NCBI GenBank assembly: GCA_963796685.1
Contig: CAWCMR010000020.1
Span: forward strand, 1-64,000
Reading direction: 5' to 3'
Length of the DNA stretch: 64,000 bases
Origin: an uncultured delta proteobacterium
Lineage (GTDB): Bacteria; Myxococcota_A; Polyangia; Fen-1088
The position numbers and the translations under genes were made by a program. Every line of letters begins with the position of its first letter. Within the stretch, counting starts at the first letter, position 1. Under the pieces are notes generated by a model. The model was not told the origin of the DNA, did not search any database, and saw only the letters and a program-made list of their open reading frames with translations. Of this stretch, positions 1 through 64,000 are shown piece by piece.

Positions 1-488
1 ACGGCGGCGACCTCGGTGAAATCCAGGCTTTGGAAGTCGATGTGCCATCGGCCATCGAAGGCCAGGCGATAGGGTCGCGACGACAGTCCCTCCAGGTTGG
101 CCAGATAGTCGAACAGCGGATAGCTGGGCTCGGGGACCAGCACGACCTGCCCGGGGCCGCCGAGCAGCTTGAAGAGCAGGGCGTAGGATTCGCTGGAGCT
201 GGCGGTGAGCAGAAGGTGGTCGACGTCGACGACGGCGCCGCGCAGGGCGTAGTCGTCGGCCACGGCGGCGCGCGCCTGGAAACCTCCGCGCGGCGAAGGC
301 CGGTAGAGCGCGGCAGCCGGATCCGCCAGGGCTTCCGTGATGGCCGTGGCCGGGTAGGGCAGCTCGGCCTGGGTGGGATTGGAAAGGGTCAGGTCGAGGA
401 GGGGAAGGCCGCTTGCCCGGCGTGCGGCCTCGGCTCGGGCCAGGAGGTTTTCCTGCGCGCCCCAGGCAAGCCGGCGCGAGAACCTCAC
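1..488 (-). CDS. PLP-dependent aminotransferase class I/II (partial, runs off window start)
   Basis: Manual translation from GTG 488: MRFSRRL...LLDLTLSNPT...LLLTASSSESYALLFKLL...VLVPEPSYPLFDYL. Absent from the ORF track because it has no stop inside the window. Confidence 0.8.
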   Translation of the reverse strand, partial: MRFSRRLAWGAQENLLARAEAARRASGLPLLDLTLSNPTQAELPYPATAITEALADPAAALYRPSPRGGFQARAAVADDYALRGAVVDVDHLLLTASSSESYALLFKLLGGPGQVVLVPEPSYPLFDYLANLEGLSSRPYRLAFDGRWHIDFQSLDFTEVAA

Positions 489-496
489 CGGAGGGT

Positions 497-1265
497 TCAC
501 AGCAAACCCAATCTTCGGGCGCACGAACCCCTCGAGCCCGTTGGCCAGGCGCACGCGCACCCAGTCTTGATTGCGATCCAGCACGCGCACGCGAAGCCCG
601 CCGTGCATCTTGAAGCTGGTGCGGAAGGTGCTGTCGGCGCCTTCCTTCACGGCCACCGTGTCGGGCAGGACGATGGCGAAGGGGACGCGGTCGAGGTTCA
701 TGCGGCCGAGCATGAGCGCGCCGGCAAGCAGCGACGCCGTGCCCAGGACCGCGGCGGCGGTGCTGACCGCCAGCCGAGAATCCTCGGCCATGCGTCGCCG
801 GATGAAGAGCAACGCAAAGCACCCGAGGTAAAGGCCGCAGAAGAGCCAGACCTCCGTCGACGGACTGAAGAAGGTCACGATGCGGGTCCACGGGGGCTCG
901 CGTTCGGCGCCCTCCAGCTTGTCGTGGGTGCGCTGGTCGGCCAACTTGCGCACCTGGGTCAGATTGAAGCGTGCGTCTTCGTCGTCGGGCGCGACCACCA
1001 GCGCGCGCTCGAAGGCCCAGATGGCGTGGCCAAGTTGTCCCAGGCGGAAATAGGTCACCCCGAGGTTGTAGTAGAGATCGGCCGAAACCACGTGCTGCTT
1101 GTCGAGCTGCTCGTAGGCTGCCGCGGCCGCCGCGTAGTCGCCGCGCAGGTAGGCCTCGTTGCCGCGCTTCCAGGCCTGGTCGAGGAAGTCGGCACGCGCA
1201 TGGGGCGCGAACGCGGCAAGCGCGGCGCAGAACACGGCGGCGCTGGCAGCGCGGCGCAAGCTCAT
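497..1265 (-). CDS. batE: BatE-like TPR + TM + SH3b protein
   Basis: Manual translation from ATG 1265: signal peptide, TPR (GNEAYLRGDY..A...YE; LYYNLGVTYFRLG..GHAIWAFERAL), TM helices, SH3b (GLRVRVLDRNQDWVRVRLANGLEGFV). As sequenced it reads through into the aminotransferase. The likely true stop TGA at 497-499 needs two homopolymer corrections. Confidence 0.75.
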
Positions 1266-3172
1266 GCCGGCCCTCCCGCGCCCGAGGGCAGCTTTTCGAA
1301 GGCCTCGATGATCTCGCTGGCGCGGTCGATGGTCCGGCTGGCCTCTTCGGGATTGAGACTTCCGGGCGCGAAGCGGGCGCGGTCGCAGGTGTCGAGCACC
1401 GAAACCGCGCTCTCCGTCAGGCCCTGGGCAGCGCCGAGGCCGGCCAAAGCCTTACGCAGCTCTTCGCGCGACATGCCCGCCATCGGCCGGCCGATCTTTC
1501 CCGTGAGGAACTCGCTCAGCACGCGCTCGATCTCGCCCAGCGAGGAAGCCAGGTGACCTTCGTGCAGATGGGCGGTGGCGGTGCGCAGCCGGCGATTGGC
1601 CGAGCGCCGCATTTTGCGCCGTCGCTTGCCCTCGGTCTCCTGTCCCAGGCGAGCGCGCGCCAGGCCGAACAGGCCGACCAAACCCAGGAGCAGAGGGGGC
1701 GCAACGGCCACGCCGAGCAGGGTCGGCGAGTGGTAGAGCGCGGAGCCGAGGTCGCGGCGCAGGGAGGGACGGCTGCGCAAGGGGCGCACATCGATGGACA
1801 GCAGGTTCTCGCTGCCCGAGGCGGCCGGCGCGGTCACCGTCGCTTGCGCCGGCGCCCCTTGGGTGGAAGCGGCCTCTCCCGTGACCACGAGATGAATGGG
1901 CTCGGTCTTCACCGTGGCATAGGCGGCTTTGTGCGGATCGAAATAGCTGAACGAGAAAGCGGGCAGGGTGGTCTCGCCCGGCTTTTCCGGCAGAAGCAGG
2001 TACTCGGCGGTCTTGCTGCCGCCGACGATGTCACCGCCGTTCATTTGCACGTTCACCTTGGGCTCGTAGATCTTCCAGCCGTCGAGGCGGGGCATGGCGG
2101 GCAGCCCGATCTTGCGCAGGTTGCCTTGGCCATCGATGCGTAGCTTGAGCGTGATGGCCTCGCCGACTTGGACGTGGTCGCGGTCGACCTCGGCGGCAAT
2201 CGAGAAACGTCCGACCGCCGAGGGATCGAACCCCACGGGCGCGCCCGCAGGCAACGGCACGATCTCGAGGGTGACGGGATCGGCCTTGAGATGCTCGCTC
2301 TTCACGGTAGAGCCGAAGAAATCCACGCGCGAGATGTCGGCTTCGAGCGGGGTGATGGTGTATTTGCCGGGTTTGAGGCCGAACAGGGCCTTGCGCAGAA
2401 GCGGCGCGGTGAGGTACACGCGACCTTCGAGGACCTGCTCGGACAGGCTGAGCCCGCCGCGGTTCTGCGGCACCTCCAGATCCTCGACCCAGAAGCCGTC
2501 CGCGCGTGGCTCCTTGGTGGGGGCGTAGTTGTTCTGGCGCTCGGTCAGGTACAGCTGCCACTCTACCGTGATCTGTTCGCCGACGAACGCCTTGGTCTTG
2601 CTCGGCACCACGCGCAGAAAGTTGCGTCGGCCGGCCGGCTTGGCGGATTCGGGCGCGGGCGCGGGCTCGGGCTCGGGCTCGAGATCCGGGAAGAAGAAGT
2701 TGGCGCCAGGGAAACCGGGGACGCCGTGCGGAAGTTGTCGCTGCTGGGGCGCCGGCTGCGCCTGTCCGCTGTCGACCACCGCGACGGTGACCTTGTCGGT
2801 GCGCATCTCCTGGCCGCCGACGCGCACGCTGGCCGGCGCGATGGCCAGCTTGCCTTTCTGAAGCGCGATCAGCTCGTAATGCCAGGTGTAGACCTGGCGC
2901 ATGAACCCGCCACCGCCTCCCATCTGGATCTGGGTGGACTGGCTGGGCTGCTGGGCCACGATGCGAAAACCGCGAAAATCGGGCGGCCGATAGCTCTCCA
3001 TGCGTGCGTTGTCGAGGGAAAGCGTGACATCGAACGGAAAGGTTTCTCCGACGCCAACCGGGTTGCGGCCAGCGCGCGCCGTGAACGACGTGCCCTGGCC
3101 CAAGGCCGTGGCGGCGAAGAGCAGGGTGCCGGCTGCAAGAAAAAGGGAAGGGGCGCGCATGGCTGGCTTCAC
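1262..3172 (-). CDS. batD: BatD family protein
   Basis: 636 aa: signal peptide, repeated Ig-like BatD segments (VGE.F...V; VGE.ITL...I.G.GNL), C-terminal TM. Lies between batB/C and batE. Confidence 0.88.
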   Translation of the reverse strand: MKPAMRAPSLFLAAGTLLFAATALGQGTSFTARAGRNPVGVGETFPFDVTLSLDNARMESYRPPDFRGFRIVAQQPSQSTQIQMGGGGGFMRQVYTWHYELIALQKGKLAIAPASVRVGGQEMRTDKVTVAVVDSGQAQPAPQQRQLPHGVPGFPGANFFFPDLEPEPEPAPAPESAKPAGRRNFLRVVPSKTKAFVGEQITVEWQLYLTERQNNYAPTKEPRADGFWVEDLEVPQNRGGLSLSEQVLEGRVYLTAPLLRKALFGLKPGKYTITPLEADISRVDFFGSTVKSEHLKADPVTLEIVPLPAGAPVGFDPSAVGRFSIAAEVDRDHVQVGEAITLKLRIDGQGNLRKIGLPAMPRLDGWKIYEPKVNVQMNGGDIVGGSKTAEYLLLPEKPGETTLPAFSFSYFDPHKAAYATVKTEPIHLVVTGEAASTQGAPAQATVTAPAASGSENLLSIDVRPLRSRPSLRRDLGSALYHSPTLLGVAVAPPLLLGLVGLFGLARARLGQETEGKRRRKMRRSANRRLRTATAHLHEGHLASSLGEIERVLSEFLTGKIGRPMAGMSREELRKALAGLGAAQGLTESAVSVLDTCDRARFAPGSLNPEEASRTIDRASEIIEAFEKLPSGAGGPA

Positions 3173-3184
3173 TCGGCCTCTCGT

Positions 3185-5050
3185 CTACCAGTCTTTGGCC
3201 GGCGGCGCACGGCGAACGGCGCGCAGCCGCGCGCGCATCTTCTCGAGATCCTTCGGGCTGTGTTCCAGATTGTCGAGCACGGCATCGATCTCGCGCATAT
3301 CGGGCGCCTTGTCATCTTTGGCGGGCGGAGGCTGGGCGCCCTGGTCTTTCTTCTCCTGCTGCTTCTCCTGCTCCTGCTGCTGCTTCTCCTGCTGCTGCTG
3401 ATCCTTCTTCTCGTCTTTGTTCTGATCTTGCTTGTCCTTGTCTTGGTCTTTCTTATCGTCTTTGTTCTGGTCTTTCTTGTCGTCTTTGTTCTGGTCCTTC
3501 TTGTCGTCCTTGTTCTGGTCTTGCTTGTTCTTGTCTTCCTCCTTCTTCTTTTGCAGGGCCAGCTCCAGGTTCCACTTGGCGCGGCCATTCGACGGGTCCA
3601 GCGCCAGCGCGTGGCGGTAGGCCGCGATGGCCTCGGAATACTTGTCGTTCTTGAAGTAGCTGTTGGCCAGGTTATAGAAGGCGGAGGCCTTGAGGCCCGG
3701 GTCGCCGGCCTGGGTGGCGCGCAAGAACTCGGCCGAGGCCTCCTCGAACCGCGACAAGGCGAATAGGGCATTGCCACGATTGAAGTGTGCCCCGGGATCG
3801 CCCGGCAGCTCGGCGACGGCCTTGTCGTAGGCGGCCAGCGCCTCTTCGGCCTTGCCGCCCTTCATGCTGGCGTTGCCGCTGTCGACCGCGCGGTTGTTGC
3901 GTTCCAGCGGATTCCACGCGCCGAGGAAGGGCACGAGGAGCAGCAGCACCACCGCGGCGCTAGCGCCACGGCTCTTCCTGTCCTCCTTGCCTTCTTGCTT
4001 TTCCTCATGCCGGTCGGCCGGTTCGTTCGCCGGCTTGCGCGCGCGTCGCCGCTCGCCCATGCAGGCTTCGACGAGAAGGAAGAGCAAGGCCGGCAGCAAC
4101 AAGTACTCGAAGATCTCGTCATATTGCTTGACCAAGCGGGTGTCGCTTTCCGTGCGCTTGAGCCCGGCCAGCGCGGCTTCGATGGCATCGACGCCGAAGT
4201 GCTGCGCGTCGGCCCGCAGATAGCCTCCGCCGGTCTTGGCCGCGATCTTGGAAAGCAGATCCTCGTCGAGCCGCGAGGTGACGTACTTGCCGTCCTTGTC
4301 CTTGAGGTAGCCCGCGGCCTGGTCGTTTTCGCCCAGCTCGGGTACGAGCTCGCCCGAGCGCGAGCCGATGCCCACGGCGAATACCTTGATGCCGAGCTTG
4401 GCCGCCTGATCGGCCGCTTCCAGGGGCTCGCTTTCGGTGTCTTCCCCGTCGGTGAGCAGCAGGATGACCTGGTCGCGCGTCTCGCCGCCGCTTTGGCGCA
4501 AGCGCGACAGCATGTCGATGCCGCTCATGAGGGCGCGGCCGATGGCGGTACCGCCGACCGGCATGTCCGAGGGTGAGAGATCGCGCCAGAACAACTTCAG
4601 CGCGTCGTAGTCGGTGGTGGGCGGGTAGGTCAGGGTTTCGCCCGCGAAGGCGACCAGCCCCACGCGGTCGCCCGCCAGGTGGTCCATCAGGCTCTCGAGC
4701 TCGCGCTTGGCCCGCTCGAGGCGCGACGGGTAGATGTCCTTGGCCAGCATCGACTTGGAGAAATCCAGCGCGACGATGAGGTCGAGGCCGCGCTGCTTTT
4801 CCAGGTGCGCACGGCCGCCCGCCTGCGGCCTGGCCAGGGCCAGACCCATGAGTCCGAGGGTCAGACACAAGAGCGCCGCGCGGACCACCTTGCGCGGCAC
4901 CGAGGTGACGCCCGCCATGCGTGCGATGAGGGTGGGATTGCCGAGACGCCCGAGCGCGCGCTGCCGCGCCGCGAACGCGATGCCATAGGCCAGCACCGCG
5001 ATGGGCACGAGCAGGAGCAACCACAGCAGGTGGGGATGGGCCAGTCTCAT
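3185..5050 (-). CDS. batB: BatB-BatC fusion: VWA domain + TPR + low-complexity K/D/Q tail
   Basis: N-terminal BatA-type TM, MIDAS DFSKSM...LLTDGED, TPRs (HFNRGNALF; FYNLANSYF), KDDKKDQN repeats, C-terminal KDW typical of BatC. Confidence 0.88.
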   Translation of the reverse strand: MRLAHPHLLWLLLLVPIAVLAYGIAFAARQRALGRLGNPTLIARMAGVTSVPRKVVRAALLCLTLGLMGLALARPQAGGRAHLEKQRGLDLIVALDFSKSMLAKDIYPSRLERAKRELESLMDHLAGDRVGLVAFAGETLTYPPTTDYDALKLFWRDLSPSDMPVGGTAIGRALMSGIDMLSRLRQSGGETRDQVILLLTDGEDTESEPLEAADQAAKLGIKVFAVGIGSRSGELVPELGENDQAAGYLKDKDGKYVTSRLDEDLLSKIAAKTGGGYLRADAQHFGVDAIEAALAGLKRTESDTRLVKQYDEIFEYLLLPALLFLLVEACMGERRRARKPANEPADRHEEKQEGKEDRKSRGASAAVVLLLLVPFLGAWNPLERNNRAVDSGNASMKGGKAEEALAAYDKAVAELPGDPGAHFNRGNALFALSRFEEASAEFLRATQAGDPGLKASAFYNLANSYFKNDKYSEAIAAYRHALALDPSNGRAKWNLELALQKKKEEDKNKQDQNKDDKKDQNKDDKKDQNKDDKKDQDKDKQDQNKDEKKDQQQQEKQQQEQEKQQEKKDQGAQPPPAKDDKAPDMREIDAVLDNLEHSPKDLEKMRARLRAVRRAPPAKDW

Positions 5051-6114
5051 GGCAACCTCCGCATGCGGCTAAGGCGCAGGAGCATCTCCAGCACCAGCAC
5101 GGCGAGAGCCGGCCACAGGAAGCTGGGATAGAGCTCGGCCCACAGCACGCCCCGATCCTTGATGCGCGACTTTTCCAGATCCTCGAGGATGCTCTGGAAG
5201 CGTTTGACCAGGGCGCCGGTGTCCGTGGCCAGGTAGGGCGAGCCGCCGGTCATGGAGGCGATCTCCTCCAGCAGCTTGGGATTCACGGGATAACGCTGGC
5301 CTCCCCCTTGCGCGTCGTCGTCCTCGGCCACGCTGTTACGTGAGCCGGCCAGGATGGTGTATATCTTCACGCCCAGTTTCTGCGCGAAGGTGGCGGCTTG
5401 GATGGGCGAGATGTTGCCCGCGTTGTTGTCCCCGTCGGTGAGCAGGATGATGACCTTCGAGCGCGCCTCGGATTTGCGCAGCCTGGCCAGGGCCACGCCG
5501 AGCCCGTTGCCGATGGCGGTGCCGCGGCCGTCGACGATGCCCGAGCGCAGGTCGGCCACCATGCGCAGGAGCGTGCCGTGGTCGAGGGTGAGCGGCGCGT
5601 AGGTGTAGGCCTCGCGTCCAAAGATGACGAGCCCGATGCGGTCGCTCGGCCGGCGGCGCACGAAGTCCGCGATGACGGCCTTGGCCGCTTCGAGGCGATT
5701 GGGCTGAAGGTCGCGCTCTTCCATCGAGCCGGACATGTCGAGGGCGACGACGATGTCGATCCCCTCCAGCTCCAGGTTGTCCTCGCGCGACGAGGTCTGC
5801 GGCCGCGCCAGGGCCAGGCCGAGCAGGGCGATGCCGAACAGGCGCAGCGCCACGGGCAAGTCGCGCAGGCGGGACACCAGGCCGACCCGCTGCGCGCCGA
5901 GCTCGCTGGCCCGCGAGTGCACGAGGAACGCGGGGCGCGCGCGACGGACGCCGAGCCAGAGGGCGAGCACGAGCAGGATGGGCAAAGCGGCGAGGAGGAG
6001 GGGATGGCCGAAGCGGAAGGTGATGAGGCTGCGGAACATCCACCCGTAGACGAGCGCGGTCGGGAGGAACAGGACGGCCAGCATCCGGTAGGGGATCTTT
6101 CCGCGCGCCGACAT
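5047..6114 (-). CDS. batA: BatA VWA domain protein
   Basis: ALARPQ, DIVVALDMSGSM, DRIGLVIFG, GTAIGNGL, ILLTDGDNNAG. Start placed at ATG 6114 because the longer ORF extends through a palindromic insert. Confidence 0.88.
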   Translation of the reverse strand: MSARGKIPYRMLAVLFLPTALVYGWMFRSLITFRFGHPLLLAALPILLVLALWLGVRRARPAFLVHSRASELGAQRVGLVSRLRDLPVALRLFGIALLGLALARPQTSSREDNLELEGIDIVVALDMSGSMEERDLQPNRLEAAKAVIADFVRRRPSDRIGLVIFGREAYTYAPLTLDHGTLLRMVADLRSGIVDGRGTAIGNGLGVALARLRKSEARSKVIILLTDGDNNAGNISPIQAATFAQKLGVKIYTILAGSRNSVAEDDDAQGGGQRYPVNPKLLEEIASMTGGSPYLATDTGALVKRFQSILEDLEKSRIKDRGVLWAELYPSFLWPALAVLVLEMLLRLSRMRRLP

Positions 6115-6124
6115 GCTCGGGCCG

Positions 6125-6287
6125 GCAGCCCGTGGTGAAAGTCTCCGCGTCGCCGTTCGGGCGGATTCTGGGCCGTCTGCGGCGTCGCCGCTCGCTTGAA
6201 TACCTCTAGTATTCGGCGCTTCGCTGCTCCTTGCATCCGGCCCGAATCCGCTCCGAACGGCTCGGTCCGACTTCCACCACGGGCTGC
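6125..6287. repeat. ~163-bp palindromic mini-element (MITE/REP-like)
   Basis: Terminal IR GCAGCCCGTGGTGAAAGTC / GACTTCCACCACGGGCTGC (18/19). Internal IR CCGTTCGGGCGGATTCTGGGCCG / CGGCCCGAATCCGCTCCGAACGG. Central GAATAC-N5-GTATTC. Confidence 0.75.
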
Positions 6288-7261
6288 TAGCCACGGGCGG
6301 CCTCCACGGCTGCGGGTGGCGGTGCTTCCACGTGCGGGCGCGTGGACGCGACCATGCGAATGGCGGTTTCCAGCGCCCCGCGCGCCTGCTCGGTCGAGGG
6401 CGAGACCTTGGCGAACTTCACCAGATCGCAGGACGAGAGCCACCCTTCGATCTCGGCGCCGACCACGCCGCGCGCGCTGGCGAGCGTCACCCGGCGCATG
6501 GTAGCCACCAATTCCTCGGTCGTCATCTCAAGCGAATCGAAGCCGAAGCGGCCGCCCAGGTATTCGCGGATGGCCTCGGACAGCTCGAAATAAAAGGGGC
6601 GCAGATCGCCGCCCTCGGCCAGCAGGCCGCCCAAACGGTCGAGCTTTTCCATGGCGACCTCGTGGGCCGGGCGCGGGGGCGCCTTGGGGGCGGCCGGCTT
6701 GCGCGCGCGCAGGCGGCGTCGGATCAGCAGCGCGAGGATCGCGCCGAGGCTCGCGGCCACGAGCCCGCCCGCGATGTAGACGAGGAGGTAGTCGCGTTGG
6801 CGCACGGGCAGGGAGCCGGCGTTGTCCTTGAGCTTGGGCTCGGGCTCGTTGGCGATGAGGCTGGTGATGGTGAAGGGCAGGGCCTGCGTGTGCACGCTCT
6901 TCACGCTGCCGTCCTGGCCGAAGTAGGTCAGCTCGACGGACGGGATGTCGAAGCTTCCGGGTTCGTAGGCGGCGATCCTCAGCTTGAGCTCGCGCCGCAT
7001 CTTGCCATCGCCGAGATCCTTTTCCTCCAGCGTGCGCGAGAGCTCCTGGAACTGCCCCAGGTCGAGGTTGACGGGCAAGACCACCGGCATGGTGCGCGGG
7101 CCGATCGAGGTGATGGACAGCGCGATGGCGTCGCCCACGTGGGCCTGGGACCTGTCGGTGCGCACCGCCACCGTCGGGGCATCGGCAGGCGCCGCCGGGA
7201 TGGAGGCGCCGGCGTCGATAGGCGTGGCGGCGAGCAAGGCAAGCAGGAGCGTCGGGCTCAA
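6287..7261 (-). CDS. Bat-operon membrane protein (BatD-like Ig domain + DUF4381-like TM region)
   Basis: TTG start overlaps the DUF58 stop. Motifs FYFELSEAIREYLGGRFG..SLEMTTEEL and DLVKFAK are typical of the gene between DUF58 and batA. Confidence 0.75.
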   Translation of the reverse strand: MSPTLLLALLAATPIDAGASIPAAPADAPTVAVRTDRSQAHVGDAIALSITSIGPRTMPVVLPVNLDLGQFQELSRTLEEKDLGDGKMRRELKLRIAAYEPGSFDIPSVELTYFGQDGSVKSVHTQALPFTITSLIANEPEPKLKDNAGSLPVRQRDYLLVYIAGGLVAASLGAILALLIRRRLRARKPAAPKAPPRPAHEVAMEKLDRLGGLLAEGGDLRPFYFELSEAIREYLGGRFGFDSLEMTTEELVATMRRVTLASARGVVGAEIEGWLSSCDLVKFAKVSPSTEQARGALETAIRMVASTRPHVEAPPPAAVEAARG

Positions 7262-8142
7262 TGGCGCAGCCTCCGTGCCCGCGCCTCGAAGAAGGCGGTC
7301 AGGGCGGGCAAATAGGGCCGACCGGTGGACACCGCGATGGCCTCGAGCGACAGCCGGCGAAACAGGGCCTCGCGCGCCAAACGCTGCCGCTGGCTTTCCG
7401 CGGTGAAGGCGCGCCCCTCGGGTCCCGAGGTGTCGAACACCACCAGCTCGCCGGTTTCCGGATCGAGGAGGTCCATGAGGCCGACCTTGGGTAGCTGCTC
7501 TTCCAGCGGATCGGACACCACCACCGGCACGAGATCGTGCTTGCGCGAGGCGATGCGCAGGGCGCGTTCGTAGCGTGCCTGCGGCGACAGAAAATCCGAC
7601 ACCAGAAACGCCACCGACTTGTGGTGCGCGATGTGGCCGAGGAAATCCAAGCCGACCGCCAGATCGGTGCGCAGGGAGCGCGGCGAAAACGACAGGATCT
7701 CGCTGATCACGCGCAGCACGTGCTTCTTGCCCTTCTTGGGCGGCACGAAGCGCTCGATCTCGTCGGTGAAGATGATGAGGCCCACGCGGTCGCTGTTCTT
7801 GATGGCGGAGAAGGCCAGCACCGCGGCCAGCTCGGCGGCCAGCTCGCGCTTTTCCTCCGTGGCCGAGCCGAAGCGACCCGAGGCCGACATGTCCACCAGC
7901 AAGAGCACGGTCATCTCGCGCTCTTCCACGAACAGCTTCACGTAGGGCCCGTTCATGCGCGCCGACACGTTCCAGTCGATGAGCCGGATGTCGTCGCCCG
8001 GCATGTACTGCCGAACCTCCGAAAACGCGATGCCCGCGCCCTTGAACACGGAATGGTACTGCCCCGCCATCCGGTCGCGCACCAGTCGCTCGGTGACGAT
8101 CTCGATCTTGCGAATCTTGCGCAGCAGCTCGCGGGTTAACAT
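7258..8142 (-). CDS. DUF58 family protein
   Basis: G.YHSVFKG.GI.FSEVRQY.PGDDIR.IDWNVSAR...VK.F.EERE; follows moxR. Confidence 0.92.
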   Translation of the reverse strand: MLTRELLRKIRKIEIVTERLVRDRMAGQYHSVFKGAGIAFSEVRQYMPGDDIRLIDWNVSARMNGPYVKLFVEEREMTVLLLVDMSASGRFGSATEEKRELAAELAAVLAFSAIKNSDRVGLIIFTDEIERFVPPKKGKKHVLRVISEILSFSPRSLRTDLAVGLDFLGHIAHHKSVAFLVSDFLSPQARYERALRIASRKHDLVPVVVSDPLEEQLPKVGLMDLLDPETGELVVFDTSGPEGRAFTAESQRQRLAREALFRRLSLEAIAVSTGRPYLPALTAFFEARARRLRH

Positions 8143-8168
8143 CTATTGCGAACCTCGGGATCGGAAGA

Positions 8169-8272
8169 ACCACAGAGGACACAGAGGACACAGAGACGGA
8201 AAGATACGGGTTTCCGGATCCGGACCCTTCCTTTTCCGGTCCGGACTCTGTGTCCTCTGTGTCCTCTGTGGT
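8169..8272. repeat. 27-bp perfect inverted repeat built from 9-bp units (CACAGAGGA), 50-bp loop
   Basis: ACCACAGAGGACACAGAGGACACAGAG (8169-8195) / CTCTGTGTCCTCTGTGTCCTCTGTGGT (8246-8272). Confidence 0.9.
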
Positions 8273-8313
8273 GAAACATCTGGCGATGCCTTGGCATAGG
8301 CGCGATTCCGGCT

Positions 8314-9297
8314 CTACGGCACCTCGACGTGGTCGAACAGCTTGCGTACCACTTGTTCGGCGGTGATCTCCTCGGCCTCGGCCTCGTAGGTCAGGATCAC
8401 GCGGTGGCGTAGCACGTCGGCGCCGATGGCCTTGATGTCCTCGGGGGTGACGTAGCCGCGGCGGCGCAGGAAGGCGTGGGCGCGCGCGGCCGTGTTCAAG
8501 TAGATCGAGGCGCGCGGGCTGGCGCCATACTCGATGAAGTCGGCCATGTCGGCCATGCCGTAGGACTTGGGATCGCGGGTGGCCTGCACCAGGTTGATGA
8601 TGTAGTCGCGAATCTTCTCGTCGATGTAGATCTGGTTGATGACCGAGCGCGCGTGGGTGATCTGCTCCGGCGTCGCTGCCGGATTGGCCCTGACGGCTAG
8701 GCCCGTGGTCATGCGATCCATGATGGTGCGCTCGTCTTCCTTGCTCGGGTAGCCGACCTTGACCATCAACATGAAACGGTCGAGCTGGGCCTCGGGCAGG
8801 GCGTAGGTTCCTTCCTGCTCGATGGGATTCTGCGTGGCCATGACCAGGAAGGGATCGGGCAGGGCATGGGTGGTGTCACCGATGGTCACCTGCCGTTCTT
8901 GCATGGCTTCGAGCAGCGCCGACTGCACCTTGGCCGGGGCGCGGTTGATCTCGTCGGCCAGCACCAGATTGGCGAAGATGGGGCCCTTCTTGGCGATGAA
9001 TTCGCTGCGACTCTGGTTGTAGATGACGGTGCCCACGATGTCCGCGGGCAGAAGGTCGGGCGTGAATTGCACGCGCGAGAACTTCATCGACAGCGCGTCG
9101 GCCAGGGTCTTCACGGTGAGGGTCTTGGCCAGGCCGGGCACGCCCTCCAGCAGCACGTGGCCGCCGGTCAGCAAGCCGATAAGGATGCGGTCGACCATGG
9201 GCTTCTGACCCACGATGACCTTGCCCACCTCGGCGGACAGATTGTCCACGAAGGCCGACTGCTCCTGAACCATTTCGTTGATAACGCGAACGTCCAT
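8314..9297 (-). CDS. moxR: MoxR family AAA+ ATPase
   Basis: [67 protein letters not shown]. Confidence 0.95.
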   Translation of the reverse strand: MDVRVINEMVQEQSAFVDNLSAEVGKVIVGQKPMVDRILIGLLTGGHVLLEGVPGLAKTLTVKTLADALSMKFSRVQFTPDLLPADIVGTVIYNQSRSEFIAKKGPIFANLVLADEINRAPAKVQSALLEAMQERQVTIGDTTHALPDPFLVMATQNPIEQEGTYALPEAQLDRFMLMVKVGYPSKEDERTIMDRMTTGLAVRANPAATPEQITHARSVINQIYIDEKIRDYIINLVQATRDPKSYGMADMADFIEYGASPRASIYLNTAARAHAFLRRRGYVTPEDIKAIGADVLRHRVILTYEAEAEEITAEQVVRKLFDHVEVP

Positions 9298-9438
9298 CTG
9301 ATCTCCTCTAGGGGGCGTAGGAAACGATAAAGCGGGCGCCCTTACAACCTCAACTTGCGCTGTCGTATTCCCGTCCGCCCGCGCAAAGGAACGAGTTTGG
9401 TAGGCATTCCCCCGACTTTCACATTATCTTTGCGGTCC

Positions 9439-10104
9439 ATGTGCCTTTGCCGCCCCCCTGTCGTCATCGCCCTGCTCGGTTTGTGCGCAAGTTGCTCGGG
9501 CAACGGCGACGGGGCCGTGGCCTACGCGCCCATGCCCGACGCGGATCTTTCCGGCACCAGCGCGAATCCGGAGGGCACCGCCTACCCTGCGACGGATGTC
9601 GGCGGCCGGCCGAGAAGCGCCACCCAGGCCGGCCAGACCTTCCCCAATCTCACGCTCGAAGGCGTGCGCTCGGCGGCCACCCGGGACACCCCCGCCGTCG
9701 TGTCCATGGCCGAGTACTACGATCCGACGGGCGCCCGTTACGATCTCCTGCACGTCATCGCGCTCTTCATGTGGTGTCCGCACTGCAACAACGAAACCAA
9801 CAACTTGTCGACCCTCTCTGCCTGGCAAGCCGACCACCGCGTGGCCGTGGTCCAGATCGCCATGCTCGGCTACGGCAACGCCTCGCCTGGTTGGACCGAG
9901 CTGCAAAAGTGGGTCGGCGATCACAACCTGAGCTTCCCGGTTCTCGTGGACGGCCAGGGCGCCGAGCTCGGCCAGTACTTCTCGGTCAACTACGTGCCCC
10001 TCAACATCGTGGTCAACCCGCGAACCATGGAGGTTATTGCGGTGGATGTAGGCGAGGTCGACGACTGCCAGGGCTACGAGCAGGGGTTCTTGAATAGCCT
10101 GTAG
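9439..10104 (+). CDS. TlpA/redoxin-like thioredoxin-fold lipoprotein
   Basis: Lipobox-like LCASC, WCPHC active site, FPVLVD, VPLNIVVNPRTM (cis-Pro region). Confidence 0.7.
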   Translation: MCLCRPPVVIALLGLCASCSGNGDGAVAYAPMPDADLSGTSANPEGTAYPATDVGGRPRSATQAGQTFPNLTLEGVRSAATRDTPAVVSMAEYYDPTGARYDLLHVIALFMWCPHCNNETNNLSTLSAWQADHRVAVVQIAMLGYGNASPGWTELQKWVGDHNLSFPVLVDGQGAELGQYFSVNYVPLNIVVNPRTMEVIAVDVGEVDDCQGYEQGFLNSL

Positions 10105-10231
10105 GTCCGTCGCGCCATATCACTGCCAATGGGGCGGCGCGCGCGGCGAGGATTTCTGTTTTTTGCACAGAAATATTCCCATCTTCCCCCTACCTGTTGT
10201 TGAATGTCCGAAGACCAAACGAGAGGGTGAC

Positions 10232-11134
10232 ATGAACGCACGGAAATTTCTCAATGTTCGGGTTAGCTTGACGGTAACGGCCTTGGCTCTAAGCGGGGCC
10301 TTGGTGTTTTCAGCGATGACGACGTCGTGTGCCAGTAGCAGCGGCGGCAGCGGCGGCAACGGCGGTGGCGGAAGCGGGGGCGGAGGCTCGACCGGCGGCA
10401 CGACCGGCGGCAGTTGCGCCGACCCAGCCAGCGACGCCGTGAACTTCTGCAACGGCCAGGCTCAGGGCGTCATGACGGGCTATGCGTACATCGCCCTCGG
10501 CAAATTGGATACCGCGAGCGATCCAGTGTGTGCGCCTGATTCGGCGGACCTGAACACGACCCAGAACATCACCGCGGCTGGCACGGACCCCGGGGCGTGC
10601 CCGACGACCGGTACGACGGTGTGGCAGACATCCGATGCGCTCTGCATAACGGGCAGCATTCCTCAGTTGCCGGGATCGCCAACGCAAACTGACTACAACG
10701 ACAACTGGGGCCTCCAGATTGGCGTCAACACGGCCAGCCCACCGGCAACCGGTCCCGGATCCGGTACCCTGGGCAAGACCTACGCGACCATCGCGGCCAC
10801 CACAACCGGCTCGGTCACTCCGACCAACAACGCCATTCGCCTGGTCATTCACCTGGCGGGTACCCCTGACACTGACAATCCGTACTGCGCCACCATGTCG
10901 GCATCCGGCAAGGCCATCACGCTCACCTCGTTCAACACCCAATGCTGGAACGGCGGGAGTTGCGGCACTGTTCCCGCCTGTACGCCGGGAGCGGATCAGT
11001 CGAAGTGCTGCAATCAGCTCCAAGATTCGGATATTCCCAACATCGACAAGATCGGCATCCAGATCTCGTCGGACAACAAGTTCGCCTACGACGTCAAGAA
11101 CTACTGCCTGACCGGTTACCAGTTCGGCAACTAG
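10232..11134 (+). CDS. Secreted/lipoprotein with Gly-rich stalk and Cys-containing beta-sandwich (possible carbohydrate-binding domain)
   Basis: Signal peptide, SGGSGG linker, WGLQIGVN...IRLVIH...YCA...FNTQCWN...IGIQI; followed by a terminator. Confidence 0.6.
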   Translation: MNARKFLNVRVSLTVTALALSGALVFSAMTTSCASSSGGSGGNGGGGSGGGGSTGGTTGGSCADPASDAVNFCNGQAQGVMTGYAYIALGKLDTASDPVCAPDSADLNTTQNITAAGTDPGACPTTGTTVWQTSDALCITGSIPQLPGSPTQTDYNDNWGLQIGVNTASPPATGPGSGTLGKTYATIAATTTGSVTPTNNAIRLVIHLAGTPDTDNPYCATMSASGKAITLTSFNTQCWNGGSCGTVPACTPGADQSKCCNQLQDSDIPNIDKIGIQISSDNKFAYDVKNYCLTGYQFGN

Positions 11135-11156
11135 CCAGCTCTTCGCCATACGCTGG

Positions 11157-11183
11157 AAACGGGGCGCTTCGGTGCCCCGTTTT
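11157..11183 (+). terminator. Rho-independent terminator
   Basis: AAACGGGGCGC-TTCG-GTGCCCCGTTT stem-loop with a T tail, 23 nt after the stop. Confidence 0.75.
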
Positions 11184-11222
11184 CATTTGGACAAGCGACC
11201 GCGGCGCGAATAGGTTCGAGCC

Positions 11223-12938
<1,716 letters not shown>

Positions 12939-12949
12939 CCGTAGATTGT

Positions 12950-13158
12950 AATGGGAACCCTGACCTGAAACCACCTCGCCCCGCGCAGCGGGGAGAGGTC
13001 GCCGAGCGCAGCGAGGCGGGTGAGGGGCTGCCACGTTTCATGATCGAAGGATCCGGGCCATCGGCCCGGCGGCGGTACTGGGAGGGTTCCCAAACTCTCC
13101 CGCGACGCACCGCTGCCGGCATAGCCGGCAGGCTCCGCACGCGCCTGCTTGGCCCGCA
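12950..13158 (+). repeat. REP-like AATGGGAACCCTGGGAGG family copy interrupted by a nested palindromic insert
   Basis: AATGGGAACCCTG (12950-12962) + insert + CTGGGAGGGTTCCCA...GGCCCGCA (13078-13158); the joined halves match the intact copy at 30913-31002. Confidence 0.75.
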
Positions 13159-13218
13159 CAACCATGAATCGTGCGGTCTCGGACTCGACTTTGGCGGACG
13201 ATACGCTAAAGATCGACC

Positions 13219-13863
13219 ATGCCACATACTTGGGATCCCGATTCTCTGTCCCCGCGCGCGGCGGCGCAACGTCTTCTGGAAGGCAATCGGCGTTTCTGCG
13301 AAGGCCGGCCTTCCTCGGAGGCGCGCGCCTTCTCTGCCGATCTGGCCGAGCGGCCGCAGCGCCCCTTTGCCATCGTGCTCGGTTGCTCGGACTCGCGCAC
13401 CCCCGTCGAGATCTTGTTCGATCAAGGCTTCGGCGATCTCTTCGTGGTCAGAATCGCCGGCAACGTCGTCGCGCCTTCCGTGGTGGGCTCTATCGAGTTC
13501 GCGGCCTCGCAATTCGGAACTCGGTTGGTGGTGGTGCTTGGACACACCCGCTGCGGCGCTATCACCGCGACCGCGAACGCCCTGCACACGGGCGACGGGC
13601 CGGCGTCGAGAAACATTCGCTCCATCATCGACCGCATCGCCCCGCACATCGAGTCCGCGGTGCGCGCCAGCGCGTCCATGTCCGACCCGGCCCTCCTGCG
13701 CGAGCTGATGCACATGAACGTTCGCGCCTCGGCCGATCACCTGCGACACGGCAGTCGCCTGCTCGAAGAGCTCGTCCTCGCCGGTCGCGTGGCCGTGCTG
13801 GCCGCGGACTACGAGCTCGAGACCGGCCGGGTGCAGTTTTTCGACGGCCTGCCGCCTGAGTGA
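13219..13863 (+). CDS. Beta-class carbonic anhydrase
   Basis: L.EGN.RF, GCSDSR, FDQGFGDLFVVRIAGN, GSIEFA, VLGHTRCGAI. Confidence 0.93.
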   Translation: MPHTWDPDSLSPRAAAQRLLEGNRRFCEGRPSSEARAFSADLAERPQRPFAIVLGCSDSRTPVEILFDQGFGDLFVVRIAGNVVAPSVVGSIEFAASQFGTRLVVVLGHTRCGAITATANALHTGDGPASRNIRSIIDRIAPHIESAVRASASMSDPALLRELMHMNVRASADHLRHGSRLLEELVLAGRVAVLAADYELETGRVQFFDGLPPE

Positions 13864-14283
13864 CCACCTGCGATGCTGTCGCGAGCATCGTGCTAGAGAC
13901 GAGCCGCGAGGTTTGGCAATCCGTTCACCCTGCTGACGGCCGACGAGCACCAGGACGATCGCTTCGTCCCCGGCCTCGCGCGCCTGGCCTTGGTCATCCA
14001 GGGCGGCGGGGCCGCATCCAAGACCCGGCCATCGTGCCCGCTTTACCTGCAATGGCAAGCGCAGGCAGTGCAAGAAGCCCGACGAGAGCACCCACGTGCA
14101 ATCTGGCCATGCCCCAGAGCCTATCCCTTGAGCGCCCGGCGGGGAAACACTACCCATCTCATCGGTCGTTTACCTACTAGTTACTTGCCACGCCCTTCGT
14201 CTGCGTAAATAGTCTATTCGAAGATGGCAGTGTGAGGTTGGCGCTGCCGAGGGTATGGATTTGCTCTTCCTCGGGAGGTGCCA

Positions 14284-17133
14284 ATGCGTGGATGTTACCG
14301 AGGCTTGGTAAGCTTGGGAGTCGGCGGACTGCTGCTTTCGGGCCTGCCGAGTGTGGCCTTGGCCGATGACCCCACACCACCGCCGACAGCAGAGTGCGAC
14401 GCCCGCTGTATCCTGGCCCGCTTCGCCGGGCTTCCCGACGCCACGCCGTTGCCCGACACCCTGGAGCAGATTCACGAGCTGGGATACGCGAGTATCGATT
14501 TTCTGGTCATGCTCGCACCCGATCCAAGGGATTCGAACTTTCCCGAGGCCTTCGACAGCTATCTGAACGCCGCGGTGGCGGGCATCGAATCCGTCGATTT
14601 CAGCGCGGATCGCTTCTACGATCCATGGCACTTGGCCGTCCCCCGTCAGGAAGGCTCCGCCTCGTCGCCGGAACACAGCCAGACGAACGTGGCCTATCGT
14701 CAGTCTCCCGGAGCGCTGCTCTTCAGGCGCGACTCGCCCGTGCCCGATCCCCTCGCGTGCACGACGGCCAGGCGTCGCGAGATTCTCATGGTCTTGGTGA
14801 TCGGAGAGACGCCGACCTGGGGCATTCAGAAGCCCGCGCTCGAGAACGCGCTTGGTCTCATCGCCAGGACCTGCAAGGCTCAGATGTGCAGCCTACGCCA
14901 GCGCCGAGAGCCGCTGTGTCCCGTGCCAGAAGAGTTCGTGCTTCGTGTTCTCGGGCCCAGCAGCTCAGGGGCCGCGGAGTCGCTCCGGACCGGCCTCCGG
15001 TCGTGGGTTCAGTCCAAGGGTGGCGGCCACACTTTCAGGCCGCCTTGGCGAATCGAGATCATCAGCGGGTCGGCGACTGCCCGCGACAACCGGCGTCTTC
15101 TGGAAAATGATCTCGGCGCCGACGTGGCCCCGATGCGCGCGTCGTTCCACGCGACGGTCAACCCAGACGACGTCCTGTGGAATTTCGCCAGCGATTACCT
15201 CGCAAGGCTGGGGGCCACACCGGCTGACATCGCTTTCCTTGTCGAATCCAACACCGACTATGGTCAGAGCTTCAAAGGTCAGGTATCCGGGTTCAAGGAC
15301 ATGCGGCGGGATGCGATTCTCACCCTTCCATTCCCTCTTCACATCGCGGCGGCCCGTCCGCGGGTGGAGCAGGGCGCGTCCCCGGATTCGGCAAACAACC
15401 CGGCCTTCCCCAAGGCGATCCGAGACCTCTACTTGTCGAGAGGAACCCGACAGACCTATTCCTTGTCGACCGACGGGGAGCTTACTCGCGCAGCCAAGGA
15501 GCTTGCCCTCGGGAATATTCTTCGCACCATCGCGTCCGAGCACAAGCACTTCGTCTGCATCCTGGCATCCGACCCTCTCGACATTCTCTTCCTGGCGCAG
15601 CAGGTGCGCGTCTGGTTCCCCGACGTGGTGGTCGTGGTGTTCACGAGCGATCTGCTCTTTCTCCATGATGCCGTTCCCTTCATGGACGGGGTTCTGGTGG
15701 CGGCGACCTATCCCCTTGCCGGTTGGACCCAACAGTGTCAGGGGACTGCTCGTCCCTTCTCGCGCCTGGGGATCGGCCAGTTCAATCCCAGTGACGGGGC
15801 ACTCCGTCTCGTTTTTCTCTACTACCGTACACGCGTGCTGACCGGGGGCCAGTCGCTGGTCGCGCTGGCCGCGATGCTGGCCGTCGGTTTCTTGATCTGG
15901 ATAGGCGGCCATCTTCGCCAGGTTCGCATCTATCACCGCACGCAGCGACTGAGAGACTGGAAGCTCCTCAGCCCGGAGGCAAGTCCGGTCTTGAGGAGCC
16001 TGGGTGTCGTCGAACAAAGCCAAGAGGCCGTCAAGCAGGCTGAAAAAGTGCTCCCCTCCAGAACCATCACCATCGCGATCTTGCTCTTCTACGTCACGGC
16101 CGGGGTGCTCGTCTTCCCCGGCATCCAACTGTTCGAGAGAACGCTCACGGGCGGTGCGCTTCTTTGGCTCTTCCCGTCCCTGTATGTGCTCATCGTCGGA
16201 TTTCTGTTCTGGGGCTGCTATAGCTTCCTCAAGACGTGGCGGGCGCTGCGAGGTCTCTTGGCCGCCTTGACCGCGCATCCCATCGCCTCCTCCTTCCGCC
16301 GAATTCCCCCACGCCTGTCCGAGGTGTTTCGCCATGCCTGGAGCCACGAGATCGAGAGCGTCTGGCGCCACCACTGCGTCGTCCTTTTCAACAGCGCCAA
16401 GGCACTGCGGGCGAAGCACGCCCCAGTCGTTACCTCCCCGCTGGTGCCGGCAGCCACGCCGCCCGCCTCCGCGGGTGCAGCGGTGCCCACGCCCACCTCG
16501 ACATCCATCCTGTCACTCCTGACGTCACCTTCGGACACGCTGGAGGACTTCATGCTGGCGCTCGCGCCGCACGAAGAAGCGCTGGCCGCCGAGCTGTACC
16601 GCAACAGACCGCACGAGCCGCCGGGGATAGCCCTCAAACCGGAGGAGTTCGACAAGCTCGAATCGGTGAACACCGTGCACCTGATCCGCTCGGCAGTGTC
16701 TAACGACCAGCAGCTTTCCCATCGAATGTGGGAGGAGTTCCTGGCCCTGCGTCTCGTCGCGATCATCGGCTACGTGCGTGCTCAAATCTACAATGTCATC
16801 GGGACCGTGAGCCTTGCGACGCTGCCCATCCTGTTGATCACCACGCTCTATCCCTTTCAGGGTAATCGAACCTTGCTCATGCTCGTGGTCTCGCTGGTCG
16901 CCGCGGTGATCGCGACCACGGTGACTGTCTTCACGCAGATGAACCGCAATACCTTGCTGAGTCTCATCGACGGCACGAAACCAGGGGTCGTCACCTGGGA
17001 TCGGTCCTATGTCTCGGGCCTCGTGCTCCACGGGATCCTGCCACTCGCCATGCTGGTGTCGGTGAAGTTTCCGGCGGCCGCGCAGAGCATCCGATCGGTC
17101 GCGGGGATTGTCACGCGAATCCTCGGCTCGTAA
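14284..17133 (+). CDS. Large uncharacterised membrane protein: signal peptide + periplasmic-binding-protein-like ectodomain + multiple TM helices
   Basis: ~950 aa. GGAGG precedes the ATG. Ectodomain motifs IGETPTWGI, LGPSSSGAAESL, AFLVESNTDYG, CILASDPLDILFL. Hydrophobic C-terminal half with EEFLAL...YPFQ...MNRN.LLSLI.GT.PG. Confidence 0.7.
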   Translation: MRGCYRGLVSLGVGGLLLSGLPSVALADDPTPPPTAECDARCILARFAGLPDATPLPDTLEQIHELGYASIDFLVMLAPDPRDSNFPEAFDSYLNAAVAGIESVDFSADRFYDPWHLAVPRQEGSASSPEHSQTNVAYRQSPGALLFRRDSPVPDPLACTTARRREILMVLVIGETPTWGIQKPALENALGLIARTCKAQMCSLRQRREPLCPVPEEFVLRVLGPSSSGAAESLRTGLRSWVQSKGGGHTFRPPWRIEIISGSATARDNRRLLENDLGADVAPMRASFHATVNPDDVLWNFASDYLARLGATPADIAFLVESNTDYGQSFKGQVSGFKDMRRDAILTLPFPLHIAAARPRVEQGASPDSANNPAFPKAIRDLYLSRGTRQTYSLSTDGELTRAAKELALGNILRTIASEHKHFVCILASDPLDILFLAQQVRVWFPDVVVVVFTSDLLFLHDAVPFMDGVLVAATYPLAGWTQQCQGTARPFSRLGIGQFNPSDGALRLVFLYYRTRVLTGGQSLVALAAMLAVGFLIWIGGHLRQVRIYHRTQRLRDWKLLSPEASPVLRSLGVVEQSQEAVKQAEKVLPSRTITIAILLFYVTAGVLVFPGIQLFERTLTGGALLWLFPSLYVLIVGFLFWGCYSFLKTWRALRGLLAALTAHPIASSFRRIPPRLSEVFRHAWSHEIESVWRHHCVVLFNSAKALRAKHAPVVTSPLVPAATPPASAGAAVPTPTSTSILSLLTSPSDTLEDFMLALAPHEEALAAELYRNRPHEPPGIALKPEEFDKLESVNTVHLIRSAVSNDQQLSHRMWEEFLALRLVAIIGYVRAQIYNVIGTVSLATLPILLITTLYPFQGNRTLLMLVVSLVAAVIATTVTVFTQMNRNTLLSLIDGTKPGVVTWDRSYVSGLVLHGILPLAMLVSVKFPAAAQSIRSVAGIVTRILGS

Positions 17134-17179
17134 GACCACAAGAATCACGAGAACGCCCGCACGACGTCTTACGATCGAG

Positions 17180-18028
17180 CTAAGGGGTCGTGACCAACAC
17201 GTCGTCCGCGGAAGCCTTGATTCCCTTCTCGACCTGGATGCCGAGGCCCCACTGATCCGCGAGACAGCCGCCATTGTCGACGGTGGCTCCGTTGGTCGCG
17301 ATGAGGGGCGACACGCAATCGTCGGTGTAGGTCGCCATGGGCGTGGTCTGCTCCTCGAAATAGGCCTTGAGGCGAACATTGGTCGTGCCCGCGATGGTGA
17401 GCTTGATGGTGCGCCACTCGTTCATGGGTACCGGCGTGGCGAAGGGCGCACCGGCGGCCAGCTCGCAAATGGTGTAGTTGCCGGCCCCGTCGGCAACCTT
17501 CTTGAAGAGGCTGACCTTGGTCATGGTGCCGTCGGTGGCGACAGTCACAGCCACGGCATAGAAGATGTTCTCGGTGATTGCTGCCTGCCTGACGTCCAGG
17601 CGCACGGTCCTGGTCGACATCGGCGCTTGTTCGATGCGTACCTTCATCGATGCGGTGAGGTTCACTTCTTTGAAGAGGTCTCCGGTCAGGTTGCAGCGCA
17701 GGCGCGAGAAGTCGGACTGGGTCGAATCCAAGGTCACGATCCTGTTGGTGCCGTCCATGGCATCCGTGACCGGCCCGTCGCCGGATTCCGACGTCACCCA
17801 ATTCACCCCGTACGTACCGTCGAAGCCATCGTAGAACAGGGTGCGAACGCCGGCTGAACCGTCTGGGGAGGCCTCGCTGGCGTCCCCAGCGACCCCGCCG
17901 ACGAGGTCGGTCGGCGGGGAGCCATCGACGGCCCTGATGGCAATCGCGGTCTGCGACGTGCACGCAGGCTGGCCGAAAGTCAGCCCCAGCCCCAGTGCCA
18001 ACAGGGCAGTTTGCCTCTTCGCGCGCAC
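17180..18028 (-). CDS. Secreted/lipoprotein, beta-rich (possible ConA-like fold)
   Basis: Signal peptide ending GQPAC, LFYDGFDG motif, beta-strand pattern; starts immediately downstream of lpdA. Confidence 0.6.
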   Translation of the reverse strand: MRAKRQTALLALGLGLTFGQPACTSQTAIAIRAVDGSPPTDLVGGVAGDASEASPDGSAGVRTLFYDGFDGTYGVNWVTSESGDGPVTDAMDGTNRIVTLDSTQSDFSRLRCNLTGDLFKEVNLTASMKVRIEQAPMSTRTVRLDVRQAAITENIFYAVAVTVATDGTMTKVSLFKKVADGAGNYTICELAAGAPFATPVPMNEWRTIKLTIAGTTNVRLKAYFEEQTTPMATYTDDCVSPLIATNGATVDNGGCLADQWGLGIQVEKGIKASADDVLVTTP

Positions 18029-18034
18029 GACGCC

Positions 18035-19462
18035 CTATCCGTGAAAGTTCAGCGTTCGCCCGTCGACGGCCAGGGCGGCTTCGTGGATGGTCTCGGCCAG
18101 CGACGGGTGGGCGTGGATGGTGCGCTGCAGGTCTTCGGCGCTGGCGCCGAACTCCATGGCCAGCACGGCCTCGGCGATCATCTCGGAGGCCATGGGCGCC
18201 ATGATGTGCACGCCGAGCAGGCGGTCGGTGCGCTTGTCGGCGAGGATCTTGGTCAGACCCACGGTTTGGCCCATGGCGCGCGCGCGACCGTTGGCGGACA
18301 GGGGGAAGACGCCGACCTTGTAGTCGCGGGCCGAGGCGCGCAGCTGGCGTTCGGTCTTGCCCACCCAGGCGATCTCGGGCGAGGTGTAGATGACCCAAGG
18401 GATGGCGTCGTAGTTCACGCGCGACGGCTGGCCGGCGATGCGTTCGACCACCATCACGCCCTCATCGGACGCCTTGTGCGCCAACATGGGGCCGCGTACG
18501 ACGTCGCCCACGGCGTAGATGTTGGGCAGGTTGGTGCAGCAGAATTCGTCGACGTGAATGTAGCCGCGCTCGTCGAGCAACAGGCCGACCTCGTTGACGT
18601 CGATGCCTTGCGTGTTGGGTTTTCGACCCACCGCCACCACCAGCTTCGAGAGCTCGATGCCGTGCTTGCCATCGCCATTTTCGTAGCTGACTTGCACGCC
18701 GCTTGGCCCAAGCTTGGCGGCCAGCACGCGTGCCCCGAGGCGAATGTCCAGGCCCTGGCGCGACATCTCCTTGAAGGCGGCGTCGGCAATCTGCTCGTCG
18801 GCGCCGGGCAGGAAGGTTTCCATGGCTTCGAGCAGGACGACCTGGCTGCCGAGGCGGTGCCACACCGAACCCAGCTCCAGGCCAATCACGCCCGCCCCAA
18901 TCACGCCCAGTTTCTCGGGCGCGGAGGTGAAATCGAGAGCGCCGGAGGAATCGACGACGATCTTTCCGTCGGTGGGAACGTGGTCGATGTCTCTCGGCAG
19001 CGAGCCCGTGGCGATGAGGATGTGCTTGGCTTCGAGGGTCACGATCGGGCCGCCCCCGAGAGGCGTCACCTCGACGCGCATACCGGAGAGCAGGCGGCCC
19101 GTGCCGGCGAAGGGGACGACCTTGTTCTTGGCAAAGAGGGTGGTGATGCCGGATGCAAGGCCGCGCACGATCTTGTTCTTGCGCGCGATCATGGCCGGTA
19201 CGTCGATGCGAACGTCGGCGAGAGAAATGCCGTGTTCCTTCAGCTCCGCCTTGCAGCGATGGTAATGCTCGGACGATTCCAGCAGCGCCTTGGAGGGGAT
19301 GCAACCCACGTTGAGGCAGGTGCCGCCGAGCGACGGCTTCCCCTCCGGACCTACGCCGCTGTCGATGCATGCGACATTCAAACCGAGTTGTCCGGCCCGG
19401 ATCGCGGCCACATAGCCGGCGGGACCAGCCCCTAGCACCACGAGGTCGAAAGTTTGCGCCAT
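18035..19462 (-). CDS. lpdA: Dihydrolipoyl dehydrogenase (E3)
   Basis: GAGPAGYVAAIRA, GGTCLNVGCIPSK, GAGVIGLELG, HAHPSLAE; real start ATG 19462. Confidence 0.96.
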   Translation of the reverse strand: MAQTFDLVVLGAGPAGYVAAIRAGQLGLNVACIDSGVGPEGKPSLGGTCLNVGCIPSKALLESSEHYHRCKAELKEHGISLADVRIDVPAMIARKNKIVRGLASGITTLFAKNKVVPFAGTGRLLSGMRVEVTPLGGGPIVTLEAKHILIATGSLPRDIDHVPTDGKIVVDSSGALDFTSAPEKLGVIGAGVIGLELGSVWHRLGSQVVLLEAMETFLPGADEQIADAAFKEMSRQGLDIRLGARVLAAKLGPSGVQVSYENGDGKHGIELSKLVVAVGRKPNTQGIDVNEVGLLLDERGYIHVDEFCCTNLPNIYAVGDVVRGPMLAHKASDEGVMVVERIAGQPSRVNYDAIPWVIYTSPEIAWVGKTERQLRASARDYKVGVFPLSANGRARAMGQTVGLTKILADKRTDRLLGVHIMAPMASEMIAEAVLAMEFGASAEDLQRTIHAHPSLAETIHEAALAVDGRTLNFHG

Positions 19463-19464
19463 GA

Positions 19465-20820
19465 TCACACCCTCAGGATGAAGCGGGTTGGGTCTTCGAC
19501 GAGCTCTTTGATCGCGACCAGGAAGAGCACCGCCTCGCGCCCGTCGATGATGCGATGATCGTAGGACAGCGCCAAATACATCATGGGGCGAATGACGACC
19601 TTGTCGCCCTCGGCCACGGGACGCGGTTCGATGCGATGCAGGCCGAGGATGGCGCTTTGGGGGGGATTCAGAATCGGCGTCGAGAGCATGGAGCCGAACA
19701 CGCCCCCGTTGGAAATAGTGAAGGTCCCGCCGGTCAGCTCGTGGATGCCGAGCTTGCCCTCTTCGCCGCGGCTGGTGAACCCGGCGATGGAGCGCTCGAT
19801 CTCGGCCAAGCTCATGCGGTCGGCGTCGCGCAGCACCGGCACCACCAGCCCGCGCGTGGTGCTGACGGCCACGCCGATGTCGAAGTAGCCGTGGTAGACG
19901 AGGTCGTCGCCGTCCAGCGATGCATTGACCACGGGATAGCGGCGCAGGGCCTCGGCGCAGGCCTTGACGAAGAAGCCCATGATCCCCAGCTTCACGCCGT
20001 GCTGGGTCTGGAAAGCCTCCTTGTAATTGCGGCGCAGATCCATCAGCGCCTGCATGTTGATCTCGTTGAACGTGGTCAGGATCGCGGCGCTGTGCTGGGC
20101 CTCCAGCATGCGTTCGGCGATGCGGGCGCGCAGGCGGGTCATCTTGGTGCGCGTGGTCGGCCGAGGCGCCGGGGCGCCCGATTCCGACGGCGCGGTCTGG
20201 GTCTCGGAGAACTCCACCACCGTGGGCGCTTCGCCGATGTTGGACGCGAGCTGCGGCGAGTGCTCGAGGTGGCGCAGAACGTCTTCCTTGGTGATGCGGC
20301 CGCGCGGCCCGGAGCCCGTGATGTCGGCCGGGCTCAGCTTGTGCTCGTCGAGAAGTCGGCGCACGGCCGGGGCCAGGCCTTCCATCTCCGCCTCGCCGTT
20401 CCCGCCTGCCGACGGCACGCTGGCCGGCCGTGCGGGGGCCAAGGCGGGCGTGGGGGCGGGCGCGCCGGGCGCGGACGCCCCGGCAGTCGCGGCGGCGGAC
20501 TTCTTGGCCGGCGGTTGCGCGGTCTTGGGCGCCGTCTTCTTGGGCGCGGCCGCGGCGGCGGCCGGCTCGGCCTTCGTCGCACCGGCGGCCTCGATGGTCG
20601 TGAGCACATCGCCGCGTTTCACGCTGTCGCCCTTCTTGCGCAATTGCGGGCCGACAATGCCGGAAGCCGGCGCGGCGATTTCGAGCACGACCTTGTCGGT
20701 CTCGATTTCCGCCAGCGGCTCGTCGGCCTTGACCTCGTCGCCGGGCTGTTTGTGCCACGCCGCGAGCGTCCCATCCGCGACGGATTCCGGCAGCTCATTC
20801 ACTTTGACCTCGACGCTCAT
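19465..20820 (-). CDS. sucB: 2-oxoglutarate dehydrogenase E2 (dihydrolipoyl succinyltransferase)
   Basis: Lipoyl [11 protein letters not shown]3-binding [13 protein letters not shown], catalytic [13 protein letters not shown]. Confidence 0.96.
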
Positions 20821-20907
20821 CGACCAAGACCTCCTGAAGGGTACCGGACCCGGCTGTCCCGTCGGGCCGGCCGTTCTCGTTGGCGGTTACTATAACCCAA
20901 GACCGGT

Positions 20908-23748
<2,841 letters not shown>

Positions 23749-24041
23749 GGTTTTCAGGTTGGCAGGCGGAAAGTGGAGGGGGAAAGTGGAAGGTGGAAGG
23801 TGGCTACCACCAGCGTCAATAAGATGCCTCGGCGGCTTCTTGCGTCTCGTGCAAACGACGCGGGCACAAGGTTCGCACCGCGAAGGGGCGAACGCCAGCG
23901 AGAGGACCAAGGCGGTCACCATTTACGGGAGTTGGCATCCAACCGCCAGCTCGTCATCAACACAACAAGCCACGCGGATCGTGATGCATCGCGTCCGTCT
24001 GGCGTTGTTTCAACCAGGTTTGCGAGTTTGGAGGAGAACCG

Positions 24042-24558
24042 ATGAAGAAGATCGTTCTGTGCATGGGAATTCTGGCTGGCGCGTTCGTGGGAAGTGCAAG
24101 GGCAGCGGAGCCGGCGCCTGGCCACGCCATGGCCGGTCACGCGATGGCCGGCCACACCATGGCCACCAAGGCCGAAGGGGGCACCTGCGGCCAAATGATT
24201 TCCGGCATGGCGCCCATCCCGGCCAAGTTGTCGGAGGGCGCGACCTCGGTGGCGGAGATGCTCGAAGCTCACGCCGCACTGCTGGGAAAGGACAAGGACA
24301 GCATGGCGGAAGCCAAGGGGCTGCGGGCCATCGCCAAGACCCACAGGCAAATCGCCGCAAGCATGATGAAGGCCAGCGAGGAGATGAAGAAGGCCGCGAG
24401 CTGGCCGGCTGCACCGCATGACATGGCCAAGATGAGCTCGCGATCCCAAGCTGGCCGAAGCCACCAAGAAGGTCATCGAGGTGCACAAGGAAATCATCGC
24501 CATGTTCCAGAAGATGGTCGCCGACATGGAAGCCCAGCAGAAGGCGATGACGAAGTAG
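24042..24558 (+). CDS. Met/His-rich secreted helical protein (frameshift near 24440)
   Basis: GGAGGAG RBS, signal peptide, GHAMAGHAMAGHTMA. Removing 1 nt near 24440 continues as DPKLAEATKKVIEVHKEIIAMFQKM...TK-stop at 24556-24558. Confidence 0.65.
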
Positions 24559-24722
24559 CCCGCGACCCCTGGCTTCGTCGCCCCCGGTGGTCGCGCCAGT
24601 GGCCATGGCCGACGACGAGGCAGACGAGGCCGAATCCGGGGCGCGGCTCTTGTGCGGGGCGCTGCGCCCGTTCGCCGTGCTTGACGCACGCCAAACCGCG
24701 TGGTCCGATCAGCCCTCCGCCG

Positions 24723-25310
24723 ATGGACAAAGACTATTTCGCCGACGCCTATTCCCCGCCCGGAAGCGATGTCAACGCGGGCGTGTCTGCCGGTGTGCAA
24801 GGCGCGGAGCCCGCCGGGCGTGGCACCAGGCTGACCGCGGTCACCCTCGACGGCCTGCTCATCTCGGTCCCGCTCGTTCCGCTTCTCGCGGTGGGTATCT
24901 ACTTCGGCGTACGCACCCAGTTGGAGGCTGTCCGGGCCGGCACTGGGCAGAAGCTGTCCGAGGCTTCCTTCCTGGGCGCCTCCCAGCTGACCGTGCTGTT
25001 GGGGATCGCCGCCTGCGTCGGCTTTCTCGGCGCGCTGGCCATCGCCATCTACCAGTGGACCTTGATCGCCCGGACTGGGCAGTCGCTGGGGAAAAAATGG
25101 ACCGGCATTCGCATCGAAAGGATCGACGGCGGCCCCGTCACCTTCGGCGTCGGCGTGGTCTTGCGCAACTGGGTGCCCAAGGTGATGGGCGCTTTTCCCT
25201 ACCTCGGGGCTCTATTCAACCTGATCGACTGCCTCTTCATCTTTCGCCAAGACCGACGTTGCCTGCACGATCTCATTGCCGGCACCCGCGTCGTGCGCCA
25301 CCAACGGTAA
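24723..25310 (+). CDS. RDD family protein
   Basis: RL.A..LD, GQSLGKKW.GIRI, DRRCLHDLIAGTRVV. Confidence 0.85.
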   Translation: MDKDYFADAYSPPGSDVNAGVSAGVQGAEPAGRGTRLTAVTLDGLLISVPLVPLLAVGIYFGVRTQLEAVRAGTGQKLSEASFLGASQLTVLLGIAACVGFLGALAIAIYQWTLIARTGQSLGKKWTGIRIERIDGGPVTFGVGVVLRNWVPKVMGAFPYLGALFNLIDCLFIFRQDRRCLHDLIAGTRVVRHQR

Positions 25311-25313
25311 GCC

Positions 25314-26096
25314 GTGCAGCTCGACAACACGGTCGAAGTGGAAACGCCGGAGCACGTGCGCTTCCGTTTTCACGCCGCTGGTCCTACCCGACGCGCGTGG
25401 GCCTATCTTCTCGATCTGTTGGTGCGTGCGGGCATCTTGCTGATCGTCGAGATCGTGCTGGTCGCGACCACGGGGGAACATCTGACCTTCGGCAGAGCCA
25501 TCCTGAGCAGCGGAACGCTGCTGTCGCTGTTCCTCATCGAGTGGGGCTACTTCGTCGCTTTCGAGGCTGGCTGGAACGGCACGACGCCGGGCAAGCGCGC
25601 GCTGAGATTGCGCGTGGTCAAGGTCGGTGGCTATCCACTTTCCTTCATGGACGCGGTCCTGCGCAACCTGCTGCGCACGGCGGATTTTCTTCCCGTGGGC
25701 TATCTGCTGGGCCTCATCGCCATGAGCTGCGATGGCCGCTTCGCCCGCCTGGGCGATCGGGCGGCGGGCACCATGGTGGTAATCGAGGATCCGGTGCACG
25801 TAGCACCCTCGATCACGCTCGAGCCACCGGCGACAGCGCTCGAGAGCGCCGCCTTCCCCCATCGCGTGACCCTGCCCTTGCCCGAGCGTGAGGCCGTGGA
25901 ATTGTTGTTGCGCCGCCGCGATCTGTCGCCGGCCCGGCGAGCCGAGCTGGCCGAGATCCTCGCGCCCATCGTGCAGCGAAGGCTGGGCGTGAAGTCCGAC
26001 AATCCGGTGCGGTTCCTCGCCCTGGTCCATCACTTCGCCGTGGGCGGCGCGGTCCTGCCGGGCGGTCCGATTCCATCGCCGGGGACCAGGTCGTGA
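25314..26096 (+). CDS. RDD family protein
   Basis: ETPEHV, RR.WAYLLD, G.TPGKR.L.LRVV, RNLLR..D, RLGD.AAGT.V. Confidence 0.9.
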   Translation: MQLDNTVEVETPEHVRFRFHAAGPTRRAWAYLLDLLVRAGILLIVEIVLVATTGEHLTFGRAILSSGTLLSLFLIEWGYFVAFEAGWNGTTPGKRALRLRVVKVGGYPLSFMDAVLRNLLRTADFLPVGYLLGLIAMSCDGRFARLGDRAAGTMVVIEDPVHVAPSITLEPPATALESAAFPHRVTLPLPEREAVELLLRRRDLSPARRAELAEILAPIVQRRLGVKSDNPVRFLALVHHFAVGGAVLPGGPIPSPGTRS

Positions 26097-27067
26097 ACCG
26101 GACGCAGGACGAATTCGTGGCCGCTCGCAAACCCGCCTGGGACGAGCTCGACGCCCTGCTGGCCAACAAGCACCTCTTGCACAAGCTGCCGCCCCCGTCG
26201 ATCTCGCGCGCCGCCGGGCTGTACCGAGAGATTTGCTCCGATCTCATGCGTGCGCGCACGGCCGGGTATACGTCGGACGTCATCGACTTGCTCGACTCGC
26301 TGGCCGCGCGCACGAGCTCCGCCATGTACAGCGCGCCACCCTATCGCCTGGCCGGCTTGTGGGAGCTGATTGCGACCGGCTTTCCCTCGAGCGTGCGGCG
26401 CAACGCCCGCTTCGTGGCCCTGGCCGCCGCGCTCTTCATCCTGCCCGGCCTGCTCGGCTTCGTCGGCGCGCTTCGTTCGCGAGGGTTCGCCATCCAGATC
26501 ATGTCCGAATCCATGGTGGAGCAGATGGAGAAGTCCTACAGCGACCTCGGTCACGGTCGCGAGGAGGGCACGAACGGCATGATGGCCAGCTTCTACGTGT
26601 ACAACAACGTCGGCATCGCCTTTCGCTGCTTCGCCACGGGAATCCTGTTCGGCCTGGGCAGCATGTTCTTTCTCGTCTACAACGGGCTCGGCATCGGCGT
26701 GGTGGCCGGAGCCGTGACGGCGGCAGGACACGGGCGGAACCTGTTCACCTTCATGGTCGGGCACGGTGCCTTCGAGCTGACCGCCATCGTGATTTCGGGC
26801 GCGGCCGGGATTTCCATGGGGTACGCCCTCGTCAACGCCGGCCAGCGCTCGCGCTGGGACTCGCTGCGCGCGCAGGCCGGAGATCTCTTTCGCATGATCA
26901 TGGGCGCGGCGCTCATGCTTCTGGTGGCGGCTTTCATCGAAGGCTTCTGGTCGCCGTCGTCCATCCTCCCGCCGGTCAAGTGGGGCGCGGCGGTTCTGCT
27001 GTATGTCTTGGTGCTCGCCTACTTGCTGTTCGCGGGTCGGTCGCCGTCACCCAGGAGCAGGACTTGA
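26093..27067 (+). CDS. SpoIIM-family (stage II sporulation protein M-like) membrane protein
   Basis: LYR....DL..ART, NNVGIAF.CFA.G, HG.FELTAI, AAFIEGF.SP. Confidence 0.9.
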   Translation: MNRTQDEFVAARKPAWDELDALLANKHLLHKLPPPSISRAAGLYREICSDLMRARTAGYTSDVIDLLDSLAARTSSAMYSAPPYRLAGLWELIATGFPSSVRRNARFVALAAALFILPGLLGFVGALRSRGFAIQIMSESMVEQMEKSYSDLGHGREEGTNGMMASFYVYNNVGIAFRCFATGILFGLGSMFFLVYNGLGIGVVAGAVTAAGHGRNLFTFMVGHGAFELTAIVISGAAGISMGYALVNAGQRSRWDSLRAQAGDLFRMIMGAALMLLVAAFIEGFWSPSSILPPVKWGAAVLLYVLVLAYLLFAGRSPSPRSRT

Positions 27068-27864
27068 ATCTGCTCGAAGCCCGGGTCGCGCTGCGGCCGC
27101 GGGCCATGTCCGACGTCATCGATCTGGCCGGTCCTTTTTGCATCGTGAACCGGCGACTGATGCTGCCGCTGGCCTTGCTCGTGACGACCGTGGGTGGCCT
27201 GCTCGGTGGGTTTTGCCGTCTTGAGCTCGGTTGGTCGTGGTCGTCGGTTTGGTGGGGGGTGGCGGGGTATCTCTGGCTGTCGAACGGGGTTTACACACAG
27301 GCCGCGGGCGAGCTGCTCTTCCGTCGCGCCGAGGAGGTCCGCGTGCTCGCCGTGCTCGGCCGGTTCGCGCGCCATTTCTTCACGTACCTGGTTGCCAGGA
27401 TCGTGCACCTGCTCGTCCTCGTGCTGTGCGCGGCAGTCTTGGTGCCCTTGCCCATTTTCGCCGCGCGACTGTTTTTCGTCAGCGAGGCCGTGCTGCTGGA
27501 ATCGGGCTCGGCCTTCGGCAGTCTGGCCCGCAGCAGCCGTCTGGTCCTTTTCCGCAGCCTGTCCTGTCTGGGGCTGGCGCTGGCCAGTCTGTGCGCGCCC
27601 TTCTTGTTCGCCATGGCGGCCGATCTCATCGGCAACGCCGTGGTCGACATGGTGTTCCAGATGGGCGAGCCGGTCGGTTCGCTGTTCTCGGACGGCGGCT
27701 CCGCCTATGCGGTGGCCGGCGCGTTGCTTTCGGCGCCTTTCGTCGCCAGCGCCAGCTTCCTTGGCTACATCGACATGCGCACGCGCAAGGAGGGATGGGA
27801 CATCCAGTTGCGCTTCATGGCTCTGGCCGATGCCGAGGCAAAGAACCGGAGGATTGCTTCGTGA
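27064..27864 (+). CDS. Membrane protein of the RDD/SpoIIM/MoxR operon
   Basis: TTG overlapping the upstream stop; LRPR...D.IDL, TM helices, YIDMRTRKEGWDI. Confidence 0.8.
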   Translation: MNLLEARVALRPRAMSDVIDLAGPFCIVNRRLMLPLALLVTTVGGLLGGFCRLELGWSWSSVWWGVAGYLWLSNGVYTQAAGELLFRRAEEVRVLAVLGRFARHFFTYLVARIVHLLVLVLCAAVLVPLPIFAARLFFVSEAVLLESGSAFGSLARSSRLVLFRSLSCLGLALASLCAPFLFAMAADLIGNAVVDMVFQMGEPVGSLFSDGGSAYAVAGALLSAPFVASASFLGYIDMRTRKEGWDIQLRFMALADAEAKNRRIAS

Positions 27865-29882
27865 ACGGCTTCGTGAAGAGGCACGGCCTCGTCGCGGCCT
27901 GCGTCCTCGTGCTCCTTGGCGGCGCGGCCCCCGCCGCCGGATCCGCGGCCAGCGCGCCGGCCAAGCCCCTGCCCGAACCCGCGCAAGCCGTGCGCGAGAC
28001 CCTCGCCTCCCGGCACTTTCAATTCTGTCACGAGCCGAGCTATCCCCTGACCCGGGCCGAAAAGGCGTGGTGCGATCTCGGCGCGGGAGACAACACGCAG
28101 GCCTGTCCCGAGCTGCGCGAGGCGTGCAAGCACGACGCGCTCGCCAAGCAGATCGACCTGGGGGAGCCCGTGTCCTTTCACCTGCCCGAGCTCGGACTTC
28201 CGGTCCGCCTGCTGCTGTGGATCCTGCTCGGGCTCGGCTTGGCCATGTTGGTGTTCGCGCTGGTCCGCCATTTTCTCGATCACACGCCCAAGGACGAGGA
28301 GGTCCGCACGCAGGCACCGGACGCGGCCGAGGAGGCGCGCGCGGCGTTTGCCCGATTGGTCGAGACCGACGTGCAGCGCCTGCTCGAGCGCGCACGTGCC
28401 GAGGCCACGGCAGGAGATTTTCGTGCCGCCATCGGCGACGCCTACGCCGCGCTGTTGCGGCGCCTCGAGGGCGCGGGCCTGGTTCACATCGAGCCGGACC
28501 AGACCAACGGCGATTACGTGCGCCACGTGAGGCGCGAGCGGCCGGCCATCGCCGGGCGGGTCGCGGAGGTCGTCGATGCCGTGGAATCCGTGCAGTTCGG
28601 CGAGCGGGCCGTTACGCGCGAGGGATTCGACGGGGTCTGGGCCCGCGTGACCGTCCTGCTGGCCGAACGCATGGGCGTGATGCTGGTGTTGGCCGGGTTG
28701 CTCGTGCTCGGCGCCGCTTGCGGACAGCCGCGCGCGGACTGGGAATACTCTCCCTCGGGCCGCGCCGGGGTCATCGACTATCTCGGCAGGCGCGGTTTCG
28801 AGGTGCACGAGCGGTTGCTCTCCATCGCCAAGATCAACGACAAGAGGTCGAGCGACGTCACGTCCGACGGCGACGAGTCCTCCGACCACCGCTGCCACGC
28901 AGGCGCGGCCGAACAGCTCGTCCTCTTGCCCGGCGCCCACCTCGGGCAAGAGGACTGGACGGCGCTGAAGACCTGGGTGCTGGCCGGAGACCACGTCCTC
29001 GTCGTCGCGGGCGGCCGGCACGAGCTCCCGGGTTGGCTCGGCACGCGCATGGTCGAGAAGCAAGCCGAGCGTCCCGAGCTCGTGACCCTCGCAGACGCCG
29101 AGAGCAAACGCTGGGGGACGCTGCGCGTGCGCGTTCCCGAGGCCAACTGCCTCGAAAACCAGCCCGGCACCAGAACCGTGCTGATGCGAAAGCAGAAGCC
29201 CTATGCCGCCGAACGCTGGCTTGGCCGCTCCGAGAGCGACAGCGAAGACGACGAGGGTCAGCGCGTGTTGGTGCTGGCCGACGACTTTCTGTTTCGCAAT
29301 GCCAGTCTGCTGGTGGCCGACAACGCCGCTCTGCTCGACGACCTGCTGCGCGACGGCGGCACCTGCGTCGAGCTGGCGGGCAATCTGACCGGGCTCGTGG
29401 CGTCGAACCCCGTCGAATCCGTGCGGCGCGGACGCTTGGGGCCGGCGCTCCTTCAGCTCGCCGCGCTCTTGTTGCTGTTTTTCGCTTGCAAGGGTGCGCG
29501 CTTCGGTCAGGTCCAGCACACCCAGCGGACGCATCGCCGTGAATTTGCCGAGCACGTGCGCGCCCTGGGCTTGCACTACGCGCGGGCGCGCGGCGAACGC
29601 CTGGCCCTGGGATTCGTGGGGGCCTACGCCAGCGAGCGCCTGCGCGAGCGCTGCGGCCTGCGGGTGGATCGCAGCCTATCGGGGCTGGCCGAGGCCGTGG
29701 CCACGCGCACCGGACGTCCGGTCGGCGAGGTGATGCGCATGCTGCTGGAAGCACGGGACGTGAGCAAGGGCGTGCCTGCGGAAAAGGGCGCGCGCGATTT
29801 GGAAACCGTGAGCGAGCTGTGCAAACTGCTCGAAGAAACAGGAGGAACCAGTGGACACAAGTCTGTTCAAAGCCACGTTTGA
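27861..29882 (+). CDS. DUF4129 + DUF4350 fused membrane/exported protein
   Basis: GTG overlapping the upstream stop. DUF4129-like A..GDFR.AI...Y..LL..L...TNGDY; DUF4350-like SPSGRAG...YL...G, F.NA.L..ADNA; RFG...EHVRALG..Y.RA. Confidence 0.75.
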   Translation: MNGFVKRHGLVAACVLVLLGGAAPAAGSAASAPAKPLPEPAQAVRETLASRHFQFCHEPSYPLTRAEKAWCDLGAGDNTQACPELREACKHDALAKQIDLGEPVSFHLPELGLPVRLLLWILLGLGLAMLVFALVRHFLDHTPKDEEVRTQAPDAAEEARAAFARLVETDVQRLLERARAEATAGDFRAAIGDAYAALLRRLEGAGLVHIEPDQTNGDYVRHVRRERPAIAGRVAEVVDAVESVQFGERAVTREGFDGVWARVTVLLAERMGVMLVLAGLLVLGAACGQPRADWEYSPSGRAGVIDYLGRRGFEVHERLLSIAKINDKRSSDVTSDGDESSDHRCHAGAAEQLVLLPGAHLGQEDWTALKTWVLAGDHVLVVAGGRHELPGWLGTRMVEKQAERPELVTLADAESKRWGTLRVRVPEANCLENQPGTRTVLMRKQKPYAAERWLGRSESDSEDDEGQRVLVLADDFLFRNASLLVADNAALLDDLLRDGGTCVELAGNLTGLVASNPVESVRRGRLGPALLQLAALLLLFFACKGARFGQVQHTQRTHRREFAEHVRALGLHYARARGERLALGFVGAYASERLRERCGLRVDRSLSGLAEAVATRTGRPVGEVMRMLLEARDVSKGVPAEKGARDLETVSELCKLLEETGGTSGHKSVQSHV

Positions 29883-30819
29883 TTCCATTCGCGGCGAGGT
29901 CGAGCGGGCCTTGGTCGGGCAAACCGATGTGGTCGAGCACGCCCTCATCGCCTTGCTGGCGCGTGGTCACGTCCTGCTCGAAGGCGCGCCGGGGCTGGGC
30001 AAGACCCTGCTCGTGCGCGTGCTCGGCCAGGTGTTGGCGTGTGACCACCGCCGCATCCAGTTCACCCCCGATCTCATGCCGTCGGACGTAAGCGGCGGCA
30101 ACGTCTTCAACCAGCAGAAGGGCGCGTTCGAGTTTCTCAAGGGTCCCGTGTTCACGCAGCTCCTGCTGGCCGATGAGATCAACCGCGCCCCGGCCAAGAC
30201 CCAGTCGGCGCTGCTCGAAGCCATGCAGGAGCGACAGGTCACCATCGACGGCGTCACCCGCCCGTTGCCCGAGCCGTTTCTGGTCATGGCCACGCAGAAT
30301 CCCATCGAATCGCAGGGCACTTATCCCTTGCCCGAGGCACAGCTCGATCGCTTCATGTTCAAGCTCAGCGTGCTTGCGCCTTCGCAGGATGTGGAGACCG
30401 CGATCTTGCGCAACCACCTGGCCGGATTCGACGCGCAGGCTCTCGAACGGCTGAATCTGGCCCGCGTGATCACGCCCGCGGGGCTGCTCGATATGCAAAT
30501 CCATGCGCGCCGCTTGCGCGTGGACGAAGGCATCGTGTCGTACATCGCGGACATCGTGTGCCGCACGCGCGGCCATCGCTCGCTCTACTATGGCGCCTCG
30601 CCGCGCGCCTCCATCGCGCTTCTGCACGGCGCCCAGGCGCGAGCGGCCAGCCGCGGGCGCGACTTCGTCATTCCCGACGACGTGAAGGCCCTGGCTCCGG
30701 CGGCGTTGCGCCACCGCGTGGGGCTGCAGCCCGACGCCGAGATCGAGGGCATGTCCACCGACGATTGCGTATCCGAAATCCTGCGCGACGTGCGCGTGCC
30801 CGAGACCATCGCGGCCTGA
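29851..30819 (+). CDS. moxR: MoxR family AAA+ ATPase (second paralog)
   Basis: [54 protein letters not shown]. Confidence 0.95.
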
Positions 30820-30912
30820 ACCCGCACTACTCACCATGATCTTGTCTTTAACGAGCCTTCAGAAGCAACCCCTGGTCAGCCCCTTGGAGACCGGCGGGCT
30901 AGGTCTATTGTC

Positions 30913-31002
30913 ATGGGAACCCTGGGAGGGTTCCCAAACCCTCCCGCGACGCTTCGCTGCCGGCAGAGCCGGCAGGCTCCGCACGCGTCTGTCTGGCCCG
31001 CA
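30913..31002 (+). repeat. REP-like family copy
   Basis: ATGGGAACCCT-GGG-AGGGTTCCCA hairpin followed by a CTGCCGGC-AGA-GCCGGCAG hairpin; matches 13078-13158. Confidence 0.8.
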
Positions 31003-31045
31003 TGACCATCTACTTGGTGCGGGCGGCGAATAGGGCGGGCCATTC

Positions 31046-32368
31046 ATGCCGTTCGTTCCCTCGATGAGGCTCGTGCTGCTCGCGGTGGTGCCGCTGCTTC
31101 TCGGCGCGGTGACCGCGCTCGAGCCGGGCTTCGTGTGGCCGATGCTGCTCGCCGACCTGGGCGTCGTGCTGGCCGCGGCCATCGACGTTTGGCTGGGCCG
31201 GGGCGTGCTCTTTCGCGTCGAGCGCGAGCCGCCGCGTATCTTCTCGGTGGGTCGAATGAACCTGGTGCGACTGCACGTCTATTCGTACGCGCGGCGCGCA
31301 CGGGCCGTGCAGGTCAACGACGACGCGGCCGATGGTCTGGTCGTCGAGGGGCTGCCCAAGACGGTCCAGGTTCCCAGCACCGGACATGCCCTGGTCACCT
31401 ACCATGTGAAGCCGAGCCGTCGTGGACTGTATGAGCTAGGCGATCACCATCTGCGCTGGTCCACGCCGCTTGGCTTGTGGCAGCGCCAGATCCGGGTCGC
31501 CTCGCGCCATTCGGTGCGGGTATATCCCGACGTGCAGGCCGTGCGCACCTACGAAATGTTGGCGCGACAGAGCCTGGAGAACCGCATGGTGCGCACCGTG
31601 CGTATGCGCGGCGGCGAGAACGAGTTCGAAGCCCTGCGCGACTACCAGCGCGACGACGATTACCGCGCCATCGACTGGAAGGCGACGGCGCGCCGGCAGA
31701 AGCTCATCACGCGCGAGTACCAGCAAGAGCGCAACCAATCGGTGCTGTGCATGCTCGACTGCGGTCGCCTCATGACCGCCGAGACGCAAGGGCTGTCGCA
31801 GCTCGACCACGCCCTGAACGCGGTGTTGATGCTGTCGCACGTGGCGACCCGGGCCGGCGATCAAGTGGGGCTGCTCGCCTTCGACGCGCGCATTCGGGCC
31901 TTCTTGCCGCCGCAAGGCGGACGGCGGGCGGCGCAGCGGGTGGTAGCCGCTTCGTACGACATCCACGCGCAAGTCGTCGAGACGGATTTCGAGGCGGCCT
32001 ATGGCTACCTTTCCCAGCGCTTGCGCAAGCGCTCCTTGGTGGTGCTCTTCACCGAGGTCATCGACGAGGTCTCGGCCAAGTCCGTGGTGCGCACGGTGCG
32101 CAGCCTCGGTCCGCGCCACCTTGCCCTGTGCGTGCTCTTTCGCGACGAGACCCTCGACGCCATGGTGGAGCCCCATCGGCCGCAAGGCGAGGTGAAGACC
32201 GCGGATCTGTATCAGCGCGCCGCCGCCGCAGAGGCCATTCTATGGCGCGACCGTCTGGTGCGCGATCTGCAAGAGGCGGGCGCGTTGGTCATGCACGTGT
32301 CTCCGCGCAAGCTGACCCCGACCCTCATCAACCGCTACCTGCACATCAAGGCGCAGCGGCTCTTGTAG
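31046..32368 (+). CDS. DUF58 family protein (long, TM-anchored type)
   Basis: RRG.Y..G, VRVYP, EFEALRDYQ.DDD.R.IDWKATARR.KLI.REYQ.ER.Q, LDCGR.M. Confidence 0.9.
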   Translation: MPFVPSMRLVLLAVVPLLLGAVTALEPGFVWPMLLADLGVVLAAAIDVWLGRGVLFRVEREPPRIFSVGRMNLVRLHVYSYARRARAVQVNDDAADGLVVEGLPKTVQVPSTGHALVTYHVKPSRRGLYELGDHHLRWSTPLGLWQRQIRVASRHSVRVYPDVQAVRTYEMLARQSLENRMVRTVRMRGGENEFEALRDYQRDDDYRAIDWKATARRQKLITREYQQERNQSVLCMLDCGRLMTAETQGLSQLDHALNAVLMLSHVATRAGDQVGLLAFDARIRAFLPPQGGRRAAQRVVAASYDIHAQVVETDFEAAYGYLSQRLRKRSLVVLFTEVIDEVSAKSVVRTVRSLGPRHLALCVLFRDETLDAMVEPHRPQGEVKTADLYQRAAAAEAILWRDRLVRDLQEAGALVMHVSPRKLTPTLINRYLHIKAQRLL

Positions 32369-32375
32369 GAGACGG

Positions 32376-32810
32376 TCAGGCTGCGGGCTTGCCTTCGAGC
32401 AAGGTCTTCAGCGCTTGCAGCACCGAGCGCCAGTTGTCCGCCGAATGATCGGCGCGCTTCTGGGTGTCGACGTTGGATTGCTGGATCGTGATGCGCACTC
32501 CGTCGCGGACCGGATCGAGGTCGTAGCGGACGATCTGGCGTAGCGCCGGCTTGTCTTCGAGACCGCTGAAGCCGCTCCAGTAGTTGAAGGAGAGGCTCTG
32601 CATGGGCTCGAAGGAAAGCACGGTTCCGCGATCTTCGTAGGCCTTGCCCTCCCACTCGCCGCGAAAGAAGAGCGGCGAGCCCACCTTCCAGTCGGTCACG
32701 AGATTGGTGCCGAAGAAGTACTGTTTCACGATCTCGGGTTTGGTGATTGCGTCCCAGACGCTCGAAAGCGGCGCCCGGATTTCCAGCGAGGCTGTCGATG
32801 TGAATGGCAT
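32376..32810 (-). CDS. SRPBCC/AHSA1-like domain protein
   Basis: I.AP...VWDAIT.PE..KQYFFGT...TDWKVGS.....GEW.GK.Y.D.G; NW..VL..LK.LLE. Confidence 0.85.
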   Translation of the reverse strand: MPFTSTASLEIRAPLSSVWDAITKPEIVKQYFFGTNLVTDWKVGSPLFFRGEWEGKAYEDRGTVLSFEPMQSLSFNYWSGFSGLEDKPALRQIVRYDLDPVRDGVRITIQQSNVDTQKRADHSADNWRSVLQALKTLLEGKPAA

Positions 32811-32942
32811 GGGCCAAGCCTGACAGAACCGAAGCCAGGTGTCGAAGAGGTGTCGAAGCCGCGTTGCATAGCCGGCGGTCGGCGAGGATCGGCGAGGACC
32901 GGCCAGGATGGCAGGCCACGGTCGCCGAGCTACACTTCGGCC

Positions 32943-33791
32943 ATGACCGTCGTCTCGCAGTCGCAAGAGGTGCAGGGCGTATCCGTGCCTTCGTTCTTCT
33001 ACGGCACGGCATGGAAGGAACAGCGGACGCGGGCGCTGGCGGCCATGGCGCTGGAAACGGGCTTTCGTGCCATCGACACTGCCAATCAGCGGCGCCACTA
33101 TTTCGAAGCCGGCGTCGGCGACGCGGTCAAGTCCTTCCTCGCGGCCGGCGCGATTCCGCGCGGCGAGCTGTTCTTGCAGACCAAGTTCACCTCCGCGGCA
33201 GGTCAAGATCGCCGGCTGCCCTACGACAGCCATGCACCCGCCCGCGAGCAGGTCGTGCAATCGCTGCACAGCTCGCTCGAACACCTCGGCACCGCCTACT
33301 TGGATGCCTTTCTCCTGCACGGTCCGTCCACCCGTCGCGGTCTGGCGGACGAAGACTGGGAGGTCTGGCGCGCCATGGAGTCGCTCAAGGTCGAGGGAAA
33401 GACCCGCCTCATCGGGGTCAGCAACGTGTCGGTCGAGCAGCTCGCGCTGCTATTCGAGGGGGCGCGGGTCAAGCCCGCGTTCGTGCAGAATCGTTGCTAC
33501 GCCCGTAGCGGTTGGGACCGGGAAGTGCGCGCCTTTGCCAAGGCACATGACATGGTCTACCAGGGCTTCTCGTTGCTCACGGCGAACGCGCGCGAGATGC
33601 AAGGATTGATCATCAAGGGCAGCGCCGCTCGCCACCGGCGAACCGAGGCGCAGATTGTCTTTCGCTTTGCTCTGCAAGTCGGCATGGTTCCCGTCACCGG
33701 GACCTCCGATTGACGCCACATGCAGGAGGATCTCGACGTATTCGCCTTTGCCCTCGACCCCGACGAGGTGGCGGCCATGGAAGCGGTATGA
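32943..33791 (+). CDS. Aldo/keto reductase with in-frame TGA at 33711-33713
   Basis: YGTAWK, GFRAIDTANQ, LFLQTKF, YLD..LLHGP, IGVSN. The frame continues after TGA as RHMQEDLDVFAFALDPDEV to the stop at 33789-33791. Confidence 0.8.
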
Positions 33792-33822
33792 ATTGCCGTC
33801 GGCCACGGCCACGGTTAGCCGT

Positions 33823-34970
33823 CTAAGGAATGCCTTGCGCGACCAGGCCGGCGGTCCACACGTCGGCCATGGGTTGCGAGCCCGTGGCGTTGGGGTGAAC
33901 GCCATCCGAGGTGTTGGTGGAATTGGGCGTGTAGCTCCCGGCTGGCTGCAGCGCGGCCCAGACGTTCACAACGTAGATCGGCGAAACGGCAGTGCTCTTG
34001 CCGGTGGCCCAGGTCGGGATTTGGGCGTTGAGGGCTTCGACCCGGGCCTCGCAGTCCGTGCAACCGCTGGGATTCATCGGCGTGATCTGGGCGACGAAAA
34101 AGATCACCCCGGGATTCTGACCGCGGAACTGGTCGACCACGAAGCTGTAGGCGCTGGTGATGTCGGCCGGTGCGATGTTGCTCCAGACGTCGTTGGTTCC
34201 GTATTCCATCAGGACGACATCGGGCTTTTCGGCGGCCCACGCCATCAGCTCGGTGAGGCTGCCCTTGTTCTGCGAAGCCTGGGCGTTCGAGGTCAGGTAG
34301 GTCACGAGGTAGCCGCCGTGACCCTCGGTTTGGACGTTGGCCACGCCGTTGCCGCAACTCTGGTTGTTCAGTACGGTACCCACGAAGGTGAAGTCGGTGT
34401 GGCCCTTGTCGATGCAGCTCCTTGGACAGGAGCTTGGGGTAGCACGTGGTGCCGGTGATGGAATCGCCGAGCGGCATGATCTGCCATGTGCCGGCGTGGG
34501 TCGAGCCGCCCGCGCCGGTCGTGCTTGTGGCACCGCCGCTGCCCTTGGATTCCCCCGGTCGTCGTGATGCCGCCGGAGGAACTTGCTCCGCCGGTGGCAC
34601 CACCCGCGTTGCTCGCGCCACCGAAACCTGCGGCACCTCCGGTCGATGAATCGCCGCCCGTGGTGGTCACGCCGCCAGCAGAAATTGCGCCACCGCTCGC
34701 CTTGCTACCGCCCAAGGAGGTCGTGCCACCAGAAGGCGCGACACCGCCTGAGCCGAGGGTGCCACCGTTCGACATTGTCCCACCTCCGCTACCCCCGCTT
34801 GCCTGCGTGCCCCCCGATCCTGTCGCGCCACCCACGTTGGTGGCGCCGCCGCTGCCGGGCGAACCTCCGCTTGCCAGGCCATCGCCGGTTGGTTCGCGGG
34901 TACAGGCGCCAGCGAGCCAGAGCAAGCCCAGGGCAATGAAAGTCCTTTGCAGGCAAGTGTTTCTCGGCAT
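33823..34970 (-). CDS. SGNH/GDSL hydrolase (carbohydrate-esterase-like) lipoprotein, two frameshifts
   Basis: Lipobox LAGAC, long G/S/T linker, IMPLGDSIT, EGHGGY, PDVVLMEYGTND, DGVHPN. Pieces lie in three frames with shifts near 34550 and 34415. Confidence 0.8.
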
Positions 34971-35024
34971 ATCGGCACCTTTTTCAAGCCTAACGCCCGC
35001 GTGAAGGCTTGTCATTCTCCATCC

Positions 35025-35077
35025 AGATTCTGGTGAGATTCTGGTGAGCTTACAATTTCTAGGCCGCGGCGTATAAT
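35025..35077 (+). promoter_or_regulatory. Putative sigma70 promoter with upstream 11-bp tandem repeat
   Basis: AGATTCTGGTG x2 (35025-35046), TTACAA (35050-35055), 16 nt, TATAAT (35072-35077). Confidence 0.45.
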
Positions 35078-35118
35078 GGCGCCGGTCTCCCCCCGCCAAC
35101 GTTCTTAGGAGCTTAGCC

Positions 35119-37351
35119 ATGAAGAAGAATGTGCGTTCCGGATTGCATCTCGTCTCGGTGCCGGTCGGTTTGGTCCTCGCCTTCTTCATCCTTCAAGGCT
35201 GCAAGGGATCGACCAGCTCGCCGCCGTCCGGCGGAACGGGTGGCGATCCTCCAGCGTTGGGTGGCGGGGGCGAAGCGAGCAGCGCCACAGGAGGCGGAGG
35301 CAGCGGCGGCGTGAGCAGCGGCGGCTTGGGCACCGGTGGGGTCATCGGAACAGGGGGCAACACCGGCAAGGGCGGATCGGGTTCAGGCGGCGCGGGCAAG
35401 GGAGGCTCCGGCGGGACCACCGTCGTCGGAACCGCGTGCGGTGGTCCGGGACAGATCTGCTGCTCCGGCAACAGTTGCCGGAACAACGGCTGTTGCGCCT
35501 CCAATATCTGCGTTGCCGATGGCGCCTCGTGCCTGCCTCTGCCGGGAACCTGCAGCGCCGGCTCATGTAACACCGGGGCCTGCGGCGGCCCGGGCAAACC
35601 CTGTTGCCCGACGGGAACCAGTACGAGCGCAAGCTACTGTAGCGCTCCGGGCACGAAGTGTGTCTCCGGCATTTGTGGCTTGTGCGGAAACAACGCCGGC
35701 GATACCTGCTGCTACACCACGCCCGCCTCCTCGAGCAGCAGCACGACGACCGTGTGCCTGGGCAGCGGTTTGGTTTGCAGCAGCACATCTTCTTCGAGCG
35801 GTGTCTGTGCCACCTGCGGAACGCCGGGCAGCCCCTGCTGTCCGGGCAGCAAGTGCAGCGGCAATGCCTGCTGTTACAATGAACAATGCGTGGCCGAATC
35901 GGCGTCTTGCGGGCCCACGACGGCGGGGACCGGCGGGACGACCGGCACGAACCCCGGCGTGTGCGCGGCGGGGAAGTGTGCCGGCTGCGGCGCCTCGGGA
36001 CAGCCGTGCTGCGGCTCCACCACACCCAGCTGCGGCGCCGGCCTTTCCTGTCGCAACAGCGTCTGTTCGTCCTGCGGCGACCCGGGTGAGACGTGCTGTC
36101 CCGGCAGCAACGGCACGGATCGGTGCGTGGCTGGCTCGGTGTGCAACTCCACGTCGTCCACGGGTCTGTGCGCCCTGTGCGGTACCCCGGGTGCGCCTTG
36201 TTGCCCGGGCAATACTTGCAGCAGCGGTTGCTGCTTCAACGGCAGTCTGCCTGGCCGACGGCTCCAGCTGCAGCACCAGCTCGAGCTACACCTACGGTTC
36301 GTGTACTTCCGGGCGCTGCACCTGCGGTAACGCGGGCGAGCCGTGCTGCCCGACCAGCACCTTCCCGACCAGCACCGGCTGCGCGACCTATGACCTGAGC
36401 TGCACGGGCTCCGTCGGGTACAGCTCCTCGGTGTGCGCCGCCTGCGGCAAGACCGGTGGTCCATGTTGCGCGGGCAGCACTTGCACGGACGCCGGCACCC
36501 AGTGCCTGTCCGACAGCTCGACCGGCCTTTACACCTGCAAGCAGTGCGGAGGGACGGGCCAGCCGTGCTGCTCGACATCCTCGTTGTCCACGGCCACCGC
36601 GTGCAAGGATCCCACCAACCAGTGCTTGTACAACAGCTCGACCGGCAACTACACCTGCAGAACCTGCGGGGCCTTGGGTGAGACCTGCTGCTCGACCTCC
36701 TCGTCGTCCACCACCCCCGCGTGCAAGGATGCAACCGCGGCCTGCGACAGCTCGACGAGCATTTGCCAGGTGTGCGGCTCCGCCGGCGGCCCTTGTTGCG
36801 CCAACAATACGTGTAATGACGCCAACGCGATCTGCAAAAGCTCGCGCTGCACCGTGTGTGGCACGCCGGGCACCACGACCTCGACGGCAAGCCCGTGCTG
36901 TGCGGGCAACGCCTGCACGGGCGGGTGCTGTGTTACCCGCTACAGCACGACGTTCTCGTCCGGCAATCAAGTGTGCATGGCCGCCGGCGTAGCCTGCGAC
37001 ACCCTCTATTCAAGCACGACCAACCCCGTGTGCGACGTGACCACGGTGGCTGGCGGCTCGTGTACGGGCGGCACCCCGACCACGGCTTGCGGCGGCCTCG
37101 GCCAAGCCTGTTGCGTTTCGAGCTACTCTTCTTCGACGAGCTACTACTACTGTGGCGCCCCGGGCAGCCGTTGTATTTCCAGCACCTCATCAACCACGGG
37201 TAGCACGCAGTACCTGTGCACCGCGTGCGGCGACAAGGGCCAGCGCTGTTGCACCGATTCGTCGAGCTCGACCACCAGCTCGGCGATAGGTTGCAAGTCT
37301 CCCTACCTGTGCGCTTACGACTCGAGCACCGGATACTACTACTGCAACTAG
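35119..37351 (+). CDS. Cys-rich repeat lipoprotein (CGxxGxxCC repeats), frameshift near 36244
   Basis: Lipobox ILQGC, Gly stalk, 13 exact CGxxGxxCC motifs across the two frames. Confidence 0.8.
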
Positions 37352-37408
37352 TAGGGCCGAAGACGTAGCTGGAACAAACGCCCCTCGGGCGAGAGCCGAG
37401 GAACATCT

Positions 37409-37427
37409 ATGGTAGAATCCGTACCAT
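37409..37427 (+). promoter_or_regulatory. vapBC operator/extended -10 (likely leaderless mRNA)
   Basis: ATGGTA-GAATCCG-TACCAT inverted repeat overlapping TGGTAGAAT and the ATG at 37426. Confidence 0.55.
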
Positions 37428-37677
37428 GAACGTTACCATCGATTCTGCCGGACGCCTCGTGGTGCCCAAGGCCATTCGCGACGAGGCAGAGCTACGACCC
37501 GACATGCCGCTCACCATCAGGTGCCGCGACGGCCGCATCGAGATCGAGCCAGCCGCCCAGCCGGTGACCCGCGTGAAGAAAGGCCGCGTGGCGGTGGCGT
37601 TGGCCGCGAGCGCGCCTAACTTGTCGGCCGGAATCGTGCGACGCACGCAGCAGCGGTTGCGAGGGCGCCGGGCGTGA
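37426..37677 (+). CDS. vapB: AbrB/MazE-type antitoxin (VapB)
   Basis: TIDSAGRLVVPKAIRD...GRIEIEP; overlaps the PIN gene (GTGA). Confidence 0.88.
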   Translation: MNVTIDSAGRLVVPKAIRDEAELRPDMPLTIRCRDGRIEIEPAAQPVTRVKKGRVAVALAASAPNLSAGIVRRTQQRLRGRRA

Positions 37678-38105
37678 TTCGGGAAGCCGTCGATACCAGC
37701 GTGGTCGTTGCCGCCCTGCTTGGCTGGCACGAGAGCCATGAGGCGGCGCGGAAGGCGTTGGAACGCGGACTCACGGCCGAGCGTCTCGTCCTGCCGGCAC
37801 CAACGCTCATCGAGGCCTACGCCGTCATGACACGTTTGCCATCCCCGCATCGGCTGAGCCCGGCGGATGCTGGCGCGCTCTTGCGCGACACCTTCGCAGG
37901 GGTAGACACGGTTGCCCTTGATGGCAGCGAGGTCTGGCGGCTCATCGACGATCTCGAGACGACCCAAGTCGCTGGCGGCCGCAGCTACGACGGGCACATT
38001 CTGGCGTGTGCGCGCAAAGCGGGTGCCAGAAGGCTGCTGACCCTGAACGAACGCGACTTCCACGCGCTGGGGGATGCCGCCATCGAAATCGTTCGGCCAG
38101 AGTAG
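37674..38105 (+). CDS. vapC: PIN-domain toxin (VapC)
   Basis: AVDTSVVVA, E.YAV.TR.P, GGRSYD.HI..CA, LLTLNERDF. Confidence 0.88.
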   Translation: MIREAVDTSVVVAALLGWHESHEAARKALERGLTAERLVLPAPTLIEAYAVMTRLPSPHRLSPADAGALLRDTFAGVDTVALDGSEVWRLIDDLETTQVAGGRSYDGHILACARKAGARRLLTLNERDFHALGDAAIEIVRPE

Positions 38106-38138
38106 CGCCGCCTTCGCAAAGCCGTCGTTTCCCAAGTC

Positions 38139-38315
38139 CTACTGGCAGGTGAGCTCGAGCATGGTTCCTGGCGTCAGCGCATCGGCGCCGATGGTCTGTA
38201 CGAGATACTCGCCTGTCGCACAGGGCGCCGCGTCCGCAGTCACGGTGTAGCATGGCGCCATCGGGGCATTGTCATCGCAGACGGGGACCACGTTTGCTCC
38301 CTGCGAGTAGCCCAT
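38139..38315 (-). pseudogene. Probable C-terminal remnant of a Cys-containing exported protein
   Basis: Short ORF VVPVCDDNAPMAPCYTVTADAAPC...LELTCQ with no signal peptide or N-terminal part. Confidence 0.35.
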
Positions 38316-38439
38316 GCCTACTTTATGACGATGCCTCTCTTTCCTGGGGCCGTAGGGCATCCTATCCTAGAATCTCTGCCATGGAGAGACCCTGATGGAG
38401 TCACGGACGCGCGACCGTGGTCGCGGCTTTTTCGACGGA

Positions 38440-38717
38440 GTGTCGGCCTCGTTTGGTGTGGTGCTCGCGTGTCGCGCATGCTTGGCGCACCGGAACTGCA
38501 AGCGTTCAGCAAGCTTGGGGGCAGGGCGAAGGTCCCGCCGTTTGTCTTCATCGCCAGCTCCGGAGACAAAGAGCTGCAGGTGGAAGCGAGACCATTCGAA
38601 GCGGTGGCGGTATTGGAGAAGCCGATCGACATGGCCAATCTCCGCGATCTTGTGAACAGTTTTCTGCATCATCCTACCGGGGAACGTGGCGGTCTGCCGG
38701 CGAATACCCGTGGCTGA
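38440..38717 (+). pseudogene. Degenerate response-regulator receiver domain fragment
   Basis: RMLG...PFVFIASSGD....EA....AVAVLEKPIDMANLRDLV resembles the C-terminal half of a receiver domain; the N-terminal acidic pocket is missing. Confidence 0.5.
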
Positions 38718-38898
38718 GAAGGGGAGAATTGCCCGGTCCATTGGGAAATAGTCCCGACGCCTGTTGCGATGGCACATCGCATTCCGCCTGTTTCCGCCAA
38801 TCCCGCTCAAACTGAAAGCGCGTGACGACGGGTACAGGCCATGTCGGCGACGATCCGCGATGGCAACGCTCGGAGGAAACCTCGGGGCAGTAGGAAGG

Positions 38899-40002
38899 TT
38901 ACTTGGTGGGCAGCGCGACGGGACCGGCCCCGGCGATGAGCACGCGCTCGATCTCGCCCGCCGGGCCGCTGGCGCCGCCGGACTTCCATCGCTGCAGCGT
39001 GTGCCCGCTGGTATTCAACACGACGAGCTCGCTGCCGGTAGCCACCCACACCCGCCCCGACGAGTCGACGGCGATGTCGTTGATTCCGTTCGTGGAGATG
39101 GCTTCGCTCGTGCTCGCGTCGCCCGCTCCGTCGAGGCGGGCGATGACGATGGCCCTGCCGTCGGCGCTCGTGCCGGCAAGCAGGTTGGCTGCCCCCGCGC
39201 TTTGCAAATGGGCTTTGTCCGCGCGCCAGTGCGAGGGCTGCCAACCCGCTTCCGTGAACACGAAGCAGCCCGCGAGGTAGCAGGCGATCAACCCTGGTTT
39301 CGAGACGAGCAAGGAGAGCGGAAAGGCAGGCGCCGACTTTGTCTCGGTGTCGGCCTGGTCGTTCTCGGACACTGCGGGCGAATCGAGTCGGGTCCACCTA
39401 CCACCCGTCACGCGCCAAAGGCCGTTCCAACTCGCCACCCATACCGCGCGTCCGTCGGTCACGATGTCGAGCAGACGGTTGTCGTCGAAGGCGCCCGCGA
39501 GGCTGTTGCGGGTGCGAGTGGTCTTCCAGCGGATGCCGTCGTAGCGCACGACGCTGCCGTGGTCGTCGTTGATGGTCCACACGTCGGTGGGCGAGCGGAT
39601 GGCCAGCTTGGCGAAGCTCTCATGGTTGAGGGTGACCGCCTTTCCATGGACGATTCGCACCACGCCCTCGCCGCGCAAGCTTGCCCACAGCATGCCTTCG
39701 CCGTCGAGCTGCATGTCGCGCAAGGTGGCCTGCGTCTTCAGGACCGTGGATATCTCGCCGTTCCGCAGGCGCTGGATGCCGACGCCTTTCACGAAGACAT
39801 AGGCGGCGTCCGTATGTTCGTCGACTGCCACCTCGGGCGCGGCGTCTGCAACCGCGGGCCGCGGGGCCGAGCTCTTGCGCTTGGACTGCGACTTGCCGTG
39901 GCTGCTCGACATGGCCCCGAAGAGCCCGACGGCGACCACCAGCAGCCCAAGCGAAACCCTCGGACCAGGTTGGCCGCGTCGACGGTGCTCGCTCCTCCAC
40001 AT
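38899..40002 (-). CDS. Exported beta-propeller-like protein
   Basis: N-terminal hydrophobic segment; repeats LD.EG.LWA, IVTDGRAVWVASWNGLWR, DIAVDSSGRVWVAT. Confidence 0.65.
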   Translation of the reverse strand: MWRSEHRRRGQPGPRVSLGLLVVAVGLFGAMSSSHGKSQSKRKSSAPRPAVADAAPEVAVDEHTDAAYVFVKGVGIQRLRNGEISTVLKTQATLRDMQLDGEGMLWASLRGEGVVRIVHGKAVTLNHESFAKLAIRSPTDVWTINDDHGSVVRYDGIRWKTTRTRNSLAGAFDDNRLLDIVTDGRAVWVASWNGLWRVTGGRWTRLDSPAVSENDQADTETKSAPAFPLSLLVSKPGLIACYLAGCFVFTEAGWQPSHWRADKAHLQSAGAANLLAGTSADGRAIVIARLDGAGDASTSEAISTNGINDIAVDSSGRVWVATGSELVVLNTSGHTLQRWKSGGASGPAGEIERVLIAGAGPVALPTK

Positions 40003-40024
40003 CGCGGCAGTATATACCTATCGA

Positions 40025-40337
40025 AATGGGAACCCTGGGAGGGTTCCCAACCCCTCCCGCGCTCTGGCTTCGCCGGGCAAAGCCCGGCTCCGCCTACGCG
40101 GTAATGGGAACCCTGGGAGGCTCGGCACCCGCCAGCCCGCCCTACCACCCCCGCGCTACGCGCGGCCTCGCCAACCCCTCCCGCGCTCTGGCGGAGGCGC
40201 GAGGGGCGCGTCCGAAGGACGCGAGGGGGAGGGCGTGGAGGTGTAGGTCCCGAAGCACCGACGAAGTCGGTGGGCAAAGCCCGGCTCCGCCTACGCGGTA
40301 ATGGGAACCCTGGGAGGCTCGGCACCCGCCAGCCCGC
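40025..40337 (+). repeat. Mosaic array of REP-like units (left part; third unit split by the transposon)
   Basis: AATGGGAACCCTGGGAGG units at 40025, 40103 and 40300, with GGGCAAAGCCCGGCTCCGCCTACGCGGT linkers. Confidence 0.85.
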
Positions 40338-40461
40338 GGCTTTGCCCAATGATTGAGCTTGACGCAGGAATTGCTGGGCAGGCGGGGGAATTATTGGGCA
40401 GACGTGATGCTGAACGGATGACGCGTAGCTGTGACTGGCGGGTGGGCGGTAGGGTTGAGCC

Positions 40462-41115
40462 ATGGTGGACATCTACGGCTTCCTGGTCGCCGTCCTCGAC
40501 CATTGGATCGGACTCATGAGCGGCATAGTCGCGCTTGTGTTCGCAATATGGCTTGACCGTACCAAACGGGCGTCAATTCCATCAAAGGTCTTCTGGGGAA
40601 TCGGAATCCTGTGCATTTTTGGAGCTTTCTATCAGACCTGGAAAGACGAGCATGTTGCACGTCTCAAAGCAGATGACGGTCCAAGGCTGGTCGGAGAATT
40701 ATCTGCCTTCTTTGAGTTTGGACCTGGAGAGTTGGACGGTGGGCCGGTAGTGGCTGTTTTGATGAAAATACGTAACCTCGGAACTCCAAGCAGCGCGGAC
40801 GCCTACCGGGTTTCCTTCAAGCTAGGTAACGCGGAGCGAACCATGGATATTGTCGTTGGTGATTCGCAAGAGAAGGTTGTTACGACCTTGAAGTCACGAG
40901 GATACAGGTCGACAGCAATGGACGTGGCTCTTCCCCTGCATTTTCCCGCAATCCAGCGAGGAGAAACGCTGAGCGGATACATCCTGGTCACGACCGGAGA
41001 GCTGACAAAAACAGAATTTGAGCAAGGCGAGCTGACGGTCGGATTCCGAGACGTCCTTGGACAACGGCATTTTGCGTCTGGCTCTTATCGAACCATGGCA
41101 AAACTCGGGCCGTGA
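40462..41115 (+). CDS. Transposon cargo: hypothetical protein with two N-terminal TM helices
   Basis: 217 aa: HWIGLMSG, FYQTWKDEH, then a beta-sandwich-like IRNLGTPS region. Confidence 0.7.
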   Translation: MVDIYGFLVAVLDHWIGLMSGIVALVFAIWLDRTKRASIPSKVFWGIGILCIFGAFYQTWKDEHVARLKADDGPRLVGELSAFFEFGPGELDGGPVVAVLMKIRNLGTPSSADAYRVSFKLGNAERTMDIVVGDSQEKVVTTLKSRGYRSTAMDVALPLHFPAIQRGETLSGYILVTTGELTKTEFEQGELTVGFRDVLGQRHFASGSYRTMAKLGP

Positions 41116-41382
41116 CTACGTTGGTCCTCTCCCGCAGTGCGGGCACGTCCCCTTGACCGGGTACTTCCCAGCGAGCAGGTCGTCCATCCCGACTCCGGCA
41201 AGGCGCGCTACCCGCACCATCATGGATGCGCTCACAGGGTCGTGGCCTAGGAGAACGCCGCGCATGCTCTCGTAGGTGAAGTGCAGGGCCTTGGCAAGCA
41301 GGTCGATCTTGCCGAAGCGAATCCGCAGGAAGCGGAGCGCTACCCGAACATTCCGTTGCTCCTCTGGCGTGAGGTCGCTCAT
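41116..41382 (-). CDS. Small XRE-like HTH protein with C-terminal CPHCG knuckle
   Basis: MSDLTPEEQRNVRVALRFLR...LAKAL....SM..VL.G....SASM..RVARLAGV.MDDLL.G...TCPHCG; starts 5 nt after the transposase stop. Confidence 0.7.
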   Translation of the reverse strand: MSDLTPEEQRNVRVALRFLRIRFGKIDLLAKALHFTYESMRGVLLGHDPVSASMMVRVARLAGVGMDDLLAGKYPVKGTCPHCGRGPT

Positions 41383-41387
41383 GCCGC

Positions 41388-42614
41388 TCACGCCGCCACC
41401 GTTCCCAAGAAGCTCGGCTCGATGCCCAGCCGGTGCATCGCCTGGACGAGCACCGAAAGGTTCTGGCAGAGCGCCTTGCACAGAATCTCGTTCACCTGGG
41501 CGGTGAAGGTCTTGGAGCGCACGGCATGACCGAACTTCCGCTTGACCGCCGAGAAGGTGCTCTCGATGTTGTTGCGCTTTCCGTAGGCGGCCAGGAACTC
41601 CTCTTGCTTGAACATGAAGACGGCGTGCATCTTGCGCCACGCGGGCGAGCCGTCGCTCTGGCTGTTGACCTTGAAGGGCACGAAGGGAGCGGCGCCAGCG
41701 GCTTCGATGGCGGCGAGGTTTTCGTGCGCGAGGTACGCCTTGTCGGCTGAAACCTCGGCGATGCCGAAGTGCTGCTTGGTGGCTGCGACCAATCCCGGAA
41801 GCTCGGGGCAGTCCGCGCCTTCGCTCGTGGTGACCTTGACCGATGTGATGACCTGGGTCGTGGTCCCGACCATCGCGTGCGCCTTGAGCCACGTCGCCTT
41901 CTTCATTTCCTTCCCGTACTTGGCATCGAACCAGCGGCGGTAGACGGCGGCGCTGAAACCCGTGGAGTCGACCGCGAAGCTCGTCTCGATGCTCGCCAGC
42001 GGCGCCGCGCTCTTCTCGATGAGGCTGGTCAGGATGGCCGTCATCTCAGGCTTCTCGAACGCGGCCAAGACGCTGTTGTAGTGCGGGGTTCGGGTCATGT
42101 TGCCAGCTTCGGCGCTGTCTTTGATGTCCGTGCTCGCTCGGCGAGCCGACATCGTGGTGTAGACTTTCAAGACCATCGCGTAGACCGCATCGGACATTGG
42201 GATCGGCTTGGGACCGCGGCCAGGGTGGGCTGGCGTCTGGATACCGTCGCAGAGGCCACGTAGCAGGGCCTGGACGGTCTCCTTCTCACCGACCTGGGCA
42301 GCGTTGTAGGCCGACCAGTCGCGCTCGGTGGTGTGGCTGTAGCTGAAAGATTGGGTCACGGTCTGGTTTCCGTGGGAGTCGGTCTCGACGGTCTGCGCGA
42401 ACGAAATCGCCCACTGGTGCTTGCAGCGGCAGCGGCGAAGCTCGAAGTCGGGACAGGTGCAGGTCTTTGCGGCGGTATTGACGACGTAGCCGCCAGCGTT
42501 ATGCGTCTGCGATGGGACAAGCCAGGTCACGCCAGCGATGTGCTTGATCCGGCGGTCGTTGGAAAGGATGCGTCCGCGCTCTTGCCGAAGGTCCGTTTCG
42601 TTCGTCGTGTCCAT
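41388..42614 (-). CDS. SWIM zinc finger + DDE transposase (IS5 family, IS903-like)
   Basis: SWIM CTCPDF....CKH; DDE FAVDSTG, WLKAH, SADKAY, Y.KRNNIESTFS.VKRKFG..VRSK....QVNE. Confidence 0.9.
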   Translation of the reverse strand: MDTTNETDLRQERGRILSNDRRIKHIAGVTWLVPSQTHNAGGYVVNTAAKTCTCPDFELRRCRCKHQWAISFAQTVETDSHGNQTVTQSFSYSHTTERDWSAYNAAQVGEKETVQALLRGLCDGIQTPAHPGRGPKPIPMSDAVYAMVLKVYTTMSARRASTDIKDSAEAGNMTRTPHYNSVLAAFEKPEMTAILTSLIEKSAAPLASIETSFAVDSTGFSAAVYRRWFDAKYGKEMKKATWLKAHAMVGTTTQVITSVKVTTSEGADCPELPGLVAATKQHFGIAEVSADKAYLAHENLAAIEAAGAAPFVPFKVNSQSDGSPAWRKMHAVFMFKQEEFLAAYGKRNNIESTFSAVKRKFGHAVRSKTFTAQVNEILCKALCQNLSVLVQAMHRLGIEPSFLGTVAA

Positions 42615-42622
42615 GTGGATAG

Positions 42623-42642
42623 TATTACCTAGCTAAGTAATA
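42623..42642. promoter_or_regulatory. Palindromic operator in the divergent transposase/Zn-ribbon promoter
   Basis: TATTACCTAGCTAAGTAATA is an 18/20 palindrome lying 8 nt from the transposase ATG. Confidence 0.55.
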
Positions 42643-42719
42643 TTAGCAAGGACAATCTACAGAGCAATAGTAGAAAGGTTTACTTTACTACGGAGGAGCG
42701 GGCGTGTATCCTGGCGGGC

Positions 42720-42902
42720 ATGGCTGAAATCATGATCAAGGTGCCGGGCTACCGCTGCGAGCGCTGCGGCCACGAGTGGGTGGCCAGGGCGTCGCGCAAC
42801 GCGCCGCAAGCGAAGAAAGGCGAGACTGCGCGCCCAAGGCTGTGCCCATCATGCAAGAGTGCATGGTGGGACGTAGCCCCGAAGAGCGAAGCGAAAAAGT
42901 AA
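42720..42902 (+). CDS. 60-aa zinc-ribbon protein
   Basis: YRCERCGHEW.AR...PRLCPSCKSAWWD (CxxC...CxxC); divergent from the transposase. Confidence 0.75.
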   Translation: MAEIMIKVPGYRCERCGHEWVARASRNAPQAKKGETARPRLCPSCKSAWWDVAPKSEAKK

Positions 42903-42910
42903 CCCGTTGG

Positions 42911-44035
42911 TTACTTCACAAGACGGATAGAATCTCCTGGATTTCCAGGCGTCGGTTGTATCCGATACGACGCAAGCAACTCCGGCGTGTTCCAGTGGGC
43001 GAGATCGGCCAACTGGTTGACGGTGTATCCGAGGGTTTCTGTGTGGAAGTCGAGCATCTCTTGAAGCGTTCTCGGTATTTCGCGAGCTGGCTCCAACTCT
43101 GCTGGCTCACGCATTCGATACCCCATTTTTGCAATCTGAACCCATAGGTATCGAGCTTGCGGTTCTGTTATGGTGCCGAGATTCTCGGCCCGTTTTAGAA
43201 GGGCCTGCATTGATACCTTCCAATAGGGCTTCATCGAGGCCAGCTTTTGCACGGTAAGATTGTGGAGTTGGCTTCGAATTTCTTCGGCCGGCATCAGGAA
43301 CTCGGCAGCAAAGGCGTTGGCCTCGTCTTCGATGTGAGGTGACAGCGTGGCATGCATAACCATGTGCCCGATCTCGTGGGCGAGCGTCAGGCGTTCGCGA
43401 TCTTGGGGGATTGTCTCATTCACAAAGAACATCGGCGGCAAGCCGGGAACCCACCTGCTTACAGCATCAACAAGGTTGGTCCCGAAAGCGAACCTCACGA
43501 CTACCCCGCCGGCCTCCTCGATGGCGTCAACCACACTCGCGACTGGCCCCTTTGGCAAGTTCCATGAGCTTCTCACCGCATGTGCGATCTCGGATGGAGA
43601 TCCTCCGAACTCCTCCGGATCCAATCGAGGAAACTTCTCTTCTTCAAGTTCGGCGCTCTTGAGGAAAGAAAATACGTGGGCCATGCGGATGTTTATCTGA
43701 GCATGGATGCGCGCCATTTCCCGCGCTGATGTCGCCTTACGCTTGCGATGATAGAACTCGCTCGTGCTCGGCCCAAAGATGCGGAACTCTTGCGAGAAGA
43801 AGCTCTCGGGATAGTCAAGCTCCGTGGCCAATGTCGACACCAGTTGTAGGGGAACTGGAGCATGTCCAGTCTCTATCTTCGATAGCCTTCCTTGAGAAAT
43901 GTTCAGTCTTTCCGCAAGCTCCTTCTGTGTCATCCCGCGCGACTCTCGCGCAAGGACGACCATCTCGGGTGTTATCGATTTCCAGAATCCGCCATTCGAG
44001 TCGTTCCCGTCGTCACTTCTTCTTGTTTGATTCAT
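42911..44035 (-). CDS. XRE-HTH + ImmA/IrrE (M78) zinc metallopeptidase
   Basis: LARESRGMTQKELAERLNISQGRLSKIETG; RERLTLAHEIGH; EDEANAFAAEFLMP; WKVSMQAL. Exact start uncertain. Confidence 0.9.
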   Translation of the reverse strand: MNQTRRSDDGNDSNGGFWKSITPEMVVLARESRGMTQKELAERLNISQGRLSKIETGHAPVPLQLVSTLATELDYPESFFSQEFRIFGPSTSEFYHRKRKATSAREMARIHAQINIRMAHVFSFLKSAELEEEKFPRLDPEEFGGSPSEIAHAVRSSWNLPKGPVASVVDAIEEAGGVVVRFAFGTNLVDAVSRWVPGLPPMFFVNETIPQDRERLTLAHEIGHMVMHATLSPHIEDEANAFAAEFLMPAEEIRSQLHNLTVQKLASMKPYWKVSMQALLKRAENLGTITEPQARYLWVQIAKMGYRMREPAELEPAREIPRTLQEMLDFHTETLGYTVNQLADLAHWNTPELLASYRIQPTPGNPGDSIRLVK

Positions 44036-44642
44036 CTGTTCTATCGACATCCGCGGCCTCCTGTTTTCTAGGCTTGACGCGGCGTTTTGCGCCCTTATCT
44101 GGTTGTTCCTGTGGAATCGGAATAACTTGTGCCCCACTGGGCGGTACGATCTGCATTGTCCAGTGCGGAGGGTTCTTCCCGTTGGGACAGGTAAGCCATA
44201 TCTCTGACGTCAAAAGCTCCGCTTGCTTCTCCTGTCGATATCCAAGGTGTAGGTTCGTTGGATCTGGAACTCCTTCCAAGGTGAGCTGACCTGCGTTCTT
44301 CAAGAAGGAAAACGTTTGCTGGGTCATCACGTTGGAGGTGCGAAAGTTTCGATCGAGCTTCTTTAACTTGATCTGGTACTTGTCTTCAACCGTCGCCACG
44401 AAGAGTTTCGATTTTCTCTCGAAGCACCTCACCCCTTCCGGATTCCCATCTGGGAAAGCCTGCTCCATATGCCACCGCATGAGATCGTGGATGAGCGATG
44501 CAATGGACCTGCTGGACATCTTGTGCCGAAGTCCCCGATAGTCCGCGACGAACTCTTTGAGTGCCGCGTGGACCACATCATGAAGCCTCGTAAGAACAGG
44601 CTTCAGATCCTTCTTCGCGGTAGCCACAGAACGAACCATCAC
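44013..44642 (-). CDS. Hypothetical protein co-transcribed with the HTH-peptidase (candidate toxin)
   Basis: 209 aa, stop abuts or overlaps the peptidase start; motif KKLD....SN..TQQ..F....Q.......NLHLGY; GAGGTG RBS. Confidence 0.75.
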   Translation of the reverse strand: MMVRSVATAKKDLKPVLTRLHDVVHAALKEFVADYRGLRHKMSSRSIASLIHDLMRWHMEQAFPDGNPEGVRCFERKSKLFVATVEDKYQIKLKKLDRNFRTSNVMTQQTFSFLKNAGQLTLEGVPDPTNLHLGYRQEKQAELLTSEIWLTCPNGKNPPHWTMQIVPPSGAQVIPIPQEQPDKGAKRRVKPRKQEAADVDRTDESNKKK

Positions 44643-44836
44643 TCACCTCAAATTTGTTTCATCCAAGGTACCATGGGAACACACAAACGCGCATAAAATA
44701 TTCCTAAAATATTCCATGTTGGTGTAAGTATTTGTTTTTGAAGTCTTTTTTCGCATCGCCGCAATGACATTTGGTACTATTGCGTTATGCTACCACGCCA
44801 TCTTGCGGATAGTCAGAATCGCGAGACAATGGCGAT

Positions 44837-45229
44837 ATGAGAAAGGTAGCTTGGCTTGCGCTGCCGCTGATCTTTGGCTGCACCACTCTCTCTCCGGAGC
44901 AACGCCGGGAACGAGACGAGGAGAATCAGCGGAGGGCCATGCGGCAGGAAATGGCCCAAGAACAGGCCAACAGGTGTCTTCAGGGGATGCCGATCCTTCG
45001 TGGCGATCCTCCCTACCAGTACCGCGTGATACAGGTGATCGAGGCTCAAGATGAAAGGGAACTCGTACAGGCTGCCTGCCAAGCGGGAGCGGATGCCGTG
45101 ATCTCAATCTTCACAGACAACGAAGAGACCACCACTACCGTCGGGGGCGGCCCCTATTTCGTTCGGGGTCGAACGAAGACCAAACACGCGCCGACGTTCG
45201 TCGGTCGCCTCATCGTGTACGCGCGGTGA
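44837..45229 (+). CDS. Small lipoprotein (YbjQ/RcsF-like GADAVI motif)
   Basis: Lipobox LIFGC; PYQY..I..I....L...A...GADAVI. Confidence 0.65.
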   Translation: MRKVAWLALPLIFGCTTLSPEQRRERDEENQRRAMRQEMAQEQANRCLQGMPILRGDPPYQYRVIQVIEAQDERELVQAACQAGADAVISIFTDNEETTTTVGGGPYFVRGRTKTKHAPTFVGRLIVYAR

Positions 45230-45317
45230 GCCTCGTTTTCTGAATTATTGGGCAGCCCGCCAAATTCGCCCGAATTAAAAGGCAGCTAGGCCGAAAAGCG
45301 AATCATTGGGCAAAGCC

Positions 45318-45430
45318 CCAGCCCGCCCTACCACCCCCGCGCTACGCGCGGCCTCGCCAACCCCTCGGCCCCTCCCCGCCACCCTCCTCCCCGCTCGCTT
45401 CGCTCGGCCTCGCGCGCTCTGGCTTCGCCA
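45318..45430 (+). repeat. Right part of the REP-like unit split by the transposon
   Basis: CCAGCCCGCCCTACCACCCCCGCGCTACGCGCGGCCTCGCCAACCCCTC is identical to the continuation of the intact unit at 40103-40180. Confidence 0.85.
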
Positions 45431-45436
45431 TCGCGC

Positions 45437-46336
45437 CTAGGCGTTGCCGGCTCGGTAGGCGCCGGGCGAAACGCCGAAGCTCTTGCGAAAGACCTTGCAG
45501 AAGTAGTTGGCGTCACCGAACCCGCACTGCTCGGCGACTTTCTTGACCGTGAATCGGCTGCCGGCGATCAGCCGCATGGCCTCTTCAAGCCGTAGGCTGG
45601 CCAGGTAGCGACCGGGCGAGATCCCGCGCACTTTCTCGAACTGTCTGGAAAAGTGGAAGCGGCTCATCTTTGCGACACGGGCCATGTCGTCGACCCCGAT
45701 GGGCCGGGCGAGATTGAGCTGGCAGAACTTCTCGACGTCCAGGACGAAGGCCGGCACCGGTTGCGCCGACGGGGAGAGCCCACCGGCGACCTCCGTGCTC
45801 TGGCTCTGCAATGCCATGACGATGGCCCAGGCCAGCTCGGAAGATCGGTAGGACGATTCAATCTTGCCTTCAAGGGCGGTCGCGCACGCCTCCGCGGCGC
45901 GCTCCAGTGCGGGCGAGCTCTCGGCAAGCGCGATGATCGGGCCCGACTTCTCGATCATCCCCCGAACACCCCGCACGGCTTCGATCCCGCTCAGCAGGAC
46001 GTAGAAGAACTCCCAGCGTTCACCTTCCTCGATCCAATAGCGGTGCTTGTGCGGGAAGTGGAGCAGCATGGCCTGTCCCGGCTCCACGAACATTTGGTGG
46101 TCCTGGAATCGAAGTCTCCCCCGCCCACTCAGGGTGTACTGGATCAGCGCGAGCTCGGCATTGCCGCGCCGCCAGCCATCCCAATCGTAGCTGGGATCGT
46201 TCTCCTCTTTGAAGCCCGCGCTGTAGATGAGCGCTGGCAAAGGTCCGTGCAGGTTGGGAAACAGCAGGGTCTCCCGATGGCCCATTTGGTAGAGCCGCTC
46301 GATGCCTGAAAGACCCGTCAGCGTGGCTCCACTCAT
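45437..46336 (-). CDS. AraC family transcriptional regulator
   Basis: N-terminal cupin (IQYTLSGRG, PGQAMLL), C-terminal MSRFHFSRQF...GF.DANYFCKVFRK.FGVSPG.YR. Start uncertain. Confidence 0.9.
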   Translation of the reverse strand: MSGATLTGLSGIERLYQMGHRETLLFPNLHGPLPALIYSAGFKEENDPSYDWDGWRRGNAELALIQYTLSGRGRLRFQDHQMFVEPGQAMLLHFPHKHRYWIEEGERWEFFYVLLSGIEAVRGVRGMIEKSGPIIALAESSPALERAAEACATALEGKIESSYRSSELAWAIVMALQSQSTEVAGGLSPSAQPVPAFVLDVEKFCQLNLARPIGVDDMARVAKMSRFHFSRQFEKVRGISPGRYLASLRLEEAMRLIAGSRFTVKKVAEQCGFGDANYFCKVFRKSFGVSPGAYRAGNA

Positions 46337-46659
46337 GGTGGCTCCGTCCTCACACGGGGGCAGGTCTGGCCCGAGGGACTGGCCTGCAGGAAGTTCCGCG
46401 GATTGTGCGCTGAGCATAGGATTTCCTTTCAGCGCGGTGCGTGATGCGGGCGCCACGAACCCACGGGGTCGCTCGCCGCCTCGTGTTTTGCCGAGCGATT
46501 TCTCGCATGCCTCGTTCATGACCCGTTCGACCTCTCGTACCTCGCTCCCTGTGAATTCCCTCAACTCCCATCACTGATCATGGAGGTTTGCCCTTCGACG
46601 TCTTGCTGACTCGGCGGGTCTTTGACGCCCAGGCCCATGTGCCTGAGCCGACGGATGGG

Positions 46660-48222
46660 TTATAGGCGGCTGGCGTAGTCGATCTTCATCTGATCGTAGA
46701 GCGCCAGGTCGGGCTGGGCGGTGTAGGTGGTGCCCGATCGTCTGAGCAGGTCGTGCCCGGTGTTCCAGTCGCCCTGCGTGGTCGGCTCCCAGTTGAAGGT
46801 GCCGATGCCCTGGTCGTTGGCAAGGCCGTAGACCACATCGTTGATCTCGCGTTGCATGGGGCCGTACTCGGCCGCGAAGAACTTGATCTTGGGGTACTTG
46901 GTGGCGAGCCCGGTGAAGGTGTTCGTCCAGCCGGTCTTGGTATTCGTCGTGCTGTTGGGGTCGCCCTGGTACTTTTGATAGCACGACTCGCCGAAGGCAT
47001 CGAACACCACGCCCTGTTTGATGGCGTTGTCGATCCAATCGGTGGTGGTGGCCAGGGCCGCGCCCGTCTTGTCCGTCGGCTTGTCGCCACCGCGATCGAT
47101 GTGGCACGAGATGAGGATGGTGGTGTCCACGTCCTTGACGCCTTGAATGCCGGCCTTCAGCAGGGTGCCGAGGTTGGTCCAGTTGGAAGTGCTGCCAGTG
47201 ATTTTGTTGTTTCCCGTGGGCTGACCGCCGCTGTCGCAAACGTGGATCAGCATGCCGGGCGTGGTTTCGTTTCCGATTTGCACCATGTCGGGTCGGGCGC
47301 CGCCAGCGACCAGCTTGGCGATGGCGTCCTTGGTATAGTCGTGCACGGCGGTGGCCAGGTCGGCGATGGTGGTGAAGCTCTGCCACGCCACGGGGACGCA
47401 CTGCTTGCCCGGATCGGCCCAGTTGTCGCTGAAGTGGAAGTCGACCAAGAGGCCCATTCCCGCGTCCTTCACTTGCTTGCCGAAGGCCACGGTGTGGGTG
47501 ATGTCGTCGTAACCGTTGGTCTTGTCGTAGCCATCGGCCGCCCTGGGATCGACGAAGGTGCGCAAGCGGACGGCATTGAATCCGTGCGACTTCATGATGG
47601 TGAGCAGGTTGGCCCGCGTGGCATCGGGGGCAACCTCTTGATCGGTCACGTCCGCACCCAGGAAGTACGAGGCCGAGAAAGCGGTCGAGGAACCGCCTGC
47701 GCCGGTCGCGCCGCCCGTGTCAGTCACGCCGCCCGTAGCCGTCGCCCCGCCTATGCCAAGAGCGCCGCCGGTGTCTTTGGCGCCACCCGTGCTGATTGTC
47801 CCACCGGTCGCACTTGCCCCGCCTGTTCCCTTGGCGCCGCCGCTCCCGACTGCGCCGCCGCTCGCGCTGGCACCGCCCGAGCCCTTGTTTCCGCCTGTCG
47901 CCGCGTTTCCGCCGCTGCCGGTCGCACCGCCAGTTTCTATTGCTCCGCCCGAGCCCTTGGCACCGCCCGTGGCCGGGGGGGCGCCAGCTGCGCCACCCGA
48001 CCCGGTCGCCCCTCCCCGGGCCCTGCTCGAGCTGGTGGTGCCTCCCAAGCTCACCGCGCCGCCCGAACCGGTCGAGCCGCCGGCACCTCCGCTGGTCGTC
48101 GCGCCGCCAGAGCTGGTAGATCCCCCGCTGCCCCCGCTGCCGTTGGTCGAGCAGGCGGCAAGGAAGGCCGCGAGAGCAATGAGCGAGAGGGCACGAAGCC
48201 GAGGAATGGGTTGGGAATGCAT
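46660..48222 (-). CDS. GH53 arabinogalactan endo-beta-1,4-galactanase lipoprotein
   Basis: Lipobox LAAC, long G/S/A/T stalk, LGADVT, G.NAVRLR.FVDP, VDFHFSDNWADPGKQ, MVQIGNE, AEYG, G.F.WEP. Confidence 0.9.
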   Translation of the reverse strand: MHSQPIPRLRALSLIALAAFLAACSTNGSGGSGGSTSSGGATTSGGAGGSTGSGGAVSLGGTTSSSRARGGATGSGGAAGAPPATGGAKGSGGAIETGGATGSGGNAATGGNKGSGGASASGGAVGSGGAKGTGGASATGGTISTGGAKDTGGALGIGGATATGGVTDTGGATGAGGSSTAFSASYFLGADVTDQEVAPDATRANLLTIMKSHGFNAVRLRTFVDPRAADGYDKTNGYDDITHTVAFGKQVKDAGMGLLVDFHFSDNWADPGKQCVPVAWQSFTTIADLATAVHDYTKDAIAKLVAGGARPDMVQIGNETTPGMLIHVCDSGGQPTGNNKITGSTSNWTNLGTLLKAGIQGVKDVDTTILISCHIDRGGDKPTDKTGAALATTTDWIDNAIKQGVVFDAFGESCYQKYQGDPNSTTNTKTGWTNTFTGLATKYPKIKFFAAEYGPMQREINDVVYGLANDQGIGTFNWEPTTQGDWNTGHDLLRRSGTTYTAQPDLALYDQMKIDYASRL

Positions 48223-48385
48223 GGTTGTCTCTTGATGCGTTGCGAGTCGACGAATAGGGAATGGAAGCAGTCTGCTCCTCTTTGACAGTGGCGCGGGGTC
48301 GGAAAACCAATCACAGGCGAAGCACTTTCACTTCAGGGTAGCCGGGCAGGCGCACTGGGTCTAACCTGCGGTTCGCACCGTGCCA

Positions 48386-49144
48386 ATGGACGTGAGCCAA
48401 CCCGAGGTCAGCCTTGCTCCCGACAGCGCCGAAAGCCTGCGACGGCTCTTCGACGACGAGCTGCGTTTTCGCCGTGTCTTCGTGGCCGGGGTGTTCCCGA
48501 TTCGCGAGCGGCAGCGCTGCCGCCTGGTGGTCGTGCACCCCCAGGGCGGATGCTTCTCCGTCGAGGCCGAAGTCGTCTATCTCAAAGCCGAGGAGCCCGG
48601 CGCTGGCGTCGGGCTCGATTTGGTGGGACTCGATGCCGACAAGCTCGTGGGCCTGCAGTCGTTCGTGCAGCAGGCCGCGAAGACCCAGGACGAGGACGAG
48701 GTCGAAGACGAGGTTGTCGCGGTGAAGGGCGAACCCGCTGGTCCGCGCAACGTCTACGAGCGCATTCGGCGGCTCAGCCTTCACGAGCGGGACAGGATGG
48801 CGCGACAGGGACTGCTGTCCGAACGCGTGGCGCTGGAACGCACCTTCGGTGGCAGCGTGTGGGAGGGACTTTTGCAGAACTCCTCGCTGACTGTTCCCGA
48901 GGTGGCCCAGATCGCCAAGAAAGGCACGTTGCCCCAACCCCTGGTGGCCGTGATTGTCGCCAACGGTGGCTGGTTGGCCAGCGGGGAGGTACGCCGAGCG
49001 CTGCTCGGCAATCCGCGCGTAAACGGCGCGCAACTCGATCGGGTTTTGCGGGCCACGCCCAAGCCCGAGCTGAAACAGATCGCCCAGATGTCGCCCTATC
49101 GTTCGCAAGTGCGCATGGCTGCCAAGAAGCTCCTCGGCGAATAG
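48386..49144 (+). CDS. PilZ-like domain + helical-repeat protein
   Basis: AEVVY......GVGL; C-terminal LLQNSSLT..EV..IA...W.....VRRALL.NPR. Confidence 0.6.
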   Translation: MDVSQPEVSLAPDSAESLRRLFDDELRFRRVFVAGVFPIRERQRCRLVVVHPQGGCFSVEAEVVYLKAEEPGAGVGLDLVGLDADKLVGLQSFVQQAAKTQDEDEVEDEVVAVKGEPAGPRNVYERIRRLSLHERDRMARQGLLSERVALERTFGGSVWEGLLQNSSLTVPEVAQIAKKGTLPQPLVAVIVANGGWLASGEVRRALLGNPRVNGAQLDRVLRATPKPELKQIAQMSPYRSQVRMAAKKLLGE

Positions 49145-49245
49145 TCTCACCACATTTTGCCTTGTCGCGGTACTCGACCTTGCTCGAATCCGTGCGACAA
49201 TCCCTTCCATGCTGGGCCCCGCGGCAGCGAATGGGTGAGGACTCC

Positions 49246-50151
49246 ATGACTGCACTGCTCGTTCTCGAACTCTTGCTTGGGACGTCGCTTGACAAGGCCA
49301 TCAAGGCGCCGAACGTGACCGTGGATTTCAGCGCGGTCGATCGCGAGTTGCTGGGAGAAACGGCCCTCCACGCGGCTTACAAGAACCTACTCGCGCGGCT
49401 GGCCGAGGACGGCTTTGCGATGACCGAGCCGAACCAGACCGGCGCCATCGTGGTCACGATCAGCCGCACCAGCGACCAGAATCTGAAGCTTCTCGTCGAG
49501 AGCGCCGCGGGAGCTCGATCGCGCAAGATCCACTTCGGCGAGAACGCGGGCGAACAAGAGGAATTCCAGCTCGTCCAGGCGACCATCGAGCTGGTGCGCG
49601 GCGCGCGCGACGACTTGTCCGCCATGGTCCTCCCCCCGACACAGTCCTCCGCGAGTCCCCACGCCGTCGGGGCCGAGCTTGCAGGCGCGATGCTGTGGAG
49701 CGGAGCCTCCACGGGTGTCATGGCCAACGTCGGCGCCGATGTCCGGCTTGGACCCGTGCAATTGACCTTGGGCTTGGTCGGGCACGAGCCGCTGGGCTTG
49801 CCGAGCGATCTGCGCATCTTCGAATGGGGAGCCCTTGCGGGCGCGCGCCTGGGCACACGGGCGTTTGCCCCCTGGTTGGCGTTGCAAGTGGCTCTGGACG
49901 GCGGCTTTCTGCAAGAGCGGTACGATTACACCGATGCCGCCGGGGCCAAGTCTCGCGGAGTCGTCAACGAGCCGATCGGCACCGGCAGCCTCGGCGCCGC
50001 GCTGGATGTTGCGAAGGGGCTGAGTATCGGCTTGGCGCTTGGAGCCTGGGTGACCCCGCACGCCCACGCGTACCTTGCGGCCAGCGGAACGCAGTGGAAA
50101 GCTCCGCGGTTGAGGCCTTTCGCTGGCGTGCGCCTGGAATACCTTCGCTGA
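49246..50151 (+). CDS. Hypothetical protein with beta-barrel-like C-terminus
   Basis: Alternating beta-strand pattern ending PFAGVRLEYLR; RBS GAGGA. Confidence 0.55.
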   Translation: MTALLVLELLLGTSLDKAIKAPNVTVDFSAVDRELLGETALHAAYKNLLARLAEDGFAMTEPNQTGAIVVTISRTSDQNLKLLVESAAGARSRKIHFGENAGEQEEFQLVQATIELVRGARDDLSAMVLPPTQSSASPHAVGAELAGAMLWSGASTGVMANVGADVRLGPVQLTLGLVGHEPLGLPSDLRIFEWGALAGARLGTRAFAPWLALQVALDGGFLQERYDYTDAAGAKSRGVVNEPIGTGSLGAALDVAKGLSIGLALGAWVTPHAHAYLAASGTQWKAPRLRPFAGVRLEYLR

Positions 50152-50165
50152 CGGGTCGGCAGCGA

Positions 50166-50276
50166 TCAACGAACGGCGGCGTACAGGTCTGCGATCTCCT
50201 GTTGCGACAGCGCGCGCTTGTAGACGCGGAGGTCGTCCAGCGAGCCGTCGAACAACGGATCGCGACAATCGGCCAC
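50166..50276 (-). pseudogene. LamG-like jellyroll C-terminal remnant
   Basis: Manual translation DPLFDGSLDDLRVYKRALSQQEIADLYAAVR-stop. Confidence 0.65.
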
Positions 50277-50304
50277 GGGGCGCCCGCGCGGAGCCCGCGG
50301 CCGG

Positions 50305-50496
50305 CTAGGGCTCTTCCTGATAGAACAGCGTGATCGTGAGGCAATGAAACGCGCTGTCGGATGACTGCGTGACGGACTTGCTCACGATGCGACTCTTGGG
50401 GTTGGCACGTATCCACTCGGTTATTTTTTCGCCAAGGGTGTCACGATCGCGCGCCTTCGTCGCGAAGAACACCTTGGCTCCTGTGAATTGATCCAT
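50305..50496 (-). CDS. Small conserved-looking protein (Cse60/DUF2758-like pattern)
   Basis: FTGAKVF.AT.ARDRD.LGE.IT.WI......IV...VTQSSD.AFHCLTITLFY. Confidence 0.65.
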   Translation of the reverse strand: MDQFTGAKVFFATKARDRDTLGEKITEWIRANPKSRIVSKSVTQSSDSAFHCLTITLFYQEEP

Positions 50497-50785
50497 TTCG
50501 GCGGCGCTGTTTGTCATCGATTCCAACTTCAATCTGAATGCCAACTTCTGTCGCAGACACGACCTTCCGTGAGAAGGTCCTTCACTGTCAAGAAGTTCCT
50601 CGAACTGCGATGCATTCCTCTAACCACAACGAGAAGAAATCGGAAGGAATCAGGGAAAGTTGAGCGCGCCAATCCACGCGTCCACATGCGCCAGCGTCGC
50701 AAGGTCGCTCGTCGGGCTATGCTGTTATCTGCGCCGCATGGTCGATTCTGACACCACGAGACTCGCGAGAAAGTAGTCCGTGCCG

Positions 50786-51157
50786 TCAGCGGACACGCAA
50801 GGCGCTCAGACCCATCCACAGAAAACCGGCCACCAAGAGCAGGCCGCCGAGAGGCGTGATCATGCCGAGCCGGCGCGGTGCCCCCAGGGCCATGGCGAAG
50901 AGCGATCCGCTGAACAGCAGCATCCCGAGCAAGAGCACGGAGCTGGGACAAAGGAGGGTCAGTCCCGTTCGTTCGAAAAGCCCGTGCAGCATCATACCCA
51001 GGGCGGCGATGAACAAGTACTGGGTGCCGGTGTGCCACCAGCCGAGGTTTGCGGCGGGCAGGGCGGACAGGGCGTGGGCGCCGAACGCGCCCAGCAGAAC
51101 TCCAAGCGCGGCCGTGAAGGCGCCGAGTGCGAATGCGTTCAAGGACCAGTCGGGCAT
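50786..51157 (-). CDS. DUF423 (YgdD/TMEM256) membrane protein
   Basis: V.LGAFGAHAL, W.TG.QY, G.LLFSGSL..MA, LG.ITPLGG. Confidence 0.88.
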   Translation of the reverse strand: MPDWSLNAFALGAFTAALGVLLGAFGAHALSALPAANLGWWHTGTQYLFIAALGMMLHGLFERTGLTLLCPSSVLLLGMLLFSGSLFAMALGAPRRLGMITPLGGLLLVAGFLWMGLSALRVR

Positions 51158-51216
51158 GGCCAGATGCTGCCAGAAAAACGGCGAACGCCAACGCGAATGT
51201 GGCTTCGCACGCTCGA

Positions 51217-51651
51217 CTACACGCCCGTCTGCTTGTGCGGACGTAGTCCCTTGACCACCAGGCCGAGCCCAGCGGCGATCATGAACAGCATGATCAGCGT
51301 GTTCACGAGCGAGGTGGTTTGGAAGTAGATGTCCAGATTGACGAGGATTCCGGCCAGGATGAACAGAAGACCGCCCACCGACAGGAACCAGCCCAGCGCC
51401 GACTTGCCATTCACGAACAGAATTCCGACGCCGAAGAGCAGGGGAATGAGGCTGATGCCGAAACTGCGGCCCGCGCCCCCGAGGCCCATGAAGTTCCAAT
51501 ACGAGGAATGCACCTGCACGTGGGAGAACAGCAAGTAGAAGCCGACGGCGGCGATCAAGACGCCGATGAAAAACTCGCCCACGCCGCCAGTGGTGCCGCC
51601 TGCACCCTCGAACTTGCGTTTGCCTCCAAAGCTCGCGCCGCCGTCGCTCAT
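51217..51651 (-). CDS. Small 4-TM hypothetical protein
   Basis: GAGGTTGGVGEFFIG followed by hydrophobic helices. Confidence 0.75.
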   Translation of the reverse strand: MSDGGASFGGKRKFEGAGGTTGGVGEFFIGVLIAAVGFYLLFSHVQVHSSYWNFMGLGGAGRSFGISLIPLLFGVGILFVNGKSALGWFLSVGGLLFILAGILVNLDIYFQTTSLVNTLIMLFMIAAGLGLVVKGLRPHKQTGV

Positions 51652-51791
51652 GGTTGCACCATTGTACATCGGAAGGGCGCGTTCTCGCTTGTTTCCAAAC
51701 CGAGCGCGAGGCGCCTTCACAAATTTACAAAACTGGCCAGGACTCGAAACCATCCTCGGGGGACAGTAACCAGTGTCTAGGAAAGGAGGTC

Positions 51792-51968
51792 ATGAAGATG
51801 CCAGCGACAGAGATTTTCTTCCGAGCTGATGCGAATGCGACGGATGGAGCGGACGGAAGGGTGAAGCTGTGGGCGGACTCGGTGGGGGCGGCGGCCACAC
51901 AGCTCGGCGTCATCCTGACCCTCGGCATCGCCGTACATCTTGCCAGCAACCTGCTGTTCGGTCGGTAG
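51792..51968 (+). CDS. 58-aa protein with C-terminal hydrophobic helix
   Basis: Strong RBS AGGAGGT before ATG 51792. Confidence 0.5.
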   Translation: MKMPATEIFFRADANATDGADGRVKLWADSVGAAATQLGVILTLGIAVHLASNLLFGR

Positions 51969-52033
51969 ACACCGGCAGTCGGTTGGGAAAGGAGAGGCCA
52001 TAAAGAACAAGAGCGCGTGCGGTAGCGATCGCG

Positions 52034-53206
52034 CTACTGCACTTTTCCGAAGGCGCACTTCAGGTAATCGCCCTCCGGAAACACAGGCAGAGTGGGGTGA
52101 TCCAGGCCGGCGCCGGTGTAGGCTTCGAGCACGAACCGGCGCCCGGCCTGGTGGACACCCGTTTTCACCAGCGCGAGAAATTCGTCGCGCGGCACATGGC
52201 TGGAGCAGGAGGCCGCGCACAGGAGGCCGCCCGGCTTCACGGCCTGTGCAGCCAGGCGGTGCAGGCGCAAGTAGGATCGCCGCGCAGAGGGTACGCTGTT
52301 CTTCGACGGGGCGAAGCTCGGCGGATCGGAAATGACGATGTCCCAGGTCTTCTTTTCCGCGACGGCCTCTTCGAGGAAGGCGAAGGCATCGCTCGCGTGC
52401 AGGCCGGCGCAATCGAGAGCGAGGCCGTTGCGCTCGAAGTTGCGCCTCGCCGCGGCCACGGCCGGGCGGGCGATGTCCACGGTGTCGGTGCGCGTCGCTC
52501 CCGCGGACGCTGCATGGATGGAAAAACCGCCCGTGTACCCGAACAGATTGAGCACGGACTTTCCTTTGGAACGAGCCGCTACGGCCAGGCGATTGTCGCG
52601 CTGATCGAGGAAGAGTCCGCCCTTTTGACCGCGGCCCACGTCGACGATGAAGCGAACGCCGTGCTCCAGGATTTCGATCTCCTCGCCGTGCTGCGCACGG
52701 GCGTCACGGTCTATCGTCTTGCGCACCTGAAAAGTCTCGGCACCCTCGGCGGCGCACTCGGCAGCGCACTCGAAAAGAAGGCCGGGCAGGTCGGCGTAGA
52801 AGGCGCGGCTGCCTTCCCCGTCGTAGCGCACGGAGGCGACGTCGGCGTAGAGGTCGACGTGGATACCGGGCAGGCGATCCGCCTCGCCATGCACCCAGCG
52901 AAATGCGTTGGTCGCGGTCAGATCGAGCCGGGCGCGGCGCATGGCCAGGGCGGCCTTCAGCCGGCGGCGAACCAAGGCGACCCTATCTTCGATCGGAACC
53001 AGGTCGAGCACGCGGACTGCGATGGGGCCGCGGGCGTCCCAATAGCCGAACGCCACCTCGCGACCATGTCGATCGACCACTGCGACGATCTCTCCAGGTG
53101 AAATTCCTGGGCGGTGGGCCAAGGCTTCTCGGAACACCCATGGATGTCCCTGTCGCAGCGTGCGACTCAAATCCTTCCTCAACGCCAATCCAACCGGCCG
53201 GATCAT
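52034..53206 (-). CDS. RlmI-like SAM-dependent rRNA m5C methyltransferase
   Basis: PUA GHPWVF, HGEADRLPG..VD.Y, GQKGGLFLDQRDNR, VLNLFGYTGGFS, ISDPPSFA, SCS, DHP....FPEG.YLK. Confidence 0.88.
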   Translation of the reverse strand: MIRPVGLALRKDLSRTLRQGHPWVFREALAHRPGISPGEIVAVVDRHGREVAFGYWDARGPIAVRVLDLVPIEDRVALVRRRLKAALAMRRARLDLTATNAFRWVHGEADRLPGIHVDLYADVASVRYDGEGSRAFYADLPGLLFECAAECAAEGAETFQVRKTIDRDARAQHGEEIEILEHGVRFIVDVGRGQKGGLFLDQRDNRLAVAARSKGKSVLNLFGYTGGFSIHAASAGATRTDTVDIARPAVAAARRNFERNGLALDCAGLHASDAFAFLEEAVAEKKTWDIVISDPPSFAPSKNSVPSARRSYLRLHRLAAQAVKPGGLLCAASCSSHVPRDEFLALVKTGVHQAGRRFVLEAYTGAGLDHPTLPVFPEGDYLKCAFGKVQ

Positions 53207-53466
53207 GACCTCGCCGCATCATACTATCACTTTTGCGACCGCGCACCCTTAAGGAGCGCGGCGGTTGGGCCGAGACAATACTGGTTGCCAGGAAGGGGGA
53301 GGGGGCTTTCGACGGGCGGCGTGGTTCGGAGGGACCTTTTCGTCTTGGAGGGGTGGGGCCGGCGGTGCCGCGACTTCGGGCGGGTAAGTTGGAGGGTGTG
53401 ACAGCCGCGGTGCCGCCGGAAGTGTTTCCTGTGATAGACGTAGTCGTTCTTGCAGAGGACGACCGC

Positions 53467-55542
53467 GTGACAAATTCGGAAAGCCAACCAACCCCCAATG
53501 CTCCCGTGCCTTCGGGCCGGCCGAGCTTCTTCGACCGTCTGAGCGATCGGCAGATGACCCTGCTGGTGATCGCGGTCGGCCTCCTTCTCTACATCCCGCT
53601 GGCCGGCACCTACGGCCTGTGGGATCCGTGGGAGACGCACTATTCGGAAGTCGCGCGTCAGATGACGAAGCGGGGCGATTTCATCAGCCTGTGGTGGCCG
53701 GGGTCGCCGCGCGACGCGGACGTGTTCTGGTCCAAGCCCGTCCTGTCCTTCTGGGTGATGAGCATCGGCATGCACATCGCGCGCATCGGATTGCCCGGCA
53801 ATCCGCCCGGCGAAATGGCGCTGCTGTCGCGCACGGAGTGGGCGGTGCGCGTGCCCTTCTGTCTGTTTGGCGTGCTTGCCATGTGGGGCATCTACATGGT
53901 CGTCGCGCGTTTCGTATCCAAACGGGCGGGCTTCATCTCGGCGCTGGTCATGGCAACCAGTCCCATGTTCGCGCTCATTGCCCGCCAAGCCATGACCGAT
54001 ATGGCTTTCGTGGGCCCCATGACCATGGCCTTGGCCTTGGGGACCATCGCGCTCCTCGACGACCGCGACGAAGTCCTGCCGCGCCGGGGCCGCGGTTTTT
54101 GGAGCTACCCCCACCACGCCTCGTTCTACACCACGGTCGGAGTGTTCTTGGTCTTGATGGTGCCCCAGCTCATCATCGATTCCGTTCAGCTCAAGGTGAA
54201 GGTTCCCATCGGCGGCCGTGAAGTCCTCATGTACGGCGCGGTGGCGATGATTCCCTATTACCTGGGGTCGCTCCTGTTCTTGTGGTTCTGCATGCGGGCG
54301 CGCTATCGAGCGCCGCTTTACCTCTACATCGCGGCCATGCTGTGCGGGGTCGCGGTGCTGGCCAAGGGCCTCGCCGGGGCCGGCCTGCCCATCATCATCT
54401 TCCTCGCCTATCTGCTCTTCACCTGGAACTGGAAGCGCCTCCAGCGCGCCCAGCTCTTGCCCGCGGTGGCGGTGTCCGCGCTGGTGATGGTGGTCGTGGC
54501 GGCCCCGTGGCACCACGCCATGATCATTCGCCACGGCTGGGCCTTTTGGAACGAGCTCTTCGGCGACAACCACTGGCGCCGCATGATGCTGGGCCGTCAC
54601 GGCGACCGTGGCACCTTCGAGTACTTCCTGCGCGAGTTGGGATACGGCGTTCTGCCTTGGGTGGCGCTGGCGCCGGCGGCGCTCACCGGCATGGTCATGC
54701 GCAAGGTGGGGAGCGAGCAGAAACAGGCGGTGTACAGGCTGGGCGCGATCTGGTTCGTCGCCGGCTACGCCCTGGTCTCGCTCTCCATGACCAAGTTCCA
54801 CCACTACGTCTTGCCGGCGATTCCCGGCCTCGCCATCGTGATCGGCTGTTTCATCAACGACGTGCTCGACAAGCAGGACGTCCGTCGCACCCGACTGGCG
54901 GCCTTGGTTGGGATTCCGCTGCTTGCCGTGATCTTCGCGGACCTGCTTCACGCCCGCAACGCCGCGCAGCGGTTTCTTTGGCTGTTCAGCTACGACTACG
55001 TGCACAGCCCGACGGGACGGCCCTGGCCGAATGAGCTCGATTTTCGCACCCCGCTCGTGGTGATGGGCTTGCTCATCGCCTTGGCGACGCTGGCTCTCGG
55101 CTGGAAGAAGCTGCTGCGTCCGGCGGTCATTGGGCTGTGCCTGGTCTCCGTGGTCTTCACCTACTTTCTCCTCGACGTGTACATGCGCGACGTCGCGCCC
55201 TTCTGGTCGCAGAAGGAAACCCTGGCCGAATACTATCGCCATCGCCGATCGCCCGACGAGAAGCTACTCGCCTACTCCATGTACTGGCGGGGCGAGACCT
55301 TTTACTCCGAAAACGAGATCTACGAAGGCCCCAAGGAAGAGCGGACCGTGTTCGACCAGGAAGGCGCCGACGAGCAGATGAAGGAATGGATCGCCAACCA
55401 CCGCGGACGGCGCGTGTTCATCATCTACGAGCGGGGTAGGCAGAACCACGTGGAGCAGCTCCTGCCCCCTGAAACGCGCTCGAGCTTCAAGGTGCTCTAC
55501 GAGAAGAACAACAAGTTCTCGCTCGCCCAGGCCGATATCTAG
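53467..55542 (+). CDS. ArnT/PMT-like GT-C glycosyltransferase
   Basis: LWDPWETHYSEVARQM, FWSKPVL.FW, EWAVR.P, RQAMTDM, LAKGL.G, TKFHHY.LP; many TM helices. Confidence 0.85.
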   Translation: MTNSESQPTPNAPVPSGRPSFFDRLSDRQMTLLVIAVGLLLYIPLAGTYGLWDPWETHYSEVARQMTKRGDFISLWWPGSPRDADVFWSKPVLSFWVMSIGMHIARIGLPGNPPGEMALLSRTEWAVRVPFCLFGVLAMWGIYMVVARFVSKRAGFISALVMATSPMFALIARQAMTDMAFVGPMTMALALGTIALLDDRDEVLPRRGRGFWSYPHHASFYTTVGVFLVLMVPQLIIDSVQLKVKVPIGGREVLMYGAVAMIPYYLGSLLFLWFCMRARYRAPLYLYIAAMLCGVAVLAKGLAGAGLPIIIFLAYLLFTWNWKRLQRAQLLPAVAVSALVMVVVAAPWHHAMIIRHGWAFWNELFGDNHWRRMMLGRHGDRGTFEYFLRELGYGVLPWVALAPAALTGMVMRKVGSEQKQAVYRLGAIWFVAGYALVSLSMTKFHHYVLPAIPGLAIVIGCFINDVLDKQDVRRTRLAALVGIPLLAVIFADLLHARNAAQRFLWLFSYDYVHSPTGRPWPNELDFRTPLVVMGLLIALATLALGWKKLLRPAVIGLCLVSVVFTYFLLDVYMRDVAPFWSQKETLAEYYRHRRSPDEKLLAYSMYWRGETFYSENEIYEGPKEERTVFDQEGADEQMKEWIANHRGRRVFIIYERGRQNHVEQLLPPETRSSFKVLYEKNNKFSLAQADI

Positions 55543-55553
55543 AGCTTGTCACA

Positions 55554-55947
55554 CGAGGTCGCGCGAAGCGCGGGGGAGGCAGGGTGGGAGGCAGGTGCCG
55601 AGCCTCCCAGGGTTCCCATCACCCGCGTAGGCGGAGCCGAGCTTTGCTCGGCGAAGCCAGAGCGCGGGAGGGTTTGGCGAGGTCGCGCGAAGCGCGGGGG
55701 AGGCAGGGTGGGAGGCAGGTGCCGAGCCTCCCAGGGTTCCCATCACCCGCGTAGGCGGAGCCGAGCTTTGCTCGGCGAAGCCAGAGCGCGGGAGGGTTTG
55801 GCGAGGTCGCGCGAAGCGCGGGGGAGGCAGGGTGGGAGGCAGGTGCCGAGCCTCCCAGGGTTCCCATCACCCGCGTAGGCGGAGCCGAGCTTTGCTCGGC
55901 GAAGCCAGAGCGCGGGAGGGTTTGGGAACCCTCCCAGGGTTCCCATT
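55554..55947 (-). repeat. Three tandem 124-bp copies of the REP-like family plus terminal hairpin
   Basis: GAGGTCGCGCGAAGCGCG starts at 55555, 55679 and 55803; the array ends with TGGGAACCCT-CCC-AGGGTTCCCA; it lies between convergent genes. Confidence 0.92.
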
Positions 55948-56889
55948 TCAACGAAATATCTGCTCCGCCTCCTGTTTCACCTGGCGCAGCTCATCCCAGA
56001 GCTTTTCCAGGTCGCGGGCGCGGAAGCCCAAGTACTCGCATTCGGGCGTCGCGACCAGGTGTTCGGTTTGCTCGGCGCTGGGCAGCGATTCCCGCGCCAA
56101 CATGCGGTCGATCCTCTCCGCCAGGCGAACCAAGGCCACGAGCAACGCCACCTCGCCCCCCGCCGCGAAGGCGCGTACCGGTTGGTGGTGCCAGGCCACG
56201 ATCTTGGGGATGGGATCGGGTAGCCCCCACTTGCGCAAAATGTGGGCGCCGAGCACGGCGTGATCGAAGCCCAGCACCTCGCGCTCGCGCAGGTGGATGG
56301 TGTCCACCTCGGCCATGTCGTTGCCGTGAATCTTGAGGTAGGTGGCGGGCTGGGCCTGGATGAGCAGCAATTTGCCGAAGTCGTGCAGCAGCCCCGCGAT
56401 GTAGCTGCTGGATCCCGCGTTGGCCTTGTGCAAGGCCAGCGCCCGAACCAGCGCACCGGTCGAGGCGCAGTGATCGCGAACGGCGCGGCCGATGCCGCTC
56501 ATGTCCGAGAACATGGCCATCATCGACAGGGACGTGGCGACCTCGCCCAGCGTCCGCGAGCCCAGCACCACGATGGCTTGCTTGATGGAGACGCAGGCCT
56601 CGCGCGGGCGGAAGGCCGCCGAATTGGCCAGGCGTAGGACCTTGGTCGCCAGCGCCGGGTCTTGCTCGATGATGTCTTGCAAGCGGCCGACCTCGAAGTC
56701 TTTGTCGGCGACCTGGTCGAGCACGCGCCTCGCCACTTCCGAGAACGGGCGCAGCCCTTCCAGATCGGCCAGGGCGGCCGCGAAGCTCGCGGCAGCTTGC
56801 GCGGTGATGGCAGTTGCGTCGTCCTCGCCGAACCATAGCTCTTCGAGAATCGATTCAGAGATCTTGGTCTTGCTTGCAGGCGGTGTCAT
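55948..56889 (-). CDS. HDOD domain protein
   Basis: IEQDPALATKVLRLANSA, SIKQAIVVLG, AGLLHDFGKL, E.E.LGFDHA.LG......WGLP, HH.P. Confidence 0.92.
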   Translation of the reverse strand: MTPPASKTKISESILEELWFGEDDATAITAQAAASFAAALADLEGLRPFSEVARRVLDQVADKDFEVGRLQDIIEQDPALATKVLRLANSAAFRPREACVSIKQAIVVLGSRTLGEVATSLSMMAMFSDMSGIGRAVRDHCASTGALVRALALHKANAGSSSYIAGLLHDFGKLLLIQAQPATYLKIHGNDMAEVDTIHLREREVLGFDHAVLGAHILRKWGLPDPIPKIVAWHHQPVRAFAAGGEVALLVALVRLAERIDRMLARESLPSAEQTEHLVATPECEYLGFRARDLEKLWDELRQVKQEAEQIFR

Positions 56890-57140
56890 CTTGGTCGAGC
56901 CTTTCCAGCGCCGGAGCTACACCAAGAAGATAGCATCGTCCCCGGTCCCTCGCGACGTCGGGACGCGACGAGGTCGAACGCTCCGAGACATCGAAGGACG
57001 GCGACCTCGTGCGCCTTGCCGCCGATAATTCCGGCACGCATCGTCGCTTGCGCGAGCATCAGCCGCGCGCGGCTTGCGAGGGCCGCTACCTTCGACCTAC
57101 GCGGCCTGGTGGCGAGTGGATGACGGGGGGGAGCGCGGGA

Positions 57141-57641
57141 CTAATTCGTTCTGTTCGGATCGTACGCCATGTTCAGCGGTAGCTCCGGCAGCTCCGGTGG
57201 GTACACCTGAGCTGCTTGGGTGGCAGTGGCCGTCTGGAGGATCTGAGAGCGGTTGTCGTCCCAGCCATCCACCGTGAAGGTGAAGGTTCCCTTGGTGTTC
57301 GACGTGCTCCAGCTGAACAAGCCGATGTCGGTTGGTGTCAGTCCACCCTGACAGCCCGCCGTCAGCTTTTGATTTCCCTGACTGTCGGCGAACGGCCCCT
57401 CCTTCTGAAGCACGTAGTGATCGAGCACGACCTTACCAGCCCCGTCGGTGATCGTCATCTCGCACTGGTTGATGGCGGTATTTTCCGATCCGCCAGGAAG
57501 AGGCAGCGTCGATCTTGGCGAGGCTTTGACGTGGATCCTGAAGAGCGCGTAGTCCGGGCCACAGCCGCTCAAGCCCGACAGTGATGCGATCAAAGCGCCG
57601 GTCATGAGCAGTCCCTTCGAGAGTTGCATGAATGAGCGCAT
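57141..57641 (-). CDS. Lipoprotein, unknown function
   Basis: Lipobox LSGC; GGGAG RBS. Confidence 0.65.
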   Translation of the reverse strand: MRSFMQLSKGLLMTGALIASLSGLSGCGPDYALFRIHVKASPRSTLPLPGGSENTAINQCEMTITDGAGKVVLDHYVLQKEGPFADSQGNQKLTAGCQGGLTPTDIGLFSWSTSNTKGTFTFTVDGWDDNRSQILQTATATQAAQVYPPELPELPLNMAYDPNRTN

Positions 57642-57643
57642 GG

Positions 57644-58000
57644 CTATCTCCCGTCTCCGATGCAACCAAGTGGGCGCGTCCCGGCTTGACACCCTGGTGC
57701 CTTCTTCTGGAAAGGGATCACCGCTGCCGCGATCACGACGCCCGCAACGCCGACGGCCGTAGCCCAAAACCACCATTGCTCGTAGACCGGATTGAGAATG
57801 GGTTTCTTCTCGGGCTTCTTGCCCAGATCCTTCACGCCATCCGGGACCGACGTGCTGTCGTCCGTGACGATGGTCGGATCTTTGTACGAACCGCCCTCTT
57901 CTTCGTCATCATCGGCCCAGGCAGGCTGGACGACTGCAAAAAACAGCGTCGCGATGACGCTCAGGGAGAGGACCCGAGTCAGAAATGTTGTGCGCGTCAT
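57644..58000 (-). CDS. Small exported protein with C-terminal PVYxxWWFW-TM anchor
   Basis: Signal peptide AWA|DD; PVYEQWWFWATAVGV TM. Confidence 0.65.
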   Translation of the reverse strand: MTRTTFLTRVLSLSVIATLFFAVVQPAWADDDEEEGGSYKDPTIVTDDSTSVPDGVKDLGKKPEKKPILNPVYEQWWFWATAVGVAGVVIAAAVIPFQKKAPGCQAGTRPLGCIGDGR

Positions 58001-58170
58001 GTCGAGAAGCATATTAACCACACGTCGTTACCGGATGGAAGAGGGGAGAAAGGGGGAATTCGCTGCCAGTGCAAAGCACCCCAACGCCACCTACCCGGGA
58101 TCGTCTGGCTTGACCCATGAGGGCCAATCAGGCGAGGAAGGAGGCGAGGAGGGCCCCAGGGGAAGAAGGC

Positions 58171-58902
58171 GTGAAACGCATCGCTCCAAAATCCTTGATC
58201 GCGAGTAGCCGCACGCTCGCCGAGCGTGTCGATGGGCTGGTCTTCGCCAAGCCGGTCGCCTACGTCTACAACCCTTTGGTGTACGCTCGCGCCCAGCACG
58301 AAACCTATCTTGCCCGCTACGGCCAGGCCCCCAAGGAAGTCATCTTGCTGGGCATGAACCCCGGGCCGTTCGGCATGGCCCAGACGGGGGTTCCCTTCGG
58401 CGACGTCGCCATGGTGCGGGACTTCCTCGGGCTGGAAAGCGCCATCGGCAGGCCCGCGCGCGAGCATCCCAAGCGGCCGGTGGAAGGCATGGCCTGCACG
58501 CGCAGCGAGGTGAGCGGTACGCGACTTTGGGGTTGGGCCAAGGACGAGCTCGGCACGGCAGAGCGCTTCTTCGAGCGCTTCTTCGTGGCGAACTACTGTC
58601 CCTTGGTCTTCATGGAGGACTCGGCCCGCAATCTCACCCCGGACAAGCTTCCCGCTGTCGAGCAGGCAGCGCTCTTCGCCGCCTGCGACGAGGCCTTGCG
58701 CGATACGGTCGCGGTTCTGCGCCCTCGCGTCGTCGTCGGGGTCGGCGTCTTCGCCACCCTGCGCGCGCGCCACGCGCTCGCCGATACCGGTCTTGCCATC
58801 GGTACCGTCTTGCACCCCAGCCCGGCCAGCCCCGCGGCCAACCGAGGCTGGGCCGCGCAGGCGCATCGCCAGCTGGCCGACCTCGGCATCGCGATTCGCT
58901 GA
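58171..58902 (+). CDS. SMUG1-type (family 3) uracil-DNA glycosylase
   Basis: YNPL.YA, GMNPGPFGMAQTGVPFG, RSEVSG.RLW, NYCPL, HPSP.SP.AN.GW. Confidence 0.92.
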   Translation: MKRIAPKSLIASSRTLAERVDGLVFAKPVAYVYNPLVYARAQHETYLARYGQAPKEVILLGMNPGPFGMAQTGVPFGDVAMVRDFLGLESAIGRPAREHPKRPVEGMACTRSEVSGTRLWGWAKDELGTAERFFERFFVANYCPLVFMEDSARNLTPDKLPAVEQAALFAACDEALRDTVAVLRPRVVVGVGVFATLRARHALADTGLAIGTVLHPSPASPAANRGWAAQAHRQLADLGIAIR

Positions 58903-58992
58903 TGGGTCAGGCGCGGGTGGTCGCGGTTTGGCCGTCCGTCCTCGGCACCATGCTAGGATATTCGCCCTTCCGAGACGCAGCGAGAACCCGGC

Positions 58993-60498
58993 ATGGCTGA
59001 TTTGCGCAAGCTGAAGAACGAGGCACTGGACGCCGCCGGCAAGGGGAACTGGCGGAAGGCGGCGCGGTGCTATGCGAGCCTGGAAAAGGACGAAGAGGCC
59101 GAGCCGGGCTGGGCGCTCAAGCTGGGCGAGTGCCTGCGCAAGATGGGCAACGACCGAGAGGCCGTCAAGGCCTTGGGCCGCGCCGTCAACGGCTACGCCA
59201 AGAACGGCTTGGTGCTGAAAGCCGTAGCGGTTTGCAAGATCATTCTCAGCGTCGATCCCAATCATTCCCATGCGCAGGAATTGCTGGACTCTTTCTACGC
59301 GGCCCAACGGAGCCCCGACGATCCCGGTGTCCGGCTGCCCCGGCGCACGCCGTCGCCACCGTCGAGCGTGCAAGCGCCCGTCGCGCCCCCGGCCGTGCCC
59401 AGGGCGGCGCCTGGTCCCGTTCTCGCCCCGGCGCCGCCCGACCCCTTTGCCGTGTCGTCGACGATGAAGGTGCCTCGGCCCGTCGCCGTCGCGCCGACGG
59501 CATCCGCTGCCTTGCAGGCTTCCGCCGTCGCCGTGGCGAGCGCGCCGCCGCCCATGCGCCACCTTCGCTTGGCCGCCCTGATACCCGGATCGCGCCCATC
59601 GCAGCAGGTGCCGTCCGCGGGCGGCAGCACGGTCATGGAGATTCCCATCGACGACGATTTCGCACCCGCGGTCGCGCCGACCAACCCGCACAAAGGCGCC
59701 GGCCGAAACACCCTGGCGCGTTTCGTATTGCCCAAGACGCCGTTCTTCTCCGTGCTCTCGCGTGAGCTTTTCCGCATGGCCGTCGAGCGCGTGCGTTTGA
59801 TCCAACTCGCCGTGGGCCAGACCTTGTTTTCGCAAGGCGATCCTGGCGACGTGCTGTACGTGGTGGCGTGGGGGGAAATCGCCGTGCTGGCGCCGCAGGA
59901 AATCGCCCGGCTGTCCGAGGGCGAATTCTTCGGCGAGATCGCCCTGCTCGCCGACCGGCCACGCAACGCCACCGTGCGCGCCACCGTCGACAGCCAGGTC
60001 TTGGCCATCGATCGGGCGCTGCTCAGCGATCTGGTCACGGGCTCGCCCGAGTTGCTCAAGGTGCTGTTGCGCTTTCTGCGCGATCGCCTCGTTGCGACCC
60101 TGGCTGAAACCAGTCCGCTTTTCGCGCCGTTCACGCCCCTCGAGCGCCTGGGGCTGGCCGCGCGCTTTCACTTTCTCGAGATCGACGAGGGACTGCGCAT
60201 CCTCGAACAGGGTGGAAAGTCGCCGGGGCTCTTCGTCTTGCTCGCCGGAGAAGCCAACGCCGTGGCCGATGGACGCGTCGCGGCCCATCTGGAATCGGGC
60301 GACGCGTTCGGCGAGATTTCGCTCATCACGAACCAACCCGCGACGGCCTCCATCGAGACCCTTTGCAAGAGCTTCGTCCTGTACCTGCCACGCGCCGACT
60401 TCTCGGAAATCATCATGACCCATCCCCAGGTGCTCGAATACATCAGCGAGCTGGCCGAGGCGCGCATACGCGACATCGGTCGGATTGACATACTGTGA
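58993..60498 (+). CDS. TPR + tandem cyclic-nucleotide-binding domain protein
   Basis: N-terminal TPR-like helices, Pro-rich linker, two cNMP domains (FFGEIALLADRPRNATV; FGEISLITNQPATAS). Confidence 0.85.
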   Translation: MADLRKLKNEALDAAGKGNWRKAARCYASLEKDEEAEPGWALKLGECLRKMGNDREAVKALGRAVNGYAKNGLVLKAVAVCKIILSVDPNHSHAQELLDSFYAAQRSPDDPGVRLPRRTPSPPSSVQAPVAPPAVPRAAPGPVLAPAPPDPFAVSSTMKVPRPVAVAPTASAALQASAVAVASAPPPMRHLRLAALIPGSRPSQQVPSAGGSTVMEIPIDDDFAPAVAPTNPHKGAGRNTLARFVLPKTPFFSVLSRELFRMAVERVRLIQLAVGQTLFSQGDPGDVLYVVAWGEIAVLAPQEIARLSEGEFFGEIALLADRPRNATVRATVDSQVLAIDRALLSDLVTGSPELLKVLLRFLRDRLVATLAETSPLFAPFTPLERLGLAARFHFLEIDEGLRILEQGGKSPGLFVLLAGEANAVADGRVAAHLESGDAFGEISLITNQPATASIETLCKSFVLYLPRADFSEIIMTHPQVLEYISELAEARIRDIGRIDIL

Positions 60499-60570
60499 CT
60501 TCCATGCCGGTGTACGCAACCAACGCAACTCCAGCTCCACGGAAAGTCGAGTCATCCGCATCCGACGGGG

Positions 60571-60599
60571 TTGACTTTCCCCTCTGGCCGAAGTATTAG
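60571..60599 (+). promoter_or_regulatory. Putative sigma70 promoter of rplM-rpsI
   Basis: TTGACT-17 nt-TATTAG upstream of GTG 60609. Confidence 0.45.
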
Positions 60600-60608
60600 G
60601 AGCGCCCC

Positions 60609-61061
60609 GTGTCTACAGCAGCGCCGCGCCAACGTAAGACTGTTTCCGCCAACGATACCGTTGTGCGCTCGTGGTACATCGCCGACGTCGAGGGCAAGAC
60701 CCTGGGCCGTGCATGTGCCAAGATCGCCTCGGTTCTGCGCGGAAAGAACAAAGCCATCTTTACCCCGCATGCCAACGCGGGCGACTTCGTCGTCGTGATC
60801 AACGCGGAGAAGATTCGCCTCTCGGGCAAGAAGTGGTCGGACAAGATCTATCGCCACCACTCGCTCTTCCCGGGTGGTTTGCAAGAGTATTCCGCCAAGC
60901 AGCTCGTCGAGCGTCATCCCACCGAGCTGGTCAAGCGCGCGGTGTGGGGCATGTTGCCCAAGGGGCCGCTCGGCCGTCAAATCTACAAGAAGTTGAAGGT
61001 CTACGCGGGAACCGACCACCCGCATGCCGCCCAGCAGCCTAAGCCGTTGGCCCTTTCGTAA
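60609..61061 (+). CDS. rplM: 50S ribosomal protein L13
   Basis: WY..D..GKTLGR....IA..LRGKNK..FTPH...GDFVVVINAEK, GMLPKGPLGR, LKVYAG.DHPH.AQQP. Confidence 0.97.
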   Translation: MSTAAPRQRKTVSANDTVVRSWYIADVEGKTLGRACAKIASVLRGKNKAIFTPHANAGDFVVVINAEKIRLSGKKWSDKIYRHHSLFPGGLQEYSAKQLVERHPTELVKRAVWGMLPKGPLGRQIYKKLKVYAGTDHPHAAQQPKPLALS

Positions 61062-61076
61062 GTCCGGAGTCTCCGC

Positions 61077-61475
61077 ATGATCGATCCTCAGAAGAGCATC
61101 TATGCCACTGGCCGCCGTAAGCACGCGGTGGCGCGCGTTTGGATTCAGCCCGGCAACGGCAAGATCGCCATCAACGAGCGCACGCTCGAAGGCTACTTCG
61201 GACGCGAGACCTCGCGTATGGTGTTTCGCCAGGCGCTCGAGCTCACCGAGACCTCCGGCACGCTCGATATCTATGCCAGCGTCAAGGGCGGTGGCCTTTC
61301 CGGCCAGGCCGATGCCTTGAGGCATGGGATTTCGCGCGCCCTGTGCAAGTTCAATTCGGACCTGCGCCCGCCGCTCAAGAAGGCCGGCTACCTGACCCGC
61401 GACGCGCGCGCCAAAGAGCGCAAGAAGTACGGTCAGCGTGGCGCCCGCGCCCGCTTCCAGTTCTCGAAGAGGTAG
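61077..61475 (+). CDS. rpsI: 30S ribosomal protein S9
   Basis: [49 protein letters not shown]. Confidence 0.97.
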
Positions 61476-61477
61476 TC

Positions 61478-61555
61478 AATGGGAACCCTGGGAGGCTCGG
61501 CACCCGCCAGCCCGCCCTGCCACCCCCGCGTTACGCGCGGCCTCGCCAAACCCTC
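61478..61555 (+). repeat. REP-like family copy (uninterrupted version of the transposon target)
   Basis: AATGGGAACCCTGGGAGGCTCGGCACCCGCCAGCCCGCCCTGCCACCCCCGCG...CCTCGCCAAACCCTC, directly after the rpsI stop. Confidence 0.85.
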
Positions 61556-61594
61556 GGGCTACCTGCCTCCATCTCGCGTCGACCTGCCTTCCAC

Positions 61595-62235
61595 CTACCT
61601 CCACAGCGTCGACATCGCGACGCCTATCACTTTGAGCAGGCGATCGGGGTAGACCCCGAGCCACACGAGCAGGATGGTGAGTGAGCCGAGGGCGAGGCGC
61701 TCGCCTAGCGCCGGTCGCACGGCGGCTGGCGCCAGCGTCGTTGTCCGAGCTCGAACATGGCCACCACTACACGCAGGTAGTAGAAGAGGCCGATGGTGCT
61801 CGCGCCGACGAGGACGAACACCGACACCCAGGCAGAGGCGGACGCGCCGGCGGCCAGCACCCAGAACTTGCCGACGAAGCCGGCGGTGAGCGGAATGCCG
61901 GCCAGGGACAGCAGCATGAGCGTGAACCCGCTCGCCAAGCCCGGACGCCGCCAGAACAGCCCGCGATAGTCCTCGATCGTCTCGGCCTCGTGTCCGGGCG
62001 TCGACAGCATCGTCACCACCGCGAAGGCTCCGAGCATGGTGACGAAATAGGCGACGAGATAGAACGAGGCGGCGTTGGCGGCCATCGGTCCGGGCGCCTG
62101 GAACGCGATCAGCAGATAGCCGAGATGCCCGATGGATGAGTAGGCCAGGATCCGCTTCACGTTCTGCTGGAACAAGGCGAGCAGGTTGCCGGTCAACATG
62201 GAGGCCACCGCGAGGGCGACGAGCAGCAGCCGCAT
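61595..62235 (-). pseudogene. nuoN: 3-prime half of NADH-quinone oxidoreductase subunit N
   Basis: [53 protein letters not shown]. The last TM (LLVWLGVYP) is in another frame. The N-terminal half and other nuo genes are absent. Confidence 0.75.
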
Positions 62236-62504
62236 CGTGCCCTCGACCGCTGGCTCCCGCTGATTGACTGCTTCATCTCCTCCTGCTTCAAGCATCTGCG
62301 CAAACCGGATGAGGACATCTTTCTGCTCGCGTTGAACGTGATGCGCTGTTTTGACCGCTTACGCCGAATCGGCCGTCGGGAGCTGGCTTTCGGCCATCAC
62401 GGCCGGCATGTTGATCCGTTCCCTTGTCATCGGCAGACGGCTATGCTGATTGGATGCTTGTCCGCAGCCAGGCCTCGTTCACATCACGAGGCGAACCAGG
62501 CCCG

Positions 62505-63377
62505 ATGGTGGCGTTGATGAGTGGCCTGTCGGTCGTGTTGATGTTTTCTGCCTGCGGAACGGATGGGACGGAGGCGGCCGAGGTGGGCGTCGACGTTCGA
62601 GATTCGGGTATGCCCAGTGGTCCGGATGGGCCTGCCGAGGTCGGCGAGCAGGCTGCGGCAGACAGCAGTCCCACCTGTTCGGGCTTTTGCAACGCGGTGA
62701 CGCCGTCCTATCCGACCGTGAGCCCAGACAGCAGTCAGGGCAACATCACGATGTACACGACCAACGCGAGCACGGGCGGAGCGTGCAACTACGGCGTGAC
62801 CAAGGTCATGTATTTCGTCGCGGTGAACGTGAGCATAACTCCAGGGGATGGGCAGGGACAGTGGCACAGTGGCCGTATTTGCGGCCAGTGCGTCGAGGTG
62901 ACGGCAGTGACGACCCAGGGCGCACAGTCGGTCTTGGCGCGCATCATGGACAAGTGTCCTGACAGCTACTGCGGCATGGACTTGGGTGGCGCGGCTCCCG
63001 AGGCGATCATGCTCGACGGTTTTGGTCGCTACGACGGAAGCTGGCATTTCGTTTCATGTTCGGGCCATCCTGAGGTCTCGGACGGGCCGACCAGCCTCTA
63101 CGTCAGCACAGGAGCCAGCCCCTATTGGTCGCGGGTGCAAATACGCAACCCACCGGGCGCGGTCTTGTCGATCGTCTGGCGTGATTCGCTTGGGGCGTCC
63201 GGCACGTTCTCGTACGCGAGCGATCCCGAAAACACCTTCGAGGTTCCGACGTCGGTCTTGCAATCGACGGCAACGACCGTCACGGTGACCGCTGTCTTCA
63301 GCGACGGCAGCAGCGAGTCGGTGGAGGTAGCGCCGTCACGGCTCGCTACGGAAGATACTTCGTATGGTATGAGCTGA
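62505..63377 (+). CDS. Expansin-like (EXLX) lipoprotein: DPBB + CBM63-like domains
   Basis: Lipobox FSAC; T.Y....GGACNYG, CGQCVEVT, IMDKCPD...DL, W.FVSC, YW.RVQIRN. Confidence 0.8.
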   Translation: MVALMSGLSVVLMFSACGTDGTEAAEVGVDVRDSGMPSGPDGPAEVGEQAAADSSPTCSGFCNAVTPSYPTVSPDSSQGNITMYTTNASTGGACNYGVTKVMYFVAVNVSITPGDGQGQWHSGRICGQCVEVTAVTTQGAQSVLARIMDKCPDSYCGMDLGGAAPEAIMLDGFGRYDGSWHFVSCSGHPEVSDGPTSLYVSTGASPYWSRVQIRNPPGAVLSIVWRDSLGASGTFSYASDPENTFEVPTSVLQSTATTVTVTAVFSDGSSESVEVAPSRLATEDTSYGMS

Positions 63378-63388
63378 AGTCGTGAGGC

Positions 63389-63965
63389 CTACGTGTCGAT
63401 GCGCCAGTACTTGCCGCCTCCGCCTTCCCTGGCCATGTAGCCGTATTCCACCAGCCAGCGCCGTAGCCGGGCGGTGTCGTCGCTGAATCTCTTGAGGAGC
63501 TCGATTCACGCGTTTCTCCGGGTAGCGTACGCCGTGGGTGAAGGACGGCAGTACGTGGCGCAGGAGCACGCGGACTTTCTTCTCCTGGGTGGGGAACGCT
63601 TCGATTCGGCCGTCGGGGGTAGTGAAGGTGGCCAGCACCTTGCGGTCGAAATCGGCAAGCCCCTGTTCATCCGCAGGGCGCGCGGGCTCTGCCTGCGCCA
63701 GCAACCTCTTGGCCAGGTCGGACAGGACACCGGTGTCGAGAGCGTAGAGGTTGTAGTAGCTTTCGCTGCGGGCAGAGACGAGCCCCGCGCGCGCCAGGCG
63801 GCTCAGGTGGTGCGACACCGTCGAAACCCCGATGCCGAGGGTAGCGCCGAGCTGCTCCACGGTGTGGGCCCGCTGAGACAACAGCCCCACGATGCGCAGA
63901 CGATTCGGCTCGCCGAGGGCCTTGAAGAATTCCACCAGGTCTTGTTCGTTGCTTGCGTTGGGCAT
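63389..63965 (-). CDS. ArsR-family HTH + DUF2087 protein (frameshift near 63505)
   Basis: FKALGEPNRLRIVGLL...TVSHHL.RL..AGLV; F..DGRI..FP.Q.KK; after correction VNELLKRFSDDTARLRRWLVEYGYM.RE..G.YWR-stop. Confidence 0.85.
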
Positions 63966-64000
63966 GTCGGGGATCTTGATTTTGTAGAACTAATTCGATA

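Follow-up and report, generated by a model that had tools for sequence, protein, structure and literature searches.

A probable unit transposon with passenger genes and a SWIM-DDE transposase in an uncultured delta proteobacterium, and its relatives

According to the ISfinder description, members of the IS903 group are about 1 kb long and have a single ORF, whereas transporter IS (tIS) are IS-like elements that carry passenger genes between IS-type ends. Bacterial defence and toxin-antitoxin (TA) genes are mobile as well, their usual vehicles being large islands, prophages, and Tn7-like or Tn3-family elements. SWIM domains are known from MuDR-type proteins, where they are located C-terminal to the DDE domain. 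Mutator-like elements (MULEs) of eukaryotes are described in a published account (PMC6446971) as having a DDE transposase on which SWIM is often present, target-site duplications of 8-11 bp (typically 9 bp), subterminal repeats and the capacity to capture genes.

The element described here lies in what we call the window, i.e. the whole 64-kb stretch of DNA that was analysed. The locus as a whole is best explained by an intact unit transposon with passenger genes at 40338-45317, and we consider this reading very probable. The features on which it is based are the following:

40070-40180: intact paralogous copy of the target host repeat, with CCAGCCCGC once (40132-40140)
40329-40337: target-site duplication, left copy, CCAGCCCGC, 9 bp
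40338-40354, plus strand: terminal inverted repeat GGCTTTGCCCAATGATT, at the end downstream of the transposase gene
40368-40381 and 40388-40401: two subterminal copies of the inner motif, GAATTGCTGGGCAG and GAATTATTGGGCAG, inverted with respect to the adjacent terminal repeat
40462-41115, plus strand: cargo gene, 217 aa, hydrophobic N-terminal half, likely a membrane protein by sequence inspection
41116-41391, minus strand: conserved small gene (88-91 aa), XRE/Cro-fold helix-turn-helix, start overlapping the transposase stop codon
41388-42614, minus strand: transposase, 408 aa, N-terminal SWIM, linker at about residues 88-97, DDE_Tnp_1 core
42911-44137, minus strand: cargo gene, fusion of XRE helix-turn-helix and M78 (ImmA/IrrE) peptidase, RmrA-like, putative RosmerTA antitoxin/regulator
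44013-44642, minus strand: cargo gene, 209 aa, directly upstream of the RmrA-like gene, with which it overlaps
44837-45229, plus strand: cargo gene, 130 aa, N-terminus resembling a signal peptide/lipobox by sequence inspection
45242-45255: subterminal copy of the inner motif, GAATTATTGGGCAG, oriented like the adjacent terminal repeat
about 45273-45284: further, degenerate copy of the inner motif
45301-45317, minus strand: terminal inverted repeat, exact reverse complement of GGCTTTGCCCAATGATT, at the end upstream of the transposase gene
45318-45326: target-site duplication, right copy, CCAGCCCGC, 9 bp

An earlier note on this DNA had claimed a bounded cargo transposon at 40329-45326 with perfect 17-bp terminal inverted repeats and a perfect 9-bp duplication, and the ends, the duplication and a model of the pre-insertion site all support it. 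The two terminal repeats are identical at 17 of 17 positions. Since both copies of the duplication fall inside the earlier span, the element proper is 40338-45317, or 4980 bp. Beyond its two ends the 17-mer GGCTTTGCCCAATGATT does not occur in the 64-kb window with two mismatches tolerated, none of 100 dinucleotide-preserving shuffles had any match to it, and in the whole 7.3-Mb genome the two ends are the sole matches with fewer than three mismatches. The element inserted into a host intergenic repeat that has 77 matches in the genome, and 9 bp of the copy that it entered were duplicated. In an alignment the intact copy at 40070-40180 corresponds to the left flank as far as CCAGCCCGC and to the right flank starting at CCAGCCCGC, and it can be taken to represent the target as it was prior to insertion. 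Only nine columns are common to all three sequences, so the duplicated 9-mer cannot be put down to the repetitive nature of the flanks. This host-repeat nature of the flanks had been overlooked earlier, as had a second conserved gene and the subterminal repeats: a 12-nt inner motif occurs three times per end, and such asymmetric triple repeats are conserved in the family. The seven ORFs counted at the time are an approximate figure; we count six credible genes, besides short doubtful ORFs.

Relatives of the transposase are numerous (818 clusters at 50% identity, E<=1e-30). The elements belong to a large, apparently unnamed family with GGCTTTG-type ends, duplications of 9 bp and sometimes 10 bp, and variable cargo. 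Forty independent bounded elements, that of the window included, were resolved at 15 genome-derived, 10 metagenome and 15 viral-contig loci; for 7 of 22 distinct genome-derived, 68 of 80 metagenome (mostly on short contigs) and 10 of 25 viral-contig loci no resolution was obtained. All 40 have ends of the GGCTTTG type, with GGCCTTG in one, and the duplication is 9 bp long in 34 and 10 bp in six. The relatives thus have the equivalent distant inverted repeats and 9-bp duplications that the earlier note had proposed to look for. Not all loci conform: at L051, L087 and L161 at least, the inverted ends are good but no duplication was found. The inner motif varies among elements, its terminal and subterminal copies agreeing within each of them. 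Sizes range from 2724 to 9791 bp and none of the 40 is a bare IS, all being at least 2.7 kb long, whereas the core by itself would take up about 1.8 kb. A central transposase with cargo on both sides, as noted before, is seen in the window, but it is not a trait of the family, since in six bounded relatives (five independent insertions) 45-60 bp separate the end of the transposase from one terminus.

Two alternatives concern the integrity of the element. The host repeat, which contains GGGCAAAGCCC, agrees over 11 nt with the tip of the inverted repeat, and the flanks are repetitive, as would be expected if unrelated repeat copies, e.g. pieces of the host repeat, bracketed ordinary genes by chance or as a composite. 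However, the inverted repeat and the host-repeat copies disagree at 3 of 17 positions, the inner motif is missing from those copies, the intact paralog has the 9-mer exactly once, at the join, and the architecture is seen again at 39 further independent loci whose flanks are unrelated. The intact paralog and these 39 loci effectively refute such a structure, to which we attach practically no probability. It is less far-fetched, but still improbable, that the element is a decayed or domesticated relic, i.e. an old insertion whose transposase has another role or none. The source genome has a single copy, the class-wide distribution is patchy and of low copy number (24 of 301 genomes, with 1-2 matches each), and some relatives are pseudogenes, such as that of L051 with three in-frame TGA codons. 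These points have to be set against the 17/17 ends and perfect duplication, the intact transposase ORF in which all catalytic residues and zinc ligands are kept, and the GC content, which at 0.48-0.58 across the cargo is below the 0.62-0.71 of the flanks. Furthermore, relatives occupy unrelated sites with perfect duplications of their own, three copies being present on one contig, and in the closest genome found (G305) the syntenic locus is without the element, with a spacer of 274 bp versus 5422 bp in the window and flanks that are about 88-90% identical. Recent activity of the element at 40338-45317 is plausible; the two sequencing runs available yielded neither junction nor empty-site evidence for it.

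The single transposase was correctly described as a combination of SWIM with a DDE core, both domains being matched in Pfam: DDE_Tnp_1 at 1.4e-18, and SWIM (PF04434) at 2.6e-4 with 20.9 bits against a gathering cutoff of 19.6. The core residues D216, D291 and E351, together with Y344, R347 and K358, align with all seven IS5-family references, and neither the DDE triad nor the signature Y-x2-R-x3-E-x6-K varies among the 46 aligned proteins. The SWIM ligands are C52, C54, C64 and H66; their pattern CxC-x9-CxH is shared by 37-39 of 39 family members and by none of the seven references, and in A3 there is no variation at C52, C64 and H66 and hardly any at C54. An AF2 model of the transposase (pLDDT 88) has the Tn5 transposase as its top PDB match. 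The adjoining small gene, whose product has a C-terminal CxxC without exception and, according to its predicted structure (pLDDT 88), an XRE fold, was found in 12 of 15 genome-derived elements. It was not found in the other 3 of 15, nor in 9 of the 15 elements from viral contigs, and the family can therefore do without it.

More difficult to decide is the relation to known groups. The IS903-like ends and 9-bp duplication claimed earlier agree with a real IS903-type element at L066 (20053-21109, 1057 bp), the only one of which the ends were inspected; it is bounded by 18/18 inverted repeats of 18 bp that start with the same seven nucleotides, GGCTTTG, and has a 9-bp duplication. With the IS903-type references (ISEc35, ISGNB1-1, ISSod12 and that of L066) the SWIM lineage also has in common a DDE_Tnp_1 core with the Y-R-E-K signature, residues W100 and Y103, and the top NCBIfam model, NF033579 (IS903-type), which was best for all six SWIM-family proteins tested. 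The element could accordingly be an ordinary IS903-group member of the IS5 family with acquired passengers, a tIS, instead of a separate lineage; we regard this as unlikely, though as the most serious of the alternatives. The NF033579 score of the transposase is 123.7 bits and those of five relatives are 106-128 bits, all under the 140-bit cutoff, whereas IS903-type references score 352-384 bits, and protein identity to IS903-type transposases is 21-31%. In a quick IQ-TREE search, with only seven references and long branches, 39 of 39 SWIM proteins formed one group outside the IS903-type clade (SH-aLRT 80). IS903-type elements have a length of about 1 kb and a single gene, whose product has about 305-322 aa and lacks SWIM; the window's element departs from this with 4980 bp, six genes, a 408-aa enzyme with its own SWIM module, a second conserved gene, three motifs per end and passengers, and none of the 40 bounded elements is about 1 kb. 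The proposed IS903 membership is backed by the best model, the ends and the duplication, whereas the scores and, tentatively, the tree speak against it. From these comparisons the SWIM lineage would stand beside the IS903 group, as a sister or an outlier, rather than as a demonstrated member. Like a tIS it combines one IS-type transposase and short inverted repeats with a duplication and internal passengers, but cargo seems a family-wide rule (40 of 40 at least 2.7 kb) rather than the mark of an occasional derivative. We know of no IS903-related tIS family, and none was found in a literature search.

The SWIM finger on a DDE transposase and the 9-bp duplication are typical of MULE transposons, as are subterminal repeats and gene capture according to PMC6446971, and might point to a Mutator/IS256-like element. 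This is very improbable, in view of a DDE_Tnp_1 core with the IS4/IS5 Y-R-E-K signature, a closest fold that is the Tn5 transposase, and an N-terminal position of SWIM. No MULE or Transposase_mut match was found in Pfam at E<=0.01, and no IS256 model in the NCBIfam scan. Since MULEs belong to the Mutator/IS256 DDE superfamily and the window's element is of the IS4/IS5 type, the resemblance in SWIM is convergent domain recruitment and not kinship.

Regarding the cargo, the RmrA-like protein (408 aa) matches 14 RmrA models over nearly the full length of the models, the best PADLOC match of 42911-44137 having an E value of 1.9e-61 and covering profile positions 2-323 of 363, and it has the Pfam domains HTH_3 and Peptidase_M78. 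Its true start is probably downstream of the first GTG. RmrT genes lie immediately upstream of RmrA, and RmrT toxins are diverse, according to PMC10440598. The 209-aa gene, which adjoins and overlaps the RmrA-like gene upstream, holds the position of the toxin RmrT. This putative toxin had no match in PADLOC (RmrT included), Pfam or NCBIfam, its relatives are found only in clusters of 'hypothetical protein', and it does not resemble the RmrT-like gene of L046. Given the reported diversity of RmrT, this is weak counter-evidence. The proposed likeness to RosmerTA consists of an HTH and ImmA/M78 protein that corresponds to RmrA and an unrelated small gene directly upstream. The 217-aa and 130-aa proteins had no significant family match in Pfam, NCBIfam or PADLOC. 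Taken together, the cargo would comprise a RosmerTA-like TA/anti-phage module and two envelope proteins. Annotation of the cargo of 13 of the 40 bounded elements gave a different content for each, mostly of TA, defence or regulatory type.

To a broader reading of the family we would give about even weight. It holds that these elements form an undescribed, widespread family of small unit transposons, related to but distinct from IS903, with a SWIM-DDE transposase, a coupled accessory gene of XRE type, polar triple-repeat ends and obligatory but variable TA/anti-phage cargo, which act as dedicated defence-gene shuttles in soil Myxococcota and relatives and occur also on proviral DNA, and in which SWIM and transposase were paired in prokaryotes independently of eukaryotic Mutator elements. 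In the mechanism that could be envisaged for the element at 40338-45317, the transposase binds the 12-nt inner motif, three copies of which are present at each end, and the SWIM module, as a lineage-specific addition, would be the likeliest DNA-binding part. Both ends would be paired and the element excised or copied and joined to a 9-bp staggered target cut, by analogy with IS903-type elements, by a route that may be cut-and-paste or replicative. The small XRE-fold protein may act as a DNA-binding regulator or as an architectural factor. The presence of a RosmerTA-like module among the cargo suggests that the element may serve as a shuttle for defence genes.

As a vehicle the family is simple, with one IS-type transposase and short ends, and it is abundant and has passengers in every bounded copy. 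If activity is confirmed, such elements may provide a compact, naturally occurring vehicle for gene delivery into high-GC soil bacteria, and the GGCTTTG ends a marker for finding new defence genes between them. An active element would also be a tractable system for the role of SWIM in transposases, a question that is open for eukaryotic Mutator. The earlier suggestion that the lineage may be uncatalogued still holds: no description of a SWIM-fused transposon family was found in the literature, a search that did not extend to ISfinder and TnCentral, and database sources label the relatives merely 'transposase'. The family falls just below the cutoff of the IS5 model, so that its members are annotated only under this name and their boundaries are left unmarked.

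We rate the element at 40338-45317 as a member of an IS903-related lineage of unit transposons, characterised by a transposase with a fused SWIM finger, by an accessory HTH gene and by polar, multi-site ends. Its main features in the window are the following.

40338-40354: left terminal inverted repeat, GGCTTTGCCCAATGATT
45301-45317: right terminal inverted repeat, exact reverse complement of GGCTTTGCCCAATGATT
40329-40337 and 45318-45326: copies of the target duplication, CCAGCCCGC, directly outside both ends
41388-42614, minus strand: transposase, 408 aa; Pfam DDE_Tnp_1 (1.4e-18) and SWIM (2.6e-4; 20.9 bits, cutoff 19.6)
41116-41391, minus strand: small XRE-fold HTH gene

The element proper measures 4980 bp. 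No further copies of the 17-mer GGCTTTGCCCAATGATT are present in the window when up to two mismatches are allowed (0 in 100 shuffles), and across the 7.3-Mb genome containing the window (26 contigs, 88.6% complete) only the two element ends match it with fewer than three mismatches. The GC content is 0.48-0.58 over the cargo, as compared to 0.62-0.71 outside the element, and the neighbours are ordinary chromosomal genes, encoding an AraC-type regulator and a GH53 glycosidase.

The immediate flanks are formed by a host repeat. The 71 nt up to the left junction and the 49 nt from the right junction recur contiguously in an intact copy at 40070-40180, which contains CCAGCCCGC once; the left flank stops at this sequence and the right flank begins with it. 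In a three-way alignment of the intact copy and both flanks, only those 9 columns are common to all, which shows a true 9-bp target duplication. The claim of the earlier note that the element is fully bounded, with perfect 17-bp inverted ends and a 9-bp duplication, is thus confirmed by the coordinates as well as by the alignment. The copy at 40070-40180 is a paralogous model of the pre-insertion site.

In the closest other genome found (G305), the flanks are about 88-90% identical to those in the window and the flanking genes are 274 bp apart, as compared to 5422 bp. This locus of G305 was rejected as a nucleotide-exact empty site: its spacer lacks the host repeat and is unrelated in sequence, so that only absence of the element is shown here. 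Two soil-metagenome runs (0.08 and 0.05 of sampled words) yielded short contigs, none of which crosses either junction; they consist of abundant host repeat, of transposase relatives with 90-95% similarity and of a few 151-nt cargo pieces that are near-identical. Two 'joints' in these runs skip about 5.3 kb, one with foreign letters between its sides; since the sides are only 26-29 nt long and lie in repeat sequence, they speak neither for nor against an empty site.

The relationship of the transposase to known families was examined by aligning 39 family members with 7 IS5-family references. The residues D216, D291 and E351, with the signature Y344-x2-R347-x3-E351-x6-K358, are invariant in all 46 proteins. 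The zinc-ligand pattern C52-x-C54-x9-C64-x-H66 occurs in 37-39 of the 39 family members and in none of the references. The AlphaFold model (pLDDT 88) places a separate module at the N-terminus (residues 1-88), followed by a disordered linker (88-97) and the core; for this core, Tn5 transposase is the best match in the PDB (1MUH, E 1.1e-3, 387 columns). A SWIM finger and a 9-bp duplication are features that the element has in common with MULEs, as described in PMC6446971, and could suggest a Mutator/IS256 element. Despite the SWIM finger this reading fails, because the DDE core carries the invariant Y-R-E-K signature and its predicted fold is Tn5-like.

A real IS903-type element used for comparison (L066, 20053-21109; 1057 bp) has 18/18 inverted repeats beginning with GGCTTTG and a 9-bp duplication, and both the tip and the stagger are kept by the SWIM-fused lineage. 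The best NCBIfam matches are listed below; the cutoff of NF033579 is 140 bits, and all six SWIM-family proteins tested score under it.

Table. Best NCBIfam matches of transposases
IS903-type element L066, ISEc35, ISGNB1-1 and ISSod12: NF033579, 352-384 bits
Haloarchaeal IS5-family protein: NF033579, 201 bits
Paraburkholderia IS5-family protein: NF033579, 168 bits
ISKpn26 (IS5 group): NF033581, 366 bits
Transposase of the window: NF033579, 123.7 bits
Five SWIM-family relatives: NF033579, 106-128 bits

In an unrooted IQ-TREE of the core region, obtained by quick search only with 7 references and flagged long branches, all 39 SWIM proteins form one group outside the IS903-type clade (SH-aLRT 80). 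In our reading, the SWIM-fused lineage is either sister to the IS903-type elements or an outlier of them. The GGCTTTG tip, the 9-bp stagger and the best model NF033579 support the kinship to IS903 that was originally proposed; membership of the IS903 group is not supported, the scores lying below cutoff and the SWIM proteins outside the clade in the quick tree. Plasmid and phage collections gave only distant IS4/IS5-family matches of 21-31% identity, the plasmid figure referring to the best named relatives.

The protein family is large, and the records examined give it no name beyond 'transposase'. A homologous-protein search produced 3477 matches, of which the best 120 have at least 61% identity, are mostly about 400-415 aa long, include some from Polyangia MAGs, and are called 'transposase' only, where a source gives a name. 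In an exhaustive search of representatives, E<=1e-30 was reached by 818 clusters and E<=1e-10 by 2524; most are 400-440 aa long and align from residue ~8 to 402. One or two matches at E<=1e-30 occur in each of 24 genomes, out of 301 from the same class. Neither a SWIM-containing IS5/IS903 transposase nor an IS903-type cargo transposon was found described in the full-text literature outside most subscription journals; an earlier description may exist.

For each locus, the boundaries of relatives were sought by the combination of GGCTTTG-type tips, inverted ends that match and a flanking duplication without mismatch.

Table. Loci examined and bounded elements
Genome-derived loci (window included): 22 distinct examined; 15 bounded, 15 independent; 3487-9791 bp
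Metagenome contigs: 80 loci examined; 12 bounded, 10 independent; 2724-6170 bp
IMG/VR predicted viral contigs: 25 loci examined; 15 bounded, 15 independent; 3345-6688 bp

The scan of homologs that had been suggested for such ends and 9-bp duplications thus gave 40 independent bounded elements, the window included, with duplications of 9 bp in 34 and 10 bp in 6; one alone, L059, has GGCCTTG-type tips. Duplicate records were recognized (L045 is the same record as L013, L093 repeats L046, L143 repeats L142), and an element split across L015 and L014 was left out of the count despite matching 9-bp flanks. No boundaries were found for 7 of the 22 distinct genome-derived loci (L048, L049, L051, L055, L060, L062, L064), and most of the metagenome contigs are too short for a complete element. 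Every bounded copy found of the SWIM-fused lineage carries passenger genes. None of the 40 is smaller than 2.7 kb, while about 1.8 kb would suffice for the core alone, made up of the ends plus the transposase and the small gene. Two candidate cargo-free versions (L122, L124), with tip motifs about 1.7 kb apart, were rejected since their tips match over only 8-9 nt and lack a duplication.

Some individual relatives deserve mention. A 122,834-bp IMG/VR contig, predicted viral or proviral, encodes three family transposases (L174, L178, L188) with 43-45% identity to that of the window; of these, boundaries could be resolved for L188 alone, whose inverted ends agree at 20/20 positions and whose duplication measures 9 bp. 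At L144 (106-3947), good inverted ends have GGCTTTGCACAATAAC on both sides, and the flanks are near reverse complements instead of direct repeats, which points to an inversion between a pair of copies, or to an artefact of assembly. The transposase of L166 (5312-9537, viral contig) is only 61% identical to that of the window, yet the terminal 18 nt of this element, GGCTTTGCCCAATGATTC, are identical to the end of the window's element, so the ends are far more conserved than the protein.

A 12-nt motif, the inner portion of the terminal repeat, occurs about three times at each end. On the side upstream of the transposase its copies all share one orientation; at the opposite end the two subterminal copies keep that orientation and hence run counter to the terminal repeat beside them. 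In L058 and L059 the arrangement is mirrored. The motif varies between elements (e.g. TGCCCAATGATT, TGCCCGAGAATT, TGCATCAAAAAG, TGCTCAGCAACT) and its copies agree within each element, a pattern that would be expected of protein-binding sites evolving together with their protein.

The small gene directly follows the transposase on the same strand, its start overlapping the transposase stop codon. It is present in 12 of the 15 genome-derived elements (C-terminus disrupted in L047; not found in L057, L061 and L063) and in 6 of the 15 viral-contig elements. In six bounded relatives, which represent five separate insertion events, a mere 45-60 bp lie between the end of the transposase and that of the element, too little to accommodate the small gene; the central transposase described earlier is thus a property of the window's element and not of the family. 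Residues L4, E8, Q9, V12, R13, G46, C80 and C83 are invariant in the small-protein alignment. The protein is modelled as a bundle of five helices (pLDDT 88). All of its best PDB matches are DNA binders of the XRE/Cro type, for example ClgR, C.BclI, C.AhdI and P22 c2, with weak scores but a consistent fold (E 0.03-0.3, TM 0.5-0.6). A predicted complex with the transposase scored 0.07, against a mark of 0.32, and speaks neither for nor against binding.

Cargo was annotated for the window and 12 other genome-derived elements, with no more than two ORFs covered in the remaining L052 and L063; metagenome and viral-contig elements lie outside this annotation.

Window: XRE-M78 fusion (RmrA-like), 209-aa ORF, membrane-like and lipoprotein-like proteins
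L046: XRE-M78 fusion, upstream gene matching RmrT (4.9e-11), DUF3800
L059: XRE-M78 fusion
L013: SocA/Panacea antitoxin, ParA-like ATPase
L053: SocA/Panacea antitoxin
L047: PemK/MazF toxin, P63C-domain protein
L050: AAA_21/AAA_15 ATPase matching HEC-01A, AriA and AbiLi models
L056: N6/N4 DNA methylase
L058: DUF4238
L057: DUF2779
L054: ClpP-like protease
L061: XRE regulator
L012: nested IS3-family element

In the proposed comparison of homolog cargo, the transposase and small gene are all that the elements of the window, L012, L013 and the split L014/L015 have in common. With SWIM and DDE_Tnp_1 Pfam matches and cargo genes inside the ends, the description as a passenger-carrying, SWIM-fused transposon stands. 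The earlier interpretation was largely right; what it overlooked was the second core gene, the repeats at the ends and the fact that the target is itself a repeat. The 408-aa XRE-M78 protein of the window matches 14 PADLOC RmrA models nearly end to end (best E 1.9e-61). RmrA is the HTH and ImmA-protease antitoxin of RosmerTA defence systems, the toxins of which are diverse according to PMC10440598. The 209-aa ORF upstream has no Pfam, NCBIfam or PADLOC match, falls only in 'hypothetical protein' clusters of the ESM Atlas and lacks similarity to the RmrT-like gene of L046; identification of the cargo as a RosmerTA system is therefore probable but incomplete. The nested IS3-family element of L012 (9234-10459; rve integrase core, HTH_21 OrfB, OrfA-like ORF) is part of the extra length of this 7.4-kb relative.

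With respect to mechanism, it is established that the element inserted with duplication of 9 bp, that its catalytic triad and zinc ligands are intact and that the ends are conserved across the family. The transposase would recognise the triple 12-nt sites, most plausibly via the lineage-specific SWIM module, and synapse two structurally different ends, with integration at a 9-bp (occasionally 10-bp) stagger by analogy with IS903-type elements. The coupled XRE-fold protein may regulate or assist transposition. IS903 itself uses both conservative and replicative transposition.

The host repeat family has 77 genome matches to a 121-nt unit, with representatives at 40020-40337 and 45318-45430 in the window and, elsewhere in its genome (G000), at C13:11037-12030, C25:2111460-2113264 and C21:64336-67888. 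It is modular, and part of it forms tandem arrays whose periods are ~80, 196 and 372 bp. Among its components are a palindromic GGGAACCCTGGGAGGGTTCCC module and a GGGCAAAGCCC hairpin that reads as the reverse complement of the outermost 10-11 nt of the transposon end. The family may be REP-like, MITE-like or of another kind. Three of 25 bounded elements (window 40329, L012 3476-3484 and L050) are inserted within 120 nt of host-repeat modules, at differing positions, and the repeat motif has 5 matches in 5.8 kb of flanks as compared to 9 in 263 kb of background, all 9 inside the window. Target preference is one possible reason and tolerance of such sites another; the number of cases is too small, and their relatedness too great, for a conclusion. 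To the left of the element, long ORFs overlap on opposite strands. The 446-aa plus-strand ORF (38764-40104) has no Pfam match, and conservation with G305 covers 38899-40014, fitting the 367-aa minus-strand ORF at 38899-40002.

Follow-up and report, generated by a model that had tools for sequence, protein, structure and literature searches.

In a soil myxobacterium, a short hairpin repeat is interrupted by a 5-kb element. The element lies in the window, i.e. the whole stretch of 64,000 nucleotides that was analysed, and is bounded by perfect terminal inverted repeats (TIRs) of 17 bp, 40338-40354 being the exact reverse complement of 45301-45317, and by a 9-bp target duplication. A search of its own genome with the element returned the self-match alone and thus defined it as single-copy. 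A pattern scan for subterminal repeats gave 6 matches compared to 0.63 expected; these are probably additional, predicted binding sites of the transposase. An RNA family search of the element found none.

40338..45317, strand not assigned: transposon, 4980 bp, with TIRs and target duplication
40338..40354, + strand: left TIR GGCTTTGCCCAATGATT, 17/17 matches to the right TIR
45301..45317, + strand: right TIR AATCATTGGGCAAAGCC
40329..40337, + strand: left target site duplication CCAGCCCGC (site B), 9 bp
45318..45326, + strand: right target site duplication CCAGCCCGC
40369..40401, + strand: subterminal repeats AATTGCTGGGCAG (40369-40381) and AATTATTGGGCAG (40389-40401)
45243..45255, + strand: right-end subterminal repeat AATTATTGGGCAG

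The genes of the element are:

41388..42614, - strand: transposase, 408 aa, N-terminal SWIM zinc finger and DDE_Tnp_1 domain (Pfam, NCBIfam)
41116..41382, - strand: orf88, small XRE/Cro-type helix-turn-helix (HTH) protein with C-terminal CPHCG, beginning 6 nt past the transposase stop
42720..42902, + strand: Zn-ribbon protein, 60 aa, divergent from the transposase, conserved core gene throughout the family
42911..44137, - strand: cargo, protein with HTH and ImmA/IrrE (M78) peptidase, RmrA-like (Rosmer defence / toxin-antitoxin type)
44013..44642, - strand: cargo, 209-aa protein, upstream of the RmrA-like gene
40462..41115, + strand: cargo, 217-aa protein with hydrophobic N-terminus
44837..45229, + strand: cargo, 130-aa protein

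The transposase matched the Pfam families PF01609 (E 1.4e-18, 67.9 bits, cut-off 23) and PF04434 (E 2.6e-4). The curated IS5-family model was not reached, the top NCBIfam match NF033579 (transpos_IS5_2) scoring 123.7 bits at a cut-off of 140, and identity to annotated IS5-family transposases on plasmids was 21-31%, with none above 31%. At least 3475 relatives at E ≤1e-20 were present among 8000 candidates scored, with source labels reading merely 'transposase'. Across this family the elements measure 2.3-9.3 kb with cargo, and 28 further elements have a TIR of the GGCTTTGC type (one GGCCTTGC) and a target duplication matching at 7-9 of 9 positions. In the explanation that we favour, which as a whole is fairly probable, the element represents an uncharacterised branch of the IS5 superfamily and is an autonomous transposon with cargo.

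In loci of the Myxococcota clade orf88 is kept directly downstream of the transposase gene (alignment of 25). A Pfam search assigned it to no family; its predicted model (pLDDT 92.4) was closest to XRE regulators among solved folds (ClgR 3f51, E 0.012, TM 0.58). The Zn-ribbon protein gave weak, sub-cut-off matches to Zn-ribbon families of Pfam. The 38 tblastn matches listed for it correspond to about 34 distinct elements from several phyla after merging of duplicate loci, and nearly all of these homologues are encoded on the opposite strand 100-250 bp upstream of the transposase. Among the cargo genes, the RmrA-like protein is supported by HTH_3 and Peptidase_M78 (Pfam) and by PADLOC (RmrA, E 1.9e-61), and the NCBIfam spr1629 model scored 109.9 bits, under its cut-off. 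No family was found for the 209-aa protein in Pfam, NCBIfam or PADLOC, including no RmrT assignment; from its gene position it is a candidate partner or toxin of the RmrA-like protein. For the 217-aa protein the sole family match was DUF4131, below threshold, and tblastn revealed no relatives in other elements. The 130-aa protein, for which Pfam, NCBIfam and PADLOC gave no family, is common to one relative (L034, 65% identity) and has a putative lipoprotein-like leader, as read from the N-terminal sequence directly and not by a prediction tool.

The repeat consists of tandemly arrayed units of about 79 bp with two hairpins each. Its own genome contains 129 regions of the family (15,151 bp, 0.21% of 7.31 Mb) with about 100-120 core copies. 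The family extends across the genus, 27 to at least 95 core matches being counted in each of five related genomes. With short imperfect palindromes in many dispersed copies it resembles REP/BIME repeats. The standard unit folds as DNA into two stem-loops (-27.9 kcal/mol).

40026..40102, + strand: intact standard unit; hairpin 1 at 40028-40050, hot-spot 9-mer CCCGCGCTC uninterrupted at 40056-40064, hairpin 2 GCCGGGCAAAGCCCGGC at 40072-40088
40103..40180, + strand: intact B-type unit
40300..40337, + strand: left part of the interrupted B-type unit
45327..45445, + strand: right part of the interrupted unit and remaining array
61478..61557, + strand: further family member (others in the window at 55554-55949 and 30913-30948)
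40271..40281, + strand: TIR-like motif TGGGCAAAGCC, at the hairpin-2 position of the preceding unit

The earlier note on this DNA had stated that removal of the element together with one duplication restores an intact unit. Indeed, joining 40300-40337 to 45327 onward yields a unit which is identical to 40103-40180 (78/78) and nearly identical to 61478-61555 (75/78).

The note had further suggested that the element homes to this repeat family. At least one end could be mapped for 11 independent transposase-bearing relatives from genomes of the same genus or from metagenome contigs, and 10 of these are located in the repeat family (L116, L126 and G006_C293 were merged into one, as were L117 and L118). 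Thus, a location of other copies at unrelated sites, which the note had named as refuting its proposal, is not what is seen for these relatives. The insertions are distributed over the unit as follows:

Site A, CCCGCGCTC: G010_C13, G002_C35, G002_C23, G011_C661, metagenome locus L117; A-like G002_C18
Site B: the element of the window, G002_C12
Site C, CCTCGGCAC: G006_C293
Site D, CCAAACGTC: G004_C14

Accordingly, 5-6 insertions recur at CCCGCGCTC, two at CCA(G/A)CCCGC and one each at two more sites. A fixed insertion position, as the note had envisaged, was not found: insertions occur at four positions, of which that of the window, CCAGCCCGC, is a minor one common to one other copy. Similarity of the flanks among copies ends at the repeat arrays, therefore the copies represent separate insertion events. 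These data demonstrate the insertions with their duplications as well as their independence and enrichment. For comparison, among 760 control windows taken at the same loci 16 match the repeat family, which is also touched by 5 of the 154 other IS-like repeats of the own genome. The probability of at least 10 of 11 hits at p = 0.03 is 6e-15, and that of six or more of 10 insertions sharing one of 79 positions is ≤7e-8. Most occurrences of the target 9-mers lie outside the repeat (333 of 403 for CCCGCGCTC, 324 of 338 for CCAGCCCGC).

Nevertheless, homing is supported for one class of copies. When 13 genomes of the same genus were scanned for the TIR pattern without bias, 58 distinct ends emerged. 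The repeat was present in the outward flank of 7, all of them from transposase-bearing copies; the other 51, belonging to MITE-like pairs, transposase-less elements and solo ends, are situated elsewhere. Unique DNA without a duplication surrounds the 7 MITE-like pairs as well as most of the 3 mid-size pairs that were tested. The copy G004_C13 is located outside the repeat, and five metagenome contigs of unknown host (L119, L122, L123, L124, L132; transposases 58-89% identical), with one end each, showed no match to it.

In sites A and C and in two elements of other genera (G022, G035), the duplicated 9-mer begins 6-7 nt past a hairpin with a 9-bp stem. Both of these elements lie in dispersed hairpin repeats that differ from the one in the window. 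The G022 element splits a unit of such a repeat family, for which 41 other matches to the right flank and 23 to the left flank as well as intact units were seen, and the G035 flank has 12 other copies. G094 has a unique flank, G084 and G088 have low-copy ones. Hairpin 1 is missing at site B of the window, and the nearest hairpin to site A of G002_C23 is 14 nt away; hence the hairpin geometry is not a universal rule. For the whole family (36 sites from several phyla), the folding of insertion sites was not superior to that of controls (KS p 0.48).

From these data we consider it fairly probable that copies with a transposase prefer dispersed two-hairpin units as integration sites in this Polyangia lineage, through recognition of structure and sequence. 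The transposon has as its core the SWIM-DDE transposase, the divergent Zn-ribbon gene and, in Myxococcota, the small HTH gene; its TIRs start with GGCTTTGC, and it produces a 9-bp duplication. Its hot spot is the 9 bp in the spacer, 6-7 nt past hairpin 1 and directly before hairpin 2. The transposase, possibly together with its small DNA-binding partners, may recognise local GC-rich sequence plus stem-loop geometry rather than one 9-mer. The note had proposed the SWIM or Zn-ribbon proteins as putative readers of the hairpins. Insertion into the repeat would be harmless, so that copies would persist better.

Alternatively, the transposase might bind the tip-like GGGCAAAGCC in hairpin 2 and insert beside it, a mechanism along the lines of the note, which we regard as unlikely. 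The motifs reported in the earlier note, TGGGCAAAGCC at 40271-40281 and GGGCAAAGCC at 40075-40084, are real, and a match of 10-11 nt is improbable by chance (about 1/500 same-window control draws reached 11/13 identity with the TIR tip at up to 100 bp from the insertion, empirical p 0.002); but they are loop and arm of the repeat's second hairpin, and a role in targeting would be a possibility only. Binding of the transposase to the motif is possible. IS30 and IS911 are able to target sequences resembling their own ends. Relative to the motif, insertions fall 10 bp ahead of it, 4-8 bp past it or about 47 bp past it: site A stops 10 bp short of the motif, and the start of site D is 4 nt past hairpin 2 (8 bp past the motif), but sites B and C are about 45-47 bp away. 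Since any array position is within about 50 bp of a hairpin 2, such proximity says little. At least 9/10 of the motif is present in every site-A insertion with known downstream flank, and over about 13 nt, allowing one gap, the TIR of G004 is similar to the hairpin of its own repeat. However, the loop is variable (36 of 61 copies have AAA) and the stem shows compensating changes from genome to genome, therefore selection seems to act on the hairpin. In the interrupted unit of G022 the second hairpin has GGCAAAGCC, from which three intact sister units differ by 1-2 bases, whereas such a hairpin is absent from the conserved 40 nt of the G035 repeat. Throughout the family 5 of 35 elements have a nearby TIR-like motif at p < 0.05, and two of these five are ends of neighbouring elements.

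A more far-reaching version of preferential integration appears quite unlikely when all its parts are required jointly. It would regard the two-hairpin units of Polyangia as landing pads dedicated to mobile DNA: the spacer 6-7 nt past a stem-loop, beside the tip-mimicking hairpin, would be read by a SWIM-DDE cargo transposon that is widespread and undescribed; a factor acting only in cis, either the conserved HTH protein orf88 or the Zn-ribbon protein, would do the reading; a hairpin-seeking group II intron would use the same 9 bp and an IS110-like element the arrays; and repeat and lodgers would have co-evolved across genera with diverged repeat sequences. With a cis-only factor, both the homing of autonomous copies and its absence in MITE-like derivatives would be accounted for.

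Absence of targeting is very unlikely. Here, insertion would be near-random or GC-biased, with large transposase-bearing copies surviving just in neutral repeats and small non-autonomous derivatives anywhere. The many TIR ends outside the repeat fit this, as do the family-wide target consensus, which is weak and only slightly GC-rich, and the many insertion contexts of autonomous copies in other phyla. It does not account for the recurrence of repeat insertions at the same 9 bp and at a second site, and the repeat makes up a minute fraction of a genome in which about 149 of the 154 other IS-like repeats persist elsewhere. Furthermore, the non-repeat pairs mostly have no duplications, therefore their flanks may not record primary insertion sites. 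That repeat flanks travel with the element or arise by array recombination, so that copies are not independent insertions, is highly improbable and already largely refuted: the arrays are recombination-prone tandem repeats and G002_C18 has the repeat on one side without a duplication, but six copies have perfect or 8/9 duplications directly at the TIRs, removal of the element restores a unit, array length and unique flanks vary between copies, and the elements differ in cargo with transposases 71-94% identical.

The element would join a known class of mobile elements which use hairpin repeats as safe landing sites. IS1397 and ISKpn1 insert in the loop of a palindrome with a duplication of 3-4 bp, whereas the hot spot here is the spacer past a hairpin and 9 bp are duplicated. 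Ends of the IS903 group begin with GGC (ISfinder), and compared to this group the element belongs to a cargo-bearing family with an added SWIM domain and partner genes. Members of the IS903 group (IS5 family) likewise combine a DDE_Tnp_1 transposase with a 9-bp duplication (IS903B, PMC13618097). Targeting of REP sequences by insertion sequences, including IS4 and IS5 families, is already published (PMC1525189). All 10 copies of ISRm22 (IS4 family, Sinorhizobium) and 4 of 7 and 7 of 14 copies of ISNm1106 (IS5 family, Neisseria) lie in clustered REPs (Tobes and Pareja 2006, PMC1525189). Like the element here, both encode DDE transposases of the same Pfam class, there named Transposase_11, but they are simple insertion sequences without SWIM domain, Zn-ribbon/HTH partner genes and cargo, all of which the element has. 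In addition, the repeat here is the two-hairpin unit in tandem arrays, and its association is limited to transposase-bearing copies; type 1 of Tobes and Pareja, with nearly all copies in the repeat, would describe these copies (10/11) but not all TIR ends of the genus (7/58). IS1397 and ISKpn1 insert into palindromic units of BIMEs, and as proposed here specificity is ascribed to their own transposase, with the repeat being a safe site (PMC1525189), but their transposases belong to the IS3 family. IS621, ISPpu9 and ISPa11 (IS110 family) share the REP target with the element, yet reach it by an RNA-guided DEDD recombinase using a bridge or seek RNA, without TIRs or a 9-bp duplication (PMC11208160, PMC11187229, PMC12288879).

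Insertion sequences that target repeats are known, but it is largely unsolved how DDE transposases locate hairpin repeats. A testable case is provided by this lineage, which has natural controls: one hot spot among four insertion positions, a shared geometry in two genera with different repeat sequences, a tip-like hairpin with natural loop variants, and two small conserved partner genes predicted to encode DNA-binding proteins. The transposase family is large and unnamed, and its members carry cargo, here a candidate Rosmer-like defence or toxin-antitoxin pair; therefore targeting of safe sites may help cargo to spread in compact genomes of soil bacteria.

With regard to the repeat itself, no PF01797 match, indicative of a RAYT (Y1 transposase) gene, was found in the own genome (88.6% complete), while controls matched in 6 of 14 genomes. 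An IS110-like element was also found in the repeat of this genome. Of 14 arrays of at least 230 bp, 9 lie in a stop-free frame, including the window's own array, which is intergenic; long open frames are common in GC-rich DNA. Four of the 9 look genic, their frames of 1.3-4.4 kb reaching beyond the array by several hundred nt on both sides, and two of these four have an 81-bp period.

The transposon of the window is present as one copy in its own genome (7.31 Mb, 26 contigs, metagenome-assembled) and shows the following features.

40338-45317: transposon, 4980 bp, with perfect 17-bp terminal inverted repeats (TIRs), GGCTTTGCCCAATGATT
40329-40337 and 45318-45326: 9-bp target duplication, CCAGCCCGC
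Near both transposon ends: subterminal repeats AATT(G/A)(C/T)TGGGCAG, 6 matches vs 0.63 expected

According to an earlier note the element may home to a REP-like repeat, perhaps by means of a TIR-like motif in the array. Removal of the element indeed restores a repeat unit: 40300-40337 joined to 45327 onward is identical to the intact unit at 40103-40180 (78/78) and nearly so to 61478-61555 (75/78), and the motifs named in that note were found where it had placed them. Of the words that make up the junction, a fraction of at most 0.14 was present in any sequencing run searched, and contigs from four runs covered the repeat parts alone. The "skipping" joints in these contigs support neither an empty site nor an excised form, since their sides are short (20-26 nt) and lie inside repeat modules. 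An Rfam scan of 39900-45500 gave no match at E ≤ 1.

The interrupted repeat belongs to a two-hairpin family that occupies 129 regions (15,151 bp, 0.21%) of the genome and is found genus-wide: five relatives each have core matches, from 27 up to at least 95.

Standard repeat unit, about 79 bp: hairpin 1 (GGGAACCC..GGGTTCCC), 6-nt spacer, CCCGCGCTC, 7 nt, hairpin 2 (GCCGGGC-AAA-GCCCGGC), linker

The DNA fold of the standard unit has an energy of -27.9 kcal/mol. Units are arranged head to tail with periods of 78-81 bp and are interspersed with further modules, among them the B-type unit, the one interrupted by the window transposon. A RAYT gene was not found in the genome. Some arrays of 81-bp period sit within long open frames, and the term REP-like is therefore valid only loosely. 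Four arrays of the same genome lie in stop-free frames of 1.3-4.4 kb (C25:1144305-1144705, C25:878022-878258, C15:358157-358629 and C3:23303-23537), two of them with the 81-bp period, a multiple of three; such arrays may be in-frame insertions in genes.

For the transposase-bearing relatives, element ends were mapped by TIR search and alignment. Among 11 independent elements with at least one mapped end, from same-genus genomes or matching metagenome contigs, 10 are located in the repeat family. Their insertion positions are listed here by genome and contig (G) or by locus from the genome collections and metagenomes (L).

Site A, 9-mer CCCGCGCTC, in the spacer from hairpin 1 to hairpin 2: G010_C13, G002_C35, G002_C23, G011_C661, L117
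Site A-like, repeat at the left side alone, without duplication: G002_C18
Site B, CCA(G/A)CCCGC, in the B-type unit: window element, G002_C12
Site C, CCTCGGCAC, 7 nt past a variant hairpin 1: G006_C293 (= L116)
Site D, CCAAACGTC, 4 nt past hairpin 2: G004_C14 (L038 8845-12394)

G004_C13 lies outside the repeat and is truncated, without a duplication. L116, L126 and G006_C293 were merged as one event, as were L117 and L118. The counts exclude elements whose ends were not determined (G004_C11 (L043), G006_C266 (L042), L114/L115, L120, L121, L125, L127-L131 and L133); G006_C266 has a 13-bp TIR pair without a duplication. A bias in orientation was considered and dropped: the transposase 3′ side is next to the repeat head in 6 copies and opposite in 2, which is not significant.

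As a control, the repeat was matched in 16 of 760 random windows of the same loci. Furthermore, the repeat was seen at an end in only 5/154 other IS-like dispersed repeats of the window's genome, namely two group II intron copies, one IS110-like element and two long arrays that consist of the repeat. A binomial calculation gives a tail of 6e-15 for ≥ 10/11 at p = 0.03, and the probability of 6/10 at one of 79 positions is ≤ 7e-8. Flank similarity among the copies ends at the repeat arrays. A bare preference for the 9-mers fails to explain the pattern, because both are common outside the repeat (333/403 for CCCGCGCTC and 324/338 for CCAGCCCGC). A symmetric or specific 9-bp consensus was rejected, as 37 sites showed GC-richness alone, and a general preference for hairpins was not supported family-wide: folding energy at 36 sites did not differ from that of controls (KS p 0.48). 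We consider it likely that autonomous copies target the repeat.

Non-autonomous ends speak against targeting. A TIR-pattern scan of 13 same-genus genomes yielded 58 distinct ends, of which just 8 had flanks matching the repeat; seven of these belong to transposase-bearing copies already counted, and the eighth is a 13-nt match regarded as chance. All remaining ends are in unique DNA. Seven pairs are MITE-like (89-99 bp), another three or four span 1.5-2.8 kb, and the others are solo ends; a few one-mismatch matches to the pattern are probably false. The MITE-like derivatives, spread over four same-genus genomes, carry perfect tips at both transposon ends.

MITE-like derivatives: L134 1501-1589, L151 1501-1589, L154 1420-1517, L161 756-854, L164 457-555, L178 381-479, L180 534-632

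No 9-bp target duplication was found at the MITE-like pairs, the best direct repeats being 4-6 nt, with an offset 8-mer in one; an 8/9 duplication is present at one 1.9-kb pair. In five metagenome contigs whose host is unknown, one end each lies in DNA unlike the two-hairpin repeat. According to this, the association with the repeat is confined to autonomous copies. The contrast is possibly due to a targeting factor acting in cis, to differential survival or to another route of movement for small elements.

The idea that the TIR-like motif guides insertion by mimicry of the transposon tip appears unlikely. For the window, controls seldom reached so good a motif match close to the insertion (p 0.002). 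Family-wide, just 5/35 elements have a TIR-like motif at p < 0.05. Within hairpin 2, the motif GGGCAAAGCC takes up the loop and the 3′ arm. Site A, the hot spot, ends 10 bp before the motif; site D starts 8 bp after it, 4 nt past hairpin 2; the distance of sites B and C from it is about 45-47 bp. The loop of hairpin 2 is variable (AAA in 36/61 copies), and its stems show compensating changes between genomes. The interrupted unit of G022, a genome of another genus, carries GGCAAAGCC, and three intact units differ from it by one or two bases.

Both flanks of the G022 element lie in a different dispersed repeat, with 41 other matches for the right flank and 23 for the left. Its intact units consist of a hairpin, 6-7 nt, CACCCC.., 13 nt and a second hairpin, so that architecture and insertion point are the same as in the two-hairpin family. 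In G035, from a further genus and counted as a single end (two loci of one contig in opposite orientation), the flank's initial 40 nt have 12 other copies and a hairpin with a 9-bp stem lies 6 nt plus 9 nt from the junction. Among the remaining genomes of other genera, a 12-copy repeat begins 19-25 nt from the junction in G020, and the flanks in G084 and G088 are low-copy. Several more distant elements have inserted in repeats that are tandem or palindromic (L083, L103, L095, L080, L053, L060). A second targeted repeat family in G094 was dropped, since the strict hairpin pattern had 0 matches and the flank was unique. A second hairpin motif (..TCTAAAGGACC..GGTCCTTT..) is located beside mobile-element junctions in three genomes (G000:C8 about 379400-383700; L170, G012:C73; L046, G094:C340), and is not a repeat family in G094.

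The window transposon encodes the following proteins.

41388-42614, minus strand: transposase, 408 aa, N-terminal SWIM finger and DDE_Tnp_1 domain
42720-42902, divergent, upstream of the transposase: Zn-ribbon gene, 60 aa
41116-41382, start 6 nt past the transposase stop: orf88, 88 aa
Cargo: RmrA-like HTH and M78 peptidase protein (PADLOC E 1.9e-61)
Cargo, upstream of the RmrA-like gene: 209-aa protein of no known family, candidate partner
Cargo: 217-aa protein with hydrophobic N-terminus
Cargo: 130-aa protein with a putative lipoprotein-like leader, judged by eye from the N-terminus

The best curated model for the transposase is IS5-family, with 123.7 bits below the cut-off of 140, and identity to annotated IS5 transposases on plasmids is 21-31%. 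At least 3475 among 8000 candidates scored are relatives at E ≤ 1e-20, labelled just "transposase". A literature search on SWIM, DDE transposase and IS5, with ISfinder outside its scope, yielded, among the papers listed, no description of the transposon family. With tblastn the Zn-ribbon gene gave 38 matches (about 34 distinct elements after merging duplicate loci) in several phyla, nearly all at the same divergent position upstream of the transposase. The orf88 gene is kept across the Myxococcota clade; its protein is predicted at pLDDT 92 to fold as an XRE/Cro-type helix-turn-helix, with which the matches among solved structures agree, though weakly (best ClgR, E 0.012 and TM 0.58). The predicted complex of transposase and orf88 (score 0.15, mark 0.32) carries no weight for or against contact. 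The cargo at 42911-44642 looks like a Rosmer-type pair, with the RmrA-like HTH and M78 peptidase protein and the 209-aa upstream gene. Comparable HTH-peptidase cargo was seen in three related elements (L025 = L039, L111 and L062).

The transposase is present in 10/61 related genomes (E ≤ 1e-20), in 15/89 genomes of the family (E ≤ 1e-40, the window's genome counted) and in 20 metagenome loci. The 71 loci drawn from genome collections include 28 elements, 2.3-9.3 kb long, that have a GGCTTTGC-type TIR (GGCCTTGC in one of them) and a duplication matching at 7-9/9 positions. In L047 the element has, in place of a 9-bp duplication, flanking direct repeats at least 30 bp long (GCTCTAGCTGACCCATCAG...; about 5820-5871 and from 11557 on), the left one set 22 bp off the element end. 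Element pairs in different Eremiobacterota or Acidobacteriaceae genomes (L063/L101, L059/L066, L078/L094) have the same or similar target sequences, the duplication GCCTCAGGT being seen twice; in these other phyla insertion may be site-specific, or the insertions may have been inherited.

IS110 members are guided by a bridge or seek RNA. REP targeting has been shown in five insertion-sequence families, IS3, IS110, IS4, IS256 and IS5, with ISRm22 (IS4; 10/10) and ISNm1106 (IS5) as examples (Tobes and Pareja 2006, PMC1525189), and the duplication of IS903B is 9 bp (PMC13618097). On this basis REP targeting is an already known phenomenon. New are the transposon family, its cargo and partner genes, the tandem two-hairpin repeat found in Polyangia, a spacer geometry common to repeats of differing sequence, and the way autonomous copies contrast with non-autonomous ones.

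Other mobile elements of the same genome also lie in this repeat. A group II intron of 2077 bp with a reverse-transcriptase ORF occurs as 11 copies that are at least 99.76% identical (for example at G000:C25:1381851-1383927 and at C25:481403-483477, both outside the window). Ten of these begin right after a GC-rich hairpin, the remaining copy being without upstream flank at a contig end, and two split the hot-spot 9-mer (CCCGCG|CTC, other strand, just past hairpin 2). The element G000:C15:369743-371252 has the two-hairpin family at both flanks; its 414-aa ORF, read from the sequence, is presumably an IS110-family transposase, and if so the element would be a third mobile-element class using these repeats.
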